A stretch of 64,000 nt of DNA, from positions 96,001-160,000 of IMG/VR virus record IMGVR_UViG_3300048113_001121; one strand, given 5' to 3'. The stretch is from a virus. Every line of letters starts with the position of its first letter. Positions within the stretch are counted from its first letter, which is position 1. The notes under the pieces were generated by a model that saw only the letters and a program-made list of their open reading frames with translations, did no database searches and had not been told where the DNA came from. Of the stretch, positions 1 through 64,000 are shown in pieces. The position numbers and the translations under genes were made by a program.

Positions 1-2
1 AA

Positions 3-122
3 GGTCATTGGGTAGGTTTCGATACCGCACACTCAGGTGATGACATCAGATTGTGGCCTAAAGAATCTGTTTTAGATGAAACTAAAGATTTATTTAGTCA
101 AATTTATAAAATTAAAAGATAG
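3..122 (+). CDS. 3' end of a hypothetical phage protein (partial, WVGFDTAH motif)
   Basis: Open frame from the window edge: GHWVGFDTAHSGDDIRLWPKESVLDETKDLFSQIYKIKR*. Confidence 0.6.
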   Translation, partial: GHWVGFDTAHSGDDIRLWPKESVLDETKDLFSQIYKIKR

Positions 123-129
123 TGAATTT

Positions 130-723
130 ATGAAGATTTTATTTAAACTATTTTTAATATTTTTAAGTTTACCATTACATAGTCAAACATTAACTATTGA
201 GAATGATACTATAAAAACTGATATATTTGATGTTGTATACTCTGAAGAATTGGAACAACCCTTATGGATATCATATAAAGTATTATGTCCGATGGGAACT
301 CAAAGTAGAAGTGGTTTAAATTTCTATACAAACGATAGTATTCAAACCTCAGATATTGATGATTATAAAGACAATGTTTGGGATAGAGGCCATTTAGCTC
401 CCGCGGCCGCGTTTAACTGCGATAGGGAAACACTTAAAAAAACATTTACATATTTAAATTGTGTTCTACAACATGAAGGATTAAATCGTGGACCGTGGAG
501 AGAATTAGAAGAGTTTGAAAGAGGATTATCAAAAGTTTATGATAATGTTTGGGTAGAAATCATAGTAAAGTTCGAAGGTGAACTTGAAAAAGTATTAGGC
601 GGAGCAACAATTCCTTCAGGGTTTTTAAAGACCATAAAATTTGACAATAAGGAAATAATGTTTTACTTTCCTAATATTGACGTTTCTGGTGAGGACTGGG
701 GACACTTTAAAGTAATGAATTAA
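130..723 (+). CDS. DNA/RNA non-specific endonuclease (NucA/Endonuclease_NS family), probably secreted
   Basis: WDRGHLAPAA active-site motif and LNRGPW. The second ATG (130) gives a signal-peptide-like N-terminus and avoids overlapping the upstream ORF. Confidence 0.85.
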   Translation: MKILFKLFLIFLSLPLHSQTLTIENDTIKTDIFDVVYSEELEQPLWISYKVLCPMGTQSRSGLNFYTNDSIQTSDIDDYKDNVWDRGHLAPAAAFNCDRETLKKTFTYLNCVLQHEGLNRGPWRELEEFERGLSKVYDNVWVEIIVKFEGELEKVLGGATIPSGFLKTIKFDNKEIMFYFPNIDVSGEDWGHFKVMN

Positions 724-724
724 A

Positions 725-1126
725 ATGAGTAAAAAACCAATGGAATTATTAAATACACATCCAATAAAAAAATCTGATTTAGGATTCCACGGTAACTTAT
801 TTGGGGGTAAATTATTAGCTTGGTTAGATGCAAGTGCCGCCGCGTTTGCTATGCAAGTTGCTGATACCCCACGAATGGTTACTGTCAAGATTGATGAATG
901 TATTTTTAAAAAACCGGCTAAAGAGGGTCAACTAATAAAAATGTATGGTGAGGTAGAAAGTATTGGTACCACATCATTAACTCTTTACATGGAAGCACGT
1001 TCACATAATGTTTACTCAGGTAATCAAACAATTATATTATCAACTAAAATTAAATTCGTTAGAATTGATGAAACGGGGGACCCCATCCCAATATCTCAAA
1101 GGGTTAAAAATAAATACATTAAATAA
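725..1126 (+). CDS. Acyl-CoA thioesterase (hotdog fold, YciA-like)
   Basis: DLGFHGNLFGGKLLAWLD and VTVKIDECIFKKP motifs. Confidence 0.85.
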   Translation: MSKKPMELLNTHPIKKSDLGFHGNLFGGKLLAWLDASAAAFAMQVADTPRMVTVKIDECIFKKPAKEGQLIKMYGEVESIGTTSLTLYMEARSHNVYSGNQTIILSTKIKFVRIDETGDPIPISQRVKNKYIK

Positions 1127-1143
1127 ATTAAATAACAAAAAAA

Positions 1144-1575
1144 ATGAAAGTAGAAAAAGGTAACAATGTTAAAGTTCACTACACGGGAACTTTAGAAGAT
1201 GGTCAAGAATTTGACAGTTCACATAAACGTGGAGAAACCCTTAATTTTGCAGTTGGAACTGGACAAATGATAGCTGGTTTTGATGCCGCAGTTGAAGGTA
1301 TGGAAGTTGGTGAAGTAAAAGATGTGACTTTAGACCCAACACAAGCGTATGGTGAAAGAAAAGAGGAGGCAGTAATGCCAGTTAATCGTAAGAACTTCCC
1401 TGAAGATTTTAAAGTTGAAATAGGTGGTATGGTTCAAGGTCAGACTGAACAAGGTATGCCGATTCAAGCAACTATCGTAGGCGAAGATGAAGAAAATCTA
1501 ATTTTAGATATGAACCACCCACTCGCTGGTAAGTCACTAAACTTTAATATTGAATTAGTAGAAATAGGAGAATAA
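1144..1575 (+). CDS. slyD: FKBP-type peptidyl-prolyl isomerase (SlyD-like)
   Basis: VHYTGTLEDGQEFDSS, GQMIAGFD, AYGER and LDMNHPLAGKSLNF motifs. Confidence 0.9.
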   Translation: MKVEKGNNVKVHYTGTLEDGQEFDSSHKRGETLNFAVGTGQMIAGFDAAVEGMEVGEVKDVTLDPTQAYGERKEEAVMPVNRKNFPEDFKVEIGGMVQGQTEQGMPIQATIVGEDEENLILDMNHPLAGKSLNFNIELVEIGE

Positions 1576-2012
1576 TGGTTTATTGGTTTACAGGGCAGCC
1601 GTCACACGGTAAGACCGTATTGGCTAATATGTTTAAAGAATCTCATCTACCTACCGCATATAGAATTGATGGTGATGAGATGAGAGAATTGTTTACTAAT
1701 AAAGATTATTCGATTAAAGGTAGGGTAACTAATGTGGATGCTGCTCAAAAAATTTCACATTATTTACACAATCAAGGAGATGACGTAATAGTTTCTTTAG
1801 TTTCACCTTATATTGACCAAAGAGAAGAGTTTAAAAAACTATTAGGTAAAGATTTAGTTGAAATTTACATTCATACATCAGAACCTAGAGAAAGAGACCA
1901 CTTTAGGTCTGATGCGTATGTAGCACCTAAGGAAAACTTTATCGATATCGATACCACTGTAGATACACCTGAAGAATCTCTTCAAAAAATTATATCTAAA
2001 TTAGGATGGTAG
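1575..2012 (+). CDS. cysC: Adenylylsulfate kinase-like protein
   Basis: WFTGQPSHGKT P-loop, IDGDEMR, VIVSLVSPY and YVAP motifs. Confidence 0.75.
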   Translation: MVYWFTGQPSHGKTVLANMFKESHLPTAYRIDGDEMRELFTNKDYSIKGRVTNVDAAQKISHYLHNQGDDVIVSLVSPYIDQREEFKKLLGKDLVEIYIHTSEPRERDHFRSDAYVAPKENFIDIDTTVDTPEESLQKIISKLGW

Positions 2013-2374
2013 ATAAGAAATCGACAATATTTTGTGACATAGATGGAACGATATTCAAATATCGAAAGTTTGAAACGTATGAAACTTCATCTGTAGATGT
2101 TTTACCTGAAGTAAAAGAAAAGTTAGAGTCGTGGAGTAAAGAAGGTCATATGGTAATTTTAACTACCGCACGACCAGATTATCTCTACGACCATACTGTT
2201 AAAGAATTGAAAGAGAACGGTATAATCTATGACCGTTTAATTACAGGAATTGAGAGGGGTCCGAGAATCTTAATTAATGATATGGACCCTAATAAACCGG
2301 GTCAACGAGCGTTTGGAGTAAACCTTAATAGAAATGAGGGATTCAAAGGTATTGATTGGTCTAATTATATTTAA
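2006..2374 (+). CDS. HAD-superfamily hydrolase
   Basis: FCDIDGT motif I and LTTAR motif II. Confidence 0.75.
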   Translation: MVDKKSTIFCDIDGTIFKYRKFETYETSSVDVLPEVKEKLESWSKEGHMVILTTARPDYLYDHTVKELKENGIIYDRLITGIERGPRILINDMDPNKPGQRAFGVNLNRNEGFKGIDWSNYI

Positions 2375-2383
2375 ATTTAAATT

Positions 2384-2776
2384 ATGAGTGATTGGAGTAG
2401 TAAATTTCACGTAGAGTCATCAATGCCGGCTAGAGATGGTCAGTATGCGATGTTTGTAGGTAGATGGCAACCTTTACATAAAGGTCATCAAGAGTTATTT
2501 AAACAGGCAATGGATAAAGGTAAAAATGTTTTAATCTGTATTAGAGACGGAAAACCTAACGAAAAAAATCCATTTACCGCAACAGAAGTTAAAGAAAATA
2601 TTATGAATCATTATTCTTCTGAAGTCGAATCAGGTAAAGTCGCAGTGACTATTATTCCCGATATTTGTTCAATTGAATTCGGTAGAGGAGTTGGTTATGA
2701 TATAATTGAACACACACCCCCTTCTGAAATTGGAAATATCTCAGCAACTAAGATTCGTAAAGAAATGGGTCTTTAA
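2384..2776 (+). CDS. Cytidylyltransferase-like (HIGH) nucleotidyltransferase
   Basis: GRWQPLHKGH, NPF and ISATKIR motifs. Confidence 0.75.
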   Translation: MSDWSSKFHVESSMPARDGQYAMFVGRWQPLHKGHQELFKQAMDKGKNVLICIRDGKPNEKNPFTATEVKENIMNHYSSEVESGKVAVTIIPDICSIEFGRGVGYDIIEHTPPSEIGNISATKIRKEMGL

Positions 2777-2854
2777 AGTCAAAAATCAATTTATTACGAC
2801 TCATTTTTTAATTTAAATGGGTCGTTTTTAACTAATTAATGAACCAAAAAAAAT

Positions 2855-3454
2855 ATGAAATTTAATAAGAAAGAATTGTTTTATTATTGTAATAATGAAT
2901 TACGTTATAAAAAGTTAAATAAGATAAAAATACTAATTCCTTCATTAATCCTATTAATCATATTTTTATCCATATTGTTAATACCCATTAATAAATCTTT
3001 AAGTCGTGATATTACAAATACTGATGATTTTGAATCTAATATCTCGGTAATTAATATTAACGATACTTTAAATGATTTCTCGGAAGATAAACTAATAGAA
3101 ATGTTAGTTTCTTTAAACGTTAAGTTCCCACATATAGTGTTGGCACAATCTAAGCTTGAGACAGGTAATTACTCTTCTAAAATATTTAAGGAAAACCATA
3201 ACCTTTTTGGTATGAAAGAGGCTAGAGTTAGAATACATACATCTAAGGGTACTCAATTTAATCATGCGTATTATAGTCACTGGAGAGAATCGGTTTATGA
3301 CTACGCCTTCTACCAATGTCGTTATTTATCTACATTACATACTGAAGATGAATATTACACTTACTTATCAAAGTCATACGCCGAGGCAACAAATTACGTA
3401 AACATATTAAAATCTATGGTTATAAAAGAAAAATTAAAAGATAAGTTTTTTTAA
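2855..3454 (+). CDS. Glucosaminidase (GH73) peptidoglycan hydrolase with an N-terminal TM segment
   Basis: VLAQSKLETG, NLFGMK and YAEATNY motifs; hydrophobic anchor ILIPSLILLIIFLSILLI. Confidence 0.75.
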   Translation: MKFNKKELFYYCNNELRYKKLNKIKILIPSLILLIIFLSILLIPINKSLSRDITNTDDFESNISVININDTLNDFSEDKLIEMLVSLNVKFPHIVLAQSKLETGNYSSKIFKENHNLFGMKEARVRIHTSKGTQFNHAYYSHWRESVYDYAFYQCRYLSTLHTEDEYYTYLSKSYAEATNYVNILKSMVIKEKLKDKFF

Positions 3455-3464
3455 TCGAAATATT

Positions 3465-4187
3465 ATGTTTATATTAGCCAAAAGAAATAAAATGAAAATC
3501 ACATTCATATCTGACACACACACAAAACATCATCAGGTAACGTCACAGTTGCCAGGTGGTGATTTGTTGGTCCATGCCGGTGACTTTTCTTCACGAGGTT
3601 ATGAACATGAGGTGGATGGATTTTTTGATTGGTTCAATAAGTTGGATAACTACACCAATAAGATTGTCATCGCTGGTAACCACGACCTTATGTTTGAGGA
3701 CAACCCAATGTTAGCTAAAGACATCATGAGTTACTATCCTAACGTTACTTACCTTCAGGACAACATTGAAGTTATCGGTGAGGATTACCAATCTTCGGTA
3801 AAAGTTTATGGCTCTCCGTGGCAACCTGAATTTTATAATTGGGCATTTAACCTACCACGCAACGGTGAGGAGTTAAAGGAGAAGTGGAATGAGATTCCAC
3901 ATAACATGGACATCGTGGTCACTCACGGACCCGCATATGGTTATTTAGATACCGTTGTGGGGCAATATATAAACCTGGGGTGTCAGTTGTTGACTGAACG
4001 GTTAAAGGTCGTTAAACCGAAGATACACGTGTGTGGACACATCCACAGTGGGTATGGTTATAAGTTTGATAATGGTACACACTACATCAACGCATCAGTC
4101 TTAGGTGAAGATTACATTTTTAAAAATAAACCCTTAACTGTGGAGTGGGACCCAAATACAAATAAAATTGAATTTTTAGATTATTAA
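3465..4187 (+). CDS. Calcineurin-like metallophosphoesterase
   Basis: ISDTH, HAGDF, AGNHD, THGP and CGHIH motifs. Confidence 0.9.
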   Translation: MFILAKRNKMKITFISDTHTKHHQVTSQLPGGDLLVHAGDFSSRGYEHEVDGFFDWFNKLDNYTNKIVIAGNHDLMFEDNPMLAKDIMSYYPNVTYLQDNIEVIGEDYQSSVKVYGSPWQPEFYNWAFNLPRNGEELKEKWNEIPHNMDIVVTHGPAYGYLDTVVGQYINLGCQLLTERLKVVKPKIHVCGHIHSGYGYKFDNGTHYINASVLGEDYIFKNKPLTVEWDPNTNKIEFLDY

Positions 4188-4192
4188 TTAAA

Positions 4193-4804
4193 ATGAAATA
4201 CAAATTAGAAGTTTACGGATGGTCAATGGAGGCGATGGGACATTCATTAAATGACCAACAATTAGAGGATGTAGATATCCTTATGAAAGACAATAACTGT
4301 GATGAACTATGGCAGATTAGGTCTGAGTTAGAAGACGTTGTTGACGATATGTGGGGTCCCGATTTATTTCATATGAATGCACCCTTTTATAACGGTAGTA
4401 CGTTCTTTAGAGTTGTAGATGAAAATGAAAAAGTAATTTTAGAATTTGATGAGAAAGATTTGGGTGACTTATATGAAAATGTTGAAGATGTTGATGATTT
4501 ATACCCCTATGAATCCCATTTCGCATCACCTAATTACCGTAACGATGGTGTTAAACATATTATGTTAGTTGTTGATGAAAATAAAGGTGGATTTTGTGAA
4601 ATGTTATTTGAATCTGACGAGGAACTTAAACCTGAAGATTTTTCTGTAATGGGAGGCGGTATTGATACACCTTTAGGTGAATGGGATTTTATCTCACGTA
4701 TTTTCTTTAAAGATACCCTACTTGAGATTGACGATTGGTTAGATAATCGAGGTAAAGCGGCAACATTAGAGATTTATGCTGAAGATGGGAGAATCATACA
4801 TTAA
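4193..4804 (+). CDS. Hypothetical acidic protein
   Basis: ORF track; in tandem with neighbours. Confidence 0.7.
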   Translation: MKYKLEVYGWSMEAMGHSLNDQQLEDVDILMKDNNCDELWQIRSELEDVVDDMWGPDLFHMNAPFYNGSTFFRVVDENEKVILEFDEKDLGDLYENVEDVDDLYPYESHFASPNYRNDGVKHIMLVVDENKGGFCEMLFESDEELKPEDFSVMGGGIDTPLGEWDFISRIFFKDTLLEIDDWLDNRGKAATLEIYAEDGRIIH

Positions 4805-4926
4805 TGAAACTAACTAAAATTAAATTAAATAATCAGAATCGTATGTTACGTATTGGTTTTGGTTTAAATAAAGGAAATAAATTCTTTAGAATTGATTTAT
4901 GGTGGATAGGTTACAGATTATCCTAA
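4804..4926 (+). CDS. Small hypothetical protein (40 aa)
   Basis: Manual translation MKLTKIKLNNQNRMLRIGFGLNKGNKFFRIDLWWIGYRLS*; TAATG overlap with the previous stop. Confidence 0.55.
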   Translation: MKLTKIKLNNQNRMLRIGFGLNKGNKFFRIDLWWIGYRLS

Positions 4927-4933
4927 AATAAAA

Positions 4934-4964
4934 TTTGACAATTGAAATAACTTAACTATATTTG
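4934..4964 (+). promoter_or_regulatory. Bacteroidota-type promoter upstream of the tRNA-array leader
   Basis: TTTG (4934-4937), 19-nt spacer, TATATTTG (4957-4964); matches the -33/-7 consensus TTTG...TAnnTTTG. Confidence 0.75.
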
Positions 4965-4997
4965 TAGAGTACAAACAAGTACAAAACTATTTTAAAA

Positions 4998-5069
4998 ATG
5001 AATAAACGAAACACACATAATATAATATTAAGAAACTTATCAAGGATAAGAATCTTTAGTGTTATGTGA
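4998..5069 (+). CDS. Putative leader peptide (23 aa, MNKRNTHNIILRNLSRIRIFSVM)
   Basis: A-rich context before the ATG; lies between the promoter and a terminator; rich in ATA/TTA/AGA/AAC/AAT codons. Confidence 0.55.
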   Translation: MNKRNTHNIILRNLSRIRIFSVM

Positions 5070-5122
5070 TAGTTCGGTAAAACATAATGTAAAAAATAGA
5101 CTTAAAGCTATGAAAAAGAAGA

Positions 5123-5155
5123 AGCCCGAACAGAGATGTTCGGGTTTTTTGTTTT
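5123..5155 (+). terminator. Intrinsic terminator or attenuator hairpin
   Basis: AGCCCGAACA-GAGA-TGTTCGGGTT followed by a T-rich tract. Confidence 0.8.
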
Positions 5156-5166
5156 ATATTAGCAGT

Positions 5167-5178
5167 GTTCTTTGACAT
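5167..5178 (+). promoter_or_regulatory. boxA-like antitermination motif GTTCTTTGACAT
   Basis: Identical copy at 6370-6381 and a variant (GTTCTTTGAAA) at the 5' end of the large ncRNA (55322-55332, minus strand). Confidence 0.5.
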
Positions 5179-5215
5179 CAAGATTAAGTAACGACACAGT
5201 ATTCGGTAAAATACT

Positions 5216-5288
5216 GACCTCTTAGCTCAGCTGGTAGAGCATCACACTTTTAATGTGAGGGTCCAGGGTTCGAACCCCTGAGGGGTCA
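5216..5288 (+). tRNA. tRNA-Lys(UUU)
   Basis: Acceptor GACCTCT/AGGGGTC; anticodon arm TCACA-CTTTTAA-TGTGA; T loop TTCGAAC. Confidence 0.95.
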
Positions 5289-5348
5289 CTATCGCCAATA
5301 CTAAATCGAGTTTTGCACCTCTACATAAAATATGGGTGTTTTCAACAT

Positions 5349-5422
5349 GGGGATGTAGCTCAGTTGGTTAGAGCAGGACTCTTATATGGTCAAGGTCGTA
5401 GGTTCAATTCCTACCGTCCCTA
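5349..5422 (+). tRNA. tRNA-Ile(UAU)
   Basis: Acceptor GGGGATG/CGTCCCT; anticodon loop CTTATAT (TAT at 5383-5385); T arm GTAGG-TTCAATT-CCTAC. Confidence 0.85.
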
Positions 5423-5498
5423 CAATTAAATTAATTTAATAAAATAGTTGTTACTTAATCATTTGTACCGTACATTTACAGTATTGAAAGATATAGAT

Positions 5499-5584
5499 GC
5501 CGAAGTGGTGGAATTGGTAGACACGAGGGACTTAAAATCCCTTGGACAGTAATGTCCGTGACGGTTCGAGCCCGTCCTTCGGTA
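5499..5584 (+). tRNA. tRNA-Leu(UAA)
   Basis: Acceptor GCCGAAG/CTTCGGT; AGGGA-CTTAAAA-TCCCT; long variable arm. Confidence 0.95.
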
Positions 5585-5587
5585 CAC

Positions 5588-5646
5588 AGATAGGGAGTTA
5601 TCCAATACGCGTTGGAACTAGATAACTTTAAAATAGAACCCTATCT
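5588..5646 (+). ncRNA. Small structured element in the tRNA array
   Basis: Nested stems AGATAGGG/CCCTATCT, AGTTATC/GATAACT and CCAA/TTGG. Confidence 0.45.
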
Positions 5647-5671
5647 TTTACATGTACCCAACATACAATTT

Positions 5672-5760
5672 AAGAGAGGTAGTGAAGCTACAATGATATA
5701 GAAAAAGGTAAGGGTTAACCTCTATATCGTAGTAACCCCGAAAGACCCGAAACCTCTCTT
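5672..5760 (+). ncRNA. Small structured element in the tRNA array, possible pseudoknot
   Basis: Closing stem AAGAGAGGT/ACCTCTCTT; inner stem GATATAGA/TCTATATC; loop GGGTTA is complementary to downstream TAACCC. Confidence 0.45.
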
Positions 5761-5766
5761 TTACAT

Positions 5767-5840
5767 GCACCCATAGCTCAGCTGGATAGAGCATCTGCCT
5801 TCTAAGCAGACGGTCTCAGGTTCGAATCCTGATGGGTGTA
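5767..5840 (+). tRNA. tRNA-Arg(UCU)
   Basis: Acceptor GCACCCA/TGGGTGT; TCTGC-CTTCTAA-GCAGA; T loop TTCGAAT. Confidence 0.95.
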
Positions 5841-5848
5841 CTAAATAC

Positions 5849-5964
5849 GGGGAGTTAGTCAAAGTGGTACGACGCTCCAACCTTAAGACAGAAAGCATCA
5901 TACTAGTTACTCGATGTGATTAAGTTGGTTAGTAGAGGTAGGGGTTCGAATCCCCTACTCCCCC
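5849..5964 (+). ncRNA. tRNA-like RNA with an enlarged anticodon-arm region
   Basis: Acceptor GGGGAGT/ACTCCCC, D arm GTC..GAC and canonical T arm AGGGG-TTCGAAT-CCCCT, but 65 nt between the D and T arms. Confidence 0.65.
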
Positions 5965-5965
5965 G

Positions 5966-6044
5966 CTCTTAGATAGGTTTAACAACCGAACAACGAGGCG
6001 TCAAATCTCACGCCTACAAGTCGAAAGACGGAGTCTAAGTGGAG
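5966..6044 (+). ncRNA. Small multi-hairpin element in the tRNA array
   Basis: CTTAGA/TCTAAG closes three hairpins: GGTT/AACC, AGGCG/CGCCT and GTC-GAAA-GAC. Confidence 0.45.
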
Positions 6045-6050
6045 TAATTA

Positions 6051-6292
6051 TACCGAATGGTGGAATTGGAAGACACGAGTCACTGTTAATGACTAATGTA
6101 TCACACATGATGAGAAATGGGGTAACATCCATAGTGAAAAGAAGGAGGATGAATTGCCCCTAGATTAATCATCTACTCAAGAATAGGTAAGAGTTTGTAG
6201 TACCTTAAAGATTTATTCCTAACCAATATTGTTTATACTCTATTGGGACATCCGTGACAGTTGTAGTTGGATAAAATAGACTGTTAACGGAC
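6051..6292 (+). ncRNA. tRNA-derived RNA (Leu-type D arm, GUU anticodon loop) with an ~160-nt structured variable-arm insertion
   Basis: GTG-GAATTGGAAGA-CAC D arm; AGTCA-CTGTTAA-TGACT; T-like stem GACAG/CTGTT; acceptor stem and T loop degenerate. Confidence 0.5.
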
Positions 6293-6362
6293 TTTTAGCT
6301 CAGTTGGTTAGAGCACCGCACTCATAATGCGTAGGTCGATGGTTCGAGTCCATCAAGGTCCA
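6289..6362 (+). tRNA. tRNA with CAU anticodon, most likely Ile2 (lysidine type)
   Basis: Acceptor GGACTTT/AAGGTCC resembles bacterial tRNA-Ile2; loop CTCATAA; paired first base pair and no initiator features. Confidence 0.85.
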
Positions 6363-6407
6363 CTAGTGAGTTCTTTGACATAAAAATTAAATTAAAAAAT
6401 AGAAATT

Positions 6408-6743
6408 ATGGAAATAACATCATTTATTTTAGGTGTATGTACAGTCATTGTATTAGTAATGGTTGTGGGTACGTTTGTGAACTATATGACAACAAAGTCC
6501 TTAAAAGAGGAAATAAACCGACTGAATCGAGAAAACGAAAATCAGTATAACGAATCTGAAAAGATTAAAAAAGAACTAATAGATTATGTGGATAGTCTAC
6601 ATAATATTAGTGAAAATAACATGAACGAAGTCTACCGTCATATTGACAGTAGAGTAGATAAAACTGTAAATGGTATGAGCGAACACGTTGCAGAAATTTA
6701 TAGACAAATAGATAGTAACAAAAAATCCGTTGTTAACGGATAA
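6408..6743 (+). CDS. Hypothetical protein with an N-terminal TM helix and coiled coil
   Basis: ORF track; embedded in the tRNA array. Confidence 0.7.
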   Translation: MEITSFILGVCTVIVLVMVVGTFVNYMTTKSLKEEINRLNRENENQYNESEKIKKELIDYVDSLHNISENNMNEVYRHIDSRVDKTVNGMSEHVAEIYRQIDSNKKSVVNG

Positions 6744-6872
6744 TAAATAAAACGTTAAAGAACTCACTTTTTAACTATGCACGAAAAAACCATCATTAGG
6801 TAACTTTTTTACACTTAATGTTGGTTTTTTCATGCATTTACCATATATTTGTACTCTAATAAAAAAACACTT

Positions 6873-7088
6873 ATGGGTAATATACTTAGTAAAATTGCAG
6901 ACATGGAAGAAGATGGTACACTACCAAAATTTAACCCTAACTATTATGTTGACGTTTTAAACTTAGCCAGAACGAAAGGACTAAGATTAGAGGTTATGTA
7001 TACAGCTATGGATATTGTTAGAGAGCAACCTAATTTAACTAATGAGGTCGCCATTATTCAATCGGCTAAAAAATGGAATTTAGTATAA
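6873..7088 (+). CDS. Hypothetical protein
   Basis: ORF track (TTG at 6849); ATG at 6873 preferred because it follows a TATATTTG promoter element. Confidence 0.6.
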   Translation: MGNILSKIADMEEDGTLPKFNPNYYVDVLNLARTKGLRLEVMYTAMDIVREQPNLTNEVAIIQSAKKWNLV

Positions 7089-7091
7089 AAA

Positions 7092-7165
7092 GCTTCCTTA
7101 GCTCAGTTGGCTAGAGCAGCTGATTTGTAATCAGCAGGTCGTGGGTTCGAGTCCCTCAGGAAGCT
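7092..7165 (+). tRNA. tRNA-Thr(UGU)
   Basis: Acceptor GCTTCCT/AGGAAGC; GCTGA-TTTGTAA-TCAGC; T loop TTCGAGT. Confidence 0.95.
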
Positions 7166-7180
7166 CAAAATTTATTTATT

Positions 7181-7480
7181 ATGAGTCTTAAAAAAATACA
7201 AGAGGAATATAGAGAAACACCAAACAAGGAGTTAGTTAGTGCTGTGTTCGATAATTTTATATTTGGTCTACTTGGGGCAATCTTAGTTGTCTTTATCGCA
7301 GAAAGAGTGGATATATTAGTACTTTTAGGGTATATGATTTACTACTTTTTCTTAGGGAGAGTTGTTAATAGACCTAAATACGTAACAAGTTTAGGTAAAT
7401 TTATTATATTTCCTGTACCAACCGCAATAGGGGCGTTTGTAGGATATAAATTGGCTTATTATTTAACACTTTTATTTTAA
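7181..7480 (+). CDS. Hypothetical membrane protein
   Basis: Three hydrophobic segments. Confidence 0.7.
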   Translation: MSLKKIQEEYRETPNKELVSAVFDNFIFGLLGAILVVFIAERVDILVLLGYMIYYFFLGRVVNRPKYVTSLGKFIIFPVPTAIGAFVGYKLAYYLTLLF

Positions 7481-7484
7481 AATT

Positions 7485-7622
7485 ATGAAATTTTCAATAT
7501 CAACTATAGTATCTCAAATTTATCTTATACCATATATGAAAATAACTTACGATAGATTTCTAAATGGTGATTTAGAACTGTGTATAGGTTGGATTAATAA
7601 AGAAATAGTTATATCAATTTAA
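7485..7622 (+). CDS. Small hypothetical protein (45 aa)
   Basis: Manual translation MKFSISTIVSQIYLIPYMKITYDRFLNGDLELCIGWINKEIVISI*. Confidence 0.5.
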   Translation: MKFSISTIVSQIYLIPYMKITYDRFLNGDLELCIGWINKEIVISI

Positions 7623-7709
7623 AAAAAAATAATATTTTTAGTAAAACTTAAAGAAATATTACTTATATTTGTACCAACGAAATAATTAAACATTTAAAAA
7701 AATAAAAAC

Positions 7710-7889
7710 ATGGGTAAAGAAGAAACAATTGCACCTGAGGTGAAGTCAAAAGTAGAAGAGTACGCTTACAAGCACTACAAAATGTTCAAAAACAAAACAC
7801 TTTTAATTAGTGAGAAAGAGAATTGTTTTCTCGTGTCTTCACACAAAGACGGCTCACCATTAGTGTTAGGTAAATCAATTTTAAATTAA
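7710..7889 (+). CDS. Small hypothetical protein (59 aa)
   Basis: Manual translation MGKEETIAPEVKSKVEEYAYKHYK...; follows TATATTTG and an A-rich start context. Confidence 0.6.
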   Translation: MGKEETIAPEVKSKVEEYAYKHYKMFKNKTLLISEKENCFLVSSHKDGSPLVLGKSILN

Positions 7890-7898
7890 ATAATTAAT

Positions 7899-8186
7899 AT
7901 GGCTTATAAAAATCAAAAAGGTGAGAACCTTTATCTATTTGGTTGGTTGGAAGCTCCCGCAGGAACTGTGGGTACTAAAGACTTCCGACCAACCACAGGA
8001 GGGAATAGTGAATGGGCAATGACCAAACGTGAGGCAATCGCTAAAGTTAATCGACAACAAAAAGAGTCTCAAAAAAAGTATCCAACTCATGTTCGTTTAC
8101 GTGTGGACCCTAATACTGTTAGGAGAGCAAAGACTTATGAACAGTTCGCATCTTTTGATAGAGGTCTAATTATGATGACCATTTAA
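7899..8186 (+). CDS. Hypothetical protein
   Basis: ORF track. Confidence 0.65.
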   Translation: MAYKNQKGENLYLFGWLEAPAGTVGTKDFRPTTGGNSEWAMTKREAIAKVNRQQKESQKKYPTHVRLRVDPNTVRRAKTYEQFASFDRGLIMMTI

Positions 8187-8278
8187 CGTTTTTTGGGAAC
8201 CAATAATGTGATTATAAGAAGGTAAGTTTTGTATTTATAGTGTTAAACTAAACAATTCAAAACTTATCTCTCTTAATA

Positions 8279-9883
8279 ATGAAAAAAATACTATTTTTAT
8301 TAATCTTCCTAAACACATTTTTAGTAAAAGGTCAATGTGACATTTCAATTAATGACTTTAATTTTACCACAGGAGAATTAGTGGTGGAAGTCATTAACTC
8401 AGAAAACTGTGGATGTAATGACCTCACCGATATTGAAACCACCTGTAATACTTCAAGTAGTGGTTCTATTCAAAATAATGAAACAATAAGTCATATTGTT
8501 TTAGGTTTACACTTAGATGGTTTTGATTACCAATGGACTGATTGCGTCAGTGGTAATAACCATCCAGGGTGGACCTTTAAAAGTAAAAGTTTTTTTGGTA
8601 ATTCTGTTTTAGAAACAGGCGACACATGGAGTACTAACATCTATGATTTTTATGGCTCCACCAATGACTGCTGGTCCGATATTTTATCAAATAATGAAGA
8701 GTGTGTTGAATTAGTCATTTGGCAAATTAACCTATCTCAAACTTCTGAAGTTGCAGATGGAGGATGGGCAGTTAATCCTAATGTGGCTAATCAAACTCAA
8801 AATTATCCTGATTTTAATTTATTAGACAATGTGGTTACTATGTGTCCTGTGGTTTTCCCTGGTTGTACCGACCCTTTCGCACTAAACTATAATGAGGACG
8901 CAACAGAGGATGACGGTACTTGTGTTTTTTCAATAGGTCCCGACCCAATCATAATTGATGTTACTATTTCTGAAGAAGAATGTGAAGTATTTGATGCGGG
9001 TATTTTATCATCATTCGTTTATGAAGCAACTTTAGTAAACATAGGGACTGAAGCGGTTACAAATTTTTGCCTTAGTGATTTTTTAGGTACCACTTTTAAT
9101 TGTTTTAATGGGGTTTCTAATTTAGCAGTCTGGATTCAACCTGGAGATACGATTACCGTGAGTGGTACGATTAATGGAGCGGGTACATGGATATCAGGAC
9201 AAGGTAATTACTTTACAATTACGAGTGTACCTAATGAAATTATTACTGGTAATAATAACTTTGTATTTAATATGGTAACCGGTGTTGATTGTGAACTACC
9301 TCCACCCCCATGTGATACTATCTACGTAACTGAAACAGAATTCTTAACTGACACTATCTACGTAACTGAAACAGAATTCTTAACTGACACTATCTACGTA
9401 ACTGAAACAGAATTCTTAACTGACACCCTTTATATAACACAAACCCTTACGGATACAGTAGAAGTCTTGGTGGATAATTACATTTATGAAACTGATACAC
9501 TAACAGTTATTGAAACTCAGTTAATTGATTGTGAAACTGGAGAAGAATGTGTTGACCCACCAGGATTAAGTGAATGTTGGCCTTGGACAGTTTATATCCC
9601 AAATACGTTCACCCCAAATAATGACGGAATTAATGATATATGGCAAATTATATATGATTTAGATTGTTGGGTTGACGTGGAGTTTAAAATTTTTAATAGG
9701 TGGGGGTCTCAAATATATTATGGATTTGTTGAGGATTTTGAAACTTACCCGTATTGGGATGGGAGTATAAATGGTGGAGATTATTATGTTTCAGATGGGG
9801 TATATCTTTACACTTTTTATGGTCGTAAAAGTGATTCACCTGAGATTTTAGAGGAGTCTGGATATATAACAATATTTAGGTAA
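8279..9883 (+). CDS. Secreted protein with a T9SS type-B (gliding motility-associated, CHU_C) C-terminal domain
   Basis: Signal peptide; GCTDPFALNYNEDATEDDGTC motif; C-terminus YIPNTFTPNNDGINDIW...IFNRWG...GYITIFR. Confidence 0.8.
   Translation: MKKILFLLIFLNTFLVKGQCDISINDFNFTTGELVVEVINSENCGCNDLTDIETTCNTSSSGSIQNNETISHIVLGLHLDGFDYQWTDCVSGNNHPGWTFKSKSFFGNSVLETGDTWSTNIYDFYGSTNDCWSDILSNNEECVELVIWQINLSQTSEVADGGWAVNPNVANQTQNYPDFNLLDNVVTMCPVVFPGCTDPFALNYNEDATEDDGTCVFSIGPDPIIIDVTISEEECEVFDAGILSSFVYEATLVNIGTEAVTNFCLSDFLGTTFNCFNGVSNLAVWIQPGDTITVSGTINGAGTWISGQGNYFTITSVPNEIITGNNNFVFNMVTGVDCELPPPPCDTIYVTETEFLTDTIYVTETEFLTDTIYVTETEFLTDTLYITQTLTDTVEVLVDNYIYETDTLTVIETQLIDCETGEECVDPPGLSECWPWTVYIPNTFTPNNDGINDIWQIIYDLDCWVDVEFKIFNRWGSQIYYGFVEDFETYPYWDGSINGGDYYVSDGVYLYTFYGRKSDSPEILEESGYITIFR
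9314..9426 (+). repeat. In-frame 36-nt tandem repeat, three copies (DTIYVTETEFLT)
   Basis: gacactatctacgtaactgaaacagaattcttaact repeated directly with no spacers. Confidence 0.95.
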
Positions 9884-9884
9884 T

Positions 9885-10304
9885 ATGAAAACATTACTAA
9901 TCCCATTACTTCTCTTTATACCATTTAACTCTATTTCCCAATGTCAACAATATGTGTTTTCAACTGTTCCTGCAACGGAATGGTCCACATGGACATATGT
10001 CAATTGTGAAACATTAGATACTAACACATTTAGTATACCATGTTGTCAATACACTTTACCTCGTTGTGCAATCATAGGTTCACCAACTTTAATCGAAGGT
10101 GACGGGTTCCATGCCCTAATGGTTAATCCTGTAGGGGAACCTTGGGAAGATTGTGAACAATACAATGAGGAACCATGTGTTGGTGACATTGATGGTGACG
10201 GAATCATCACTGTTTTGGATTTATTATTATACCTTTCAGAACCGTATGTAGGTATAGGTGATTTAGAAGGTATTATTCAGAATTTTGGAAATCAATGTGA
10301 TTAA
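9885..10304 (+). CDS. Secreted Cys-rich protein with a dockerin/EF-hand-like C-terminus
   Basis: Signal peptide; CVGDIDGDGIITVLDLLLYLS. Confidence 0.65.
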   Translation: MKTLLIPLLLFIPFNSISQCQQYVFSTVPATEWSTWTYVNCETLDTNTFSIPCCQYTLPRCAIIGSPTLIEGDGFHALMVNPVGEPWEDCEQYNEEPCVGDIDGDGIITVLDLLLYLSEPYVGIGDLEGIIQNFGNQCD

Positions 10305-10362
10305 TTTAAAATATTAATTTACTGATAAGTTTTTTTATCTTATATTATTACAAATTAATAAT

Positions 10363-10749
10363 ATGAGATTAGCACTTATTGCCCATGACGGTAAAAAATC
10401 AGATATGGTAGCGTTTGTCATGAAACGTTTAAAATTCTTTAACAACAACAACGTATCATTAGTAACCACAGGTACAACAGGTAAAAAAATTACACACGCA
10501 GGTATCGATAAAGTTGAAGCAGTAAACAGTGGTCCTTTAGGTGGTGATGCTGAAATTGGGGCTATGGTTACTCGTGGAGAAATAGACGGTGTAATATTCT
10601 TTAGGGACCCGTTAGATAAACATCCACACGATGTAGATATTTCAATGTTAATGAGGTTATGTGATGTTCATAATATACCGTTAGCCACCAATTATAAGAG
10701 TGGACATATAATGGTTAAATATTTTGATTCTAAGTTGAATGTGAATTAA
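10363..10749 (+). CDS. mgsA: Methylglyoxal synthase
   Basis: LALIAHDGKK, TTGTTG, SGPLGGDAEIG, FFRDPL and HPHDVDISMLMRLCDVHNIPLATN motifs. Confidence 0.92.
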   Translation: MRLALIAHDGKKSDMVAFVMKRLKFFNNNNVSLVTTGTTGKKITHAGIDKVEAVNSGPLGGDAEIGAMVTRGEIDGVIFFRDPLDKHPHDVDISMLMRLCDVHNIPLATNYKSGHIMVKYFDSKLNVN

Positions 10750-10772
10750 ATTTTTATTATAATTAAAACGTT

Positions 10773-11363
10773 ATGAACACTAAAAACAAAAAACATCTTA
10801 TAGTTATTGGTCACCCCGACCACAAATCGTTTTGTTATAATGGTATCTTTAAGACTATTATTAACGAATTAGAAAATGGTGGTGAAACGTATAAAATAAT
10901 TGATGTCTATGAAGATAAATTACATAGAAACAAAGAAGAGCTGATTAAAGAATATCAAAGTTTAGTTACGTGGTCAACTCACATTTATTTTATATCTCCC
11001 GTTTGGTGGTTTAGAATGGTACCTAAAATGGAAACCTTTTTTGATGAGGTTTTTACACCTGGATTTGCCTATAAATTTGTACCTTTATTTGGTATGTACG
11101 CATACCCAAAACCATTTCTTAGTGATAAAAAAGTTAGAACATATATCACACATGGGGCACCGATGTTACCTGTTATTACATTGTATCTTAATTCAGTTAA
11201 GTTGAGATTAGTGATGGGAGTTTATACTTTTGTTTTTGGTTGGAGTCCATCAAGATGGCGTAAAACTAAACAGTTTTGGTCTGTTCCTTTTGTTAGTGAC
11301 AAAAAACGTAAGAAATATTTAGAAATAGTTAAAAAAGACATTAAAAGAGATTTAAGAAAATGA
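10773..11363 (+). CDS. NAD(P)H-dependent oxidoreductase, flavodoxin-like fold (Flavodoxin_2; KefF/MdaB family)
   Basis: GHPDHKSFC, SPVWWF..P and FDEVFTPGFAY motifs. Confidence 0.8.
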   Translation: MNTKNKKHLIVIGHPDHKSFCYNGIFKTIINELENGGETYKIIDVYEDKLHRNKEELIKEYQSLVTWSTHIYFISPVWWFRMVPKMETFFDEVFTPGFAYKFVPLFGMYAYPKPFLSDKKVRTYITHGAPMLPVITLYLNSVKLRLVMGVYTFVFGWSPSRWRKTKQFWSVPFVSDKKRKKYLEIVKKDIKRDLRK

Positions 11364-11500
11364 AAAATTTGAAAAAGGTATTTAACCGACAAGGTAAAAC
11401 TGAGTCACAGATGAAAGCAAGTTATCTTGGAGCGTTTGTAGGTTTTGTGGGTATGTTAGTATTGGGGGTAATTTATTTATTAATGAAATTATTAACTTAA
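11360..11500 (+). CDS. Small membrane peptide (46 aa)
   Basis: Manual translation ending ...YLGAFVGFVGMLVLGVIYLLMKLLT*. Confidence 0.55.
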   Translation: MKNLKKVFNRQGKTESQMKASYLGAFVGFVGMLVLGVIYLLMKLLT

Positions 11501-11502
11501 GT

Positions 11503-12042
11503 ATGACAAAAATAATTAATTTGTTTGGTGGACCCTGTTCAGGAAAGTCTACGATATCATCTGGTTTATTTTACGAACTTAAACGAAGAGATATAAGTTG
11601 TGATAACCCTTATGAGTTTCCTAAGCAAGTTGCTTGGGAAAAAAATGATTCTCAAATAAATGACCAACTATTCATATTTGCTAATCAACATAGAGGTATA
11701 GTACGTTCTTACGGTAAAGTAGATTATATAATTGTGGACTCACCTATTTTACTTTCTTTAGCGTATAAAAATGGATATGAAAGTGGTTATCCATCAACAT
11801 TATATAATGACACTTTTGATAAAATGGTTTTAGACGTATTCAACAAGTATGAAAATATAAATATTTTTTTAGACCGACCTGATAATTTTCAAGATGAAGG
11901 TAGATTACAAAACCATAAAGAGTCTTTAGATTTTGACAATAAAATAAAATCAATAATGGATAAAAACGAAATAAGTTATAGAACATTAAAAGTTAATGAT
12001 AAAACTATAGAATATATACTAACATTTACATTAGGGTTATAA
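11503..12042 (+). CDS. P-loop kinase-like protein (NadR/AAA_28-like)
   Basis: INLFGGPCSGKST Walker A and IIVDSPILLS. Confidence 0.7.
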   Translation: MTKIINLFGGPCSGKSTISSGLFYELKRRDISCDNPYEFPKQVAWEKNDSQINDQLFIFANQHRGIVRSYGKVDYIIVDSPILLSLAYKNGYESGYPSTLYNDTFDKMVLDVFNKYENINIFLDRPDNFQDEGRLQNHKESLDFDNKIKSIMDKNEISYRTLKVNDKTIEYILTFTLGL

Positions 12043-12057
12043 TAATAAAATAATATT

Positions 12058-12225
12058 ATGGAACATAGAAGATTATACGAAATTAAAATAGAAACTCTTG
12101 AAAAAGAAAATGAATCCTTAAAAAAAGAACTTGAAAAACAAGAATTAATTAAGGAGGGATATAAAGAAGAAATTTCTAAATGGAATAAAAAATATAAAGA
12201 TTTACGAAAACAAATAACAGGATAA
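12058..12225 (+). CDS. Small coiled-coil protein (55 aa)
   Basis: Manual translation MEHRRLYEIKIETLEKENESLKKELEKQ... Confidence 0.55.
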   Translation: MEHRRLYEIKIETLEKENESLKKELEKQELIKEGYKEEISKWNKKYKDLRKQITG

Positions 12226-12228
12226 GAT

Positions 12229-12471
12229 ATGGGATTTCACAAAAGATGGATTACTGAAGAGGTATTAGTTGATAGGTTTAGAAAAGGGGGTATCTCCGAG
12301 ATTGAGTCATATTTAGGACATGCTGACGCATTTGTAACAAACGATAAACTATCAAGTGAAGTTATCGATTTATTTAATACGCCACATTTAGATAATATTG
12401 AAAGATGGGATTTAATTTCTAATTTAATCTCAATTAGAACCATAGAAATTGATATGAAAGATTTTAAATAA
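12229..12471 (+). CDS. Hypothetical protein
   Basis: ORF track. Confidence 0.6.
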   Translation: MGFHKRWITEEVLVDRFRKGGISEIESYLGHADAFVTNDKLSSEVIDLFNTPHLDNIERWDLISNLISIRTIEIDMKDFK

Positions 12472-12523
12472 TGTTTTATTAATTAAACATTATTAACTAT
12501 ATTTGTTTAAATAAATAAACATT

Positions 12524-13027
12524 ATGAATATATTTGTATTAGATTGGGACGTAAAAAAATGTGCAGAATATCATAACGACAAACATGTTGTTAAAATGAT
12601 TTTAGAAACCGCTCAACTTCTTTGTGGGGTACACCATATTGTTAACAAAGACAATACTGACATCCCTTATAAATTATCACATAAAAACCATCCATGTTCT
12701 ATATGGGCACGTGAAAGTCTAACTAATTATCTATGGTTATGTGAGTTAGGTTTAGAACTTTGTAAGGAATATACCTACCGGTACGGTAAACGTCATAAGT
12801 CTTTAGATGTTATAGAATGGTGTGTTGTGAATAAACCTAATATTCTTGATAAAGATTTAACAGAACCCGCTAAGGCGATGCCTGAAAAATATAAAGTTAA
12901 ATCTGTTGTTGAATCTTATAGAAACTATTATCTTGGTGATAAAGCTTACTTTTCTAAATGGAAAAATAGAGAAACTCCTGAGTGGTTTAATCAGGGAGTA
13001 GAGAGTAAACTTTCCCTAGTTTCTTAA
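12524..13027 (+). CDS. Pyrimidine-dimer DNA glycosylase/endonuclease V-like protein
   Basis: MNIFVLD...HNDKHVVKMILETAQLL and HKNHPCSIW motifs. Confidence 0.75.
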   Translation: MNIFVLDWDVKKCAEYHNDKHVVKMILETAQLLCGVHHIVNKDNTDIPYKLSHKNHPCSIWARESLTNYLWLCELGLELCKEYTYRYGKRHKSLDVIEWCVVNKPNILDKDLTEPAKAMPEKYKVKSVVESYRNYYLGDKAYFSKWKNRETPEWFNQGVESKLSLVS

Positions 13028-14048
13028 TTAGTTTTTTTGATGTGGTTTTTAAATATTTTTCTATATCAGTATAGAATTTCATAACATTATTTTCATACTT
13101 ATCAAACCCTTTTTGGTATTTATCAAATTGTTTAGCCTTATCTCCCATAAAACCTATCTCAGCTTCTAAATCGTTATCAACTAATGAGTCACCATAATTT
13201 TGTCGTCTATTGTTAGAGGCACTTATGTACGCAATACGTAACACTAAATTAACTTTTTCATCGTCACTCAAATTATTTAAGTCTGTACCAATATCAACTT
13301 GACTTAATAGTTCATCTACAGAATCCATATTTGAGTATATTTCCTTTACCATTTCATCCACACTAAATCTCATTGATTCCATAACTATAAAGTATTCTTT
13401 TTTAAGGAAATCTAAAAATCCAGACTTACCAATACCTTTAGTTTTTAATTTGGCATAAAGTTCTGTTGGTCTTACAGAATTTTCTATCTCATCTAAATAA
13501 TATAAATCATAGAACATTCTTTGTATCGCACTTATTGGGAAGTCAAACATCTCAGTATTTGCTTGGTACTCTGAAACTTTTTCAACATTAGTATACGGTG
13601 TTTTTAAATCGTCAAACTCATGTTTTAATTCGTGAGATAGGGCACTTACTGTTTGTACTTTTGATTTATTTATTGAATCTATCACATCTTTTACCGACCA
13701 ATCTTCAGGTACTGGTTTATCTATAGATAATATAACCTTACCATTTTTATTAACTTTCATCAAAACATAATCACTACCTACCTTACCTATAGTATTTTTT
13801 CTATAAACCATCATATTAGCCTCACCATACTTATCACTATCAGGTCTGAGTGTTAAATCTATTTCCACATCATTTATTTCTTCATCTCCAATCATGTAAG
13901 GTTCAACGGGTTTAAAATTAACTTTATATTCGGTTTGACCGTCTTTTATCATATGGGTAACCTTTGACTTAAAATCGTTATATAATTTTTCGCCAGCATC
14001 TACAATACCTTTTGGAACCCCAACCGCTTCGTTTAATTTTATACTCAT
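12987..14048 (-). CDS. Hypothetical protein with an HExxH motif (possible zincin-like)
   Basis: ALSHELKH...YYLDEIENSVRPTE; preceded by TATTTAT. Confidence 0.6.
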   Translation of the reverse strand: MSIKLNEAVGVPKGIVDAGEKLYNDFKSKVTHMIKDGQTEYKVNFKPVEPYMIGDEEINDVEIDLTLRPDSDKYGEANMMVYRKNTIGKVGSDYVLMKVNKNGKVILSIDKPVPEDWSVKDVIDSINKSKVQTVSALSHELKHEFDDLKTPYTNVEKVSEYQANTEMFDFPISAIQRMFYDLYYLDEIENSVRPTELYAKLKTKGIGKSGFLDFLKKEYFIVMESMRFSVDEMVKEIYSNMDSVDELLSQVDIGTDLNNLSDDEKVNLVLRIAYISASNNRRQNYGDSLVDNDLEAEIGFMGDKAKQFDKYQKGFDKYENNVMKFYTDIEKYLKTTSKKLIKKLGKVYSLLPD

Positions 14049-14120
14049 ACTTTTCTATTTGGCATTTTTTACTTACCTTTGTTACTATAAATATAACGTT
14101 AAAACTAAAATTAAAAAAAT

Positions 14121-14792
14121 ATGGATTACGGAAAAGATTTTCAAAAATACGCAATGAGCGACCATAACGTGTCGTCACTAACAATGCACCATTATCAAAA
14201 AGAACTACAAGGTTCAATGACCCCCTACATTTTAGAGGAGAGAGAGATGAGAGCAACTCAATTAGATATATTCTCAAGATTAATGAGAGACAGACTATTA
14301 TGGGTCGCAGGTACAGTAAATGATGCAATGTCAACAGTAGTACAAGCTCAACTAATGTATTTAGATTCTGTAGATAATATGGATATTACGATGCACATCG
14401 ATTCACCAGGTGGTTCAGTAAAATCAGGACTATCTATGGTAGATGTTATGCACTATATAAAATCAGATATCGTAACAGTTAACACGGGTATGGCAGCATC
14501 GATGGGTTCTATTCTTTTAGGTGCGGGAACTAAAGGTAAACGTTCATCTTTAAGATTCTCAAGAACTATGTTACACCAATCATCAGGAGGTGCGGTTGGT
14601 AATATACAAGATGCAGAAATCACTATGAGAGAATGGACTAAGTTAAATGACACTTTGTTTAACTTATTAGGTGAATTTTGCGATAAAGATGCCGAGGTAG
14701 TAAAACAAGACGCATCTCGTGATTTATGGTTATCTGCTGAAGATGCTTTAGAGTATGGAATTATAGATGAAATCATAAAGACTAAAAAATAA
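14121..14792 (+). CDS. clpP: ATP-dependent Clp protease proteolytic subunit
   Basis: IDSPGGSV, GMAASMGS (catalytic Ser), MLHQ (His) and RDLWLSA..ALEYGIID motifs. Confidence 0.93.
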   Translation: MDYGKDFQKYAMSDHNVSSLTMHHYQKELQGSMTPYILEEREMRATQLDIFSRLMRDRLLWVAGTVNDAMSTVVQAQLMYLDSVDNMDITMHIDSPGGSVKSGLSMVDVMHYIKSDIVTVNTGMAASMGSILLGAGTKGKRSSLRFSRTMLHQSSGGAVGNIQDAEITMREWTKLNDTLFNLLGEFCDKDAEVVKQDASRDLWLSAEDALEYGIIDEIIKTKK

Positions 14793-14805
14793 CAATTTAG
14801 TGGTA

Positions 14806-14835
14806 AAAACCCTCACATTTGTGGGGGTTTTATTT
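14806..14835 (+). terminator. Intrinsic terminator after clpP
   Basis: AAAACCCTCAC-ATTT-GTGGGGGTTTT. Confidence 0.75.
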
Positions 14836-14870
14836 ACTTTAGTATATTATACTTAGATATTTGTTATAAT

Positions 14871-15095
14871 ATGGGAAAAACTAAAGTAAATCTTAAAAGA
14901 CATCTACTTAAAACTATTACATGGAGAATAATCGGAACAATAGATACCGTTGTTATTGGTTGGGTTGTTTCAGGTGACCCCCTAATTGGTTTAACTATCG
15001 GTTCATTTGAAATAATAACCAAAATGATACTCTATTTTATACATGAACGTGTGTGGTACAAAATTAATTTTGGTACTAAAAGGGTTACCAAATAG
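14871..15095 (+). CDS. DUF2061-like small membrane protein
   Basis: RHLLKTITWRIIGT...YFIHERVW pattern. Confidence 0.7.
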   Translation: MGKTKVNLKRHLLKTITWRIIGTIDTVVIGWVVSGDPLIGLTIGSFEIITKMILYFIHERVWYKINFGTKRVTK

Positions 15096-15143
15096 AAAAA
15101 ACTCCGTAAACACGGATATTTATTAGTTATAAAGAAAGATTTA

Positions 15144-15767
15144 ATGGATTGGATAAGAATATTAGAAGTATTAGTTACCTCGGTTAGCTCAATAATTGTA
15201 GCTTTAGTAGGTGCTGGTTTCTTTAGACAAATGAGAGACAAACAGGAGAAAAGTAGGTCTAAAGAGAAACTAATGGAACAAATCAAAAAAGACGAGATAG
15301 TACATCTCGCAATAAGAGACGTTAGACGAAGTTATAACGCCGATAGAGTATATATATGGCAATTTCATAATGGGGGTAGTTTTTATACGACCTCACCGAT
15401 GCAAAAATTATCAATTACTTATGAAAGATGTTCCGATGGATTAGAACGAAAAGCCGAAAAAAATCAAAATCATTTAATAACTAGTTTTACAAGTTACATC
15501 AAAGACACTATGGATGGTAAAATGTACTTCCCTAATGTCGAGGATATGAATGATATAGGTTTAAGGTCATTAGCTTATTCAAGTGGAACAAGAGGTCACT
15601 GTGCCGTACCTATATATGATAAAGACAAGCATTTAGTCGCTATACTTTGTTTAGATTGGGTTTTTAGTGAAATACCTAAACAATATTTAAAGAAGGATGG
15701 TCAATTTACCCAAGATTTTATAGACGAATTTAGTACTGATGCTGACACATTAGACCCATACTTATAA
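15144..15767 (+). CDS. N-terminal TM plus GAF-like domain protein (possible holin)
   Basis: Single TM segment; ADRVYIWQFHNG and CAVPIYDKDKHLVAILCLD are GAF-like strands. Confidence 0.55.
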   Translation: MDWIRILEVLVTSVSSIIVALVGAGFFRQMRDKQEKSRSKEKLMEQIKKDEIVHLAIRDVRRSYNADRVYIWQFHNGGSFYTTSPMQKLSITYERCSDGLERKAEKNQNHLITSFTSYIKDTMDGKMYFPNVEDMNDIGLRSLAYSSGTRGHCAVPIYDKDKHLVAILCLDWVFSEIPKQYLKKDGQFTQDFIDEFSTDADTLDPYL

Positions 15768-15768
15768 T

Positions 15769-16020
15769 ATGTTTAATAAACATTTAAAACATTGTCTAAA
15801 ATATCAAAAAGTTATATTAATCTTTTTGAGTTTATCATTATTATCTGTGGTAGACACTATAAAAGGTTATATAATAAGTGAATGTGGATACACAAAAGAA
15901 TTCTGGATGGTAGAGTCAATTTCTTTACTATTATCTGTATTTTTACTATACTACTTATGGAACAATATCAATGATGGTTATTGTTACACTAAGAAAAAAG
16001 AAAGTAAAAATATAGATTAA
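15769..16020 (+). CDS. Hypothetical membrane protein
   Basis: Two hydrophobic segments. Confidence 0.6.
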   Translation: MFNKHLKHCLKYQKVILIFLSLSLLSVVDTIKGYIISECGYTKEFWMVESISLLLSVFLLYYLWNNINDGYCYTKKKESKNID

Positions 16021-16022
16021 AC

Positions 16023-16271
16023 ATGAAATTCACTTTAGACACTACAGAAAAAACAATTACAATAGAGGGTAATTTTACAAAAGTAGAGATGACCCAACTA
16101 TTCGATATACTAGATATCGAAAATATAGAGGAGTATACAATTCAAACAAAATCTCCTGATTTTTGGTATCAAACCAACACGTATAATCCTGATATACAAC
16201 TATACTCAACAAATAACACATTCGATAATAACTTAAAAGTCGTATATAAAAATATAGTAGACTCAATATAG
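16023..16271 (+). CDS. Hypothetical protein
   Basis: ORF track. Confidence 0.6.
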   Translation: MKFTLDTTEKTITIEGNFTKVEMTQLFDILDIENIEEYTIQTKSPDFWYQTNTYNPDIQLYSTNNTFDNNLKVVYKNIVDSI

Positions 16272-16302
16272 TATAATTATATTTTAGTTTATATTTATTG
16301 TT

Positions 16303-16611
16303 ATGGGTACTTCAATGGAAAAATTCTTAGATAAAACTAAATCAGACAATAAAATTGTAGATATGTATACTGACGTAAGAAAATGGTTACAGTCAGAAGG
16401 TCATACCACAATAACATCACAATCTATAAGTAAAGCTCCACACGATATATGGAGATTAATGGAAAATCTTAGAGGTGAAGTTTCAGTCTTAAGAGACACA
16501 TTAAGAAGATACGGTATTTTAGAGTCTGACGATGTCTATGAGGAATGGTTGAAAAGTAGACTAAGTAAAATAGATAAACAGTACCCACTAATAGACGAAA
16601 GAAATGATTAA
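16303..16611 (+). CDS. Hypothetical protein
   Basis: ORF track; TATTTAT upstream. Confidence 0.65.
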   Translation: MGTSMEKFLDKTKSDNKIVDMYTDVRKWLQSEGHTTITSQSISKAPHDIWRLMENLRGEVSVLRDTLRRYGILESDDVYEEWLKSRLSKIDKQYPLIDERND

Positions 16612-16861
16612 TTTTATAAAAAACTTATTTAAACCTAAATTTGTCCCTCAGGATGAAATACAAGAGTTTCTTGTGAGTATTAATTTTAAACAATGTTCAG
16701 TAAATAAGAATGAATTAATAAAAGATAATAGTAACCATAAAATTATTTATAATATGGATAAGTTATCTGTTAGTATAACTAAAGATGGTGGTACTATTGT
16801 TTTAAAATCTTTCGGTAACATTACTAAAATTAAGAGATTTATATCTAAATACTCTATTTAA
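16604..16861 (+). CDS. Hypothetical protein
   Basis: ORF track. Confidence 0.6.
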   Translation: MINFIKNLFKPKFVPQDEIQEFLVSINFKQCSVNKNELIKDNSNHKIIYNMDKLSVSITKDGGTIVLKSFGNITKIKRFISKYSI

Positions 16862-17700
16862 ACACCAGTAAATTTTATTTTATTAACATCGTCTTTAAAG
16901 TAAAGTGGACTAATCTCACTAAAACTTTTAAGATATTCTATTCTAGACGAATCTTTTAAGTCCCAGTAAGGTCCGTGCTCATCTTCAAAGTCACCTATTA
17001 ATTCATGGTCCACTTCAGAATCACTCTTAAGTAATATTACAGCCCCTTTATTTGAATCTAAGACCTCCGTTATTTTATGAGTATAATCCTGATGATTTAA
17101 TTCGTTAAGTTTTTCTACCATATTAACGTCCCCAATAACCCATGTAGAACTACCGAAGTGAACTGATTCTTCATCTTCCTCAACCTCACCATCACTACAA
17201 TCTGGACAACTATATGTCCCCATACCGTCACACTGAGTACACTCTATTTCACCTGACCCATTACACATACCACATTCATCATCTTCATCACTATCCCCAT
17301 AAGGTTCACCCTCACCTGTACCTTCACATTCATGACACGTTTCTGAACCTGTATTTAAACACTCACGACAGTCTGCATCTCCAAGACCTGCACAATTTTC
17401 ACATGAGATATCTCTAGCAAATAATTCATCCACATCACTCAGAGATAACATATATACTTCGTTCTCACTTCTCCATATTGCCGTTTCAATATCGTCACCC
17501 TTAAACATAAAGAATATGATAAAAGATAATTTTACGATTTCTTTATTTGATAATGTAGTTTTTACTAATCTTTTTGTTGGCGGTAAGGACATGATTTGTC
17601 TTAATATATAACTCGCTCCAGGTGTTTCCTTAAATTTATTATTTGAAACTACCTTCTCGATATAAGTTTTAATTATTTTTGCTAGTTGAGCTAAATCCAT
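16858..17700 (-). CDS. Protein with DnaJ-type CxxCxGxG zinc-finger repeats
   Basis: CENCAGLG, CRECLNTG, CHECEGTG, CGMCNGSG, CTQCDGMG and CPDC; no J-domain HPD motif. Confidence 0.75.
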   Translation of the reverse strand: MDLAQLAKIIKTYIEKVVSNNKFKETPGASYILRQIMSLPPTKRLVKTTLSNKEIVKLSFIIFFMFKGDDIETAIWRSENEVYMLSLSDVDELFARDISCENCAGLGDADCRECLNTGSETCHECEGTGEGEPYGDSDEDDECGMCNGSGEIECTQCDGMGTYSCPDCSDGEVEEDEESVHFGSSTWVIGDVNMVEKLNELNHQDYTHKITEVLDSNKGAVILLKSDSEVDHELIGDFEDEHGPYWDLKDSSRIEYLKSFSEISPLYFKDDVNKIKFTGV

Positions 17701-17715
17701 TGTATTACGTTTTAA

Positions 17716-17736
17716 TATAAATATTCAGATATTTAT
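17716..17736. promoter_or_regulatory. Back-to-back TATTTAT(A) motifs (putative phage promoters) serving divergent genes
   Basis: TATAAATA at 17716-17723 reads TATTTATA on the minus strand; TATTTAT at 17730-17736 on the plus strand. Confidence 0.6.
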
Positions 17737-17751
17737 TTAAAAATACAAGAT

Positions 17752-18522
17752 ATGTCAAGCGTTTCAAGAATTAAGAACCTTATGAGAATAACAGAGCAAC
17801 AAAAAATTGTGGCACCTTCGGTTAACATAGATGCGTTAATTACTATGTTATTATTTATAAAGGATAAAAATCCTGAAGTAATTGAGGATATAGAAGACTT
17901 TGAGGATGTTGATTTTTCTGAATTTACTGGAGTAAGTCTAAGTAATTACATTAGTAAAAATTTACCTTTATTTGGTTTACCTAAATTTGATGGAGCAATT
18001 GAAGATTTTTATGGGAATTTTATATTAAATAATATTACGTTAATTCGTAATGGTGAAACTGACAAAACTAAGTATACCATACCAACTCTTAAAAAATTTG
18101 AAGTATTAGGTGAAGAAAGGTATAGTGGTAGAAAAGGTGATTATTATAAATTATTCCTTGAAGGTTACTCAGAAGAGTTTATCACTAGACAAATTGAAAC
18201 AGGAGAAATTGATGTATCAATGGGGGAATTCATTGAAGAAGAATGGGGTGATACATGGGATACTGAAAGGTTTGTAGATGATATTAAAGAAGTACCTATG
18301 AATACCGACACCTCATATAAGACTCCGTCAAATAATTCATTAAAAGAAGATGTAGAGATTCAACCTGAAATTAAATCGGAAGACTTCATGGATTTCGTTA
18401 ACGGTGAATACGATATTGAAACATTAGAATTAATGCAGTCAGTAATATCGGGTAGAGTTCGTAAACTAAAAAGTTTAATCGATATCGCCAATCGAAAAGA
18501 AATCAAAGGTTATAGAAAATAA
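17752..18522 (+). CDS. Hypothetical acidic protein
   Basis: ORF track. Confidence 0.7.
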   Translation: MSSVSRIKNLMRITEQQKIVAPSVNIDALITMLLFIKDKNPEVIEDIEDFEDVDFSEFTGVSLSNYISKNLPLFGLPKFDGAIEDFYGNFILNNITLIRNGETDKTKYTIPTLKKFEVLGEERYSGRKGDYYKLFLEGYSEEFITRQIETGEIDVSMGEFIEEEWGDTWDTERFVDDIKEVPMNTDTSYKTPSNNSLKEDVEIQPEIKSEDFMDFVNGEYDIETLELMQSVISGRVRKLKSLIDIANRKEIKGYRK

Positions 18523-18598
18523 AAAGGGAGATGGTAGCGAAACCTCTCCCCTTAATCGCTCATAACTATAAGCGGTCCTAAACTCCTACAACAACAGA

Positions 18599-18730
18599 TT
18601 ACCTGTCATACGGAGCCATATGTTTACTCTCTTCAGAGTCATTACCTTTAAACTTACATGTACAGTTTTCACACGTACATCCTTCATTTAGACATTTTTC
18701 TTTTTTACAAGTACAATTTTCACAAGCCAT
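18599..18730 (-). CDS. Metallothionein-like Cys-rich peptide (43 aa)
   Basis: Manual translation MACENCTCKKEKCLNEGCTCENCTCKFKGNDSEESKHMAPYDR*; 8 Cys in the first 25 residues. Confidence 0.65.
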   Translation of the reverse strand: MACENCTCKKEKCLNEGCTCENCTCKFKGNDSEESKHMAPYDR

Positions 18731-18734
18731 AATT

Positions 18735-18950
18735 TTATTTTTTTACGTTTAGAAATTTTTCAACTTCTTTATTATTAGGGATACCCATTTCACGATTACA
18801 TTCACAACAATACACTCTCATGTTGTTGGTCCCATCTTTAAATTTAACACGAGTCTCTTTATGAGTACACTTTTCTTGTATACTCGTCATTTCAGTCTCT
18901 AAATGTTTAATTTGTTTTTCAATGTTATTAATTTTTTCTGCATTTCCCAT
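18735..18950 (-). CDS. Small protein with a coiled coil and a Cys/His zinc-ribbon-like motif
   Basis: KCTHKE...YCCECNR. Confidence 0.65.
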   Translation of the reverse strand: MGNAEKINNIEKQIKHLETEMTSIQEKCTHKETRVKFKDGTNNMRVYCCECNREMGIPNNKEVEKFLNVKK

Positions 18951-18978
18951 TCTTCCTATTTAAATTATTTATGGAATA

Positions 18979-19341
18979 CTATTTAAAATCAAATATAATA
19001 CTTATATTTTGTTTTTCAAAATAGTTGTCAATCTTTTTTTTAAAATCAGGTAAAGCTCTTAAAAACTCTATCAGATTCATAAACTTTTGATTAACCTCCC
19101 CCTCACTACTCATGTGAGATAATATCAAATTCTCTAAAGAACTGGCTTTTAATGGTAACATATTTTCTTTAATATTCAACTGTTCTTTCAATTCATCAGG
19201 TAACTCAAATGAAAGGGTATGTGAATGGTCACTTGAATCACTTAGAGGTATCACCTCGAAGTCAAAAAGACCACTTGGTCTCTTAGGTCCAAGCATAACG
19301 AAAAAGTCTCTCAATAGTTCTAATGCAACTTTGTTACTCAT
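18979..19341 (-). CDS. Hypothetical protein
   Basis: ORF track; TATTTAT upstream. Confidence 0.65.
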   Translation of the reverse strand: MSNKVALELLRDFFVMLGPKRPSGLFDFEVIPLSDSSDHSHTLSFELPDELKEQLNIKENMLPLKASSLENLILSHMSSEGEVNQKFMNLIEFLRALPDFKKKIDNYFEKQNISIIFDFK

Positions 19342-19389
19342 GTTAATAAATATTAGTACTTTGGTTAAATATAGTTTTTATAACTATTT

Positions 19390-20253
19390 ATGAATATGAG
19401 TATCGACACACAATATGGAATGTTATTTAAGTTTATGAACCAATCTAGGTCTAAATATATGGGATTAGATTTAACTTATGACTTCGAACTTTTACCTGAA
19501 AATAGAATTTCTGTAGATATCTTCGCTGAAGGTAATTTTGATTTACCCATTAGAACTAAACAAATGTTTCGTAATATGTTTATGGAATTCTTTTTAAAAG
19601 ATTCCAAATATTTTAACATACCGAGAAGTACTGTTGGGTTACTTGATTTCAATAATATATTATTAAACGGTGAGAGACTTGGAGATAGAATAACAATGGA
19701 TGATAACTTTAAAAAAGACTTAGTCAATGTTGAATCTAAATTAAAAAAATACTACTCAATTGATATTGCCGATTATCCACAGGGGTCATTTAGATTAGAG
19801 TCCTTCGATAATGATTTAAAAACCTATATTGAAATATTGGATGAAGATTCATTAATGTATACTGTTGATATTAAAGACTCTCAAAAAATAACACTAAATG
19901 GTAATGAGTTTAATCGAAATACTATAGTGGACTTTTTAGACTCAGTAGATATAGGTTCACCAGATACTGACCCCGATTCAATATTTGAATCTATTTCAAA
20001 TGCAGTTTGGGAAAACTCTGTTGAAGGGGATGGTACTTCTTTGGAATTATTTTGGGATAAATTAATGTCAAATGGTATGAACTACCAAAATTACTTTATG
20101 GAAAATGTGGGGATGTTGTCTGTTGTTAATTTAAATAGTTATGATGGTATGTTTAACGATAATATACATAACTATAATACTGAATCACAATCAGAGGTTC
20201 TATCAATATTTGTTGGTTGGTTAGAAACTAATAAGGGTAAGTATAAACTTTAA
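19390..20253 (+). CDS. Hypothetical acidic protein
   Basis: ORF track. Confidence 0.7.
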   Translation: MNMSIDTQYGMLFKFMNQSRSKYMGLDLTYDFELLPENRISVDIFAEGNFDLPIRTKQMFRNMFMEFFLKDSKYFNIPRSTVGLLDFNNILLNGERLGDRITMDDNFKKDLVNVESKLKKYYSIDIADYPQGSFRLESFDNDLKTYIEILDEDSLMYTVDIKDSQKITLNGNEFNRNTIVDFLDSVDIGSPDTDPDSIFESISNAVWENSVEGDGTSLELFWDKLMSNGMNYQNYFMENVGMLSVVNLNSYDGMFNDNIHNYNTESQSEVLSIFVGWLETNKGKYKL

Positions 20254-20765
20254 GAAATCTTTTTCCAAACACTACTATTCTCTGAACCAATGAAAGTATC
20301 TAAATCTTCATCGTAATTTAGTATTGTCTCACCTCTATGATTAATGAGATTAAAATCAACATAAGGTACGTCCCCTAATGACAAACCCATTAACCTAAGG
20401 AATTTTTGTGAAATATATGGAAATATAACATTTTTAATAAATTCATACCCATTAAATTCTAAGAAACTATCGGCCTCAAGTTCAGGACGTAATTTATATA
20501 CCTTTTTTAATTCTGGCATACTATCAGATATTTCATAAAAACCTTCTGTATTTAAAATCACATTAATAACTAGAGTACCCGGTTGTATCATTTCATAACC
20601 ACCGTATTTAATTGGCTCTTTAGAAGGTACAAAGTCTAACTCGATATCCTTTATTTTACCATCTAATACCTCATGGTCCATAACCATATTAGAATATTTA
20701 GCAATATCATCATACGACTTAGGCATTATCTTATTAAACATGTTATTCATTAAATTAAAATCCAT
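20250..20765 (-). CDS. Hypothetical protein
   Basis: ORF track; TATTTAT upstream. Confidence 0.7.
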   Translation of the reverse strand: MDFNLMNNMFNKIMPKSYDDIAKYSNMVMDHEVLDGKIKDIELDFVPSKEPIKYGGYEMIQPGTLVINVILNTEGFYEISDSMPELKKVYKLRPELEADSFLEFNGYEFIKNVIFPYISQKFLRLMGLSLGDVPYVDFNLINHRGETILNYDEDLDTFIGSENSSVWKKIS

Positions 20766-21563
20766 ACATATAAATATATGTGACCACCTTATGTTTCAAG
20801 ACTTTCTTAAAATAGTGTTATTAATACGGGACGAAGGACCCGTTAAAAAAAATTTTTTAGAACAAAAGGACCGACCGAAGGTCGAGAAAAACGGTCCGAA
20901 ATATCCGATACCGGCATATGAATGATTAATTAAGTATATTAAATCATTATATTCACACCATCTAAAGGTATTTCCAAAGAGTTTATTCCGACAGATACCT
21001 AAAAAAAACCCTCTTTTCATCGGTGAAATCCCCATTTAGTTATACTTTTAGGTGATTTTATTCACTAATGGTCATAACCCCCTCCCTTACTGTCGGAATC
21101 CCCCATTTAGAAATAGTTATAAGGCACCATCCCTATATTACAGTTAATGGTGTTCTAAGTGGTGTTTTGTAGGACGTTTCGTAGATGAAACCGTGTTTTT
21201 AGGTGATTTGGTTATAAGAGGGTGGGTTTATATGAGTCTTTAACCACACTACACTTTGGTTTTCTTCTCCTTACGGAGAATTATAGGTAGTGTATTTTAT
21301 AATAGACTGTTTCTCCACCCTGTTCTATAGGGATTATATGTTTACCCATATAGATACCCCCCTTTCTTATCCTTTATATGTATATCCGTATAATACCCCT
21401 TTCTTTTACTGTGTGTATATAAAGGGTGGGTATTATCTTATGGACTCTATAAAGGAGAATGTCTTATATAATACGTTGAGGAAACTTTGGAGTTATAACC
21501 TTGAGGTTTATAATAGAAAGTTTTATAGAGACCCGCCGCCTGAGAAATGTAGAGACAAAAAAA

Positions 21564-21860
21564 TTATAGTTTTATTTCCTCCCCGTTAGAATCATACTCC
21601 CTTAATACGGTTTTATAGTTCCCTTTAAACTTATTACCTTTAATTAGAACTTCTTTAATGAAGTCTTCGGCTTCAAGTACACCACCTTTAAAGTGTAGGG
21701 GGAATTTCTTTAGATTCTTAATACCTATGGAATCGTGTGTGACATATGTCCACCATTTAAAGAATAGAAATGATTTTTGTTGTTGTACAAAGAAACATAC
21801 ATCGAAGGATATCCCCTTACCGTTATAGAACTCTTCTCGAATTACTCTGTACTTACTCAT
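21564..21860 (-). CDS. Hypothetical protein
   Basis: ORF track; TATATTTG promoter element upstream on the minus strand. Confidence 0.65.
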   Translation of the reverse strand: MSKYRVIREEFYNGKGISFDVCFFVQQQKSFLFFKWWTYVTHDSIGIKNLKKFPLHFKGGVLEAEDFIKEVLIKGNKFKGNYKTVLREYDSNGEEIKL

Positions 21861-21905
21861 ATAGTTATCTTTAAGTGTTCGACAAATATAGGATATAAAA
21901 TTTAC

Positions 21906-22982
21906 TTATACAAATGAATTCTTAACCATGTTCTCATAATGTGTTACGGTTTTACCGTCATTAGATACTTTATAGTTTTTGTTTGGGAATACTGCGATGT
22001 TTTTACCGTTAGAATATAATATGTAATCTATCTCTTTTTTTCTTTGGTACCAGTCTCTCATACCATATGTTTGAACTCTTACTCCTCCGTTCTTTAACCT
22101 CTCCATCTTGGACGCTGGTTTGGTTTGATACCCTTTACCATTAACTTTAAAGTCTACACCACTCACACGGTCCTCTATGGACCCTAAACAGTATTGTGAT
22201 ATATCTTCATCAGTTAGTGTTGGGTTCTCTCTCTTAACGATGTCTATGACCTCGGCCTCTGTCTTCCATCCTCTTTCGAATGACTGTAGGTTTCTTTTTA
22301 CTAACGATTGTAGTATTGGGCTATCTTTTCCGAATATCTCTTCTTTGTTTTCTTTTAGATAATCTTTAAACCCTTCTAAAGTTACCTCATCGTTTTCATC
22401 TTGGTATTTCTCTACTAATATTCTTATCACACCTGGATTGGTATCGAAGAAGTTTAGTATTGACCATCTCTCACCTTCCATCGCTGGAAAGATATCTATT
22501 ACACCTTCTAAGGTTTGACAATCAGGTTCAGAAATTTTTCCCCAATTATTTGGGTACACGTCTTTTAATATATCTAATATTAGTTGAGGTATTCCTGAGG
22601 CCTTTGTTTTCAGTGTATTAACTGATAAGTTTTCTGACTTTCTTTTATCAGACTTAACTAATAACGTTTCTAAAAATTTTGGATATAATTGTCTAAGGTC
22701 ATTAACACTAACCCACATTTTATCACCTTTAACTCTAATGTCTTCGGAATCGAAACTTAAATCTTCACCCGTTTTTTTATTGGTAAGTATAACATTAGTG
22801 GAATTGGCTATTTCAGAAGGACTTTTACTTAAGTCGTTAAAATAAACATTAATTGGTTTATCATATTTAGACCATACATTTGCCCTGCCGAATTCTATTT
22901 TTGCGATATCGGAAGAAACGTCTTGTGAATACATTTCCACAACATTTTCTTTTAATAAATTAACAAGTTTAATATCTTTCAT
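21906..22982 (-). CDS. Hypothetical protein with a C-terminal PD-(D/E)xK-like motif
   Basis: ERGWKTEAEV...EDRVSGVDFKVNGKGYQTK. Confidence 0.6.
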   Translation of the reverse strand: MKDIKLVNLLKENVVEMYSQDVSSDIAKIEFGRANVWSKYDKPINVYFNDLSKSPSEIANSTNVILTNKKTGEDLSFDSEDIRVKGDKMWVSVNDLRQLYPKFLETLLVKSDKRKSENLSVNTLKTKASGIPQLILDILKDVYPNNWGKISEPDCQTLEGVIDIFPAMEGERWSILNFFDTNPGVIRILVEKYQDENDEVTLEGFKDYLKENKEEIFGKDSPILQSLVKRNLQSFERGWKTEAEVIDIVKRENPTLTDEDISQYCLGSIEDRVSGVDFKVNGKGYQTKPASKMERLKNGGVRVQTYGMRDWYQRKKEIDYILYSNGKNIAVFPNKNYKVSNDGKTVTHYENMVKNSFV

Positions 22983-23006
22983 ATTATATAAATATCTACG
23001 GTATTC

Positions 23007-23681
23007 TTATTGACAGGTGAAATTTTCCCCATCATAGGATATAGAAAGTGGTGACCTGTCAAAAAGGTCGGACATTATGTCATATAAGTCATCACAAGAA
23101 AAATATTCTCTTTCTTCAATAGTATCTGTAGATTGACGGTCTCCGTCCCTTAAGGGTGGTTGACCAACATACTCAACTCTCATATATGGATTATCTGTTT
23201 CCCCTTTATATAAATAGTAACCTATATCCGCCTCTCTAATACTGTCATAACTAAGTCCTTCATATTGAGACTGAAGATATAAAATTAATTTATTTTCCAA
23301 CCTATCTATTTCATTATCGACTAATTCGTCATTTACATATGTAAACATTGGCTCATCCATATAATCCTGTAAGTTAACATATCGTAAGGCCCTTCCAATA
23401 TGGTCACCTATTTCATATATGTATTCTCCATATTTTTTATCATATGTAGGTGATGGTTCAAATGTTTTATCAACATCAATATCAACATCAAATTCAAAAT
23501 AAAATGGGATAGTATCTGAAGCTGTGTTCTGCCAATTAGCTCTATTTTTACGTATCATCATTGAATACTCAATACCTCCAAATTTACTAAACACTAACGC
23601 ATCAAGAACTTTTACGGCCATTTTACCTTTTTCTTGTGCCTCAACCTTTAATTCACTATCTAAACTATTTTCTAACTCCAT
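23007..23681 (-). CDS. Hypothetical acidic protein
   Basis: ORF track. Confidence 0.7.
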   Translation of the reverse strand: MELENSLDSELKVEAQEKGKMAVKVLDALVFSKFGGIEYSMMIRKNRANWQNTASDTIPFYFEFDVDIDVDKTFEPSPTYDKKYGEYIYEIGDHIGRALRYVNLQDYMDEPMFTYVNDELVDNEIDRLENKLILYLQSQYEGLSYDSIREADIGYYLYKGETDNPYMRVEYVGQPPLRDGDRQSTDTIEEREYFSCDDLYDIMSDLFDRSPLSISYDGENFTCQ

Positions 23682-23685
23682 TTAA

Positions 23686-23705
23686 TATAAATAGTTATAT
23701 TTATA
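23686..23705. promoter_or_regulatory. Back-to-back TATTTATA motifs serving divergent genes
   Basis: TATAAATA at 23686-23693 (minus-strand motif) and TATTTATA at 23698-23705. Confidence 0.6.
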
Positions 23706-23708
23706 GTT

Positions 23709-24158
23709 ATGGATAAAGATATAGATAAAATAGTTGAAATAGGTAAAGTACTTTTAAATACACCAACATTAAGGTCAATATATAAAGATAAATTTGAGAT
23801 TAACTCTATTGATTTTGAATTTGTAGAAAAAACATCTAATAGTCAATTTACGGCACAATACGAACACTATATTTTTAAGGTAACATTATACACAGATATT
23901 TCACTTAATTTTGATGAAGGGATTAGAAGTGGTGAAATCGAAGGTTATGATGAAATAGAAAATGAAATATGGGAATACGGTATTGACCCATTTTATTTGG
24001 CGGATGTTATAATACCTGAGCAAATACTAAATATTATTTTACCTAAGGGTAAGAATGGACCTAAAGTGGCCATTGAATTATCTATAATTGGAGATGAAGG
24101 TCAAGTTATTTGGAATGACCATATGTTTGGTAGACCCGCTAGTTCTCAATTTCACTAA
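23709..24158 (+). CDS. Hypothetical protein
   Basis: ORF track. Confidence 0.7.
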   Translation: MDKDIDKIVEIGKVLLNTPTLRSIYKDKFEINSIDFEFVEKTSNSQFTAQYEHYIFKVTLYTDISLNFDEGIRSGEIEGYDEIENEIWEYGIDPFYLADVIIPEQILNIILPKGKNGPKVAIELSIIGDEGQVIWNDHMFGRPASSQFH

Positions 24159-24781
24159 CTAAAGTTATCGGTTAACCTTTCTTTATCTAAATCAGTTAAA
24201 GAACCCCACCACTCATCATCATCAACTCTAGCTATATTCCACATTTCAGTTTTATCGATTAACCCATTAAACATCAAAGGAAAACTATCTCCGGTTAACT
24301 TATCGACAACTGAACCATTATTTAGTTCTATCCACGCGTCAGGATTTGCCTTAAAATCATTCGCATCCCTATCTAAACTTCTACCCCATTTATCTTCGAA
24401 AGATTGTAAAGTTCTAAATGTGTTTTCGCCAGGTTTCCACTCAGGACCAACAAGTTGTATTGCTATTTGATTTGGTGATATATATTTAGTTAGATTTTCT
24501 AAATTAAATTGTAAGTCCATAGGTTGAGCGTACTTACCGTATCTAAATAGTGGTTCAATCTTCACATCAAATATTTCAGGAAGTATCTCTTTAGCCCTAA
24601 CAATAGCAGTATAATTTTCAGTGTCACCAAAATTAAAGTCCGTAACTTCTTCGCCAGTTTTCTCATCGATAATACTAACCACTTCATATTCACTATCGAA
24701 CCCATAATAGTTCATAGCTAAATTACGACCCACAGTATTGAGTAATTTTTCAAGACTCCACTTAAGTTTATTATCCTCCAT
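24155..24781 (-). CDS. Hypothetical protein
   Basis: ORF track. Confidence 0.7.
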   Translation of the reverse strand: MEDNKLKWSLEKLLNTVGRNLAMNYYGFDSEYEVVSIIDEKTGEEVTDFNFGDTENYTAIVRAKEILPEIFDVKIEPLFRYGKYAQPMDLQFNLENLTKYISPNQIAIQLVGPEWKPGENTFRTLQSFEDKWGRSLDRDANDFKANPDAWIELNNGSVVDKLTGDSFPLMFNGLIDKTEMWNIARVDDDEWWGSLTDLDKERLTDNFS

Positions 24782-24789
24782 AAAGATTT

Positions 24790-25209
24790 TTACTTATTTT
24801 TCTTTTCGGAACTTTGCATCATTTGTTGTAATGCCTCGATATCTCTCTTAAGTTCGTCATCTCTTTCTTGAGAATCTGCTTTATCTTCTATATCTCTCTC
24901 TAAATTACCTATGTCTTTTTTATTCTTTTCAGAATAATCTAAACCTGTTCCATATGCTTTTTGATGTGACCCTGCAGTATCTAAACCTTTTTCTAATCTC
25001 ATTACTCTTTTATGTAATTCTTTAATGGCGTTTCCAACATCACTCATTGACTCTAAATCCTTTAAAACTATTACATCCGATAGATATTCAGGTAAATCAT
25101 AATCGACAACATCTGAAGTGTTACCATATAATCCTTGCTCTTTAATTACGTCTTTGATAACTGTCTTTAGTTGTGATTCAGTTATCACATATTTTTTTTC
25201 TGTTTTCAT
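24790..25209 (-). CDS. Hypothetical coiled-coil protein with an N-terminal ITESQL motif
   Basis: MKTEKKYVITESQLKTVIKDVIKEQ. Confidence 0.7.
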   Translation of the reverse strand: MKTEKKYVITESQLKTVIKDVIKEQGLYGNTSDVVDYDLPEYLSDVIVLKDLESMSDVGNAIKELHKRVMRLEKGLDTAGSHQKAYGTGLDYSEKNKKDIGNLERDIEDKADSQERDDELKRDIEALQQMMQSSEKKNK

Positions 25210-25287
25210 TACTTAAATATTGATTTAAATTTATTTCTTTATTATAAATATCATAGTTAATTCAAATATTTTTTGTATCTTTGTAAT

Positions 25288-25791
25288 ATGAAAAGAAAAC
25301 TAATAACCATATTACTCAGTATACTAATGTTGAATGTGTATTCACAAACACCATTAGAGTCAAAAGTATTTCAAAAAATTAATGAGTACAGAGTAGAAAA
25401 TGGTCTTCATAAATTAAAATGGGATGATGCAACTTACAAATCCACTGTAGTTCACACTGAATATATGGTTAAGAATAATGAGTTATGTCATACCGAAGAT
25501 AGTGAAACACCTAGTTTTTGGAATCGATTAATGTTATTCCAAGATAACAGTTATATTGTTGGTAATGAAAATGTTTCCACCGTGTCAATAAATGGTATTG
25601 AAGACTCTATAGATAAAATTGCGGATAAAATAGTGTACTCATGGAAAACATCTAAAGGTCACAATCGTGCAATGTTAAATAAAGGTTCGACAGTAGGTGC
25701 TATAAGTTGTGGTGATGGTATTAAAATAAAAGATAACTATACCTTTAAAATAAAATACTCTACTTTTGTACTTTGGAATAATCTACTTTAG
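25288..25791 (+). CDS. CAP/SCP-domain secreted protein
   Basis: Signal peptide from ATG 25288; INEYRVENGLHKLKWD, ENV and WKTSKGHNRAML motifs. Confidence 0.8.
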   Translation: MKRKLITILLSILMLNVYSQTPLESKVFQKINEYRVENGLHKLKWDDATYKSTVVHTEYMVKNNELCHTEDSETPSFWNRLMLFQDNSYIVGNENVSTVSINGIEDSIDKIADKIVYSWKTSKGHNRAMLNKGSTVGAISCGDGIKIKDNYTFKIKYSTFVLWNNLL

Positions 25792-25794
25792 TAA

Positions 25795-27108
25795 TTAAAC
25801 CTCTTTAATGGTAATACACGGGTTAAATGTACCCATTGATTTTGAAACTCCAGGTTTAACATCTCCTGACCCTTTACCAAATGGTTCTTTAGGTCCATAT
25901 ACGATTCTCTTCGTAGTTTCACCACTTACTTCTTCATCAATATAAGCACATACCATAGGTGCCTCTCCGTGATATGTCCCACCTGGTCGTTGTGAAGACC
26001 TAGGTCTTAATAAGGTACCTTCAGTTCCTTTAATAGTCATATACACCTTTCCGTTTTTACTTTTAGATACTATCTTTGCTAACTGTTCTTTACTCACTGA
26101 AATCAAACTATAAACTGTATCGCCTTCTTGTTCAGGTGCCCTACGTTCGACATTTTCTTGATTTAAACCAATCATCGCCCCTTTCTCATTTCTTCGCTCA
26201 CCATTATTCATGTTTGAAATACCCACAGGTATTCCATTACAAGAAACTGTAAATGTTGCGTAATCACATTTATGGTTAGTACTACTTCTTTTCATTGTAA
26301 TACCCGTATCCATGGCACTCATATCTTGTTTGAAATATCCAACAATAATTTTAAGTCCTGTGGCACATTCAGTTAATCTAACAATATCGTCTCTATCTAA
26401 TGGTTTTTGCTCTAATTTTATAAAACCGTTAACAATAACATATTGTCCGGGGCCTTTATACTTATTTGAATCTCTTTTCTCATCAGTACAACCACCCGTA
26501 TCAGTAATACGGTATTCTGTTTTCTTTGGAGCCTTCAAATCTTTACCAACACCAAAACCTAAACTTTTACCGTTTTTATTAATATATGAGACCATATTCC
26601 CCCATCTACTATCGGCATAACCTTTATTTTTATTCCAATTACTATCCCCTTCTTTTGGTAGATTCACATATAGTTCTGAAGATAATTTTGACGATTCTAT
26701 CGGTTTACCACGATAATGAGTAGGTTGTAAAGGTCCGTTAAGGTAATTACTTGCAGACCCAATAACGTTATCAACTCTAACAAGTACTAAATCATATTTG
26801 GCATTTAATTGTTTACTCGACAATTCATCCTCAACCTGTTGTTTTAGTTGTAATAGTGCGTCTTGATAAACTTCATCACTTGAACCTGCCGTTGGGAAAT
26901 AAGCTCTTAAATGAAATTTGACTACCGCTGGTACATCACCACCTGTACCAAATTTTCCGTTTTCGTCTTTATATCTTATCTCGGTCTTTATAAATGGGGG
27001 TTTAATTTCATTAGTGCCCGTACATTTATTTGATTCGGCCTGTTCTGAAATTACCTTTTTTACGATATTTTCAATATCTATTTCTGTTAATTTTATTATC
27101 TTTCCCAT
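25795..27108 (-). CDS. Large hypothetical protein with an N-terminal LTE motif
   Basis: MGKIIKLTEIDIENIVKKVISEQ. Confidence 0.75.
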   Translation of the reverse strand: MGKIIKLTEIDIENIVKKVISEQAESNKCTGTNEIKPPFIKTEIRYKDENGKFGTGGDVPAVVKFHLRAYFPTAGSSDEVYQDALLQLKQQVEDELSSKQLNAKYDLVLVRVDNVIGSASNYLNGPLQPTHYRGKPIESSKLSSELYVNLPKEGDSNWNKNKGYADSRWGNMVSYINKNGKSLGFGVGKDLKAPKKTEYRITDTGGCTDEKRDSNKYKGPGQYVIVNGFIKLEQKPLDRDDIVRLTECATGLKIIVGYFKQDMSAMDTGITMKRSSTNHKCDYATFTVSCNGIPVGISNMNNGERRNEKGAMIGLNQENVERRAPEQEGDTVYSLISVSKEQLAKIVSKSKNGKVYMTIKGTEGTLLRPRSSQRPGGTYHGEAPMVCAYIDEEVSGETTKRIVYGPKEPFGKGSGDVKPGVSKSMGTFNPCITIKEV

Positions 27109-27254
27109 TACTTTTTTATTTCATTTGTATTATGTATAGTGACATTACCATAAACATCCTCCACTTCAAATTTATCTGAAACTTCTTCAATGTTAATAAC
27201 TTCTATTTCTCTAATATCTTTCTCTTCGTTTATATTAGTCTTGTTTTGACTCAT
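27108..27254 (-). CDS. Small hypothetical protein
   Basis: ORF track 27108-27293; internal start MSQNKTNINEE preferred because it shortens the overlap. Confidence 0.5.
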   Translation of the reverse strand: MSQNKTNINEEKDIREIEVINIEEVSDKFEVEDVYGNVTIHNTNEIKK

Positions 27255-27477
27255 TTTCTGATTTTTTAGCGAACGCTTTAACTGTTGATACACCTAACAT
27301 AGTCGCCGAAAATATTAACATAGAGTTAAATAAATCCTCATTTATTGTGAACCAATGAAAACCGTCACCAATAAAGGCAATACATACTAAAACACCTGAA
27401 ATAATTCCTAGTGTCTTTTTAGATGAGTATTTATTGTCTTTTTTATCTTCTGTAAAAATATCTTGTATAAATTTCAT
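27235..27477 (-). CDS. Small two-TM membrane protein (holin-like)
   Basis: Two hydrophobic helices and a charged C-terminus. Confidence 0.6.
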   Translation of the reverse strand: MKFIQDIFTEDKKDNKYSSKKTLGIISGVLVCIAFIGDGFHWFTINEDLFNSMLIFSATMLGVSTVKAFAKKSENESKQD

Positions 27478-27523
27478 AACTTATAGTGTTTTACTATAAA
27501 TATCCGTTTTTTCATTTAAATTC

Positions 27524-27868
27524 TTACTTCCAAAATAATTGTATACCTATTAGACTACACGCTAAGAATAAAGAAATGATAGTTTTAGTAGTAATACCTT
27601 CACCTAAGAAATACCAAGTTAAAAAAGTAAAAGAAATAATACCTGAACCAAAGGCGATGAACCTACCTGGCCATAACAGTCCGTCAAAGTGTTCAACCAT
27701 GAATCTTGTAGCGTAAATTAACACATAACTTATACTTGAACCCATAAAAATTGAAATTAAGAGTGGGTTTTTCTTAAACCAAGGCCAAACAAACTGACCG
27801 TTGGTCTGAAACCATATTGCCGCTTGTCCAATAAAGAAAAGAATGAAACCTATTAATAATTTATTCAT
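27524..27868 (-). CDS. Four-TM membrane protein
   Basis: Four hydrophobic segments. Confidence 0.7.
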   Translation of the reverse strand: MNKLLIGFILFFIGQAAIWFQTNGQFVWPWFKKNPLLISIFMGSSISYVLIYATRFMVEHFDGLLWPGRFIAFGSGIISFTFLTWYFLGEGITTKTIISLFLACSLIGIQLFWK

Positions 27869-27919
27869 AATTTTTAATTTTATGAGTAAAATAGGTGTTT
27901 TTAGGGTAAATTAAAGGTT

Positions 27920-28558
27920 CTATTTAGTTAATGTTGGTAATTTGCTTACAGCTATGTCTGAATATCGGTCAATTAACCTTTCTATTTCAGAATAATCCCT
28001 AAATCCACTTTCAATATTATTACCTAACCCGTATTTTTTACGAATATACTTAAGTGCCTTGTAAATTTTAGGAAATGTACAACTATCATCATAGGCATCA
28101 AAAATATATGTTGTCATCTCATCTTTAATAAATTTTATAGGGTCCTGATGGTCATCTACCTGTTCAAGAATTTCAATTATTGTTTGGTCCATCCAATCTT
28201 TGGGTACATCCCAATCTGAATTATAATCATATTTAAATTTCATAGTAGGTTTACCCCCATAACCACCGTATTCTATGGTTACTGGATAGTTTTCAAGATT
28301 CCAATCTATCAAATCAATCTTTATATCACATTTTTCTCCATTATATTCATGATATTTGTGTTCCGAATCTAAAATTTCTTGAACTTCCTTCATCATATGT
28401 TGTTTCATATCACTAATTCCGTAATATTTACCTAAAATATCCAAATATTCTTCCATATTTTGAAATTTCCACCCAAAAAATAAACTATCTTTTATTCTTG
28501 GGGTCTCTGTTCGTCCCCAAAATTTCATTAAAACATTAATCTTATCTTTATAATCCAT
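27920..28558 (-). CDS. Hypothetical protein
   Basis: ORF track. Confidence 0.7.
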   Translation of the reverse strand: MDYKDKINVLMKFWGRTETPRIKDSLFFGWKFQNMEEYLDILGKYYGISDMKQHMMKEVQEILDSEHKYHEYNGEKCDIKIDLIDWNLENYPVTIEYGGYGGKPTMKFKYDYNSDWDVPKDWMDQTIIEILEQVDDHQDPIKFIKDEMTTYIFDAYDDSCTFPKIYKALKYIRKKYGLGNNIESGFRDYSEIERLIDRYSDIAVSKLPTLTK

Positions 28559-28561
28559 ATC

Positions 28562-29551
28562 TTAGTCTCTATATGTTGATGTTTCATAATTTACACCTTT
28601 TACCCACCCATAATCAGATAAAATATCTTCAATCTTTTGTTCAAAAATATATGTATCTAACCTATTCCAACCTTGAGTACACTCAGACCTATAACGTGGA
28701 TGTATTTGAACTTCTATGTCTTCTAATTTTTTTCTATATCTAAATACGATAGAATGAACACACGATTTACCTCTAGGTAGATTTTTTATTTCAGGTTTAA
28801 TCTTCTTGTTAACTACATTTTTAACATAACTATCAAAATCTTCAAATAAAACATATGTGGTTTTAACACTTACAGACTTTTGTCTTGCATCATAATTACT
28901 ACTATTCGCATTAACTAATCTGTTCCATATTCTACTTACAAAATCTCTAGTATTCTTGGCTTTTTTTATATTATCACCAGATTCCAATAACTTTTCAAGA
29001 TTTATTATTGGTTGTACATATAAATCCCCCCATCTAATTTCCTTAAAATTTAATTTTAACCAATCGGGGTACATTTTAGGGTTACCTTTTTTATGTATTT
29101 CTAAAAATTTTTCTAATGTTGGTAATAATTCAGTCGCCCTTTCTTCTTTTTGTTTAGCCTTTATTTTGTATACAACAGAATTAACGTGATTTTTTAAATT
29201 TCTAAGATAAATTGCTGATGTTCTTGGTATTTTCTTATCATTATATTGATTTTTACGTCCTTTATAATAGGTGAACAATTCTGTACGGTCATCCTCATCA
29301 TATTCTCTAATAAGAGTTAACGCAGACGCGATAACTAATTCATCATAAATTTTTACTATTTCATCTAAACTTAAATCTTCAATAGTATTGATATTAAATG
29401 ATAAGTTATCAATATTAACAATAGGGTTATTCTCAATACCCGTTAAAGGGTGGTCGTATTCAAAATCACGAGTACTCAATTGAGGGTGGTCCTCATATGG
29501 TACCGCATAACCACTTAAACTATCTATTAACTTATCGTATATTGACATCAT
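28562..29551 (-). CDS. Hypothetical protein
   Basis: ORF track; TATTTAT upstream. Confidence 0.7.
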   Translation of the reverse strand: MMSIYDKLIDSLSGYAVPYEDHPQLSTRDFEYDHPLTGIENNPIVNIDNLSFNINTIEDLSLDEIVKIYDELVIASALTLIREYDEDDRTELFTYYKGRKNQYNDKKIPRTSAIYLRNLKNHVNSVVYKIKAKQKEERATELLPTLEKFLEIHKKGNPKMYPDWLKLNFKEIRWGDLYVQPIINLEKLLESGDNIKKAKNTRDFVSRIWNRLVNANSSNYDARQKSVSVKTTYVLFEDFDSYVKNVVNKKIKPEIKNLPRGKSCVHSIVFRYRKKLEDIEVQIHPRYRSECTQGWNRLDTYIFEQKIEDILSDYGWVKGVNYETSTYRD

Positions 29552-29757
29552 ACTTATAAATATTAGTAGTAAGTAAAAAAAAAATACAATAACTTTTTTA
29601 AATCGTTTTTATTTACTACTTTTATAAAAAGAAATTATATGTTAAAAAAAATAAGAGTGTTTTTGAATTACCTAAAATGGTTAGAGGAAAAAAGAATCGA
29701 AGCCGCAATTAAAACAGGTAGCCCGGGGGCTTTAATGTAAATCTAAAAGTAAAAAAG

Positions 29758-30000
29758 ATGAAAGAAATAATAAGAAAGGTTAAATCAATGTTTGTAAAAA
29801 CACCAACCAAACCATTTATATGGCACCCTGAAGATTGGGAAACAGCTAAAAAGTACGCGAAGAGTCAACCCCACCCTGAAAATGATAAAGAATCATTGTG
29901 GGAATATGCCCAAAAATCACCATTAGATGATAGTTCTTATGTCTTATCAAGAATTAATGAATATTTAGAAAAATTAAAAAACCAAAACAAAGATGAGTAA
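29758..30000 (+). CDS. Hypothetical protein
   Basis: ORF track. Confidence 0.65.
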   Translation: MKEIIRKVKSMFVKTPTKPFIWHPEDWETAKKYAKSQPHPENDKESLWEYAQKSPLDDSSYVLSRINEYLEKLKNQNKDE

Positions 30001-30163
30001 AATAGAAGATTTAGTTTATAGTGCACATGATTTAAATAAACGTAAAGAATTATTTAAAAATGTTTCCTTGATTAAAAGTGAAAAACCTAATATGTTATTA
30101 GAAGATGTTTATGAATTGGCGTATCAAAAAACTATTAAAGAAAATAACACCAAAGAGAGATGA
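29993..30163 (+). CDS. Small hypothetical protein (56 aa)
   Basis: Manual translation MSKIEDLVYSAHDLNKRKELFKNV...; overlaps both neighbours in a way consistent with translational coupling. Confidence 0.6.
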   Translation: MSKIEDLVYSAHDLNKRKELFKNVSLIKSEKPNMLLEDVYELAYQKTIKENNTKER

Positions 30164-30414
30164 CTGAAAAAGACTTAATTAGCTTAGATTTTACTCACAA
30201 TGATGAAACAGCTGAGAATAGTGGAGCACCAAATGACTTTCACTACTACACATATGACATAGGTAGTTTCAGTTTAATCTCTCCATCAAGTGACGAGGTT
30301 GAGGAAGATGGGTGGTATGTTGAGGTATTTGAAACTCCGGAGATTAGATTTACTAATCCTACAGAGTTGAGTATTCTATTGACGTTACTAACGAACAATT
30401 ATACAGAAAGATGA
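30160..30414 (+). CDS. Hypothetical protein
   Basis: ORF track. Confidence 0.65.
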   Translation: MTEKDLISLDFTHNDETAENSGAPNDFHYYTYDIGSFSLISPSSDEVEEDGWYVEVFETPEIRFTNPTELSILLTLLTNNYTER

Positions 30415-30490
30415 AAGAAGAAAGAATTTATACAATAATTAATATTCTTACAGTGATTGGATTTTTTACTCTAATGATACTCGGCTCAAA

Positions 30491-30730
30491 ATGACAGAAG
30501 AGCAAATTGATAGAATTATAGAAATGGCTTGGGAGGATAGGACCCCTTTTGAGGCAATAGAATTCCAATTCGGTATCAAAGAAAATGAGGTTCGTAAGAT
30601 AATGAGGAAAGAACTTAAAGAATCTTCATTTAAAATGTGGAGAGAACGAGTTAAAGGTAGAAAAACTAAACACTCCAAAAACAGTGATAGTGTTAGATTT
30701 AAAAGTAAGAACCAAAGAGCAAATAATTAA
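30491..30730 (+). CDS. TIGR03643/DUF2805-like protein
   Basis: IDRIIEMAWEDRTPFEAI..QFG....VRKIMR...SFKMWRERV.GRKTKH. Confidence 0.75.
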   Translation: MTEEQIDRIIEMAWEDRTPFEAIEFQFGIKENEVRKIMRKELKESSFKMWRERVKGRKTKHSKNSDSVRFKSKNQRANN

Positions 30731-30735
30731 AAATT

Positions 30736-31017
30736 ATGATTAAAAAGAAATACAAAAAAGAGGATAGAGAACTACTCGACTCAATTAAAGAACTAAACAG
30801 AACTGCGGTTGTTTTAGAAATTAAATTGGTGGGGACATCAAAAGTTAAAGATAATTTAATTTATGAATGTACTTATCTTGATGGTAAAACAGAAAAGACG
30901 GTTTCAATCATCGCACAGGATGTAACTCAAGCGTTGGCTAAATTAGAACAATTTACTAATTCAGGAATCCCTCAATCAGTATTAAAATATATGTTAGGAA
31001 GTGAAAGATACACATAA
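30736..31017 (+). CDS. Hypothetical protein
   Basis: ORF track. Confidence 0.65.
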   Translation: MIKKKYKKEDRELLDSIKELNRTAVVLEIKLVGTSKVKDNLIYECTYLDGKTEKTVSIIAQDVTQALAKLEQFTNSGIPQSVLKYMLGSERYT

Positions 31018-31381
31018 TAAAATATTAGTTAAAGTAATAAGGTGGGGGTTAAGACTACACTCCATATTTCATGTAGTTGAGTTTTTCTCCGCACTTTATG
31101 AAACCGCATACCTCACTGCAGTTATCGCATTTATCGCAACCATAATTGAAATTTTAGCTAGTATATATCTACCTAAGGAGCACGTACACTTTAAAGGTGT
31201 AATTAATGAAGTTCACGAAAATTGTGAAGAAGATGAAAACGAATGGGACGAAGAACATGCATTAGATATGGTACTTAATGATATGATTAAAGATATTGAT
31301 GAGGATGAATTAGATATACCAAATAAGCGTATTCTAACATATAGAAGGAGAGATGTCGGTGAAAATTCAAAAACTGATTAA
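31001..31381 (+). CDS. Hypothetical membrane protein with an acidic tail
   Basis: ORF track. Confidence 0.6.
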   Translation: MKDTHNKILVKVIRWGLRLHSIFHVVEFFSALYETAYLTAVIAFIATIIEILASIYLPKEHVHFKGVINEVHENCEEDENEWDEEHALDMVLNDMIKDIDEDELDIPNKRILTYRRRDVGENSKTD

Positions 31382-31383
31382 AT

Positions 31384-31414
31384 AAAAAAAACCCAACATT
31401 TGTTGGGTTTTTTT
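31384..31414. terminator. Bidirectional intrinsic terminator
   Basis: A8-CCCAAC-ATTT-GTTGGG-T7 between convergent genes. Confidence 0.8.
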
Positions 31415-31417
31415 ATT

Positions 31418-31537
31418 CTACTTTTTCTTTATTATTTTACTGATGAGGTATTCACCTAAATGCCAACCTATACTTCCTCCGAGTGTAAGACCGAAACCTC
31501 CGATAAACACTCCAATAAATAATTCTATTAAAAACAT
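31418..31537 (-). CDS. Small Gly-rich hydrophobic peptide (39 aa)
   Basis: Manual translation MFLIELFIGVFIGGFGLTLGGSIGWHLGEYLISKIIKKK*. Confidence 0.55.
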   Translation of the reverse strand: MFLIELFIGVFIGGFGLTLGGSIGWHLGEYLISKIIKKK

Positions 31538-31539
31538 AA

Positions 31540-31812
31540 TTATCTGATTTGTACTTTTTGAAATAATCCTTCCATTATTTCTTCAATTGCTCCCATAACA
31601 TTATATTGGTCATCACCCCAATTATGTTTATGATTTTCAATTATCTTATCCATACTTTTTCTTATGTCCATTTCTAATACTTGCCACTTATCTTTTGGTA
31701 GTTCTTCTTCCCACCAATTTTCAGACAAGTTTACTTTTTTAGTGGACACACTTTCATGTAACCCTAAGATTCTATTTTTTTCAGATTCATTTATGTTAAA
31801 TAAATCTTTCAT
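31540..31812 (-). CDS. Hypothetical protein with an N-terminal INESE motif
   Basis: MKDLFNINESEKNRILGLHE. Confidence 0.7.
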   Translation of the reverse strand: MKDLFNINESEKNRILGLHESVSTKKVNLSENWWEEELPKDKWQVLEMDIRKSMDKIIENHKHNWGDDQYNVMGAIEEIMEGLFQKVQIR

Positions 31813-31814
31813 AT

Positions 31815-32342
31815 TTACTCCTCGTCTTGATTAAGGTCCATATTCTGAAGTTCACCTTTAATATCTCTTTTGTATAAGTTAGAAATATCTCTAAGTTTTT
31901 GGATGTAACCACCGAAGTTGTCAGCAACTAACTCATCACGTTCTAGTCCACGTACAAAGTCGTTTATCTTTTTTACAAAATCATCGTTATATGAAAGTAC
32001 GCGAGCTCTTGCACTTCTTTGGTCATTTGCTTCATTCTTCTCATCACGTTCTTTTCTTCGAGCTTCTCTTTTCTCCTCACGTTCTTTTCTTCGAGCATCT
32101 CTTCTATCTTGACGTTCAGATTTTCTTACACCTCTGTTTGCCCCGATACCTTTAAGAGCCGCTTTCAACCTGTTTTGTTCATCTAATTCAGATTCAGATT
32201 CACTAATTAAAGTTGGAACTTCACCTAACTTCTTATTTACCATATTAGAGAAATTCTCTACGGTTATCTTTTTACCGCCAGCGTGTTGTTCACGAATAGA
32301 GTTCATCTCTTCTTGGCTCATGTCATTTAATAAATGTTTCAT
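31815..32342 (-). CDS. Hypothetical protein with a highly charged R/E/K segment
   Basis: RQDRRDARRKEREEKREARRKERDEK. Confidence 0.7.
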   Translation of the reverse strand: MKHLLNDMSQEEMNSIREQHAGGKKITVENFSNMVNKKLGEVPTLISESESELDEQNRLKAALKGIGANRGVRKSERQDRRDARRKEREEKREARRKERDEKNEANDQRSARARVLSYNDDFVKKINDFVRGLERDELVADNFGGYIQKLRDISNLYKRDIKGELQNMDLNQDEE

Positions 32343-32385
32343 AGTCTAATTGTTTTATTTATAAATATCGGTTAAATGGAAAAAC

Positions 32386-32853
32386 CTACCTCTGTATTGA
32401 ATCTATATTACTTATAATAAGACTGTCAGGAATAATAAGCGGTTTAATCTCAACATGACGCTCTTCACCACCTACAGGTTTTTTTGTATAACAGTAAACC
32501 GCTACACCTTCAATATCATAATAAAAATATTGTTTAGTATTTTTATTTAAAAATGCCCGATAGATACCATTGTTTTCATCAACGTATATAACTTGACCTG
32601 ATTCCGTATCACTTCTTAATCCAATTGAAAAGCTTTTTTTCTTATTTGTTCGGTCTTGCTCATATTGGTCAATGTGTTTATCCATTCTATCTAAGGATTC
32701 ATTTATTTGTTCGTACTGTTGGACAAGGTCATTTAAATCATTAGCATAATTAATAACAGGACCAACATAATTGATTAGTGTAATAGTTGCACCAATTGCG
32801 GTGACCGCAAAAATTACTTTACTAAATTTATCTTTGAATACATTGAACTCCAT
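32386..32853 (-). CDS. Hypothetical TM and coiled-coil protein
   Basis: ORF track. Confidence 0.7.
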   Translation of the reverse strand: MEFNVFKDKFSKVIFAVTAIGATITLINYVGPVINYANDLNDLVQQYEQINESLDRMDKHIDQYEQDRTNKKKSFSIGLRSDTESGQVIYVDENNGIYRAFLNKNTKQYFYYDIEGVAVYCYTKKPVGGEERHVEIKPLIIPDSLIISNIDSIQR

Positions 32854-32908
32854 TTCTATAAATATCTTATAAAAATAAAACCCCCATATTTCTATGAGGG
32901 TATTTTTG

Positions 32909-32992
32909 TTATTTTAGATGTGAACCATCACAATAACCGTTAGGGTCTGTTGTGTTCCCACATCCACATTGGGGTCTGTCTGTCGTTTTCAT
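32909..32992 (-). CDS. Minimal CDGSH-type iron-sulfur peptide (27 aa)
   Basis: Manual translation MKTTDRPQCGCGNTTDPNGYCDGSHLK*; followed by a terminator-like hairpin. Confidence 0.7.
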   Translation of the reverse strand: MKTTDRPQCGCGNTTDPNGYCDGSHLK

Positions 32993-32994
32993 AT

Positions 32995-33069
32995 TTAAAG
33001 GTCCCATACGGACTTACGTTTTCTTTTTTTTATGATAAGACGAATAAAAAATATTAACTTTTTAATCAT
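32995..33069 (-). CDS. Small basic peptide (24 aa)
   Basis: Manual translation MIKKLIFFIRLIIKKRKRKSVWDL*; fills the gap between 33069 and the CDGSH ORF. Confidence 0.4.
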   Translation of the reverse strand: MIKKLIFFIRLIIKKRKRKSVWDL

Positions 33070-33254
33070 TATCTACTTAGTTCTTCAACTCGACTCATAA
33101 TATAAGCCTTTTTACGTTCAAGGAATTCAACCTTTTGAGTATCTTCGGCATTTAAATCGAATTTATTCATTTTAATCTGATTAATCTGATTTTCCAATCT
33201 ATGATATTCAGATAAGAACTCATCATATCTCGCAGCTTTATTTTCTTGATTCAT
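33069..33254 (-). CDS. Small coiled-coil protein
   Basis: ORF track. Confidence 0.6.
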   Translation of the reverse strand: MNQENKAARYDEFLSEYHRLENQINQIKMNKFDLNAEDTQKVEFLERKKAYIMSRVEELSR

Positions 33255-33469
33255 AATTTAATTTTTTAATAATATAATATTATTAATTAATTAGTACAGA
33301 GCTAATACGAAAACAACCGTCATGATTATAACGTATAGTATGTTGGATATGTCTATTTTTTTATTTTTCATTCCGATAAATAGAACCTATTATCTGAAGA
33401 GCATAAAAAATCCCTCTGAATTAGAGGGATTTAATAATAATATAATAATTTGTTAATAATTAATTTCCT

Positions 33470-34210
33470 TTACACTGCAACTTTAGTACATCCTGTGTCA
33501 ATACATCTTTGTATTTTATCAGTTCTTTTCTTTCGTACACCCACACCAGGCATTTCATTGATGTATTTAGGACATTCTTTACAGTCGATATCATTCACGG
33601 GTGTTCTATCTAATGGTTTTTTATCTAACATTTGACCTTTACACATTCCGTCAGGTATACATATACCTAAACAGTTAGCCAATCCACATGCGTCATTCTT
33701 ATGTTTCTCAAAACATGATATTGATTTCTTACAACCAACTGTAACCTTATCAGTGGGTGCCAAATTTTTTGTTTCGTCCGCACCTACACCAGGTTTGTTC
33801 TTAATTGGTTCTTTTTTCTTACAACTACATTTTATAGGTTTTAAACATGAACCTGCACCTTCCATTAATTTAGCTAATGTTTTTGGTCCAACAAGACCAT
33901 CCATAGTTATACTAACTGATTTTTGGAATGCACGAACAGCTTTAGCCGTTTCAGTGTTAAATTTACCGTCACATTTTGTATGGTCCTTATCACACCCAAC
34001 TTTCATTCCTCCACCGAAATTCTCTTTATTAAATCCACATTTAGCCAATGCGTTTTGTATAAGTTTTACATCCTCACCGGCATTACCTTTACCTAATACT
34101 TTCGTTTTACACTGTATAGGACAAAGTGGGCTTTGAGACGATTGTTCATTAAGAACACGTTTAATGATGTTCTCCAAATCTGATTCCGTTAATTTTATTT
34201 TCTTTTTCAT
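33470..34210 (-). CDS. Peptidoglycan-binding (PG_binding_1) Cys-rich protein with an N-terminal LTESDL motif
   Basis: GEDVKLIQNAL...DGKFNTETAKAVRAFQ...DGLVGPKT. Confidence 0.8.
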   Translation of the reverse strand: MKKKIKLTESDLENIIKRVLNEQSSQSPLCPIQCKTKVLGKGNAGEDVKLIQNALAKCGFNKENFGGGMKVGCDKDHTKCDGKFNTETAKAVRAFQKSVSITMDGLVGPKTLAKLMEGAGSCLKPIKCSCKKKEPIKNKPGVGADETKNLAPTDKVTVGCKKSISCFEKHKNDACGLANCLGICIPDGMCKGQMLDKKPLDRTPVNDIDCKECPKYINEMPGVGVRKKRTDKIQRCIDTGCTKVAV

Positions 34211-34220
34211 AATATTGTTT

Positions 34221-34580
34221 TTATTTCTTAGTTAGCGTTATATCAGCCAAAATACCTTTAACCTCTATTTTATTTTTATTATTTTTTATAGAATTAGTGA
34301 TATAGGTTAATTTTTTATAGGGTAATTCATTGGTTTTACCTGTATTATCTGTCATGTAATATTTCCCATCTTTTTTATAAATATATTTAACTCCCACAGG
34401 TCCATCATAAAGTGGGGTATCAACCGTAACTGAATATTTATTTGTAATGTCTTTGTACTTAGTAAGAATTGGACCACCATGTGTAGAGTTAGCCGAGGAT
34501 AGAGTTACACCATGTAATGTTATCGATTCATTGATAGTACCAACATACTCTTTTAATATCTTACTAATTAATTCTTTCAT
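34221..34580 (-). CDS. Hypothetical protein
   Basis: MKELISKILKEYVGTINE N-terminus. Confidence 0.65.
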   Translation of the reverse strand: MKELISKILKEYVGTINESITLHGVTLSSANSTHGGPILTKYKDITNKYSVTVDTPLYDGPVGVKYIYKKDGKYYMTDNTGKTNELPYKKLTYITNSIKNNKNKIEVKGILADITLTKK

Positions 34581-34599
34581 AACTTATTTATAAATATAT

Positions 34600-35607
34600 T
34601 TAAATACCGTTTAAGTTCTCAGTTTTATAAACTATTGATTCGTGGTCAATAAACCCTAACCCTTTTGGTGTTGGGAATTTATTAATCGGGGTAGCAACAC
34701 AAAATAGTGGATTTAAAGTTACCGTGACTGGCTGATATTTTCTTAAAACTATCATCGACTTTCCTCCTCCATTCTTTTTCGTTACCGGTGCAACTAATAT
34801 TAAATAATCAATATTATTTTCCATAATATATACACCGTTACGAGAATAAACTCGGATACCACCTTTTTTCTTACTATTAAGAATCTCAGGATTGATTTTA
34901 TCACAACTGGTCTCTTCGACAGAGTTTAAAGAATTTACCGTTTTTATTTGTATCTTATAAACCTTACCATCTTTAGACATAATAGCGTCGACACCAAGTT
35001 TAGTATCAATAGGACTACCTTCCGATGCCATGTAATTTAATTCATAACCGAACTTCTCCATTTCACTCACAGCGAATATTTCATTTTCAGTTCCCGTTGA
35101 GGTGTTCTTTCTATTATTTAAAACATAATCATCAAACCTACCTTCCAAATATTTTGTATAGTAATATTCAGGGTTGGATAACATTTTATTAGATAACTCT
35201 AACATAAATGAACCATTACCATCATTTAGGTCATTAAGACGTTTACAAATACATTCACCCTCACCAATTAAAATATCACTAATCAATACAGATAAATCAC
35301 TATAATTAGTATTTAATTTATTTATCGGGACCCAATCATTATTATCATCATACACCATTTTAATATTCATAAGACTATCAACTTTCTTATCAGAATAATT
35401 AAAGTAGGTTTTTAATACATCAGCATCTTTTTTAAACTGTTCAGATTCGGGGTCGAGTACTTTCCTAACATCTTTCAACATTAAGTCTATAGGCTTTTGA
35501 AATGTATTACGAGTTCGAGGGGTGTTTAATTTCTTCTTAAAGTTATCGATACAACTTTGTTTTAAACAATTCTCTTTGAACTGACTATTTGTGATTATTA
35601 CATCCAT
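34600..35607 (-). CDS. Hypothetical protein with a PD-(D/E)xK-like motif, probable distant paralogue of 21906-22982
   Basis: TSTGTENEIFA...DTKLGVDAIMSKDGKVYKIQIK. Confidence 0.6.
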   Translation of the reverse strand: MDVIITNSQFKENCLKQSCIDNFKKKLNTPRTRNTFQKPIDLMLKDVRKVLDPESEQFKKDADVLKTYFNYSDKKVDSLMNIKMVYDDNNDWVPINKLNTNYSDLSVLISDILIGEGECICKRLNDLNDGNGSFMLELSNKMLSNPEYYYTKYLEGRFDDYVLNNRKNTSTGTENEIFAVSEMEKFGYELNYMASEGSPIDTKLGVDAIMSKDGKVYKIQIKTVNSLNSVEETSCDKINPEILNSKKKGGIRVYSRNGVYIMENNIDYLILVAPVTKKNGGGKSMIVLRKYQPVTVTLNPLFCVATPINKFPTPKGLGFIDHESIVYKTENLNGI

Positions 35608-35630
35608 AATTTATAAATAGGTTAATTGTT

Positions 35631-36008
35631 TCATAATTTATTTTGATTAATATATTCACTTGTTTTAACACGAGTCAGGGATGAATCAATGGTAATGTCA
35701 CTATTAATGGTAATTGAAGTAAAAGGAAAAGGAACATATGACCATAAACTATAAATCTTCTCCTCCATCTTTATAATAGAAGAATGTTCACCACCCATCT
35801 CCTTCCAAACGTTGTAGTTAATTAAAATATCCAAAACGACCATATGACATTGTTCATGACCATCATTACACATCTTACTTAAAAAATCCCAACCATCGGC
35901 TCTGTCATAGACTCTAACACTATACTCCTCCATAAGACCATTATCCTTATATAAAGAATTTATTAACTTCTCAACAAACATCTTAATGTTATCTTTCTTA
36001 CTACCCAT
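35631..36008 (-). CDS. Hypothetical protein
   Basis: ORF track. Confidence 0.65.
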   Translation of the reverse strand: MGSKKDNIKMFVEKLINSLYKDNGLMEEYSVRVYDRADGWDFLSKMCNDGHEQCHMVVLDILINYNVWKEMGGEHSSIIKMEEKIYSLWSYVPFPFTSITINSDITIDSSLTRVKTSEYINQNKL

Positions 36009-36427
36009 TATAAATTTTTTGTTCTATCTTCCCATTTCTTTTTACTGAAATTTTCATGACTCTCACTAATGTATCTTATAATATTCACATTGGAGGGATA
36101 AGGTAAGTACTTCAGAATACCTTTAAGTTTATCTTCCATATCTTGAACAGCCAGATAACCCTCACCTGTATTACGATAAACCTTATCATCCATTAAAACA
36201 TGGAGGTTAACATCAGGATGGAGTCGTTTAATTTCTTTGTCATCATAATTAACAATCTCAACCTTATAGTCTAATATAAGACCAGGGTAGGTATCCTTAT
36301 ACAATCCATCAATAAACTTATATACCATCTCAGGGGTTATTTGATTACTATCCATCATATACATAAATATCCAACTTTCTACAAAATTTTCCAGAAAATT
36401 TGTTTTGACATTTGGACCCCTAATCAT
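36008..36427 (-). CDS. Hypothetical protein
   Basis: ORF track. Confidence 0.65.
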   Translation of the reverse strand: MIRGPNVKTNFLENFVESWIFMYMMDSNQITPEMVYKFIDGLYKDTYPGLILDYKVEIVNYDDKEIKRLHPDVNLHVLMDDKVYRNTGEGYLAVQDMEDKLKGILKYLPYPSNVNIIRYISESHENFSKKKWEDRTKNL

Positions 36428-36594
36428 ATAAGGGGGTCCCTTTTAGAAACACAGGTAACACTTACTCCCATACATAGAACAAGGGTAATCCTTTCCAATT
36501 TTTCCTAAAAAATTTTATAAACATTTTTACAACAAAAACAGTACACATTTTAATTAGGGGATTGAACCCCCTTTTGGACCCCAAAACACCCCCA

Positions 36595-36648
36595 GGGGGA
36601 GGGGGGATACGGGACCCCTATAGGAGGGGGGGACCCTATAAGGGGGGG
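36595..36648 (+). repeat. G-tract cluster with an imperfect GGGACCC(C)TATA direct repeat
   Basis: G5, G6, G3, G7 and G7 runs within 54 nt of an AT-rich genome. Confidence 0.8.
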
Positions 36649-36801
36649 TTCCATAGGTATTTTGACCCTACCCCCTCCGTATGGACATATCACAGTAGAC
36701 CTCATCTATGGGGGTGGTGTCAGAACAAGTTAACATACAAGTATATGGGGGGAAAGTTATTAACAGTCATTGTGTCATGTTCATAACTTTATGGTGTGGG
36801 G

Positions 36802-36833
36802 TTTGGCAGTGTGGAATATTATTCGTATCTTTG
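36802..36833 (+). promoter_or_regulatory. Bacteroidota-type promoter
   Basis: TTTG, 20-nt spacer, TATCTTTG. Confidence 0.6.
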
Positions 36834-37193
36834 TACTGATGCCCTACATTTTATATAGGGGTATTATTATCGGGGGACATATTGTCAGTACAATTATTTG
36901 GTGGTCTCATTTATTATATGTATCTTTGTGTTGGTGCCCTTCCCTGAGGGAGGGAGGAGAGTATAAGGCAGGTTGGAGTCTACTCTCTCAGCTTGTTCCA
37001 CCAACCATTACAAAGATAAGGATAAAAAAGTTCTTATACAAGTTGTGTATTAAAAAAGATTGTTGTATCTTTGTGTTGGTGCTTTAGAGTGTGGGGGATT
37101 TATTATACATACTTCCCACCCTACTACCACCCTAAAGGTACCACTTTTTTTGTTAAGAAACAATATAAATAAGGGAATGTTATCTGCACAGAC

Positions 37194-37511
37194 TTAAATG
37201 TTATCCGCACCCTTGGTATGTTTGTCCACAGTGTCCATCCCTATGTCAATAAACATTCTTCTTATATCGTGGTAGTTGGACTCATCCAATTGGTAGTATC
37301 TATTTAGGAATGTCAGTACATGATTCAAGTCAGCATCCACAATTATATATTGATTTGTAGATAGGGGTTTCTTACTCCATCCCCTCTTGGCAGGTTCAAA
37401 CCATATTATCCCATCCCCAACCGTTGAGGTGAATATTACTTTGATACCATTCATATCCTCAGCTACCCTTGGGGTGAAACTACTCTCTATGAATTCTCTG
37501 ATTTCTTCCAT
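37194..37511 (-). CDS. Hypothetical protein
   Basis: ORF track. Confidence 0.6.
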   Translation of the reverse strand: MEEIREFIESSFTPRVAEDMNGIKVIFTSTVGDGIIWFEPAKRGWSKKPLSTNQYIIVDADLNHVLTFLNRYYQLDESNYHDIRRMFIDIGMDTVDKHTKGADNI

Positions 37512-37553
37512 ACCCTTAAATATATAACCCTTCCCTTAGTTGTGAACACCATA

Positions 37554-37663
37554 TGTTAATAACTTTTAATTAAGGGGTACAGTTAATCCCCCATTAAAAT
37601 TGTTAATAACTTTTTATAAATTACCTCTGACACACTGTCAGGGGATATTTTGTTAATAACTTT
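37554..37663 (+). repeat. Three direct copies of TGTTAATAACTTT (iteron or DnaA-box-like)
   Basis: Copies start at 37554, 37601 and 37651; inverted copy at 36753-36765. Confidence 0.8.
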
Positions 37664-38315
37664 ATCCCATTTTATTAGGATTTGTCAGAATGTCAGTTAG
37701 ACGTTAGGGACAGCACAATCCCTTTCCCCACTTTCTACCACCATCCTGTAGTAGTGTAAAACAAGAAAATCCTTTATTTCACCGATGAAATCGACAATAA
37801 ATCCCTGTTTAGGGGTTAATAGAAGGTATTAATTTACTAGTTATATATTCTAGCAAATAATAGAGGTTAATTCCCTATAGCGGGGGAGACGTAGTCTTAA
37901 GGAATTAAATAAGTAAACCTCAACGTATCTGTAGGACTACTTTTTTAAAACCATGACAAAATGACCTCAACGAATAAGGTCTTAAAATGACTTACAAAAG
38001 TGGGAGAAAGTGGTAGAAGTATTGTTAATTAACCCTATGGGTTATTGTTTATATACTATAGTATTCTTTCTCTTATAGTATAATGTTTTCATATGTGTGT
38101 ATATACCCTTTAGGGTACTGTAATGATATTGTTTTATTATACCCTACTAAGTTATGAGTATAAGTCTTTAGATGACCTTCTTCAGGGAAATAGGGGAATG
38201 GATTTATTTCAGACACTGAAAGTGAACGATAGTGAACGTCCCTTTAGGGTGAGGGGGATGGAATTAATTTATTACCTTTATTTCCTTTCTCTATAAAATA
38301 ACTTATATTGTATGT

Positions 38316-38945
38316 ATGTTTAAATTTAATTATAAAGTTGGTAGAGCGATACCTAATGTAGAGTGTCAGATAATACTGAAGGATTTGTATAGACAATCTG
38401 AGAAGTTCACTATTACTGATGCCTTTGGTGATGTCTCCCTTTCTGTTTATGAAACCCCTTATGAGGATGTGGAAGACTGTGATGGTAAGAGACTCATGGA
38501 TTATAGAATTAAAGAGTTAGAGAAGTCCTTAGGTGTTAAGTTTAATAGAGATAGGTTTATCATTAAGTATACAGGTGACCGTCTCGAAATGGAACCTCAT
38601 TATGATGGGAGTTATACTACCACCCTTATTTATTTAAACAATAACTTTAGAGGTGGCTCTACTAACTTTCCTCTCGCTCGTTTAGAACATGTACCTCAGA
38701 AATATAAGCCAGGTCATTACATACATTATAACTCTAACCATATCTTGGCTTATCATGGTGGGATGCCAGTTACAGAAGGAACTAAAACTGTTATAGTACT
38801 TAGAAGTATGAAGATAACCCCGTGGACTATGTTAACCATATTACCGTGGCGTTTATTTAGAGATGTATTCTTCGAAAGATTTATACTTGATTGGGTCGTA
38901 AAGAAATTCTTTACGTGTGTTAACTGTAAAAGAATTAAGAAATAA
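38316..38945 (+). CDS. 2OG-Fe(II) oxygenase (prolyl-4-hydroxylase-like)
   Basis: PHYD, TLIYLN...GGSTNF and HGGMPVTEGTK motifs. Confidence 0.8.
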   Translation: MFKFNYKVGRAIPNVECQIILKDLYRQSEKFTITDAFGDVSLSVYETPYEDVEDCDGKRLMDYRIKELEKSLGVKFNRDRFIIKYTGDRLEMEPHYDGSYTTTLIYLNNNFRGGSTNFPLARLEHVPQKYKPGHYIHYNSNHILAYHGGMPVTEGTKTVIVLRSMKITPWTMLTILPWRLFRDVFFERFILDWVVKKFFTCVNCKRIKK

Positions 38946-39024
38946 TGATGTTAGTAGGATTAGTAGGTTGCTCTGTAGTCTATATTGGTTATAGTATAAA
39001 AGAAAGATTTGAAGGTAGACATAA

Positions 39025-39714
39025 ATGGTAAGTATGAAAAATAATGTATTGGTACTTGGTGATGGACTCTTGGGTCGTGAATTGATTAATCAGACTAATT
39101 GGGATTATGTTTCCCGTAGTAAGGATGGTTTCGATATTAACCACCTCGATGAGTTTATATTATCTAATTATGATATTGTTATTAACTGTATTTCACATAC
39201 TGATACTTACGATAAAGATAGAGAACTTCATTGGAATGTTAACTGTAAGTTTGTGGATAAGTTAATTGATTACTGTAATGAACACTTTATTAAACTTATT
39301 CATATTTCTACTGATTATGTTTATTCTAATTCCATTCCCTTCGCCAGTGAGAATGATGTCCCTGTTCATTGTAATAATTGGTACGGTTATACTAAGTTAT
39401 TATCTGACGGTCTTATTCAGTTAAGGTCTGAGGATTATCTTCTTATACGTTGTTCCCATAAACCCACTCCTTTTGTATATGATAACGCTTGGATTGATTA
39501 TGTCGGTAACTTCGATTATGTGGATACTATCGCCACTCTCATTATTGATTGTATTAATAAAGATTTGTCAGGTGTGTATAACGTAGGTACAGACGTTAAG
39601 ACGATGTTTGACTTAGCTAATGAGACTAATGTTGTTGAATCCTCTTTTACCCCCTCACACGTCCCTAATAATCTTTCTATGGACCTAACTAAACTTAAGT
39701 CCTCACTCCCTTAA
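39025..39714 (+). CDS. rmlD: dTDP-4-dehydrorhamnose reductase-like SDR
   Basis: VLGDGLLG, HISTDYVY and YGYTK motifs. Confidence 0.75.
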   Translation: MVSMKNNVLVLGDGLLGRELINQTNWDYVSRSKDGFDINHLDEFILSNYDIVINCISHTDTYDKDRELHWNVNCKFVDKLIDYCNEHFIKLIHISTDYVYSNSIPFASENDVPVHCNNWYGYTKLLSDGLIQLRSEDYLLIRCSHKPTPFVYDNAWIDYVGNFDYVDTIATLIIDCINKDLSGVYNVGTDVKTMFDLANETNVVESSFTPSHVPNNLSMDLTKLKSSLP

Positions 39715-39717
39715 TGT

Positions 39718-40032
39718 ATGACAACATTTGCAGTTCCACATGAAGTGATTGATGTATTGTTTGATAAACTTATTTATCCTAAACATCCTGAGCTTACTGA
39801 TTGGGATATACACGAAGACACTCTTTTATTATTTGTAGACACTAACCTAATTGATTTTACGATGAGTGATGTCATTGAGTTTGAAACTTATATAATGTTG
39901 GAAGAAGAATATGATTGTTTCACTTCTGACTATTTCTATGAGATTCTTTCGTCTGATATCATTGATACCGTTAACCGCTCTTTTGATTTAATTGACAATC
40001 ATTATAAAATTGAGTTAGTTTTATCTTCTTAA
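39718..40032 (+). CDS. Hypothetical acidic protein
   Basis: ORF track. Confidence 0.55.
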   Translation: MTTFAVPHEVIDVLFDKLIYPKHPELTDWDIHEDTLLLFVDTNLIDFTMSDVIEFETYIMLEEEYDCFTSDYFYEILSSDIIDTVNRSFDLIDNHYKIELVLSS

Positions 40033-40073
40033 ACTATTTATAACAATGTAATCTTTCTGTTAGTGGCTCGCAC

Positions 40074-40412
40074 TTATTCCTCCCAGCCCTCTTCATCTAA
40101 ACTTCTAATATAATTCCACCTTTCGATTTCATCATTAATCGAATCCTGTTTAGTGTAGATATATAATTCACCATCATCGACATACCAATCTAATATATTT
40201 GAATCATTATCTAACGAATCCTCATTAAAAAGTTTATCTTCTTTAGGTACCAAACGTATTGTATCATCGTTGTTAACCGTAGGAATATTATCATCACTTT
40301 TTATTATCTCTTCAGTATAAGTAATACTTCTATCTTGCATTAAAATTCTTACTACGACTAAACATGAAAGTATTATCGATATTATTGCTAAATTTTTTGA
40401 TATATTTCCCAT
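40074..40412 (-). CDS. Hypothetical protein with an N-terminal TM helix
   Basis: ORF track. Confidence 0.65.
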   Translation of the reverse strand: MGNISKNLAIISIILSCLVVVRILMQDRSITYTEEIIKSDDNIPTVNNDDTIRLVPKEDKLFNEDSLDNDSNILDWYVDDGELYIYTKQDSINDEIERWNYIRSLDEEGWEE

Positions 40413-40413
40413 A

Positions 40414-40869
40414 TTACTTACCTAAATTATCTTTTTCTGAAATTATTGGATTATCAGTAAACTCTTCTATAATAGATTTAACTTCAGGAATATCTTTCCA
40501 CACAATCGAATGTTCTGACTCAGGAGAGTATTCACCCTTAACCATATAAACAACTATGGTGTCAGGTTCTAAAGTTAAGAACCCATGAGCATACTCATCA
40601 TGTAAGTAAACCGCATTCCCTTCATTTACTATTACGTGTTGTGTTTTATGTGTTTCTAAATCATAAGCTATGTCTATAATTGAACCACGAATAACCTTAA
40701 CGTATTTCTCTTGTGGTGGGTCTGTTTGATAGTGTAAACCCCTAAAGGTATATCTACCATCATTAATTGAAATGGAACATTGTGTCCATTCCTTTCCCAT
40801 TATATCTAACTCCATTGGGGTATAACTCCCTCGATTATCTTTAAATGTCTTATGGTCTCTTATTATCAT
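40414..40869 (-). CDS. rmlC: dTDP-4-dehydrorhamnose 3,5-epimerase
   Basis: DNRGSY, RGLHYQ, KYVKVIRG and YAHGFLTLE motifs. Confidence 0.85.
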   Translation of the reverse strand: MIIRDHKTFKDNRGSYTPMELDIMGKEWTQCSISINDGRYTFRGLHYQTDPPQEKYVKVIRGSIIDIAYDLETHKTQHVIVNEGNAVYLHDEYAHGFLTLEPDTIVVYMVKGEYSPESEHSIVWKDIPEVKSIIEEFTDNPIISEKDNLGK

Positions 40870-40875
40870 CTTTTA

Positions 40876-42018
40876 TTATTTATTAATTAATATACTTATC
40901 TCTCTTGCTAATTCTTTAAACCACTCCACACTATGACCTCTTGTTGTTTCAGCTGCCGTACCTATTCGAATACCACTTGTTTCCACAAAACTTCTAGGGT
41001 CGTTAGGTATTCCATTCTTATTAACTGTAATACCGTTTTCTTCTAACATATCAGCGATTACTCTTCCACTATATTTCTTAGTTGATAAATCAATTAAAAT
41101 TAAATGTGAATCGGTACCATCGGTTAGAATCGGTATATCATTTTCTCTGAAGATATCACACATATGTTTTGCATTTTCTTTTACTTTAATACAATACTCC
41201 TTAAAATCTCTTGTGTTTGCCTCTATGAAACATTGGGCCTTTGCTGCGATTATATGCATTAATGGTCCTCCCTGAGTACCAGGAAATATTGCTCCATTTA
41301 TTTTCTTTGTATAGTCTGAATCGTTCCAAATAATAATACCACCTCTTGGTCCTCTAAGTGTTTTGTGTGTCGTTGAAGTTACTACATCCGCATATTCAAT
41401 TGGATTGGGGTACTCACCTCCAGCAATAAGACCTGAATAGTGAGCCATATCCACCAAAAGTATCGCTCCTACTTCATCAGCAATCTCTCTAAACTTTTTC
41501 CAATCGATTATCCTTGAGTAAGCACTCGCACCTGCAATAACCATTTTAGGTTTAACTTCTAACGCTTTAGTTCGTATATCATCATAGTTTAAATAACCAT
41601 TATCATCCACACCATATGAATGAGCGTCGTATACTTTACCTGAAATATTAGGTTTACTTCCATGAGATAAGTGACCACCACTCGCTAAATCCATTCCAAG
41701 TATTGTATCACCTGGTTTTAGGAATGCTTGAAATACCGCAGTATTAGCGTTTGCACCACAATGTGGTTGAACATTAGCAAAGTTACAATTATATAACTTT
41801 TTTAATTCTTCTATTGCAAGTGTCTCCACCTCATCCATATGGTCACATCCATTGTAATATCTTTTACCAGGATATCCTTCAGCATATTTGTTAGTGAATA
41901 TTGAACCCGCCAATTTCATTACTGAATCAGACGCAAAGTTCTCACTTGCTATTAATTCAATTGTATTAGATTGTCTAAAATTTTCTTTATCGAGTATCTC
42001 TTCTATTCTTTTGTCCAT
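40876..42018 (-). CDS. glyA: Serine hydroxymethyltransferase
   Basis: IELIASEN, NKYAEGYPGKRYY, GGHLSHG and STTHKTLRGPRGG (PLP-binding Lys). Confidence 0.97.
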   Translation of the reverse strand: MDKRIEEILDKENFRQSNTIELIASENFASDSVMKLAGSIFTNKYAEGYPGKRYYNGCDHMDEVETLAIEELKKLYNCNFANVQPHCGANANTAVFQAFLKPGDTILGMDLASGGHLSHGSKPNISGKVYDAHSYGVDDNGYLNYDDIRTKALEVKPKMVIAGASAYSRIIDWKKFREIADEVGAILLVDMAHYSGLIAGGEYPNPIEYADVVTSTTHKTLRGPRGGIIIWNDSDYTKKINGAIFPGTQGGPLMHIIAAKAQCFIEANTRDFKEYCIKVKENAKHMCDIFRENDIPILTDGTDSHLILIDLSTKKYSGRVIADMLEENGITVNKNGIPNDPRSFVETSGIRIGTAAETTRGHSVEWFKELAREISILINK

Positions 42019-42030
42019 TTTTAAGATATC

Positions 42031-42906
42031 TTAATTTTTTCTACGATTATTAGTAGTGTTATTTCTACTTGGATTATTGTTCGTTCTTGTCGGTGTACTT
42101 CGATTAATTACAGGACGACTATTATTAACTCTTGGTCTTGTATTATTATTAACTCTTGGTCTTGTATTATTATTAATGGTCGGTCTATTATTATTAATGG
42201 TAGACCTATTATTATTTGGTCTATTATTGTTAATGGTAGGTCGACTGTTATTATTAATATAAATCTTTTCTCTTTTATTATCAACCTTAACACTACGTTT
42301 AGTTGATTCTATCATTGAAGATTGTCCTATTCTGTCTCGTATAGTCATAGTACTACCTCTTCGACCGTTGATATACGACACATTATTTCTACCTCGTCTT
42401 CCGTACCAACCATTTTGACCGTAATTGTTCCACCCGTAATAATTATTCCATCCATTACCATAGTACCCATTATATCCCCATCCGTGGTTATTCCAACCAT
42501 AGTAGATTCCATATCCCCATCTATCATATCCAAATGGTGACCATCTATGAGGAGAACCCCAAGAATTCCACCCTGTATAACCCCAAGCCCAATCATTCCA
42601 CATTTGGTCTCTATTCCAATAATAAGAATTATATCGGTAATCATACTGTCTCCCTAACAATCGGTTATTCCAATCAAATGATACTGGTTGACTCAAGGCA
42701 TATCTTGCAAAGTCTAATCTAAAACCTATATCTGTTCTTAGTTTATTTCTAAATTGAAATTCATTTAAAGTATCCACCCTTAAATTGTCTCCAACTACAT
42801 AATAATTTTCGTCATCATATATAGGGTCATGGTTTAATGTTGATACTGTAAATGTCGCACAACTTGTCGTTAGAAGTACGATTAATAATAGTAATGAATT
42901 TTTCAT
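42031..42906 (-). CDS. Lipoprotein with a G/W/Y/N-rich region and an NNRP-repeat tail
   Basis: Lipobox LTTSC; low-complexity composition of a type seen in Bacteroidota lipoproteins. Confidence 0.7.
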   Translation of the reverse strand: MKNSLLLLIVLLTTSCATFTVSTLNHDPIYDDENYYVVGDNLRVDTLNEFQFRNKLRTDIGFRLDFARYALSQPVSFDWNNRLLGRQYDYRYNSYYWNRDQMWNDWAWGYTGWNSWGSPHRWSPFGYDRWGYGIYYGWNNHGWGYNGYYGNGWNNYYGWNNYGQNGWYGRRGRNNVSYINGRRGSTMTIRDRIGQSSMIESTKRSVKVDNKREKIYINNNSRPTINNNRPNNNRSTINNNRPTINNNTRPRVNNNTRPRVNNSRPVINRSTPTRTNNNPSRNNTTNNRRKN

Positions 42907-42918
42907 ATTTTTTATTGT

Positions 42919-43296
42919 TTAAAAGTTGTAATTATAAATCTTACATTCAGGATTTAAATTACTAAGATTTGGAAACGTTACATCTCCAATTTTATTATTA
43001 TCAATATGAGATATGTGTAATTCCGTAAACTTATCACAGAATCTCTCATATGTTTTTTTACCTCCGATACACCAATCACAATTATAGTAGTGAAAAACGG
43101 AATGGTCCCTTTTATCAACAATCATTAACTCTCTGTTGGGTAAAAAGGGTAGGGCTTGAGCGGTACGATAACCGACTAATAACGTATCACCATAAGTCAT
43201 ACGTTTGAAATGATTTAAATCTTTTTTATTGTGCCATAAAAGTTTATCACCTTTACCGATAAAACCAAGATTGTTTACTGCTATAATTGCTTTCAT
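42919..43296 (-). CDS. folA: Dihydrofolate reductase
   Basis: IIAVNNLGFIG...LLW...DLNHFKRMT, VGYRT, LPNR and IGG..Y motifs. Confidence 0.85.
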   Translation of the reverse strand: MKAIIAVNNLGFIGKGDKLLWHNKKDLNHFKRMTYGDTLLVGYRTAQALPFLPNRELMIVDKRDHSVFHYYNCDWCIGGKKTYERFCDKFTELHISHIDNNKIGDVTFPNLSNLNPECKIYNYNF

Positions 43297-43299
43297 AAC

Positions 43300-43584
43300 C
43301 TACACATCAACATTCACGCCGAAACATCCGTTTTCGGAAATTAAGTTCTCTTTAATTAATTTTATCTTTAGGTTATCCACATCTAATATAAACGCATCAT
43401 AGTCAGATGTTAAATATTTACTATATACTTCGAGTAACTTAAAACGCATTAAAAAGTCACCATCTATATAGTGACCAATAATTTTACTAGCCTCTTCTCG
43501 ACAATCAGGCCCCACTACTTCGTTGATGATTTCGGTGAAGTTAATCTCCTGAATATCCGATAATTTTAATATTAATTCACTCAT
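43300..43584 (-). CDS. Hypothetical protein
   Basis: ORF track. Confidence 0.6.
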   Translation of the reverse strand: MSELILKLSDIQEINFTEIINEVVGPDCREEASKIIGHYIDGDFLMRFKLLEVYSKYLTSDYDAFILDVDNLKIKLIKENLISENGCFGVNVDV

Positions 43585-43753
43585 ACTACAAATATATAAA
43601 TTATTATTTAATAATCGAGTTATTAACCGTTTTTTATCTTAATATTACAGATAACTGAATGTCAGTTACAACCTCATATCCATAAATATGGTTATAAAAG
43701 AAAACCCCTCACCATTTCTGATGAGAGGTCTTAATTTTCATAATCAATTGAAC

Positions 43754-45151
43754 TTATATTTGTGATTCTGCTGTTACTACTAAATTAGAGAAACTCCATC
43801 CACCACCCTTATGTTCAACTGAACCTTCAGTCCAATTACATAATGTACCGTGTGAACATTCTCCACCCGTATCTTTGTACCACTTAGTTGGTTCATCATC
43901 ACCAGGTGACCAATCACCGTGATATGAAGGTGTAAACCACCATCCTACTTCCATACCATCTTTTAATAAAGACATATCTAAAGTAGAACCATCACCAATA
44001 GATGGGTCAGTCATATCAAAAACTTTAACACTACTATCTCCTTGAGAAAGTGTAATCACCATATTAGTATAATCACCATTAAAGACAGTAACCATATGAA
44101 ATGGTTTAGTAGGGTCAATCTTACCAACTAAACTGTGTACACCTCCAAGTGTTGATGATGTCATTTCATCCCAATTCCAACAATCAGTATTCGCAGCTTC
44201 AGTATATGAAACTTCCCACCTTTGTTTACCCTTTTTAATTGTGTCTAAATGTAACGTATGTTGGAACATTTTATTACCGTTAGTCTCTAATAAATCAATT
44301 TCATTACAGAAGTCACATTGTTCGTATTCCGCATCACAGTATTTATCACCAATAGGTTGTACGTCTCTAGTAACTAAGTACATCGCCGCGTTTAAGTAAT
44401 CCGCGGTCCACCCTTTATTTTGTTGTAACCCCGATAAGTCAATGTCAACTTCAATTTTACTGATATTTTTATATCCATTTTTTGAACACACTCTACCTGC
44501 CGCAGGATTTCCTTCTGTACCAAAACTTACACCACCAGAACTAACTATAGGGTTAGGTCCACATTTTTGATAATCAACATCAAATTCAGGTATAAAAGTT
44601 GTTTGAGTTGTCTCCTCAGGACATATACATGGGTCTTTAAACGGACATGGACAACCCTCTATACCTACAGGACTCACTTTACCTGTAGTAGCATCAACAC
44701 TCACAAAACCTTTACTAGTCGTGAAAATGTACTGTGCAAAGTTAAATCCTGGTTCTAACGGTCTTCTTAAGACTACTTCAGACCAATCAGCAACTCCTTC
44801 AACTCCTGTACCATATCCCGCGTCCAATAATAATTGTTCAGCATCCTCTAAAGTAAGTTTTACAGGTAATTTTATTACCTCATCTTCCATAAATGGAGAA
44901 TTAATCACTTTAGATTTTGTCTTCCCATTAGAATCACACAACACCTCAATAGTAGTGTTGTTAACACCCGCGAATACCGATTTAACACCCGTTAATTCTT
45001 TAGTTGCAGTTGATTCATAAAATAAAGCGGTAGTATCAATACTTTTTGCCGCTTCCTGTGTTTGATTTACCATCTCATTGAAAGTTAAATCGTTTTGTTG
45101 AGTACATCCAATTAAGAGTAATCCCAACATCATTGTTAATAGTTTTTTCAT
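43754..45151 (-). CDS. Lipoprotein with a C-terminal clan GH-B glycoside hydrolase domain (GH7-like)
   Basis: Lipobox LLIGC; EVDIDLSGL, LNAAMYLV, YCDAE, CNEIDLLETN (ExDxxE), DPTKPFHMVTVF and FSNL motifs. Confidence 0.65.
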   Translation of the reverse strand: MKKLLTMMLGLLLIGCTQQNDLTFNEMVNQTQEAAKSIDTTALFYESTATKELTGVKSVFAGVNNTTIEVLCDSNGKTKSKVINSPFMEDEVIKLPVKLTLEDAEQLLLDAGYGTGVEGVADWSEVVLRRPLEPGFNFAQYIFTTSKGFVSVDATTGKVSPVGIEGCPCPFKDPCICPEETTQTTFIPEFDVDYQKCGPNPIVSSGGVSFGTEGNPAAGRVCSKNGYKNISKIEVDIDLSGLQQNKGWTADYLNAAMYLVTRDVQPIGDKYCDAEYEQCDFCNEIDLLETNGNKMFQHTLHLDTIKKGKQRWEVSYTEAANTDCWNWDEMTSSTLGGVHSLVGKIDPTKPFHMVTVFNGDYTNMVITLSQGDSSVKVFDMTDPSIGDGSTLDMSLLKDGMEVGWWFTPSYHGDWSPGDDEPTKWYKDTGGECSHGTLCNWTEGSVEHKGGGWSFSNLVVTAESQI

Positions 45152-45285
45152 TTTTGTTTTTTTGTTTTATCTTTATTTATTATATTGCCGTACTCATCAC
45201 ATAAAGGTGCGGTTATAATTTCATAAATTATAAATATCCATGAAATTAAGAATGAACCTATGATTATTTTGATTAACATATTATT

Positions 45286-46899
45286 CTATTTTTCCGTATT
45301 CTTTTTTTCGTTTATATCAAAATTCTCCTTCTCATAACCCTCTATATCATTGTAAGCATAAGTCTCAAAATTAGGATTTGTTTCAACCCAAGTTTTATAT
45401 TCATATTGGTTATTTTTATTAACAAATATCTCATTAACTCTTAATTTTCTTTCTTCTAATTCCATCAACTGTTGATGTAAGTATTCCCTTTGTTCTCTAT
45501 ATTCAGGTTTATAAGCTAAATTATGTGATTCCTCAATATCGTTAACTAAGTCGTATAACTCATATTCTTTTTGATATCTACCTAATGAATCGAAATAATA
45601 TGTGTACTTCCAATCATGTGTACGGATTGCCCTTAATCTATTAGTTGCTTTAACAGAAGATGGTAAATTATTCGAACCCGACTTAGTATCATCAAAAGTA
45701 AATAATATAGAATCTTGAACTGATTTACCTTCCTCAATTATTGGTATTAAACTCTCACCTCTTGAGTTACTGTCTTTAGGTACACCAACAATCTCAGATA
45801 TCGTTGGGAATATATCAATAAGTGTTGCTAATTCATCTGACGATTCTTTTTTGTTAAACACAATAGGGTTTGATATCACCATAGGTATTCTTAACGCCTC
45901 TTCATAAGCAACAAAAGCCTTTTGTCTCATACCACCATGTGACATCCCCATCTCTCCGTGGTCCGCCAATCTTATAACCACCGCATCATCAGCGAGTCTA
46001 CTACCTTTGGTATCATCATAAAGTACATCAATAAATTTACCAATTTCACCATCAATCTTAGTTAGTAGGTATGCGTAAAAATTTAAGTAATTCAATTTCA
46101 TATCATCATTTCGTAAGACACCTAATAAACCATCAGCAGCAATGTTTGTTTGTAATTGAGCCATAGGTTTACCATTTTTAAGTAATTGTTCCGTAACTGT
46201 AGGTGGTAAGTCGGTAATAGTTCTACCAGTATATTCATCGGGAGTATAACCAAATTGTACTGACTTTGGATAACCTAACACATCATGAGGATTTACTAAA
46301 CTTAATACTAAACAATAAGGTTTTCTTGGTTCACCCTTTTGTCTACTGATTCTTACCTGTTCTAAATACTCTATACCTTCTTTCACATACCTTGCATCAG
46401 CATTTGGATAACCCCCACCAAAGTTTTCAGGTTTCGCATCTTCACCCGCATCAGGTCCAACCCAACCTTTAAACCCATAAAGTGATATTTCTTTAGCTAA
46501 TGGGTCACCACCATCAGCACCTTTACTTAAATGCCATTTACCTCTGTATTGTACATCGTAACCGATACTATCTAACATCTTACCAATGTTATTACTTTTA
46601 TTATTTAATTGTATTTCACCAGGTGAGTATATACCACCTGTTGTTAAGGTTTCAGTACATTGATGTTGTGATGGGTACGTACCAGTAAATAAAGTAGCTC
46701 TACTCGGTGTACACATACAACTATTACAGAAGGCTTTATCAAATGTGAAACCATTATCTTTTAATTTAGTTAGTGTTGGTAGATTTTCTTGTTCCCATCC
46801 TTCAGGAAAGTACTGAGTGGCTCTCTCTTGGTCTGTTATTATTATTACAATATCAGGTTTATCAACAAGTAATTCTTTAAATTTGTTTTGTTTTTTCAT
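45286..46899 (-). CDS. Formylglycine-dependent sulfatase (S1 family)
   Basis: IIITDQ, CTPSRATLFTG (CxPxR), GKWHL, NPHD and ADHG motifs. Confidence 0.92.
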   Translation of the reverse strand: MKKQNKFKELLVDKPDIVIIITDQERATQYFPEGWEQENLPTLTKLKDNGFTFDKAFCNSCMCTPSRATLFTGTYPSQHQCTETLTTGGIYSPGEIQLNNKSNNIGKMLDSIGYDVQYRGKWHLSKGADGGDPLAKEISLYGFKGWVGPDAGEDAKPENFGGGYPNADARYVKEGIEYLEQVRISRQKGEPRKPYCLVLSLVNPHDVLGYPKSVQFGYTPDEYTGRTITDLPPTVTEQLLKNGKPMAQLQTNIAADGLLGVLRNDDMKLNYLNFYAYLLTKIDGEIGKFIDVLYDDTKGSRLADDAVVIRLADHGEMGMSHGGMRQKAFVAYEEALRIPMVISNPIVFNKKESSDELATLIDIFPTISEIVGVPKDSNSRGESLIPIIEEGKSVQDSILFTFDDTKSGSNNLPSSVKATNRLRAIRTHDWKYTYYFDSLGRYQKEYELYDLVNDIEESHNLAYKPEYREQREYLHQQLMELEERKLRVNEIFVNKNNQYEYKTWVETNPNFETYAYNDIEGYEKENFDINEKKNTEK

Positions 46900-46988
46900 G
46901 ATGTATTTTTTTAAAAAGTATTAAATAAGATACTTTAGTGTATAGTTAATTGTTTATTTATACTTATTACTAACTAAAATTAAAAGAT

Positions 46989-47342
46989 ATGGCACACCCT
47001 ATTTTACACTCTAAATCATCCGCTAAAAAGTTTGGTGGGAAACCTGAAGATTATTTACATATACATAATTGGTTTGATGAAACTAAATCATGGATTGGAA
47101 CATCTTTTCATCGAATATTTAGACACCATTCAGAAGGTATCTTTGAATGTGAGAAAACCTTTGGTGAGTCATTCTTAAATTCAGACGGTAAAGAAGTTTT
47201 TGTTCGTTACATAGGTGAACAACACGTTAAAGAAGATTGTAATAACTATATTCCATCAGCAAAAGAATGGGTAGATGCTTTAAATAATAAAGAAAAACCC
47301 TTATGGATGATGAAAACTATGAAATTAAAGTTTACTGACTAA
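46989..47342 (+). CDS. DUF6915-like His-rich protein
   Basis: MAHPILHSKSSAKKFGGKPEDY..IHNWFDETK...HRIFRHHSEGIF...HVKED. Confidence 0.65.
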   Translation: MAHPILHSKSSAKKFGGKPEDYLHIHNWFDETKSWIGTSFHRIFRHHSEGIFECEKTFGESFLNSDGKEVFVRYIGEQHVKEDCNNYIPSAKEWVDALNNKEKPLWMMKTMKLKFTD

Positions 47343-47363
47343 TATTTATATATAAAAACTATC

Positions 47364-48035
47364 ATGGAACAGAAATACAAAGTACTATTTAATTTAATTA
47401 ATCCGGCATTCTTAAAATCAGGGTGTAAAAAAGCCGTTATGGAGTTTGATGAAGCCTTCTCAATCTATCAAGATGGGTATTATTGTGGTTATCAAAATAG
47501 TGGTAGTCCAAAAAGTTTCTTAATTCCTATTGAACGTGAACTTAGTGAGTATGTTGAAGAGGCTGTCGGTGATAATACTTGGCACGAAGAGACAGGTAGT
47601 GAATACTACACTTATGAAGTTGAAATTAACTCTGAATATAGAAGTGTTGAAATATTCGGAACCTACACAGTTTACGGTACCGAACCCATTAATGAAGTAG
47701 TAATAGATGAGGAAGAAGAACCAGAAGAATTTAAACCTATCTTTGATTACTTAAACGATGAAGGGTCCGACATATTAGAAGTTAATGTAGACGCTGGTGG
47801 AGATAGTGGTTGGATTCACGACACAAACGATGACGTTAATGGTAATACTATACAAACTTCAGACCAAATGGAAGAAGTATGTTATAGACTATTAAACCAA
47901 CATCCTGGATGGGAAATTAATGAAGGTTCTTACGCTAAGTTTACATTTGACCCACATAGACGTATTTTGATATGGGAATTCGCTTACAATACTGAAGAAC
48001 AGGCAAGAGAATTAGTGTCTTCTGAAAAGTTTTAA
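47364..48035 (+). CDS. Hypothetical acidic protein (DUF6878-like GGDSG motif)
   Basis: VDAGGDSG...GWEINEGS motif; adjacent to the DUF6915-like gene. Confidence 0.55.
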   Translation: MEQKYKVLFNLINPAFLKSGCKKAVMEFDEAFSIYQDGYYCGYQNSGSPKSFLIPIERELSEYVEEAVGDNTWHEETGSEYYTYEVEINSEYRSVEIFGTYTVYGTEPINEVVIDEEEEPEEFKPIFDYLNDEGSDILEVNVDAGGDSGWIHDTNDDVNGNTIQTSDQMEEVCYRLLNQHPGWEINEGSYAKFTFDPHRRILIWEFAYNTEEQARELVSSEKF

Positions 48036-48436
48036 GTTAATTTTTCACCAATTTTATCACCAAACATTAACTCACGTTTCCACTTTAAATCTTTGGATTT
48101 ATAACTGAGGTAACTCTCCACACCTGAAATTAATGCCCCTTCAAACGTATCGTAATCCAAATCAGAAACACCTAAGTTAGTTTCGTCACAAAGAATATCC
48201 TCCTCCTGTCCAAAATCATTTAAGTCTATAACTGAGTAATAATAAGAAAGTTCAGGACCTTCGCTCGCATCTCTAAAAGGTAAGGCGGTAATATAAATGT
48301 GTTGGTTACGTAACCACGATAAAACATCATCCATATCAGGATATTTGTTCAAAGCGGTAACATCACCGACTTTTACGGTCTCAAAGGGGTAAACACATGT
48401 TTGTAGGTAGTTGAAGATTGTTTCAGTAATTCGCAT
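48032..48436 (-). CDS. Hypothetical protein
   Basis: ORF track; TAAGTTTG promoter element upstream. Confidence 0.65.
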   Translation of the reverse strand: MRITETIFNYLQTCVYPFETVKVGDVTALNKYPDMDDVLSWLRNQHIYITALPFRDASEGPELSYYYSVIDLNDFGQEEDILCDETNLGVSDLDYDTFEGALISGVESYLSYKSKDLKWKRELMFGDKIGEKLT

Positions 48437-48477
48437 AAGATTATTTATTTTCTACAAACTTAAAATAAATAATGGAA

Positions 48478-49386
48478 TTAATCAACCTTTTTTGTTCGAT
48501 TTTCACTAAAAGTAGTGCTATGTCCTAATTTAGGATGGTTAGACAGCGATTTAGAGTTGTAAATGGATTTGAAACTATTTTCATTAACTATGTTGTAATC
48601 GATACTATCTGAATCTAAACCATATGGCTGTGTTATACTATCCACATAATCTCTAAGTACATCACCAATTTCATAACCTATTTCATCCAAAACACCCTTA
48701 ACACTCTCAGGTACATTATCGTTATTACTCCATAAATCACCTAACATATAAGTTTCACCATCATTCATTAAAGTTACAGATGAGTTTTCACCATTAATTG
48801 TAACCATAACATCATAATACGCAACATATTCCGATGTGTCTGATAAGATATGATTGGTCTGACCCGTATAAATATCCATAGTCACCTCACTAATAATTCC
48901 CTCAATCTCATAACCGGCTTGAGTATAATTAAATGGTTCACCAACCTTTAACTCTTTTTTAATTTTCTCATAAACATTATAAATCCCACCAAAGTATTCA
49001 ATTTTATAAGCTAATATTTTAGCTTTATCCTCCCTATTAGAACTGTCTAAACCTAAGTAATGGTAAATAGGTGTAGATTCAACACCTTTGTCGTCCCAAT
49101 ACTTAAATAATAAATCTTTTTGCTTTTCGTTTTCCTGTAACGATTCCTCTTCCTTTGAGAAATAATCTTTATTCTTAATAAGAAAATCGTAGAAATATTC
49201 TAATGGTAGTTGTTTTTTTGTTCCTTCGTACTTTTGTGATAAGTCTTGATATACCTCATCTAACATACCCATCTTTAGACCTTTAATCAAGTCGCTAAAT
49301 ATATCAGCAAATAGTGCAAACATTTTTATGTCAACACCACTGTATCGTTCGTGAACTATATTTTCTAAGAGTTTAAGTAGTTTCAT
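48478..49386 (-). CDS. Hypothetical acidic protein
   Basis: ORF track; TATTTAT upstream. Confidence 0.7.
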   Translation of the reverse strand: MKLLKLLENIVHERYSGVDIKMFALFADIFSDLIKGLKMGMLDEVYQDLSQKYEGTKKQLPLEYFYDFLIKNKDYFSKEEESLQENEKQKDLLFKYWDDKGVESTPIYHYLGLDSSNREDKAKILAYKIEYFGGIYNVYEKIKKELKVGEPFNYTQAGYEIEGIISEVTMDIYTGQTNHILSDTSEYVAYYDVMVTINGENSSVTLMNDGETYMLGDLWSNNDNVPESVKGVLDEIGYEIGDVLRDYVDSITQPYGLDSDSIDYNIVNENSFKSIYNSKSLSNHPKLGHSTTFSENRTKKVD

Positions 49387-49401
49387 TACAGATAAATATA
49401 T

Positions 49402-49992
49402 CTAAAATGTAGTTTGCCACTCTTTAAATTCTTTTCGGTCTTCTTTACTAATCCATAATTCATGACCTTCCAAAGAACTATGACTAACTTCTACCCAATT
49501 CGGTATTAATACTCGTTGATGGTTTTCCCATATATGATAGGTTAATTGTTCAATACTTTTTCTCAAATACTGAGCACTTTCAGGGAAATCTTCCATAACC
49601 ATCTGTCTATAGACCCCCCATTCATATTTATGACTTTGGTCTTTAACAAATTTATTTCTTTCAGAATATCTTTCAATACTATCCATATCTTTATACATAA
49701 AAACAACTAAAACATCTTGTAAGTAATCTGTTATTCTATGTAAATGTCCCGATTGTGAAGGACCAAAAGATGAGTACTTATCGTTCATATGATTTTTATG
49801 AAATGTTCTTATACCATCTTCTTCATTATACCCATTTAAATCCCACGCATATTCACCTCTAACTTCAGGTAAATTAAAATCTTTAGATATTATTTTTGTC
49901 ATTATCTTATTACCCGCACCATGAGGTCCAGTGACAATAACTTTATTGTATTTACTAATAACTGACTTTAAATCTTTATATTCCTTACTCAT
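49402..49992 (-). CDS. P-loop protein, possibly sulfotransferase-like
   Basis: VIVTGPHGAGNKIM resembles a PAPS-binding or P-loop segment. Confidence 0.45.
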   Translation of the reverse strand: MSKEYKDLKSVISKYNKVIVTGPHGAGNKIMTKIISKDFNLPEVRGEYAWDLNGYNEEDGIRTFHKNHMNDKYSSFGPSQSGHLHRITDYLQDVLVVFMYKDMDSIERYSERNKFVKDQSHKYEWGVYRQMVMEDFPESAQYLRKSIEQLTYHIWENHQRVLIPNWVEVSHSSLEGHELWISKEDRKEFKEWQTTF

Positions 49993-50386
49993 CTTTTTTT
50001 ATGTTTTCTAAAATTATACCATTAATATTATCACCATATAAATTAGGGAACTCATGTTTTAAATCCTTTAACGGTATAACTAAACCTTCCCATTCTTCCT
50101 GTTCATGTATTTCATTAACCATAAAATTATAAAAGTCTATACTCTGTTTAGACCTAAAAACTTCTCTTATTATTTTTTGTATATGAGTAAACTCTTTATT
50201 ACGTAAATCAACACCCGTAACGTTTTTAGCTCTACCCCATACAAATTTAACCCTTGAGTTTATATCCACCGTATGTGTTTCAACATTATCTTCAAACACA
50301 TCTCTTAAATATATTTCTTTATTGCCCTTTATCTCAAAAGTATAGTATCTTTGGATGAAGTTAATTACGTTTTTCTCCATTAACAT
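49985..50386 (-). CDS. Hypothetical protein
   Basis: ORF track. Confidence 0.6.
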   Translation of the reverse strand: MLMEKNVINFIQRYYTFEIKGNKEIYLRDVFEDNVETHTVDINSRVKFVWGRAKNVTGVDLRNKEFTHIQKIIREVFRSKQSIDFYNFMVNEIHEQEEWEGLVIPLKDLKHEFPNLYGDNINGIILENIKKDE

Positions 50387-50564
50387 CCTCTTTTAAGATA
50401 GAACAATAATAGTAATCACCAGTGTCTTTAAACTTATTAAATAAAAACTTTCTTACCGAATCAGAATCATATTCTTTAAGTAAGGTAGACGCGTAAAGGT
50501 GTTTAGCACTATCCCACACATCATCTCTTTCAATATTATCAATAAGAATTTGTTTACTTAACAT
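50361..50564 (-). CDS. Hypothetical protein
   Basis: ORF track. Confidence 0.55.
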   Translation of the reverse strand: MLSKQILIDNIERDDVWDSAKHLYASTLLKEYDSDSVRKFLFNKFKDTGDYYYCSILKEDVNGEKRN

Positions 50565-50567
50565 CGT

Positions 50568-51626
50568 TTAATTACTTAATGGAGCTTTAATAGTTGGTTT
50601 ATAATTATAATTTATTAATTCATAGTTGAATTCACCACCTAATAAATTAACACCTTTAAAGTTAATATGTGGTAAATCGTAACCTTCTCTCTTAATCTGT
50701 TCTTTAGCCTGATTTAAATGATTTTGATATAAATGGACATCACCTAAATTACCTATTAATTGGTCTGGTATCATATGTACCTCTTTTGCAATTAACATAA
50801 GTAAAGTAGCATATGAAGAAATGTTAAATGGTAACCCTAAGAATGTGTCTACAGACCTTTGGTTCCACATTAATGATATAGCTCTCTTTGGTGTTGGTTC
50901 GTGTCTTTTATCATCAAAATCAGGTAGGTTTTTAGGGTCGAAATATCTTTCCATACCTGTCTCATAATTATTTTTGAACCAGTATTCATATCTCTCTTTA
51001 TCAGTTAATAATCTAGTGTATATTTGAAACCCATAATGACATGGAGGTAAAGTCATTAAATCTAACTCCCCAACATTCCAAGCACTAACCATTAACCTTC
51101 TTGAGTCTGGATTCCTTTTAAGTTGTTCAAGTAAATTTTTAATTTGGTCAACACTTTTTTCGTTATAAACTTGTAACGTATCCCCTTCAAATACTTGCTC
51201 ACCTTCTTGAAACCATCCTCTCCACTGAGCACCATATACAGGACCTAACTCACCCCATGTCTTTGCAAATTCATCATCGGTTTTGATTCGTTCAATAAAC
51301 TCATCCATAGTATCAGGCCAATTACCTTTATACTCATTAGTTTTACTAATATAGTTTTTGAAAGCATCACCATTCCAAATGTTACATCCGTTGTCCACCA
51401 AGTACTTGATGTTGGTATCTCCTTTTAAGAACCACTTCAATTCAGTCATCATTGTTTTGACTGCCATCTTCTTTGTGGTAAGAAGAGGAAACCCTTCTTT
51501 CATATTATGTCTTATAGTATAACCAAAAATAGACTTAGTACCCGTACCAGTCCTATCTGATTTATCTACACCATGTTCTAAAATAGTAGATAGTAATTCG
51601 TTATATTGTTTATCAATACTATTCAT
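50568..51626 (-). CDS. thyA: Thymidylate synthase
   Basis: DRTGTGTKS, ELGPVYGAQWR, SAWNV, LPPCH (catalytic Cys) and NQRSVDTFLGLPFN motifs. Confidence 0.97.
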   Translation of the reverse strand: MNSIDKQYNELLSTILEHGVDKSDRTGTGTKSIFGYTIRHNMKEGFPLLTTKKMAVKTMMTELKWFLKGDTNIKYLVDNGCNIWNGDAFKNYISKTNEYKGNWPDTMDEFIERIKTDDEFAKTWGELGPVYGAQWRGWFQEGEQVFEGDTLQVYNEKSVDQIKNLLEQLKRNPDSRRLMVSAWNVGELDLMTLPPCHYGFQIYTRLLTDKERYEYWFKNNYETGMERYFDPKNLPDFDDKRHEPTPKRAISLMWNQRSVDTFLGLPFNISSYATLLMLIAKEVHMIPDQLIGNLGDVHLYQNHLNQAKEQIKREGYDLPHINFKGVNLLGGEFNYELINYNYKPTIKAPLSN

Positions 51627-51631
51627 TTTAC

Positions 51632-51847
51632 TTATGAGTGTAAGTATTCAATAATAGTTGATTGTTGTGGTACTCTAATAATTGGAACACTCGGACCCGC
51701 AGGTTCTTGTTTTTGTCTAACTTCGTAATAGTTATTCCCATCATCTTTAATTGTTGTCACATTTGGATATTCAACAACATGAGTCTTTTCCATGTCAGGT
51801 TTATAAACCAAAGTATGTTTTTTTGTATTAAACGTTAATTTTATCAT
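51632..51847 (-). CDS. Hypothetical protein
   Basis: ORF track. Confidence 0.6.
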   Translation of the reverse strand: MIKLTFNTKKHTLVYKPDMEKTHVVEYPNVTTIKDDGNNYYEVRQKQEPAGPSVPIIRVPQQSTIIEYLHS

Positions 51848-51937
51848 CTTATATTATTTTTTAGTATTTTTAAGGCATTAAAAAACCTTTCTCCTAAAAT
51901 AGAAGAAAGGTTAGTATTTGTCAATATATTATTTAAA

Positions 51938-52237
51938 TTAAGTTCCGATAACTAACTCGTCATAATTCAGTTTTTCCATACCTTTTAGCTCTTCCTCAGC
52001 CTCATCGTACATGAAAGATTTTACAACTGAAACAACACTCTGTTCTGATTGAGCAATTTTACTTTCCATCCAATCATCAAGTTGTTCACCTTCTTCCATT
52101 TGTTCCCACATTTTATATGCTAGTGTGGCTATTGTAAATAATTGTTGTTTTGCCATATAAGAACCATCATGAGAACCCTCTTTAATGTTTGACTTTAATT
52201 TACGTAATTGTGATTCAGTTATTATTATGTTTGACAT
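51938..52237 (-). CDS. Hypothetical protein with an N-terminal ITESQL motif
   Basis: MSNIIITESQLRKLKSNIKE. Confidence 0.7.
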   Translation of the reverse strand: MSNIIITESQLRKLKSNIKEGSHDGSYMAKQQLFTIATLAYKMWEQMEEGEQLDDWMESKIAQSEQSVVSVVKSFMYDEAEEELKGMEKLNYDELVIGT

Positions 52238-52399
52238 ATCCGTTGGTATTTTATTATAAATATAGTTATATTAGTAAAATTGTAGATTATTAATTAAAAA
52301 AGGTGAAGATTTCTCTCCACCTTTAGGGACCGACTTTGGCTATCGGACTACTCCACCATCTCATTTAATCTAATAAGAAAATCTATCTTTCCTTCACCT

Positions 52400-52549
52400 C
52401 TAAACCATTTCTTCAATGATTCCTATTACTTCACTAACTATAAGTATAATACAAGCGGTAATCAAGTTAAAAGGAATAAAACCGTAACCAATAATTCTAA
52501 CACCTGATTTAATAAAACTTATAATTTTGTGCCACTTTTGATTTGGCAT
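52400..52549 (-). CDS. Small membrane protein (49 aa)
   Basis: Manual translation MPNQKWHKIISFIKSGVRIIGYGFIPFNLITACIILIVSEVIGIIEEMV*. Confidence 0.65.
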   Translation of the reverse strand: MPNQKWHKIISFIKSGVRIIGYGFIPFNLITACIILIVSEVIGIIEEMV

Positions 52550-52562
52550 ATGTTTAATATCA

Positions 52563-53042
52563 TCAATCATCCATACCTAATTTACGTTCAAAATAATTTG
52601 CATCTTCAATAACCTCAGGGTTCTGTTTAATAGTTTGCATCGCAATCATATCTTTCATTCTTGTTGTTGACCATCCATGTGCTCTACTCGTGTAGATTAC
52701 CTTTGGTGGTAAGTCATCACCCGTAAATGATTTACCAATATAATCTTCACCAAGAATTCTAATATCAGGTTCAAAGAATTTAATTAAATCATACAATTCT
52801 TCTTCAGTTTGATACACATAAACCTCATCAATATATTGAATTGCCATTAAGGTTCTATATCTTTCATATAATGGAACCACTGGTTTGTACTTGGATTTTC
52901 TATGTAACGATGGGTCTCTTTGTAAAAACACAATGAATTTATCACAATGTTTTCTTGCGTCTTCAAATGTGTAAATGTAACCCGGATGCATTAAATCAAA
53001 ATTACCTGCTGTGAACCCTACAATTTCTTTTTTTTCACTCAT
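52563..53042 (-). CDS. Cytidylyltransferase (TagD/glycerol-3-phosphate CT-like)
   Basis: GFTAGNFDLMHPG, PVVPLYER, RILGEDY and WSTT motifs. Confidence 0.85.
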   Translation of the reverse strand: MSEKKEIVGFTAGNFDLMHPGYIYTFEDARKHCDKFIVFLQRDPSLHRKSKYKPVVPLYERYRTLMAIQYIDEVYVYQTEEELYDLIKFFEPDIRILGEDYIGKSFTGDDLPPKVIYTSRAHGWSTTRMKDMIAMQTIKQNPEVIEDANYFERKLGMDD

Positions 53043-53230
53043 AATTTAAAACTTTCTTTATAATGTTTATCTTTTTTTACCACTTCATTTAAAGTTAGTA
53101 GTTGTGAAATATGATAAGAACTATTATCTGTCATGTAAATAATAAATTGGTTTTCAATTTCTTCTATCTCATTAATTACCTTTATAGTTTTACTATCTCG
53201 TGGTATTACATAATCACCTACCTTAAACAT
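53039..53230 (-). CDS. Hypothetical protein
   Basis: ORF track. Confidence 0.55.
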   Translation of the reverse strand: MFKVGDYVIPRDSKTIKVINEIEEIENQFIIYMTDNSSYHISQLLTLNEVVKKDKHYKESFKL

Positions 53231-53576
53231 TTTTAAGTTGTTTTAGTTTAATACCTAATAGGTCTAAAGTATTCTTATCCTTAACAGTTTTTTTAGCTTT
53301 TTTCTTAATCTCGTTGATTAAACCTTCAATATATTTAATCTCAGGATTAATTTCCTCAACAACCTTAACGGTCTTATCCATTTTAACCCCGTTTATCTTG
53401 TTTTTAAGGTACACAGATAATAATTCTATGAGTTTATATGAGAAGTAGAATCCAAGACAAATAAGACCTGTTTCTACTAGTTTTTCTGTCCCTACAAAAT
53501 GAACACCTACTAACATAAAGATTAAAATAATAACCATTTTAATCATACTCCATAAATTATTAATTATTTTTACCAT
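53223..53576 (-). CDS. Hypothetical membrane protein
   Basis: Two hydrophobic segments. Confidence 0.6.
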   Translation of the reverse strand: MVKIINNLWSMIKMVIILIFMLVGVHFVGTEKLVETGLICLGFYFSYKLIELLSVYLKNKINGVKMDKTVKVVEEINPEIKYIEGLINEIKKKAKKTVKDKNTLDLLGIKLKQLKNV

Positions 53577-53578
53577 TT

Positions 53579-53836
53579 TTATTGTGTTTTAGATTTTTGA
53601 ATTGCGTACTCGGCTAAACTAATTTTTTGAACGTTACCAATTACCATTGAAGACCTTAATAAATCATATGGTATGTGAAGAAGAAAATCATTACCGTTTG
53701 ATGTGGTTAAATCCTCTTTAAGTTCCAAACAAGAATGAACCATTTTAAGATATATTTTAAACTGTATATCATCATCAAAACTTTTTTCTTGAAGGATTCC
53801 AAACTTTGGGTGTTCTATTTTAATTGTCTTCATCAT
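53579..53836 (-). CDS. Hypothetical protein
   Basis: ORF track. Confidence 0.6.
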   Translation of the reverse strand: MMKTIKIEHPKFGILQEKSFDDDIQFKIYLKMVHSCLELKEDLTTSNGNDFLLHIPYDLLRSSMVIGNVQKISLAEYAIQKSKTQ

Positions 53837-53842
53837 ATACCT

Positions 53843-54103
53843 TTAGTCTTCATTAAAATTAATACCATATTTTTCATTCATAGTTTTTCTAAAGTCTTCA
53901 CTAACTTTTTTCAAACCTTCATTGATTCCGTTTACACATAAATCACTATATGATTCTACTATATTCATGACAGAAACTTGTTCCATAGGTAAACATTTAC
54001 TGTCCTCAGTAAAAATTACAGTGTCTTCACCAAATGATTCAATAGATTCAATAATGTGTGTTGAACCGATTTTATTATCTTTTATTTTATCTCCTTTTTT
54101 CAT
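53843..54103 (-). CDS. Hypothetical protein
   Basis: ORF track. Confidence 0.6.
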   Translation of the reverse strand: MKKGDKIKDNKIGSTHIIESIESFGEDTVIFTEDSKCLPMEQVSVMNIVESYSDLCVNGINEGLKKVSEDFRKTMNEKYGINFNED

Positions 54104-54147
54104 ATTACAAATATAATTAAATTTTTTGATTTAAACTAATATTATGT

Positions 54148-54378
54148 TTAAAAGTCTTCGTTAGTTAATGTTTTCATTTCCGTATTATTTGGTGGAGTTA
54201 CAGATTCGGGTGTTGAACTAAAAACTAATGTTTTTAATAAGAACACAACTAAGATAATTCCAACTATCCAACCGCCAACCCTACCTGACGCGGCAAAGAT
54301 ATTTCCAATACCTTTTAGTAATTGTGAACCAAATGTTAAAACGAAACCGATAATGACTAATGTGATAATTCCTTCCAT
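54148..54378 (-). CDS. Two-TM membrane protein
   Basis: Two hydrophobic helices. Confidence 0.65.
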   Translation of the reverse strand: MEGIITLVIIGFVLTFGSQLLKGIGNIFAASGRVGGWIVGIILVVFLLKTLVFSSTPESVTPPNNTEMKTLTNEDF

Positions 54379-54399
54379 AATTTTATTTTTTTATTTATA

Positions 54400-54431
54400 C
54401 AAATATAGTGAATAATATTCACTTACACAAA
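54400..54431 (-). promoter_or_regulatory. Bacteroidota-type promoter with a palindrome in the spacer
   Basis: TTTG, 20 nt, TATATTTG; inverted repeat AGTGAATA-N-TATTCACT at 54407-54423. Confidence 0.7.
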
Positions 54432-54442
54432 TTATTGAGCAT

Positions 54443-54474
54443 AAAAAAAACCTCAGTCGGTTAGAACTGAGGTT
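54443..54474 (-). terminator. Intrinsic terminator after the large ncRNA
   Basis: AACCTCAGT/ACTGAGGTT hairpin followed by a T-run on the minus strand. Confidence 0.8.
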
Positions 54475-54494
54475 AAGGAAGATATATAATAGAG

Positions 54495-55325
54495 TATAGA
54501 ACGCTGAGATTACACGTTTATGGTGACTTGTCTTTAGTGAGATTACCCTATATCGGTTGCTCATGTATCCACTCTCGTTGCCGAAAGTATCAAGTCAGTG
54601 TCGGTTATTTGAGTGAACCACTCTTTTCGTTAACAACTACTCAACTACTACTTTACTCTGTCAAACCTTGCGAGTTCACTAAGGGACGGCCATCCCACCA
54701 GGTATTTGATAATTGACATCAGGAGACTTGCGGTCTACCGATGACTTCGTTAGTCTATTGACTCGAAGTGTTAGACACCTTTCGTTGTCAACGCCCGAAG
54801 AACTTTTGCTCTCTTTTAGTTTTAGTAAAAGTAACGATGGAAATGAGAAAGATGTGCTTCGGGAGAAGTTTCGTTTCTTTTGAAAACAAAATGCTTCACA
54901 CCTCTCTGTAAGTCTGTCAACTTACGGTACTTCAGGAATACGTTAACTTATCGTATCGGAATTCCTTTGTACTGGTACTCAGCCCTACAACACCTGACAG
55001 GGTGTGTCGAACCGTCACCTGTAGCTTTTCCTATTGATATCACTATCTCAACTCTGATATTCCACGGACTCAGAGTGGTCTCGTCCCTTTAGCAGTTGCC
55101 CTTAGGGTCTTGACCGTAGCCACTTTGTTTAGTTGTCAGAGTAAACTCTGCGAATATTCACGATGTACTATTCTCGTTTCAATCCCTTTAGTCCCATTGC
55201 TGGGGTTATCTAACGACGCTAAACCGCCGTCAAATGTCATACTTAACCGTTTAAGAAAAAGGGGTTAATCTTTTGTATTCCTTTCACAAACTGTGATGGT
55301 TAAGGTGACACTTACTAATATTTTC
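54495..55325 (-). ncRNA. Large structured ncRNA (~830 nt), GOLLD-like
   Basis: GC-richer than its flanks with no credible ORF; many hairpins with GNRA loops (CCCA-GCAA-TGGG, CTTTCG-GCAA-CGAGAG, CTTCG-AGTC/GACT-CGAAG, GTAAGT/ACTTAC); boxA-like motif at the 5' end and terminator at the 3' end; size and phage context fit GOLLD. Ends are approximate. Confidence 0.65.
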
Positions 55326-55540
55326 AAAGAACGTCTTCAGTACTCTTACTGAATTGTTTTACAAAACTACAACAAATTTTTTAATCTGTCAAACTTTTTT
55401 TTAAAAACTTTCTGATTTTCTGTTGGGTAAGATATAAATACTCCAATAAATCTCAAAAGTTATACAAATATACAAAAAAATTACTCTCAGACAAGCCCTT
55501 TAAGGGTTTTTTTGTGTTTTGTATTAAAATTATTGGATAT

Positions 55541-55765
55541 TTACCCTATAATTACTCCATTAGAATCAAAATACTTATCTAAAGCACTTAATCTATCGTC
55601 CGCGTCTACTAACATTACTAACGCCTCTTCAGCGTTTTTATAGAAGTCCCCTGTTGAGTGGTCTCCGATTCCTACTGCTTTACTACCAAGTAGTTCAAGT
55701 GATAATAATGCCTTTGCTTTATCTGCCTGTGCAGATGTTTTTAACATATTTACTAATTTGTTCAT
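55541..55765 (-). CDS. Hypothetical protein
   Basis: ORF track. Confidence 0.65.
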   Translation of the reverse strand: MNKLVNMLKTSAQADKAKALLSLELLGSKAVGIGDHSTGDFYKNAEEALVMLVDADDRLSALDKYFDSNGVIIG

Positions 55766-56169
55766 TTTAAAATTATTTTTATAAGTTTATTAAATTGTTT
55801 TGTCATTGGTTCGGGTAATTCATCTTTACCAAAATACCCACATTCCGTGTGTTCGTCCCCATCATAAGCGTTTTCTAAATCAGGAAACATCTCTTCTTCA
55901 ACATCCATAAGGTAGGTATAAAACATACCTTTAACTTTACTTCCGTCTCTGTTATACCTTTTTATTACCGCGGCAAACTCTATGTCTCCTAACACAGGTA
56001 AATCAGTCTCTTCTATAAACTCTCTAATCGCAGCGTCTTTAGTTGGCTCATCTTCTTCCACACTACCTGCGGGACATGACCAAAAACCTGGTAGAGTTGT
56101 TTGTGAGTTTCTTTTACAAAGTAACACCTTATTATCACATCTTACGATTATTCCTGCGTATTTTTTCAT
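55762..56169 (-). CDS. NUDIX hydrolase
   Basis: PAGSVEEDEPTKDAAIREFIEET Nudix box. Confidence 0.9.
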   Translation of the reverse strand: MKKYAGIIVRCDNKVLLCKRNSQTTLPGFWSCPAGSVEEDEPTKDAAIREFIEETDLPVLGDIEFAAVIKRYNRDGSKVKGMFYTYLMDVEEEMFPDLENAYDGDEHTECGYFGKDELPEPMTKQFNKLIKIILK

Positions 56170-56196
56170 TATTAGTTTTATTGGATATTTATTAGT

Positions 56197-56553
56197 ATGA
56201 AAGTAATCATAGAAAATAATATTTTAAAAGTCAAAGTTTCTTCCACTAAAAAATCCATAACTGATGGAATGATGGGAAAAAGATTTGATGAGTCCTTTGA
56301 TGGTATGTTATTTTTTATGCCTGAACGTACCGAACAAAGTTTTTGGATGTATAATTGTATTATACCATTAGACATTATTTTCATAGATGGAACAACAATA
56401 ACTAAAATTCATTCTAACTGTCAACCATGTAATGATAAGAAAAATTGTGAATCATATCAAGGATTTGGTGATACAGTTTTAGAGGTCTTTGGTGGTTTTT
56501 GTGAAGAACAAGGCATAAAAAAAGGAGACATCGTCTCCTTATCTTTATTTTAA
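56197..56553 (+). CDS. DUF192 family protein
   Basis: GMM...GMLFFM...SFWMYN..IPLDIIFI...VLEV.GG motifs. Confidence 0.8.
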   Translation: MKVIIENNILKVKVSSTKKSITDGMMGKRFDESFDGMLFFMPERTEQSFWMYNCIIPLDIIFIDGTTITKIHSNCQPCNDKKNCESYQGFGDTVLEVFGGFCEEQGIKKGDIVSLSLF

Positions 56554-56569
56554 AGTTGTCTTAATTGTT

Positions 56570-58948
56570 TTAAGCTATATCAAATTTTTGTAATTCTTCA
56601 ATTGAGTGTTCTCTAGCTCTTCTCTTAGGACTTCCTGAATTAACATCAGCAAAATATAATGTAGACTCTTTAGGGTTACTAAACTCAGGTACACCTTTAC
56701 TAATTAAGAATTTTACAGCAACTTCGGCAGCTGTTTTATCATCTAACATCTTATCAGGGTCACTAACGATATCAATACCAACTTTATTTCCATATTTTTG
56801 ATAATTAGCTTTACCCGTTAATTGGTTATAACCTCTACCAACGTATTTTGAACCATCATTTTTATTATTATTACCAATTCTACCATTATATACTAAATTA
56901 AAAAACTTATCATAGTCTCTCTTTAAATCATTTAATTCTGAATCAGACATCTTTCTAGTTTTTGAAAATATTTTATTAATTCTACGATTAGATGTATTAT
57001 GATAACCTCTTTCTTTTTTATTAATAAAATGAGTTTCTTTACCTATTACCGCTAACATACCAATTTGTGCGACTGGGTCTGTAATACCGTTCTCAATCAT
57101 AGTATCAATTAATCTTTGTATTCCTTTAGATGCTTTACCTGAGTACGTATGAGTTATCTTACCATCTAATGTAGTAAACTCCTTACTTGAATATGTATAT
57201 TTTTCTATATCCTTATCTTCTATATTTTCATTTTTTAATTTATTATACATTAAATCTTTAGTTCCTGTAGAAAAAATCCCGTTTTCCTCTAATTTGTTGT
57301 CTCTCTTAAATTTATTTAACGCTCTTTCTGTTTCGGGTCCGAATAACCCATCGACACCATACACCGGTAATTCATAACCTAATAAAGATAATCCAATCTG
57401 AAATGACTCAACATCTTGTTTAAATCTCATATTTTTACGGTCACTTCTTTCGATGTCACCTTCAATATTGTTAATATTAACTAATAATTGATTACTATCA
57501 GCATCGACTAATTCAGCCTTGTCTGCTTGTTCATTTAATCCTTTTGATTCATTTATTTTTTCTTTAAGTTTTCTTACGAACTCTTTTTGAATCATCTTAA
57601 CAAACTTAACATATGGTGAATCACCTCTATCTTTACTATACTTGTACTTACCTTCAGGTTTTCTCTTACCTCTTCCGAAGTAATTTAACGCAGATATGTT
57701 TGTAATACATTTGTGTCCACCTGAGTTAGCTTGAATCATTTCCCATGCCGGTACACCTAACTTATCTAATATAGCCCACTCATCTTCAGTTAACTTAGTA
57801 GATGGTTTGTCCATAATATCTTTTAATTTTTCCATATAGTCATCACCCCCATCCATTGAACGAACCTTATCACCATAAAAGGCTTCTAAATCCGCATTAG
57901 TGAAACCAACTGACTCATCTCCAAATTGTTTATTACCTTCTGATATCCATTTGATAGTAGATAAAGGAATTATCTTTTCTCTTAATTGACTCTCCCATTT
58001 ACTTAATACTTCTTGAGCTATATCACCTAAGTTAACACCTTTCAATTCTCTCTCACCTTTAAATGGGTTACATGACGCTTGTACTAACCCCATTGGCCAA
58101 GCGATTACTATAAAGTCAGCTTCAGGATTATTTTTAAATGGAGTATAACGGTCATAAGAACCTGGTTTAAACATTGAACCTCCTCCGTATTGTACTATAA
58201 TTCCGTCATCAACATAAACTTTATCACTATCTTTTTGTTTCTGTACATAATCTTTTTGATTTAAAGCCATCTCTTCAGGTAACGCATACCCCTTTTCAGC
58301 AGCTAATCTATTAATGTTTTGAAATATGTTTAATAGTGATGGTTGAGATGTCATTACTAAATCTTCCATAAAACCTGGTTTATTCTTATAAGCTAACATA
58401 AGTTTGTTAGTTGCTAAACCTAAGGCCATTTTATTTTTCTGTAATGACTTATCTTTTTGTAATTTAAATACAAAATTCATTATATCTTGTGGTTCTAACC
58501 CATACTTAGCAAAATCTGCAGAATCGACTGTAGATATTAATCTAATATCATCGGCAGTAAAGATATCACTTGGTGACATTATTTGAGATAAAGTCTCAAC
58601 ATTTGAACGTGACGACCTGAATGATGTTGATGTGTCGCCTTCCACACCTGTTTGACTATCATGATGGTCTGTATGTACAACAAACATCGGCTTTCCATGT
58701 GCGAAATCAACTAAAACCGGCATCGTATCACCTTTAGCATCTTGTTTCTTTACCGCAAATTCCTTATCACCGTATTGTATTATTTCAGAATCAACAACTT
58801 TAATTCCATTATTCTCTAAATAATTTTTCATAGCTAAGGCAGTCGTAACACCGTCTAAATCTTGATGAAAATATATTTTAGCTTTCTCATATCTCTTAGA
58901 TAAATCGTTGATATTTCTTAATCCTGATTCTTTAATTAATTTTTTCAT
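56570..58948 (-). CDS. Fusion protein: DHH/DHHA1 phosphoesterase, PG-binding domain and GH19-like lysozyme
   Basis: HQDLDG, VDF, TDHH and SGGH; VDGLFGPETERALNKFK; KYVGRGYNQLTGKANYQKYG. Confidence 0.75.
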   Translation of the reverse strand: MKKLIKESGLRNINDLSKRYEKAKIYFHQDLDGVTTALAMKNYLENNGIKVVDSEIIQYGDKEFAVKKQDAKGDTMPVLVDFAHGKPMFVVHTDHHDSQTGVEGDTSTSFRSSRSNVETLSQIMSPSDIFTADDIRLISTVDSADFAKYGLEPQDIMNFVFKLQKDKSLQKNKMALGLATNKLMLAYKNKPGFMEDLVMTSQPSLLNIFQNINRLAAEKGYALPEEMALNQKDYVQKQKDSDKVYVDDGIIVQYGGGSMFKPGSYDRYTPFKNNPEADFIVIAWPMGLVQASCNPFKGERELKGVNLGDIAQEVLSKWESQLREKIIPLSTIKWISEGNKQFGDESVGFTNADLEAFYGDKVRSMDGGDDYMEKLKDIMDKPSTKLTEDEWAILDKLGVPAWEMIQANSGGHKCITNISALNYFGRGKRKPEGKYKYSKDRGDSPYVKFVKMIQKEFVRKLKEKINESKGLNEQADKAELVDADSNQLLVNINNIEGDIERSDRKNMRFKQDVESFQIGLSLLGYELPVYGVDGLFGPETERALNKFKRDNKLEENGIFSTGTKDLMYNKLKNENIEDKDIEKYTYSSKEFTTLDGKITHTYSGKASKGIQRLIDTMIENGITDPVAQIGMLAVIGKETHFINKKERGYHNTSNRRINKIFSKTRKMSDSELNDLKRDYDKFFNLVYNGRIGNNNKNDGSKYVGRGYNQLTGKANYQKYGNKVGIDIVSDPDKMLDDKTAAEVAVKFLISKGVPEFSNPKESTLYFADVNSGSPKRRAREHSIEELQKFDIA

Positions 58949-59514
58949 GATATAAACATATTTTTTTCTTTTGTTCTTCTATTCTTAAGACCATCATTCG
59001 AGGACTTATATGATAAAATACTTTCTGCCGCTTTTTTATTTTGACCAGATTTAACATATTGTATAAATCTTGACATTCTAACTGAATCACATCCAGTATT
59101 AAAAACTAATGATATTAACGAATCAAATTGTCCTTGAGTTAACATATACGTTTTTAATCCTTTATCTTTCCATTCCCCTAAAAATCTTCTAACGCAGTCG
59201 GCAGCCTCCGAAGCATCTTTATAAAGTAACTCTAACGCAGTTTTTTTATCTATCACTAAACCACGTTTTACATCACTACCAGTGTGTCCATAACCGATAG
59301 TTAAAACTCCACTTGTGTCTTTATAAGCCTTTAATACTGGCGCCTTTATGTTACCAATTGGTTTTTTGGGGTCACCTTCTTCAAATTTAATATGGTCCCA
59401 AAAGTTTTGACTGGCCTTCATTATCGTACCATCTTTTTTGTCAGAGTCACTTTCAATTAAATACATTTTACGTATTTGAGACTCTTCCGATTCATTTATA
59501 AATAACTTTGACAT
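58945..59514 (-). CDS. Phage lysozyme (GH24)
   Basis: KFEEG...AYKDTSGVLTIGYGHT, QGQFDSLISLVFNTG and GLKNRRTKE motifs. Confidence 0.88.
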   Translation of the reverse strand: MSKLFINESEESQIRKMYLIESDSDKKDGTIMKASQNFWDHIKFEEGDPKKPIGNIKAPVLKAYKDTSGVLTIGYGHTGSDVKRGLVIDKKTALELLYKDASEAADCVRRFLGEWKDKGLKTYMLTQGQFDSLISLVFNTGCDSVRMSRFIQYVKSGQNKKAAESILSYKSSNDGLKNRRTKEKNMFIS

Positions 59515-59707
59515 AAAAACTTTTATTAATAAATATCTATAATAACAAAAAACCCCTCACTTTGTAGGGGTTTCACTCATTAATGATATTGAACATGCGA
59601 TGATATTATCAAACCACACTTTTTTAGGGTTACTTAGACTTCCTTTTTTAAATGTTTTTACATGACCATCAGTTGTTACTATAGTGATTGAGTCGTGGTT
59701 CTTAATA

Positions 59708-60586
59708 CTAATTTCTCGTATGTTCATCTAAAACTAACTTCAACTGTTTTTGTTCAGTTTGATACTCTTTTAGTCTTTCTCTGGCAACTTCACAGTAATT
59801 TTTACTGATATCCATACCAATCCAAGGTCTACCTAACATTTCCGCAGCTAAACAAGTAGTCCCACTTCCGTTGAATGGGTCCATAACTACATCTTCTTTA
59901 TATGAAAGAATTTTAATCGCCCTATATGGTATATCCAATGAAAATGTCGCCTTTGTTTTTTGTCTTGTATCCGCAAAATAATTCCACTGACCAAAGACTA
60001 AAGACATAAAATCTTTTTTATCTTTATCCTCATAGACTAACTTCTTTCTAAACTCACCTTCAATTTTTTCATTAGGAACCATTTGAAACTCACCTTTCCA
60101 TTGAGGGGTTCCTTTAATATCTTTCTTATGTTTTTTCTTATAAGCAAGAATCACACACTCCTTAGGATTATAGATATATGGTGAAGACGGGCTCATCCAA
60201 CTACCCCAAGCAGTTGTTTTTGAACGATGTGGGGAATCTTCTTCTAAATCTACAATACCAAAGAAACCAAACCCAATCTCTTTCATTATCATCCAAAATT
60301 CAGCAGAAAAATATATTCTACCACCTTTTTTTTGTCTGTTAATTTCGTAAGGAATGTTTAGTGCTATACGACCATCGTCTTTAAGTACTCGATAAGTCTC
60401 TCTTAACCATTCTCTTGTAAATTTCCAGTACTCGGCTATTTCTTTATCATCATCCCAACTATCATAATCAATACCAACACCATAAGGTGGACTAGTAACA
60501 ACTAAGTCTACAGTTTTTTCGGACATCTCCGACATAAGTTTACGGCCATCACCGCAATAAATTTTATTCTTCTCCATTTTGTTCAA
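59708..60586 (-). CDS. DNA methyltransferase (N4-C/N6-A, beta class)
   Basis: VTSPPY (motif IV) precedes DPFNGSGTT (motif I). Confidence 0.9.
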   Translation of the reverse strand: MNKMEKNKIYCGDGRKLMSEMSEKTVDLVVTSPPYGVGIDYDSWDDDKEIAEYWKFTREWLRETYRVLKDDGRIALNIPYEINRQKKGGRIYFSAEFWMIMKEIGFGFFGIVDLEEDSPHRSKTTAWGSWMSPSSPYIYNPKECVILAYKKKHKKDIKGTPQWKGEFQMVPNEKIEGEFRKKLVYEDKDKKDFMSLVFGQWNYFADTRQKTKATFSLDIPYRAIKILSYKEDVVMDPFNGSGTTCLAAEMLGRPWIGMDISKNYCEVARERLKEYQTEQKQLKLVLDEHTRN

Positions 60587-60800
60587 TTGTTTTAATTCTT
60601 CTATCTAAATAAAATAACGCTTTTTTTAAATCTTGTACAGGTGGGTTGTCATCTTTTTTTCCACTTCTAACTATATACTTTAATACGTTAAATAGATATG
60701 CATCTTCATCTAACCCTGTAGCTTCTGCTATTTTTATAACCTCATATGGGTTATCTTCACCACCATAATGGTCAGGGTGTGATACTAATTCTTTACTCAT
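60564..60800 (-). CDS. DUF3310-like phage protein
   Basis: VSHPDHYGG...NVLKYIVRSGKK...DLKKALFYL. Confidence 0.75.
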   Translation of the reverse strand: MSKELVSHPDHYGGEDNPYEVIKIAEATGLDEDAYLFNVLKYIVRSGKKDDNPPVQDLKKALFYLDRRIKTIEQNGEE

Positions 60801-61008
60801 TACCTTTAGCTTTTAAAACATAATAGTCATCAGCGTGTTTACTAACCTCTATTAAGTCTCTATTAATTAATTGTTTTAAAATTATTCTAGTTTTTTCTGT
60901 AGACTCACATAAAATATAATCCGATATGTAATTGATATGAATAGGTACCCTAAGTTTACCTGTTAACATATTCATACGTTCTGTTGGTATTTCAAATTTT
61001 TCACTCAT
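60793..61008 (-). CDS. Hypothetical protein
   Basis: ORF track. Confidence 0.6.
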   Translation of the reverse strand: MSEKFEIPTERMNMLTGKLRVPIHINYISDYILCESTEKTRIILKQLINRDLIEVSKHADDYYVLKAKGNE

Positions 61009-61019
61009 AGTATTATCAT

Positions 61020-61982
61020 TTAATTATTAATTTTCCATTTATTGTAAGGTATCATACTATAAGGATGTCTTTCAAAAAAACTTTCATGAATAAAAGTATA
61101 CTCATTTTCTTGTTTTTTATCAAGATACGCACCCCAAAATGATAACGTTGAATTTGATAATATGTGTTTATCACACATACTCATCATATGAACCGCAATA
61201 TACGGGTCTTCATCAATATAAACAAACTTTTCCTTAGGAAACCCTAATTTGTTTACGAAATTTTTGGCAGATTCTAAATTATCTGAAAACACAAGTACTT
61301 TATGTCCCTCACTCTCATTATTTAAAATTTTAATAACCCATTCTTCAGGTATTAATTTTATATCAAAAAAATTATCTTGTCTACCTCCACCCATTCTTAG
61401 ATGTAAGGATATACTATTTTTAAATAAACTACCATAATTGTATTCAATATAATTTGTTATATTTTCATCAGGTTCGAATATTTCTAAAATATAATCCCTC
61501 TCGTGATGCCAATACAATTTATTAAAAAAGTAACCCTGAAATAGGTAAGGTGGTTTTACTTTTTGTTTTAAATCGTAGTACACTCCACCTTCACCAGTAT
61601 CTATATCCCACCCTAAACTTTGGTCAAACCACCATTCAAAGGCATTAGGTCTACTATCGAACCACGGTAATTTAGGGTAAACATCACCAAATGATATATG
61701 TGGGTCTTTTAATATGTGTCCACCCCATGGGTCAAAATGTATATTTCTACCATTTCGATTAAGATGTTTATTAAATTTAGAACTCTCTGATTGATGTGTA
61801 GTCCAATAACCAACAATTGGGTCATAACCCATTTCTTTAGCGTAGACCATTAAGGTTGCTGTCTGAAACATCATATTACCCAAACCACCCGCTAAAAGAA
61901 CTGATACAGTTTTATCTGTAATATTAACGTCTATAGGGTTTTGAAGTTTCATTAGTTTTGAGGTTTTTTTATTAAGACCCAT
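61020..61982 (-). CDS. Alpha-1,2-fucosyltransferase-like glycosyltransferase (GT11)
   Basis: GGLGNMMFQ, SLHLRMG, VFSD and SNSTLSFWGAYL motifs. Confidence 0.85.
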   Translation of the reverse strand: MGLNKKTSKLMKLQNPIDVNITDKTVSVLLAGGLGNMMFQTATLMVYAKEMGYDPIVGYWTTHQSESSKFNKHLNRNGRNIHFDPWGGHILKDPHISFGDVYPKLPWFDSRPNAFEWWFDQSLGWDIDTGEGGVYYDLKQKVKPPYLFQGYFFNKLYWHHERDYILEIFEPDENITNYIEYNYGSLFKNSISLHLRMGGGRQDNFFDIKLIPEEWVIKILNNESEGHKVLVFSDNLESAKNFVNKLGFPKEKFVYIDEDPYIAVHMMSMCDKHILSNSTLSFWGAYLDKKQENEYTFIHESFFERHPYSMIPYNKWKINN

Positions 61983-62374
61983 TTATGTTCAGAATTTAGT
62001 TCAACACTTAGAACAAATTCTTGATTCCACATTTCAGGTTCTATTAATGATAAGAAATATTTTCCATCATCTCCATAATAAAGATAATAAATATGACCTA
62101 TTATCGGCTCAAAAGAAAATTTAGACTCATACACTATTTGATTTAATTTAACTTCATCAACTAAATTATTATATTCATCTACTAATTCTTGGTATTTTTT
62201 ATTGAATTTTTTCTGTATCTTTTGTACATTCCTTTGTTTGTAGGATGAAATATCTTCTATTTTAATAACGGGCGCCGATACGCTACTCCCATAAGGTAAT
62301 ATATTTGCGTTATATTTTTGAGTTTCTTCGTCCCATACAATATGGTCAGGTTTTTTAAGTTTAATGTTACTCAT
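61952..62374 (-). CDS. DUF2452-like protein
   Basis: LPYGSSVSAP...FSFEPIIGHIYYLY...FLSLIEPEMW. Confidence 0.65.
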   Translation of the reverse strand: MSNIKLKKPDHIVWDEETQKYNANILPYGSSVSAPVIKIEDISSYKQRNVQKIQKKFNKKYQELVDEYNNLVDEVKLNQIVYESKFSFEPIIGHIYYLYYGDDGKYFLSLIEPEMWNQEFVLSVELNSEHKWVLIKKPQN

Positions 62375-62375
62375 C

Positions 62376-63179
62376 TTAGGACTTTAATTCTTGAATTTTA
62401 ATTGTTTGAAAAATATAGTTCATAACCTTTCTCTTAGCTATAGATAAAATAGAACCTTCTAACGGAAATTTTTCTTCATACCTAACCCTAAAAATAGGAT
62501 ATGAATCTTCTATCTGTTTTAAAAACTTTTCTGATTTTTTTTCATTGAAAATAATAGCTTTACTTCTAATTAAATTAATTAGACTTTTTTTATCGGTTAC
62601 GTCTATCACGTCACCTTTATAAATTAAATCTACTTTACATTTATTTTCATTAGTTGTTTTAGTGTAGGTATTAATTCTATATTGATAAACATGTAATAAC
62701 TCATCATACACAATATAAAAAAACCCTATACCTGGTTTAGTATTTGTTTTTTTAAGGTCATTAAAGACAATTCGTATTGAAACATTATCATATAGTAATG
62801 TCCATATAGACTTACCTATTAAAAATAAATCCGTTAATCTACTCTGAGAAAACTTTATAATCTTTGATATTTCTTCTTTAGTTTCTTTACTATGTCTTAA
62901 ATTATTATACACCAAGTCGTCTAATAATATTTCATCATCAATATCGTCTGGTTCCCTATTAAGTGTAATATATCTAGAACGGTCCTTAATTGAACCAACG
63001 TTAGCTAAATGTAACGACAATTCTTGGAAGGATGGGTATAACTTAAATTCATCAAAGTCCTTATCAACTTTGGTAATATAGTCCATTAGAACATATTGTT
63101 TATGCTCTAAATCTATAGGTTCTTGTAAAATCCAATTGGTATCTAATCTCATATTCTCTTTAGTCTTCCTTTTTCCCAA
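62376..63179 (-). CDS. Hypothetical protein
   Basis: ORF track. Confidence 0.7.
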   Translation of the reverse strand: MGKRKTKENMRLDTNWILQEPIDLEHKQYVLMDYITKVDKDFDEFKLYPSFQELSLHLANVGSIKDRSRYITLNREPDDIDDEILLDDLVYNNLRHSKETKEEISKIIKFSQSRLTDLFLIGKSIWTLLYDNVSIRIVFNDLKKTNTKPGIGFFYIVYDELLHVYQYRINTYTKTTNENKCKVDLIYKGDVIDVTDKKSLINLIRSKAIIFNEKKSEKFLKQIEDSYPIFRVRYEEKFPLEGSILSIAKRKVMNYIFQTIKIQELKS

Positions 63180-64000
63180 ACACTGTGGTTGGGCCCAAGC
63201 CTGTACCTAAAATAAGGCGAAGTATTGGCTCTGTAAAGACTAACGAGTCCAGCATCTTTCATTGAACTGAACATTGTTGAGAGATATCCTGAAAATACTA
63301 CGTCTTCAGGGTCTTTTTCTAAGACATTAATTAAGAAATCTCTCTTACTGGCTGGTTCCCCTTCATTTGTTTTTTGAGTTATATAATTTAAAAATTTAAT
63401 GTAAGCATTATCAGGATTTCTACTTTCAAAACGGTAATTTGAATGTGAGTTTACAGGGTTCCAAAACTTAAAACCTTCTTGATTACCCACACTTAACTCT
63501 TCATGTAATTCTTCAATAAAGAAATTAAATATATCTCTAATAACTTTATAATTAGTATGTATAGTATTTTGACTTAATAAATGTGCTAAATCATATGGGT
63601 CCGATTTAGACTCAAGATATTCTACCATTTCATATAGAGGTCTCCTATCATAAACATAATTTGGAGTACTGTTTCTTAATTCCCTAAATTCTATTTCCTC
63701 ATCGTTATCACTTACTTTAATCATAATACGTTTTTCACCATACCAACCGACTACAAGTGGTCTCGTACCTTTATCATCACCAATTATATTAACTAACTTA
63801 TCGTATAAAACATATTTTCTAATTTTACTAAAATTAAACTTATTTTCTCTAATAAGTTTAATTAACATAATCTCTAAACTTTTAGATTCATCAACTTTAT
63901 GATTTTCTTCAATATCTTTTTCAATCGAATTGAAAGCTGAATTTGTTTTTAAAAAACCTAACAGATTAGAATTAAAATTATCTTTAGCATCAAAAAGTGA
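63149..64000 (-). CDS. Hypothetical protein, 5' end probably outside the window
   Basis: The frame of ORF 63149-63868 stays open to the window edge (SLFDAKDNFNSNLLGF...SLEIMLIKLIRE). Confidence 0.65.
   Translation of the reverse strand, partial: SLFDAKDNFNSNLLGFLKTNSAFNSIEKDIEENHKVDESKSLEIMLIKLIRENKFNFSKIRKYVLYDKLVNIIGDDKGTRPLVVGWYGEKRIMIKVSDNDEEIEFRELRNSTPNYVYDRRPLYEMVEYLESKSDPYDLAHLLSQNTIHTNYKVIRDIFNFFIEELHEELSVGNQEGFKFWNPVNSHSNYRFESRNPDNAYIKFLNYITQKTNEGEPASKRDFLINVLEKDPEDVVFSGYLSTMFSSMKDAGLVSLYRANTSPYFRYRLGPNHSVWEKGRLKRI

Follow-up and report, generated by a model that had tools for sequence, protein, structure and literature searches.

How does a phage control the expression of its own tRNA genes? 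Phage tRNA genes are usually discussed as codon-usage fixes or as replacements for tRNAs destroyed by host defences, and the control of their expression is largely unknown. The question is raised by a large phage of Bacteroidota-type bacteria (IMG/VR record IMGVR_UViG_3300048113_001121), in which a promoter, a short ORF and a terminator precede a tRNA array. The stretch analysed here, referred to as the window, covers 64,000 nucleotides of this record (positions 96,001 to 160,000). The original prediction proposed that the segment is a ribosome-mediated attenuator that senses the codons read by the downstream tRNAs. Our analysis supports this reading with moderate confidence, mainly through comparison with related leaders, although neither translation of the ORF nor conditional termination has been measured. 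The phage probably makes more tRNA when these codons are decoded slowly. No published account of such control of tRNA genes was found in full-text literature searches.

Architecture of the leader

The promoter, ORF, complementary strands, hairpins, boxA-like motif and tRNAs described in the original prediction are all present in the sequence (Table 1). The promoter pattern occurs 9 times in the window against 3.6 expected, and it is also an 11/12 sigma-70-like match. No promoter motif lies between the terminator and tRNA-Lys. There is no room for a promoter in this interval, so array transcription must pass the terminator. A search of Rfam over 4700-7400 gave tRNAs only, apart from a weak sub-threshold MicC hit at E=0.12 that was disregarded. 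In the table and below, L numbers denote homologous loci and letters denote families of leaders.

Table 1. Features of the leader and the tRNA array (coordinates within the window)
Feature	Coordinates	Strand	Details
Bacteroidota-type promoter	4934..4964	+	-33 TTTG 4934-4937, 19 nt, -7 TATATTTG 4957-4964
Leader ORF	4998..5069	+	23 codons; TGA stop (5067-5069), then an in-frame TAG; conserved core ATA ATA TTA AGA (5019-5030)
Imperfect hairpin inside the ORF	5014..5068	+	A translating ribosome would open it; z = -3.1 without the terminator; kept in the D-family consensus fold
Hairpin spanning the stop codon	5059..5089	+	GTTATGT 5059-5065 / ACATAAT 5083-5089; GTTCGG in its loop; kept as ATTATGT/ACATGAT in L011 and L012, with one U-A pair becoming U-G
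Antiterminator strand	5072..5077	+	GTTCGG, a copy of the terminator's 3' arm; starts 3 nt after the stop codon; exact complement of CCGAAC 5126-5131
Small conserved hairpin	5096..5111	+	AUAG/CUAU, in the spacer between antiterminator and terminator; all four pairs invariant, substitutions fall in the loop
Intrinsic terminator	5119..5155	+	CCCGAAC 5125-5131 / GTTCGGG 5138-5144, extended by A/U pairs to 14 pairs; U-tract 5145-5155; -14.9 kcal/mol (core), -22.9 (extended)
rrn-type boxA	5167..5178	+	GTTCTTTGACAT; 37 nt before tRNA-Lys
tRNA array	5216..6363	+	Lys-UUU 5216-5289, Ile-UAU 5349-5423, Leu-UAA 5499-5585, Arg-UCU 5767-5841, tRNA-like gene with a 35-nt insert 5849-5964, Met-CAU 6289-6363
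Stem-loop with a CUGUUAA loop	6077-6094
Second exact boxA copy	6370..6381	+	After tRNA-Met and 26 nt before ORF 6408-6743; same arrangement in L011, L012 and L013

The codon count of the original prediction (ATA x3, TTA x2, AGA x2, AAA and ACA) is correct. These 9 exact matches among 22 codons give a binomial P=0.019 against the genome's coding usage, and only 1.2% of the genome's 657 small ORFs reach this value. When wobble and Met are included, 11/22 codons match, and all six tRNAs, including a Thr-UGU, have a codon in the leader. However, tRNA-Thr lies behind its own promoter and ORF. The match has a P of about 0.01 against gene background and of 0.0023 against random gene windows, but only about 0.06 against shuffles of the leader's own A-rich sequence, and the other two frames give 6 and 7 matches. 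The remaining half of the codons (AAT, AAC, AAT, AAC, CGA, CAT, TCA, ATC, TTT, AGT and GTT) have no phage tRNA. On this window alone, therefore, the codon match is only suggestive, and the case rests on relatives.

Related leaders and their tRNA arrays

The test set out in the original prediction was to look for the same layout upstream of tRNA arrays in related phages, with leader codons co-varying with array anticodons. This test came out positive. A search of viral contigs that specified only the terminator arms plus the 12-mer GTTCTTTGACAT returned 31 loci. Together with earlier loci and the window, these give 28 unique module sequences and 26 distinct leader ORFs. Every leader with enough upstream sequence has a TTTG/TAnnTTTG-type promoter, and all those analysed have an ATG ORF of 23-34 codons followed by tRNAs. 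Each also has a copy of the terminator's 3' arm, exact or with one mismatch, which starts 26 nt before to 5 nt after the stop and 33-61 nt before the terminator. In contrast, a nucleotide search of GenBank phages with the leader found no homologue, and the only distant kin was a Flavobacterium phage matched elsewhere in the window.

The ORF is under selection. Shuffled leaders give such an ORF in only 5-13% of trials, while all 10 type representatives have one. The L005 type keeps an ORF despite a 13-nt indel that shifts the frame. In the 98%-identical L001, the only two changes in the ORF are AAC to AAT, which is synonymous, and TGA to TAA, which keeps the stop. The antiterminator, on the other hand, is an RNA-level feature, since GTTCGG sits in all three codon phases and, in this family, outside the ORF. 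An upstream copy of the arm accompanies 18/24 boxA-linked terminators against 3/64 other terminators in the same DNAs (Fisher 6e-11).

Leader codons follow the array. In L041 (=L029), 20/24 codons match, and residues 2-24 use exactly the 12 amino-acid types of the 12 tRNAs in its unit. The amino acids of a second, leaderless unit in the same locus (Glu, Thr, Gly, Asp, Pro) are absent from them, and Ala appears once, at codon 25 next to the antiterminator. The match is 25/27 in L037, 23/26 in L044 and 22/26 in L055. However, one family-A leader (L057) sits before a short array and matches only 7/24. L009, the closest divergent relative of the window, matches 18/22 (P=2.5e-6). It has three Tyr codons, of which the window has none, and three UCN Ser codons against the window's one. 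Its array has extra Tyr-GUA and Ser-UGA genes. Only 4 of 720 permutations of six family representatives reach the observed own-array match. In several families, however, the downstream tRNA sets are large and would read 55-71% of ordinary codons, which makes a high match less specific there. The leaders of families A, B and E also share a C-x-x-W-Y/F-x-R motif, and part of the similarity among leaders is therefore descent rather than independent matching.

Matching also holds at the codon level. The ratio of Ile ATA:ATY is 9:3 in leaders before Ile-UAU arrays but 2:50 before Ile-GAU arrays (Fisher 4e-7). Likewise, Arg AGR:CGN is 6:1 against 9:19, and Leu TTR:CTN is 7:0 against 10:13. Furthermore, matching is confined to codons upstream of the antiterminator, with 183/244 there against 19/58 in the tail (Fisher 5e-9). 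Covariation within the window's own family is thin, because this family has only three leader types in viral and metagenome collections. The metagenome scan for this family added no new leader type, and one low-coverage contig has the promoter and the first codons replaced by unrelated sequence. The consensus fold of the four family-D leaders gave almost no compensatory changes (1 pair of 48).

A proposed switch and its alternatives

The segment 4934-5178 is best explained as a leader-ORF transcription attenuator that gates the tRNA array. In the proposed sequence of events, a ribosome translates the ORF while RNA polymerase moves on; such coupling appears not to have been studied in these hosts. 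If decoding is fast, the ribosome reaches the stop and covers GUUCGG, the terminator hairpin forms, and transcription ends at the U-tract to give a leader RNA of about 185 nt. If the ribosome is held up earlier, or does not load, GUUCGG is free and pairs with CCGAAC as soon as that strand emerges, which pre-empts the terminator. Candidate stall sites are the codons read by the array's own tRNAs, namely AUA, UUA, AGA/AGG, AAA and AUG. Polymerase then reads on into boxA, where Nus factors would make it processive through the structured tRNA genes. The net effect would be negative feedback.

The proposed geometry fits constrained folds. In the nascent RNA up to 5137, GUUCGG pairs with CCGAAC in the MFE, both with no ribosome and with a ribosome masked over 5007-5042, and the hairpin spanning the stop codon appears in the fold with the mid-ORF mask. 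The pairing with CCGAAC is lost when the mask sits at the stop. However, the antiterminator in this window is only 6 bp (-9.6 kcal/mol), compared with 6-9 bp in relatives, and is far less stable than the terminator. Every full-length equilibrium fold forms the terminator, so the switch would be purely kinetic.

The closest known systems are the leader-peptide attenuators of enterobacterial amino-acid operons (trpL, hisL, thrL, leuL, pheL and the ilvGMEDA leader). These also have a short translated leader ORF, an intrinsic terminator before the regulated genes, and an antiterminator pairing that excludes the terminator. Ribosome position decides the outcome, the regulatory codons name the limiting component, and the thr and ilv leaders sense several amino acids at once. 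Described leader-peptide attenuators regulate amino-acid biosynthesis enzymes or an aminoacyl-tRNA synthetase, whereas the genes here are tRNAs in a phage of a Bacteroidota-type host. The leader samples one or a few codons for each of 5-19 different tRNAs rather than runs of one codon, and the match is to particular anticodons (ATA against ATT/ATC), not only to amino acids. No conserved anti-antiterminator (1:2) hairpin was found across families, although families other than the window's were not searched systematically, so untranslated RNA may read through rather than super-attenuate. The pheST attenuator of E. coli likewise applies leader-peptide attenuation to a component of the translation apparatus. 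However, it senses one amino acid through Phe codons and controls a synthetase. T-box riboswitches also place a conditional terminator in a leader that reports on the state of tRNA, but a T-box binds one tRNA directly, needs no ribosome, and controls synthetase and amino-acid genes, mostly in Firmicutes.

It is somewhat more likely than not that large Bacteroidota phages run their tRNA arrays under a many-codon decoding-speed sensor, in which the leader ORF holds about one codon for each tRNA in the unit behind it and a delay at any of them lets polymerase past the terminator and, with a host-type boxA, through the array. This would be the first attenuator known to control tRNA genes, extending classical attenuation from metabolic genes to tRNA genes. 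It would provide a compact natural sensor of codon-specific translation speed, and it predicts which tRNAs belong to one transcription unit from the leader sequence alone. It would also give the phage a way to switch on replacement tRNAs exactly when the host pool fails. The trigger suggested in the original prediction, cleavage by host anticodon nucleases, is speculation.

An unlikely but surviving alternative is a general translation-capacity sensor without codon specificity. In this case, the same switch would report only whether a ribosome arrives in time, responding to ribosome shortage or overall slow translation, and the codon resemblance would be a by-product of shared AT-rich composition and common descent of the leaders. 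With no ribosome at all, the nascent RNA already forms the antiterminator, so any failure of translation gives read-through. The half-matched leader of the window, the 6% of local shuffles that reach this match, and the large arrays of some families also fit this view. However, codon choice switches with the anticodon present. CGN is enriched where the array has Arg-ACG, although the window genome's own coding usage, taken here as the AT-rich background, favours AGA. Moreover, amino acids lacking a tRNA in the unit are nearly absent from the sensor part of the L041 leader, and matching stops at the antiterminator.

It is slightly more doubtful that the promoter, ORF and terminator make a stand-alone product of about 185 nt, either a micropeptide mRNA or a structured sRNA like the small stable RNAs in the T4 tRNA cluster, with the tRNAs made by constitutive read-through of a leaky terminator. 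The leader is strongly structured (z = -6.95 with the terminator), its 3' half is more conserved than the ORF, and the stability of the terminator and the peptide motif shared by families A, B and E could be read in this way. Nevertheless, the conserved copy of the terminator arm at the ORF end is hard to explain without a switch, as is the codon-to-array correspondence. The peptides match no Pfam or PHROG family. In addition, His and Gln swap positions between family-A leaders while both stay present, which fits a constraint on composition rather than on position. Finally, direct T-box-like sensing of uncharged or intact tRNA by the leader RNA, although it shares the outline of a leader, an antiterminator and terminator, and a target related to tRNA, is very unlikely, since Rfam gives no T-box or other riboswitch match even at E up to 1, no specifier-loop or T-box sequence was seen, one leader would have to read 5 to 19 different tRNAs, and the conserved ATG ORF and its stop position next to the antiterminator would go unexplained.

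The boxA element and a stem-loop

The 12-mer GTTCTTTGACAT is an rrn-type boxA. The identical 12-mer lies 190 nt upstream of the 16S rRNA gene in a Sphingomonas genome and in the 16S-23S spacer of a Saccharibacteria genome. It also sits next to tRNAs in unrelated viral contigs. A role as a promoter -35 element is rejected, because in other phages it sits 18-30 nt before a tRNA or between tRNAs, with no room for a -10 element and start site. As in rRNA operons, it lies in the transcribed leader of a stable-RNA operon. Here, however, it lies downstream of a regulated terminator, so it cannot help polymerase past that terminator, and it is carried by a phage in front of tRNA genes and once in front of a protein gene. 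A scan of bacterial genomes found the terminator plus 12-mer only in five non-Bacteroidota genomes, at least two of them in rRNA operons, and thus gave no host version of the module.

The original prediction also linked four Asn codons of the leader to the GUU loop of a tRNA-like element. This claim is not supported. The stem-loop exists, but neither Rfam nor ARAGORN calls a tRNA there, even in relaxed and intron modes. Its 5' half is missing in close relatives, and the GUU is not conserved in the relative L011, whose leader also has four Asn codons.

Leader elements and the tRNA region

The window (bases 96001-160000) lies in a single 198.8-kb virus record with 32% G+C, whose only nucleotide-level kin among deposited phages is a distant Flavobacterium myovirus. 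The whole genome has six tRNA genes called by ARAGORN, all in this region: Lys-UUU, Ile-UAU, Leu-UAA, Arg-UCU, Met-CAU, and Thr-UGU. Rfam adds a seventh tRNA-like gene. Every leader element named in the original prediction, from the promoter to the boxA-like 12-mer, is present. The promoter has the Bacteroidota -33/-7 form, and this pattern occurs 9 times in the window against 3.6 expected. The energy of the terminator is -14.9 kcal/mol for the core and -22.9 kcal/mol when the stem is extended by A/U pairs.

Positions of the leader elements and neighboring features in the window and in related loci
Feature	Position	Description
40-aa ORF	4804-4926	Overlaps the stop of the upstream gene (ATGA)
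Promoter, -33 element	4934-4937	TTTG, followed by a 19-nt spacer
Promoter, -7 element	4957-4964	TATATTTG
Leader ORF	4998-5069	23 codons
Hairpin spanning the stop codon	5059-5065/5083-5089	
Antiterminator strand	5072-5077	GTTCGG
Complement of the antiterminator strand	5126-5131	CCGAAC
Terminator stem	5125-5131/5138-5144	Extended by A/U pairs, with U-tract to 5155
12-mer, first copy	5167-5178	GTTCTTTGACAT
Insertion relative to L001	5644-5756	113 nt, between tRNA-Leu and tRNA-Arg
tRNA-like gene	5849-5964	Rfam tRNA, 39 bits
tRNA-like 5' half	6054-6094	GUU loop at 6085-6087
Region without a tRNA call	6054-6288	
Conserved spacer before tRNA-Met	6070-6288	
12-mer, second exact copy	6370-6381	After tRNA-Met
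ORF after the second 12-mer	6408-6743	111 aa
Unit containing tRNA-Thr	6845-7166	-7 box near 6845
ORF before tRNA-Thr	6873-7088	71 codons
tRNA-Thr	7092-7166	
Leader of the related locus L041	L041:5115-5210:-	
Second tRNA unit of L029 (=L041)	L029:6187-6290	Promoter and 12-mer
Homologue of the tRNA-like gene in the related locus L012	L012:5963-6090	
Family-A leader of the locus L057	L057:969-1136	

The codon count of the original prediction, nine exact matches to array anticodons among 22 codons, is right. The binomial P is 0.019 against the coding usage of the genome, and 1.2% of the 657 small ORFs of the genome do as well. When wobble and Met are included, 11 of 22 codons match, and each of the six tRNAs has a codon in the leader. 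The joint P is 0.0023 against random windows of real genes but only about 0.06 against shuffles of the leader's own bases, and the other two frames give 6 and 7 matches. Half of the leader codons have no phage tRNA. On this window alone, the codon argument is suggestive and no more, as the original prediction had cautioned. In addition, tRNA-Thr starts 3 nt after the stop of an ORF that has its own promoter. This is a protein gene and a tRNA in one short unit. tRNA-Thr probably belongs to another unit.

The original prediction had also linked four Asn codons of the leader to the GUU loop of a tRNA-like element. This link fails. No tRNA is called in that region by Rfam or by ARAGORN, even with relaxed thresholds and introns allowed. 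The spacer before tRNA-Met is conserved in L001 and L011, two related loci, but the tRNA-like 5' half is found in the window only, and close relatives lack it. In L011, the loop is different although its leader also has four Asn codons. The element could be a decayed tRNA or an unknown small RNA. The separate tRNA-like gene called by Rfam has intact acceptor, D, and T arms, but a 35-nt insert turns its anticodon arm into a long hairpin. Its homologue in L012 has a different insert whose extended stem also pairs (UUAA/UUAA in the window, AAGCC/GGCUU in L012), which suggests a conserved non-canonical tRNA-like RNA. It is absent from L001 and L011. The insertion between tRNA-Leu and tRNA-Arg is flanked by 17-nt direct repeats that include the first bases of tRNA-Arg, which points to a duplication or insertion event inside the array.

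Conservation in homologous leaders

Homologous leaders of three types were found through the neighboring 203-aa protein and through DNA patterns. The window type includes L001, which is 98% identical and has only two changes in the ORF, AAC to AAT (synonymous) and TGA to TAA (stop kept). The type represented by the loci L005 and L011 carries a 13-nt deletion at the tip of the ORF hairpin. This shifts the frame, yet a 26-codon ORF remains, which now ends 17 nt past the start of GTTCGG. The type represented by L009 and L012 has an ORF of the same 23 codons with the stop at the same place, although about half of the residues differ. The promoter, the core ATA (ATA) TTA AGA, GTTCGG, the enclosing hairpin (in which one U-A pair becomes U-G), the small AUAG/CUAU hairpin, the terminator, and the 12-mer are kept in all three types. 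However, the consensus fold of the leaders of family D shows almost no compensatory change. In a marine metagenome contig with a coverage of 1.7 (L072), the promoter and the first eight codons or so of a window-type leader are replaced by unrelated sequence, so the ATG is missing. This contig could be an assembly chimera or a natural recombinant.

Viral contigs were then searched for a pattern that specified only the two terminator arms and the 12-mer, and 31 loci were returned. Pooled with the earlier loci and the window, these give 28 unique module sequences and 26 distinct leader ORFs. Nothing in the query asked for a promoter, an ORF, or an upstream copy of the arm, yet every leader with enough upstream sequence has all three. 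The promoter is of the TTTG/TAnnTTTG type, and an ATG 18-40 nt after the -7 box opens an ORF of 23-34 codons. The copy of the terminator's 3' arm ((A/G)GTTCGG(G), or a G-U or shifted variant) starts 26 nt before to 5 nt after the stop and 33-61 nt before the terminator.

Three controls bear on this conservation. Shuffled leaders yield such an ORF in 5-13% of trials, whereas all ten type representatives have one. The hexamer sits in codon phase 1 in most families, in phase 0 in the leader L050, in phase 2 in the leader L038 and family C, and outside the ORF in the family of this window. It is therefore conserved as RNA, not as protein. In the same DNAs, 18 of 24 terminators followed by the 12-mer have an upstream 6-mer copy of their 3' arm, but only 3 of 64 other terminators do (Fisher 6e-11). 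These sequences share descent, so the P values overstate independence. Still, the retention of these features in otherwise diverged leaders is clear. The peptides match no Pfam or PHROG family.

Correspondence between leader codons and tRNA arrays

The cleanest case is L041 (=L029), a distant relative. Its unit is bounded by the leader on one side and by a T-run, a new promoter, and a protein gene on the other, and it holds 12 tRNAs. Residues 2-24 of its leader use exactly those 12 amino-acid types and no others, and these include Cys, Trp, His, and Tyr. Of the 24 codons before the antiterminator, 20 are readable by the array under strict wobble rules. A second unit in the same locus (Glu, Thr, Met, Met, Gly, Gly, Asp, Ala, and Pro tRNAs) has a promoter and the 12-mer but no leader ORF or terminator. 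Putatively gated and ungated tRNA units therefore coexist in one phage. Apart from the start Met, the amino acids of the second unit are absent from residues 2-24 of the leader, and Ala appears once, at codon 25 next to the antiterminator.

In the family of this window, the array of L009 has two extra genes, Ser-UGA and Tyr-GUA. Its leader has three Tyr codons, of which the window's leader has none, and three UCN Ser codons against the window's one. Its match is 18/22 with 8/8 coverage, and P is 2.5e-6 (binomial) and about 1e-4 against random gene windows. Other loci with full downstream sequence give 25/27 (L037 and L051), 23/26 (L044), 22/26 (L055), 20/26 (L042), and 19/24 (L054). Family B leaders contain Pro and Ser codons, and their arrays carry Pro-UGG and Ser tRNAs. 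Family C leaders add Glu, Asp, Ala, Gly, and Thr, and so do their arrays. In a permutation over six family representatives, only 4 of 720 assignments reach the observed mean own-array match. However, several families have arrays so large that 55-71% of ordinary codons would match. Moreover, families A, B, and E share a C-x-x-W-Y/F-x-R motif, so the leaders are related by descent. The family-A leader of L057 matches only 7/24. It sits before an array of only Phe, Ile, and Gln (then Glu), which looks like a recent loss of most of the array with the leader unchanged.

The link also holds at the codon level. Ile is ATA:ATY = 9:3 in leaders before Ile-UAU arrays and 2:50 in those before Ile-GAU arrays (Fisher 4e-7). 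Arg is AGR:CGN = 6:1 against 9:19, although AGR makes up three quarters of Arg codons in the coding usage of the window genome, taken here as the AT-rich background. Leu is TTR:CTN = 7:0 against 10:13. Furthermore, the match is confined to the part of the ORF upstream of the antiterminator, with 183/244 codons there against 19/58 in the tail (Fisher 5e-9).

Inferred attenuation mechanism and the 12-mer

The RNA was folded from the start site to 5137, a point at which the 5' arm and loop of the terminator are made but the 3' arm is not. In the MFE of this RNA, GUUCGG pairs with CCGAAC, both with no ribosome and with a ribosome mask over 5007-5042. The pairing is lost when the mask is placed at the stop (5052-5081). 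In every full-length fold, however, the terminator forms. The alternative pairing can therefore act only kinetically, and in this window it is weak, with 6 bp and -9.6 kcal/mol. Relatives have 7-9 bp.

The identical 12-mer lies 190 nt upstream of the 16S gene in a Sphingomonas genome and in the 16S-23S spacer of a Saccharibacteria genome. It also sits next to tRNAs in unrelated viral contigs, sometimes only 18 nt before the next tRNA, which rules out a promoter role. We read it as an rrn-type boxA, which in E. coli appears to be UGCUCUUUAACAA. Because it lies after the terminator, it cannot help polymerase past the terminator. Instead, it would act on polymerases that have already read through.

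From the parts, the alternative pairing, their conservation, and the codon-to-array correspondence, the following mechanism is inferred, without experimental data on translation, coupling, or termination. A ribosome that translates the leader quickly would reach the stop and hide GUUCGG, so the terminator would form. A ribosome delayed at a codon served by the array, or absent altogether, would leave GUUCGG free to capture the 5' arm of the terminator. Polymerase would then continue, pick up Nus factors at boxA, and transcribe the tRNAs. This would be negative feedback on decoding of the phage's own codons. We consider this reading probable, though far from certain. A codon-blind translation sensor is possible but unlikely, and an independent small gene or sRNA with a leaky terminator is slightly more doubtful. 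Direct sensing of tRNA by the RNA is very improbable.

As inferred, the element works like the trp, his, thr, and ilv leader-peptide attenuators and like the pheST attenuator, and it satisfies most of their structural criteria. It differs in that the regulated genes are tRNAs, that many different codons are sampled, and that anticodons rather than amino acids are matched. In addition, no conserved anti-antiterminator was found, although the other families were not searched systematically for one. Full-text literature searches found no description of such control of tRNA genes, whereas leader-peptide attenuation itself is well known.

The second exact copy of the 12-mer lies 26 nt before an ORF with a weak Rz-like spanin match. 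The same arrangement of 12-mer and ORF is kept in L011, L012, and the locus L013. A boxA directly in front of a protein gene is unusual. On the other side of the leader, the 40-aa ORF that overlaps the stop of the upstream gene matches PHROG 38838, of unknown function, at E=1e-8, and is probably a real small phage protein.

Follow-up and report, generated by a model that had tools for sequence, protein, structure and literature searches.

Modular endolysins in which a PG_binding_1 domain is joined to a GH19 domain are an architecture of phages that infect Gram-negative bacteria. The internal proteins IPI, IPII and IPIII and the Alt protein of phage T4 are packaged in the head, matured by a protease and injected (PMC3012670, PMC5694885), and the internal proteins have only their targeting sequence in common (PMC3012670). 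Polyvalent proteins combine unrelated domains of the conflict type, including peptidoglycan hydrolases and domains acting in the cytoplasm, and are predicted to be delivered together with the DNA (Iyer et al., 2017, PMC5512222); DHH is mentioned nowhere in that survey. DHH phosphodiesterases of jumbo phages have been noted as possible counter-signalling enzymes (Iyer et al., 2021, PMC7824862). At the level of titles and abstracts, no description was found in the literature of a DHH-endolysin fusion of the sort reported here.

This fusion is encoded by a large phage of marine origin whose head is of the T4 type. The window, i.e., the whole stretch of 64,000 nucleotides that was analysed, is part of a metagenome-derived virus record. 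Within it, a single ORF encodes, from N to C terminus, a short leader, a DHH/DHHA1 module, a linker at the end of a helix, a PG_binding_1 domain and a GH19 domain (Table 1); the plus-strand reading of 56570-58948 contains stops only, and the gene is on the minus strand. The original prediction had proposed the order of DHH/DHHA1, linker, PG-binding and GH19 domains from the sequence alone, and it is borne out by Pfam, Foldseek and AF2. It had also raised the question of a frameshift or an assembly error fusing two separate genes. However, the identical 792-aa protein represents 90 clustered sequences, the independent IMG/VR contigs L006, L044 and L048 bear single uninterrupted ORFs with lengths of 792 and 820 aa, and the same fusion is found at 65-98% identity in assemblies from independent samples. 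These independent assemblies refute the artefact, whose remaining probability is negligible, and the fusion is a genuine protein. Among 50,697 phage records, megablast with the gene gave no match, and tblastn with the N-domain retrieved only two uncultured huge phages and no cultured relative.

Table 1. Features of the DHH-GH19 fusion gene and its upstream region (positions in the window; residues of the 792-aa protein unless stated otherwise).
Feature	Residues	Position	Strand	Basis or remark
Whole ORF (leader, DHH/DHHA1, linker, PG_binding_1, GH19)		56570..58948	minus	792 aa + stop
Leader MKKLIKE	1-7	58928..58948	minus	AF2 disorder; candidate prohead-protease site and targeting tag
DHH/DHHA1 phosphoesterase	8-473	57530..58927	minus	invariant motifs, AF2, Foldseek, VIA-align
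DHH lobe	~20-150			AF2 model
Helical insert between lobes	153-240			AF2 model
DHHA1 lobe	244-420			AF2 model
Long C-terminal helix of DHH/DHHA1 module	445-472			AF2 model
Junction LKEKINESKGLNEQ	461-474	57527..57568	minus	three [IL]xE sites
AF2-disordered stretch at junction	472-479	57512-57535	minus	
PG_binding_1	511-567	57248..57418	minus	Pfam 36.3 bits (cut-off 23)
GH19 muramidase/endolysin-type domain	~605-792	56573..57136	minus	Pfam, PHROG 181, 4ok7
GH24 lysozyme gene behind leader MSKLFINESEES...LIES (~22-32 aa)	domain 61-183 of its own product	58945..59514	minus	
Promoter-like motif TATTTATT		59528..59535	minus	21 nt upstream of GH24 start codon
Intrinsic-terminator-like hairpin (CCCCT...AGGGG + T run)		59546..59572	minus	read from sequence

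The N-terminal module is poorly captured by sequence searches. The Pfam DHH score of the protein (18.6 bits) lies below the gathering cut-off of 28.1 bits; among relatives scanned individually the highest listed score is 27.9 bits, and 41 out of 58 match Pfam DHH at E<=1e-3. A PDB search with the single protein recovered matches for GH19 and PG-binding but none for the N-domain, and the family profile reached an E of ~0.5 at best, so that structure comparison was required. The AF2 model (pLDDT 90.8, pTM 0.89) matches DhhP, GdpP, RecJ and TmPDE with a Foldseek probability of 1.0, and its DHHA1 lobe superposes on those of PggH, TmPDE and NrnA with VIA-align. On this model the DHH/DHHA1 fold is beyond doubt. 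The DHH-family motifs that had been read from the letters are all there: the DHH lobe carries motifs I-IV (DxD, D, DHH, D) as H28-Q-D30-L-D32-G33, V80-D81-F82, T93-D94-H95-H96 and D142, and the DHHA1 lobe has the GGGH-type phosphate-binding motif as S409-G410-G411-H412. In 58 relatives of 28-83% identity, H28, D30, D32, D81, D94, H95, H96, D142, G410, G411 and H412 are invariant, and the active site is, as judged from this conservation, predicted to be intact. The module thus represents a divergent DHH/DHHA1 clade, assigned through fold and motifs and not through an HMM.

The best structural match in the PDB is PggH (7d62; VIA-align Z 17.5, 275 residues aligned, rmsd 4.6), followed by the pAp phosphatase 8a8k (Z 16.8); TmPDE (Z 14.0) and NrnA-type nanoRNases match as well. 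With enzymes of the NrnA/PggH/TmPDE/GdpP type and the archaeal pAp phosphatase (7d62, 8a8k, 5o4z, 3w5w, and 5xsi; Z 13-17.5) the phage module has the two-lobe fold and all metal- and phosphate-binding motifs in common, but sequence similarity is essentially nil. In addition, the phage module is ~150 aa larger, owing to the helical insert between the lobes and a further one in DHHA1, and the members of its viral-only family have a leader at the N terminus and, in many cases, other enzymes attached. An alternative is that the module degrades ssDNA or RNA, as RecJ does, rather than small nucleotides. The alignments with archaeal and bacterial RecJ and GAN cover ~300-320 residues, more than those with the NrnA-type enzymes, and RecJ and GAN likewise carry insertions between the lobes. 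However, their Z scores are only ~12-13, whereas the highest ones all belong to enzymes acting on small substrates, and the Pfam scan of the 792-aa protein detected no OB-fold or other nucleic-acid-binding domain. We therefore consider a RecJ-like activity very unlikely.

The C-terminal third is a more familiar entity. PG_binding_1, a three-helix bundle in the AF2 model, and the GH19 core (Pfam 26.6 bits, cut-off 25.5) both score above their Pfam cut-offs. The GH19 region matches the PHROG 181 endolysin and, over residues 610-759, the GH19 endolysin 4ok7 (E 1.8e-14); E638 aligns with the catalytic Glu, the first of the GHE motif of 4ok7, while the second Glu, which relatives retain, is E646 and lies one column off that of 4ok7 in the HMMER alignment. 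Residues ~500-792 have the architecture of the modular endolysins, except that here it follows a phosphoesterase of 470 aa. Directly upstream, as predicted, lies a separate GH24 lysozyme gene, which overlaps the fusion gene by ATGA and is translationally coupled to it; in most relatives this slot is taken by an unrelated, variable cargo gene with the same conserved type of leader. Many bacteria control turgor and wall homeostasis through c-di-AMP. The protein could be an endolysin that is neither packaged nor cleaved and remains at full length within the infected cell, with a DHH domain that aids lysis or its timing, e.g., by destroying c-di-AMP. The endolysin architecture of the last 290 aa, the adjoining GH24 lysozyme and the presence of the c-di-AMP/pApA enzymes DhhP and GdpP among the top Foldseek matches speak for this. 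However, approximately half of the family consists of standalone proteins of ~470 aa, and other members bear a SAM lyase, SET or GNAT domain and no lysin, which indicates that the DHH module is independent of the lysin. A role in lysis also leaves the variable leaders ending in hydrophobic-x-E, those resembling the T4 capsid-targeting sequence (CTS) and the junction sites (see below) unexplained, and it seems quite unlikely.

Clustered at 50% identity, the family falls into 382 groups, and IMG/VR contains over 568 of its loci. Its C-terminal modules include M23, GH19, SET, GNAT and a SAM lyase (DUF3293); in relatives of the present protein the wall module is swapped for M23, LAS-like or non-lytic modules, and relatives of 1079 aa carry up to a DHH module, M23, two PG_binding_1 domains and GH19. 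In this phage clade, the DHH module belongs to the conserved core genes and keeps a fixed position, and the C-terminal cassette is exchanged even among near-identical strains. This mixture of cytoplasm-acting (SAM lyase/DUF3293, SET, GNAT) and wall-hydrolase modules fits a carrier of injected effectors. A PDB sequence search with a relative in which DHH is fused to the SAM lyase (P0183) gave no match, and the lyase domain is thus not linked to a solved SAM-AMP lyase. In the ESM Atlas the family is viral-only; a search of 185,579 species genomes with a single protein as query, sensitive to close relatives only, found none, which is weak evidence for its absence from cells.

Candidate cleavage sites lie at both ends of the DHH module. 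Apart from a loop in GH19, the only AF2-disordered stretches are the leader (pLDDT <50), which ends in IKE7|S, and residues 472-479, at LNE473|Q. In the 81 family representatives that bear the anchor SG[IL]RNI, this anchor is directly preceded by [IL]xE in 54 cases, by [VFMYT]xE in 9 and by another xE in 9, i.e., ~63 have hydrophobic-x-E in front of the start of the conserved domain; 8 begin at M-SG. Leader length in the family varies from 6 to 24 aa. Leaders resembling the T4 CTS, such as MIKKYQNFLNE and MAKTYKEYLAE (cf. MKTYQEFIAE of T4), occur in 7 of 98 representatives with a strict pattern and in 20 with a loose one, compared to 0 and 2, respectively, of 294 control ORFs. MKKLIKE itself, with 7 aa, is unlike the targeting sequences of T4, which measure 10-19 aa. 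Across the genome, leaders are enriched (32% vs. 18%), a difference that N-terminal composition may inflate, and the conservation of E7 could be structural.

For the linker, three (I/L)xE sites had been predicted, and these indeed occur: L461-K-E463, I465-N-E467 and L471-N-E473. [IL]xE is frequent in the AT-rich proteome of this phage. The 792-aa protein has 10 such sites, where 7.4 are expected, which is not an enrichment; the signal, therefore, lies in their clustering and in their conservation across relatives. Standalone relatives terminate at ...KINESKS, and nearly all fused forms have a hydrophobic-x-E site 3-10 aa beyond this end, whatever module is appended. All but one of the fused junction types examined bear such a site, and the 1079-aa form has another copy of the linker ahead of the second cassette. 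The best candidate for cleavage is LNE473|Q.

A protease that might cut there is encoded in the same genome. Its gp21-type prohead protease (Peptidase_S77, 83.5 bits; genome 55707-56429, minus strand) is accompanied by a gp23-type capsid protein (Gp23, 209 bits) and a T4-type portal (Portal_T4, 265 bits), and in the capsid protein INE60|A stands just ahead of the conserved core, at the position where gp23 of T4 is matured. The motif TATTTATT upstream of the GH24 gene also precedes the gp21-like protease gene (at -19) and a head-core-like gene (at -22) and is absent before the NUDIX, methylase and ThyA-like genes. Half of the motif-bearing ORFs (20 out of 40) have a leader, compared to 53 of the 198 others (p=0.005). 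The T4 late promoter TATAAATA occurs at 31 sites in the window (19.6 expected), but none lies on the coding strand upstream of the GH24-DHH operon, which is preceded by a motif of the reverse type, TATTTAT[AT]. The terminator-like hairpin would close the upstream unit, leaving GH24 and the DHH fusion as a transcription unit of their own.

The fusion lies among a methylase, GH24, DUF192, NUDIX and ThyA-like genes and outside the structural module, which speaks against packaging. Some of these neighbours are of a nucleotide-metabolism type (NUDIX, ThyA-like), and the genome also contains, at window positions 1575-2012, a gene resembling APS kinases (57 bits) and, elsewhere, a weak sulfotransferase-like match. 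Together with the pAp phosphatase as second-best structure and the NrnA-type nanoRNases next to it, this is compatible with a metabolic enzyme, a nanoRNase or pAp phosphatase that would complete the salvage of nucleotides from degraded host nucleic acid or remove the pAp of a PAPS-dependent sulfation pathway of the phage, to which the lysin was joined incidentally in a recombination hot spot. This leaves unexplained why many different effector modules have been attached repeatedly and independently with a conserved site where they meet the DHH module, as well as the leaders and the promoter-like motif in common with head genes, and such a purely metabolic protein is unlikely. A metabolic activity would be compatible with packaging and competes, therefore, mainly over the substrate.

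Of the systems described above, the internal proteins of T4 have several features in common with the fusion. Both have a short N-terminal propeptide ending in (I/L)xE, IKE7 in our case, together with a gp21-type protease in the genome, and both occupy a variable locus beside a NUDIX gene and a lysozyme of the e type; in T4, ipIII and ipII follow e. Some leaders of the DHH family come near to MKTYQEFIAE, whereas MKKLIKE is shorter and dissimilar. The cargo differs in being a large enzyme with an internal candidate site that would free a second enzyme, and its packaging is, in contrast to that of the T4 proteins, inferred. With polyvalent proteins it has the combination of unrelated domains (DHH/DHHA1, PG_binding_1, and GH19) in common. 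However, the promoter-like motif is its sole link to head genes, processing would depend on the prohead protease, and the Pfam scan revealed no MuF, portal, zincin-type or other peptidase domain in the 792-aa protein. The jumbo-phage DHH enzymes likewise come from large phages with a proposed role against cyclic-nucleotide defence, but they are ordinary proteins of ~300 aa (cf. BFVD matches), and the passages of PMC7824862 that were consulted describe no leader, head targeting or wall-hydrolase fusion for them.

The original prediction of a polyprotein that the head protease would split after packaging gains substantial, if indirect, support from the head machinery, the disordered stretches, the leaders and the junction sites. 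The comparison of relatives suggests, rather than proves, head loading, cleavage within the head and injection, and we give even chances to the fusion being a two-enzyme cargo protein of this kind. The GH24-DHH operon would be made late, alongside the head genes, and the leader would carry the protein into the prohead, where the gp21-type protease would cut after IKE7 and LNE473, and possibly also after INE467, yielding a phosphoesterase of ~466 aa and a wall hydrolase of ~320 aa. Both enzymes would leave the virion upon infection; the GH19 module would cleave peptidoglycan, and the phosphoesterase would most likely hydrolyse small nucleotides in the host cytoplasm. Internal proteins of T4-type virions are thought to reach the cytoplasm with the DNA, and it is, therefore, not obvious how a muramidase packaged in the head would get to the wall. 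The most attractive targets of the phosphoesterase may be immune second messengers, with nanoRNA or pAp as alternatives. Its nearest folds are small-nucleotide phosphodiesterases but do not fix the substrate, and destruction of nucleotide immune signals is no more than a plausible inference. More tentatively, the family as a whole may consist of head-packaged, DNA-coinjected destroyers of immune messengers (cyclic oligoadenylates, CBASS dinucleotides, SAM-AMP) that forestall the host response and also carry effector cassettes bounded by protease sites (wall hydrolases, SAM lyase, SET, GNAT); this is possible, although we lean against it.

In the most conservative reading, the family represents an uncharacterised, structurally distinct clade of DHH/DHHA1 proteins with an intact active site and a hot spot for the exchange of cell-wall hydrolase cassettes at the strain level. 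If the fusion is indeed packaged and cleaved, T4-type heads would be able to mature multi-enzyme polyproteins at internal sites, which is relevant to engineering the cargo of T4 capsids, and with 382 clusters and hundreds of ocean virus contigs the family would be a large and abundant addition to the few known host-disarming proteins that are preloaded in the capsid. It would counteract nucleotide-signal immunity enzymatically before any phage gene is expressed and, should its members carry effector cassettes as well, would provide T4-type heads with a naturally occurring, modular system of polyprotein cargo.

The architecture of the original prediction, a single ORF with DHH, PG_binding and GH19 domains and a GH24 gene upstream, was confirmed and lies on the minus strand (see the table below). 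The plus-strand reading of 56570..58948 was rejected, with stops throughout. The C-terminal part of the 792-aa protein is an endolysin according to PHROGs (phrog_181, 1.8e-31), and its nearest solved sequence relative is the GH19 endolysin 4ok7 (E 1.8e-14, residues 610-759). An assembly or frameshift fusion had been raised as something to be excluded; the fusion is real, since a cluster of 90 sequences is headed by an identical protein and the three-domain architecture is shared by homologues of 793-820 aa (65-84% identity). We consider it practically certain that this is one real gene, in which an intact DHH/DHHA1 enzyme is fused to a PG-binding GH19 lysin. Its further neighbours are, by Pfam, genes for an N6/N4 DNA methylase, a DUF192 protein (opposite strand) and a NUDIX hydrolase.

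Features of the fusion gene and of the genome discussed in the text (G000:C1, coordinates of the whole virus record of this large marine phage; residues, numbering of the 792-aa protein; all others, window positions)
Feature	Location	Strand	Remarks
DHH-lysin fusion ORF	56570..58948	minus	single ORF, 792 aa
DHH	residues 25-105		Pfam 18.6 bits, below cut-off 28.1
PG_binding_1	residues 511-567		Pfam 36.3 bits
GH19	residues 696-749		Pfam 26.6 bits, above cut-off
GH24 lysozyme	58945-59514	minus	directly upstream of DHH gene, ATGA overlap
TATTTATT promoter-like motif	59528-59535	minus	21 nt ahead of start codon of GH24-DHH pair
APS-kinase-like gene	1575-2012	plus	Pfam 57 bits
Weak sulfotransferase-like match	G000:C1 34445-35476	minus	18.8 bits, below cut-off
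gp23-like major capsid protein	G000:C1 52031-53773	minus	outside window

Sequence motifs and modelled fold show the N-terminal module to be a genuine DHH/DHHA1 enzyme, though a very divergent one. Residues 1-480, searched exhaustively with HMMER (E<=1e-3), yielded a closed family of 382 clusters at 50% identity, and Pfam DHH is matched at E<=1e-3 by 41 of the 58 members aligned (28-83% identity). Residues H28, D30, D32, G33, D81, D94, H95, H96 and D142, as well as R267, Y268, N294, K333, G410, G411, H412 and I415, are invariant in this alignment, and all metal- and phosphate-binding motifs of the DHH superfamily fall within this set. The AlphaFold2 model built on the same alignment (pLDDT 90.8, pTM 0.89) retrieved only DHH/DHHA1 proteins at probability 1.0 with Foldseek (DhhP, RecJ, GdpP, TmPDE); by sequence, the family profile gave no match in the PDB (E about 0.5). 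Compared to NrnA, the modelled phage module is ca. 150 aa larger; it has one insert in the DHHA1 lobe and another, helical one at 153-240. BFVD contains just two close structural relatives of it, both labelled “uncharacterized” and encoded by uncultured phages, all 29 nearest clusters in the ESM Atlas are viral, and a search of 185,579 species genomes, sensitive to close relatives only, found no close relative of the 792-aa protein.

The C-terminal part of the fusion is a swappable cassette. More than 568 stretches in IMG/VR encode a relative, and at the best 80 of these loci about 37 of the 71 complete ORFs are standalone forms of 466-496 aa, the remainder carrying differing C-terminal modules. 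Those found across the family are M23 with PG_binding_1 (751-aa form), M23 with two PG_binding_1 domains and GH19 (1079-aa form), a hedgehog/LAS-like module, and modules without annotation (732-, 726-, and 752-aa types). Synteny is fixed (methylase, a variable gene that is often GH24, DHH with or without cassette, DUF192 on the opposite strand, NUDIX), and at loci such as L003, L007, and L009 flanking genes 97-100% identical to those of the window accompany a different cassette, so that cassette exchange is recent and occurs at the strain level. The KEKINESKGLNEQ linker seems to be the joint where cassettes get added. In the 1079-aa forms (protein P0003, locus L020) it occurs twice, after the DHH module and between the two cassettes, i.e., between M23/PG-binding and PG-binding/GH19. 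More distant DHH members carry S-AdoMet-lyase/DUF3293 (P0183, P0185, P0192), SET (P0127, loci L054-L058), GNAT (P0129), or an N-terminal DUF5661 domain (P0173); the partners in these distant members are cytoplasm-acting enzymes in place of wall hydrolases. In a 270-kb relative (L034, 4957-7602), a PEP-carboxykinase-like gene (490 aa) and one for a secreted, 352-aa protein that has fasciclin-like repeats both lie between methylase and DHH locus; these names were given by eye from the sequence rather than by search.

In the 792-aa protein, each end of the DHH module is marked by a candidate protease site. Members of the family begin with a 6-24 aa leader abutting a conserved SG[IL]RNI, and among the 81 representatives with this anchor the boundary reads [IL]xE in 54, [VFMYT]xE in 9 and another xE in 9, while 8 start with M-SG and one lacks Glu. 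In the T4 genome, the targeting sequence of IPII and IPIII is MKTYQEFIAE|A and that of IPI MKTFKEF...ITE|A. T4-like leaders (e.g., MIKKYQNFLNE, MAKTYKEYLAE, MIKKFNSFVNE) are present in 7 of 98 representatives under a strict and 20 under a loose pattern, against 0 and 2 of 294 control ORFs of the window's genome. The leader encoded in the window, MKKLIKE, is shorter than the T4 sequences and dissimilar to them. Standalone forms terminate in ...KINESKS or ...KIDGSKSE, and fused forms have a hydrophobic-x-E 3-10 residues beyond this end irrespective of the appended module (LNE|Q, LNE|S, INE|G, LDE|S, LKE|S, ITE|N, VKE|D, IQE, VQE, and others), apart from one junction type that clearly lacks such a site; in two others P3 is Thr. 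The full-length AlphaFold2 model (pLDDT 85.9) drops below 50 at three places only, namely residues 1-7, residues 472-479, and a loop of GH19 (690-699), so that the candidate sites IKE7|S and LNE473|Q lie in exposed, disordered stretches; INE467 sits within the terminal helix. The proteome is AT-rich and [IL]xE is common in it, and the 792-aa protein is unenriched (10 observed vs. 7.4 expected); the three clustered linker sites would by themselves be only modestly unusual, and the weight rests on conservation across junction types. Across the genome, an [IL]xE falls within the first ~19 residues of 69 of 216 ORFs, where interior rates predict 18%; N-terminal composition may partly explain this excess.

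The slot upstream of the DHH gene, compared between the window and loci L018, L021, L026, L034, L040, L054, and L060, holds GH24 lysozymes or unrelated proteins of ca. 105, 125-137, 267-277, or 350-393 aa, depending on the relative, and is usually translationally coupled to the DHH gene. Nearly all these proteins open with a similar leader of 20-32 aa (...R-I-D-E-S-E-K-x-R-I-L-x-L-H-E..., ...L-T-E-S-E-L-K..., or the window's ...F-I-N-E-S-E-E...). Identical cargo is found behind different leaders and one leader before different cargo, GH24 having two leader types. With its varied cargo and shared kind of leader, the slot resembles the T-even internal proteins, a diverse set that has only the targeting sequence in common (PMC3012670). 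In T4, gene e is followed directly by ipIII and ipII and adjoined by nudE. A terminator-like hairpin precedes the GH24-DHH pair, and the TATTTATT-type motif ahead of it is also present at -19 of the prohead protease and -22 of a neighbouring head-core-like gene, and absent ahead of NUDIX, methylase, and a ThyA-like gene. TATTTAT[AT], the T4 late box in reverse, occurs at -12 to -40 in 40 of 238 ORFs genome-wide and is probably the phage's late-type promoter; half of these 40 have an early [IL]xE, against 53 of the 198 others (Fisher p=0.005). Besides the prohead protease and the head-core-like gene, the 40 include a 1325-aa ORF (genome 172835-176812, minus).

The IMG/VR record (198.8 kb, estimated 66% complete) contains a T4-type head module with gp21-type prohead protease, gp23-type capsid protein, and T4-type portal. 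The capsid protein has I-N-E60|A directly ahead of its conserved core, at the end of the N-terminal region; this is the expected site, at the same place as in T4 gp23 maturation, and is consistent with the prohead protease being specific for (I/L)xE. Related prohead proteases all cleave after Glu (PMC5694885). The location of the DHH locus outside the structural module, however, counts against packaging. On the basis of sequence and models, we give putative head packaging of the 792-aa protein, with cutting at leader and linker, an even or marginally better chance. T4-type virions are thought to send their internal proteins to the cytoplasm, and such delivery is a weak point for a packaged muramidase that has to reach the wall; an unpackaged pool of the fusion could be used in lysis instead.

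The constituent parts are of known kinds: DHH/DHHA1 enzymes, lysins that combine PG_binding_1 and GH19, polyvalent proteins, and the T4 internal proteins, which have targeting sequences. In full-text searches judged by title and abstract we found no description of the present phage-only DHH clade, of its leader, or of its role as a constant N-terminal partner for cassettes that are exchanged and have a conserved Glu site per joint, and a survey of polyvalent proteins (PMC5512222) never mentions DHH.

Structural comparison of the model makes a small-nucleotide phosphodiesterase (best Z scores), a pAp phosphatase, and a RecJ-like nuclease the candidate functions of the DHH module: VIA-align gave Z scores of 17.5 for PggH, 16.8 for pAp phosphatase, 14.0 for TmPDE, and 13.2 for Bacteroides Nrn, with RecJ-type enzymes ranking lower (about 12). 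The pAp phosphatase role stays alive because the APS-kinase-like gene and the weak sulfotransferase-like match hint at a phage PAPS/sulfation pathway yielding pAp. The original interpretation, a polyprotein packaged and split by the head protease whose phosphodiesterase might destroy nucleotide immune signals, is partly supported overall; immune nucleotides as target of the predicted phosphoesterase are a tentative and rather doubtful element of it. Iyer et al. (PMC7824862) earlier suggested that jumbo-phage DHH enzymes counter nucleotide signals. Type III-B CorA CRISPR systems degrade SAM-AMP with either of two interchangeable enzymes, the DHH-type phosphodiesterase NrN or a SAM-AMP lyase, and an anti-CRISPR function has been proposed for a phage SAM-AMP lyase (PMC12255297). 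The structural matches of the DHH module include NrN in complex with SAM-AMP, below the top (VIA-align Z 11.2). The fusion of DHH to a SAM-lyase-family domain in distant members recalls this interchangeable pair and is a lead that speaks for an anti-signalling role.
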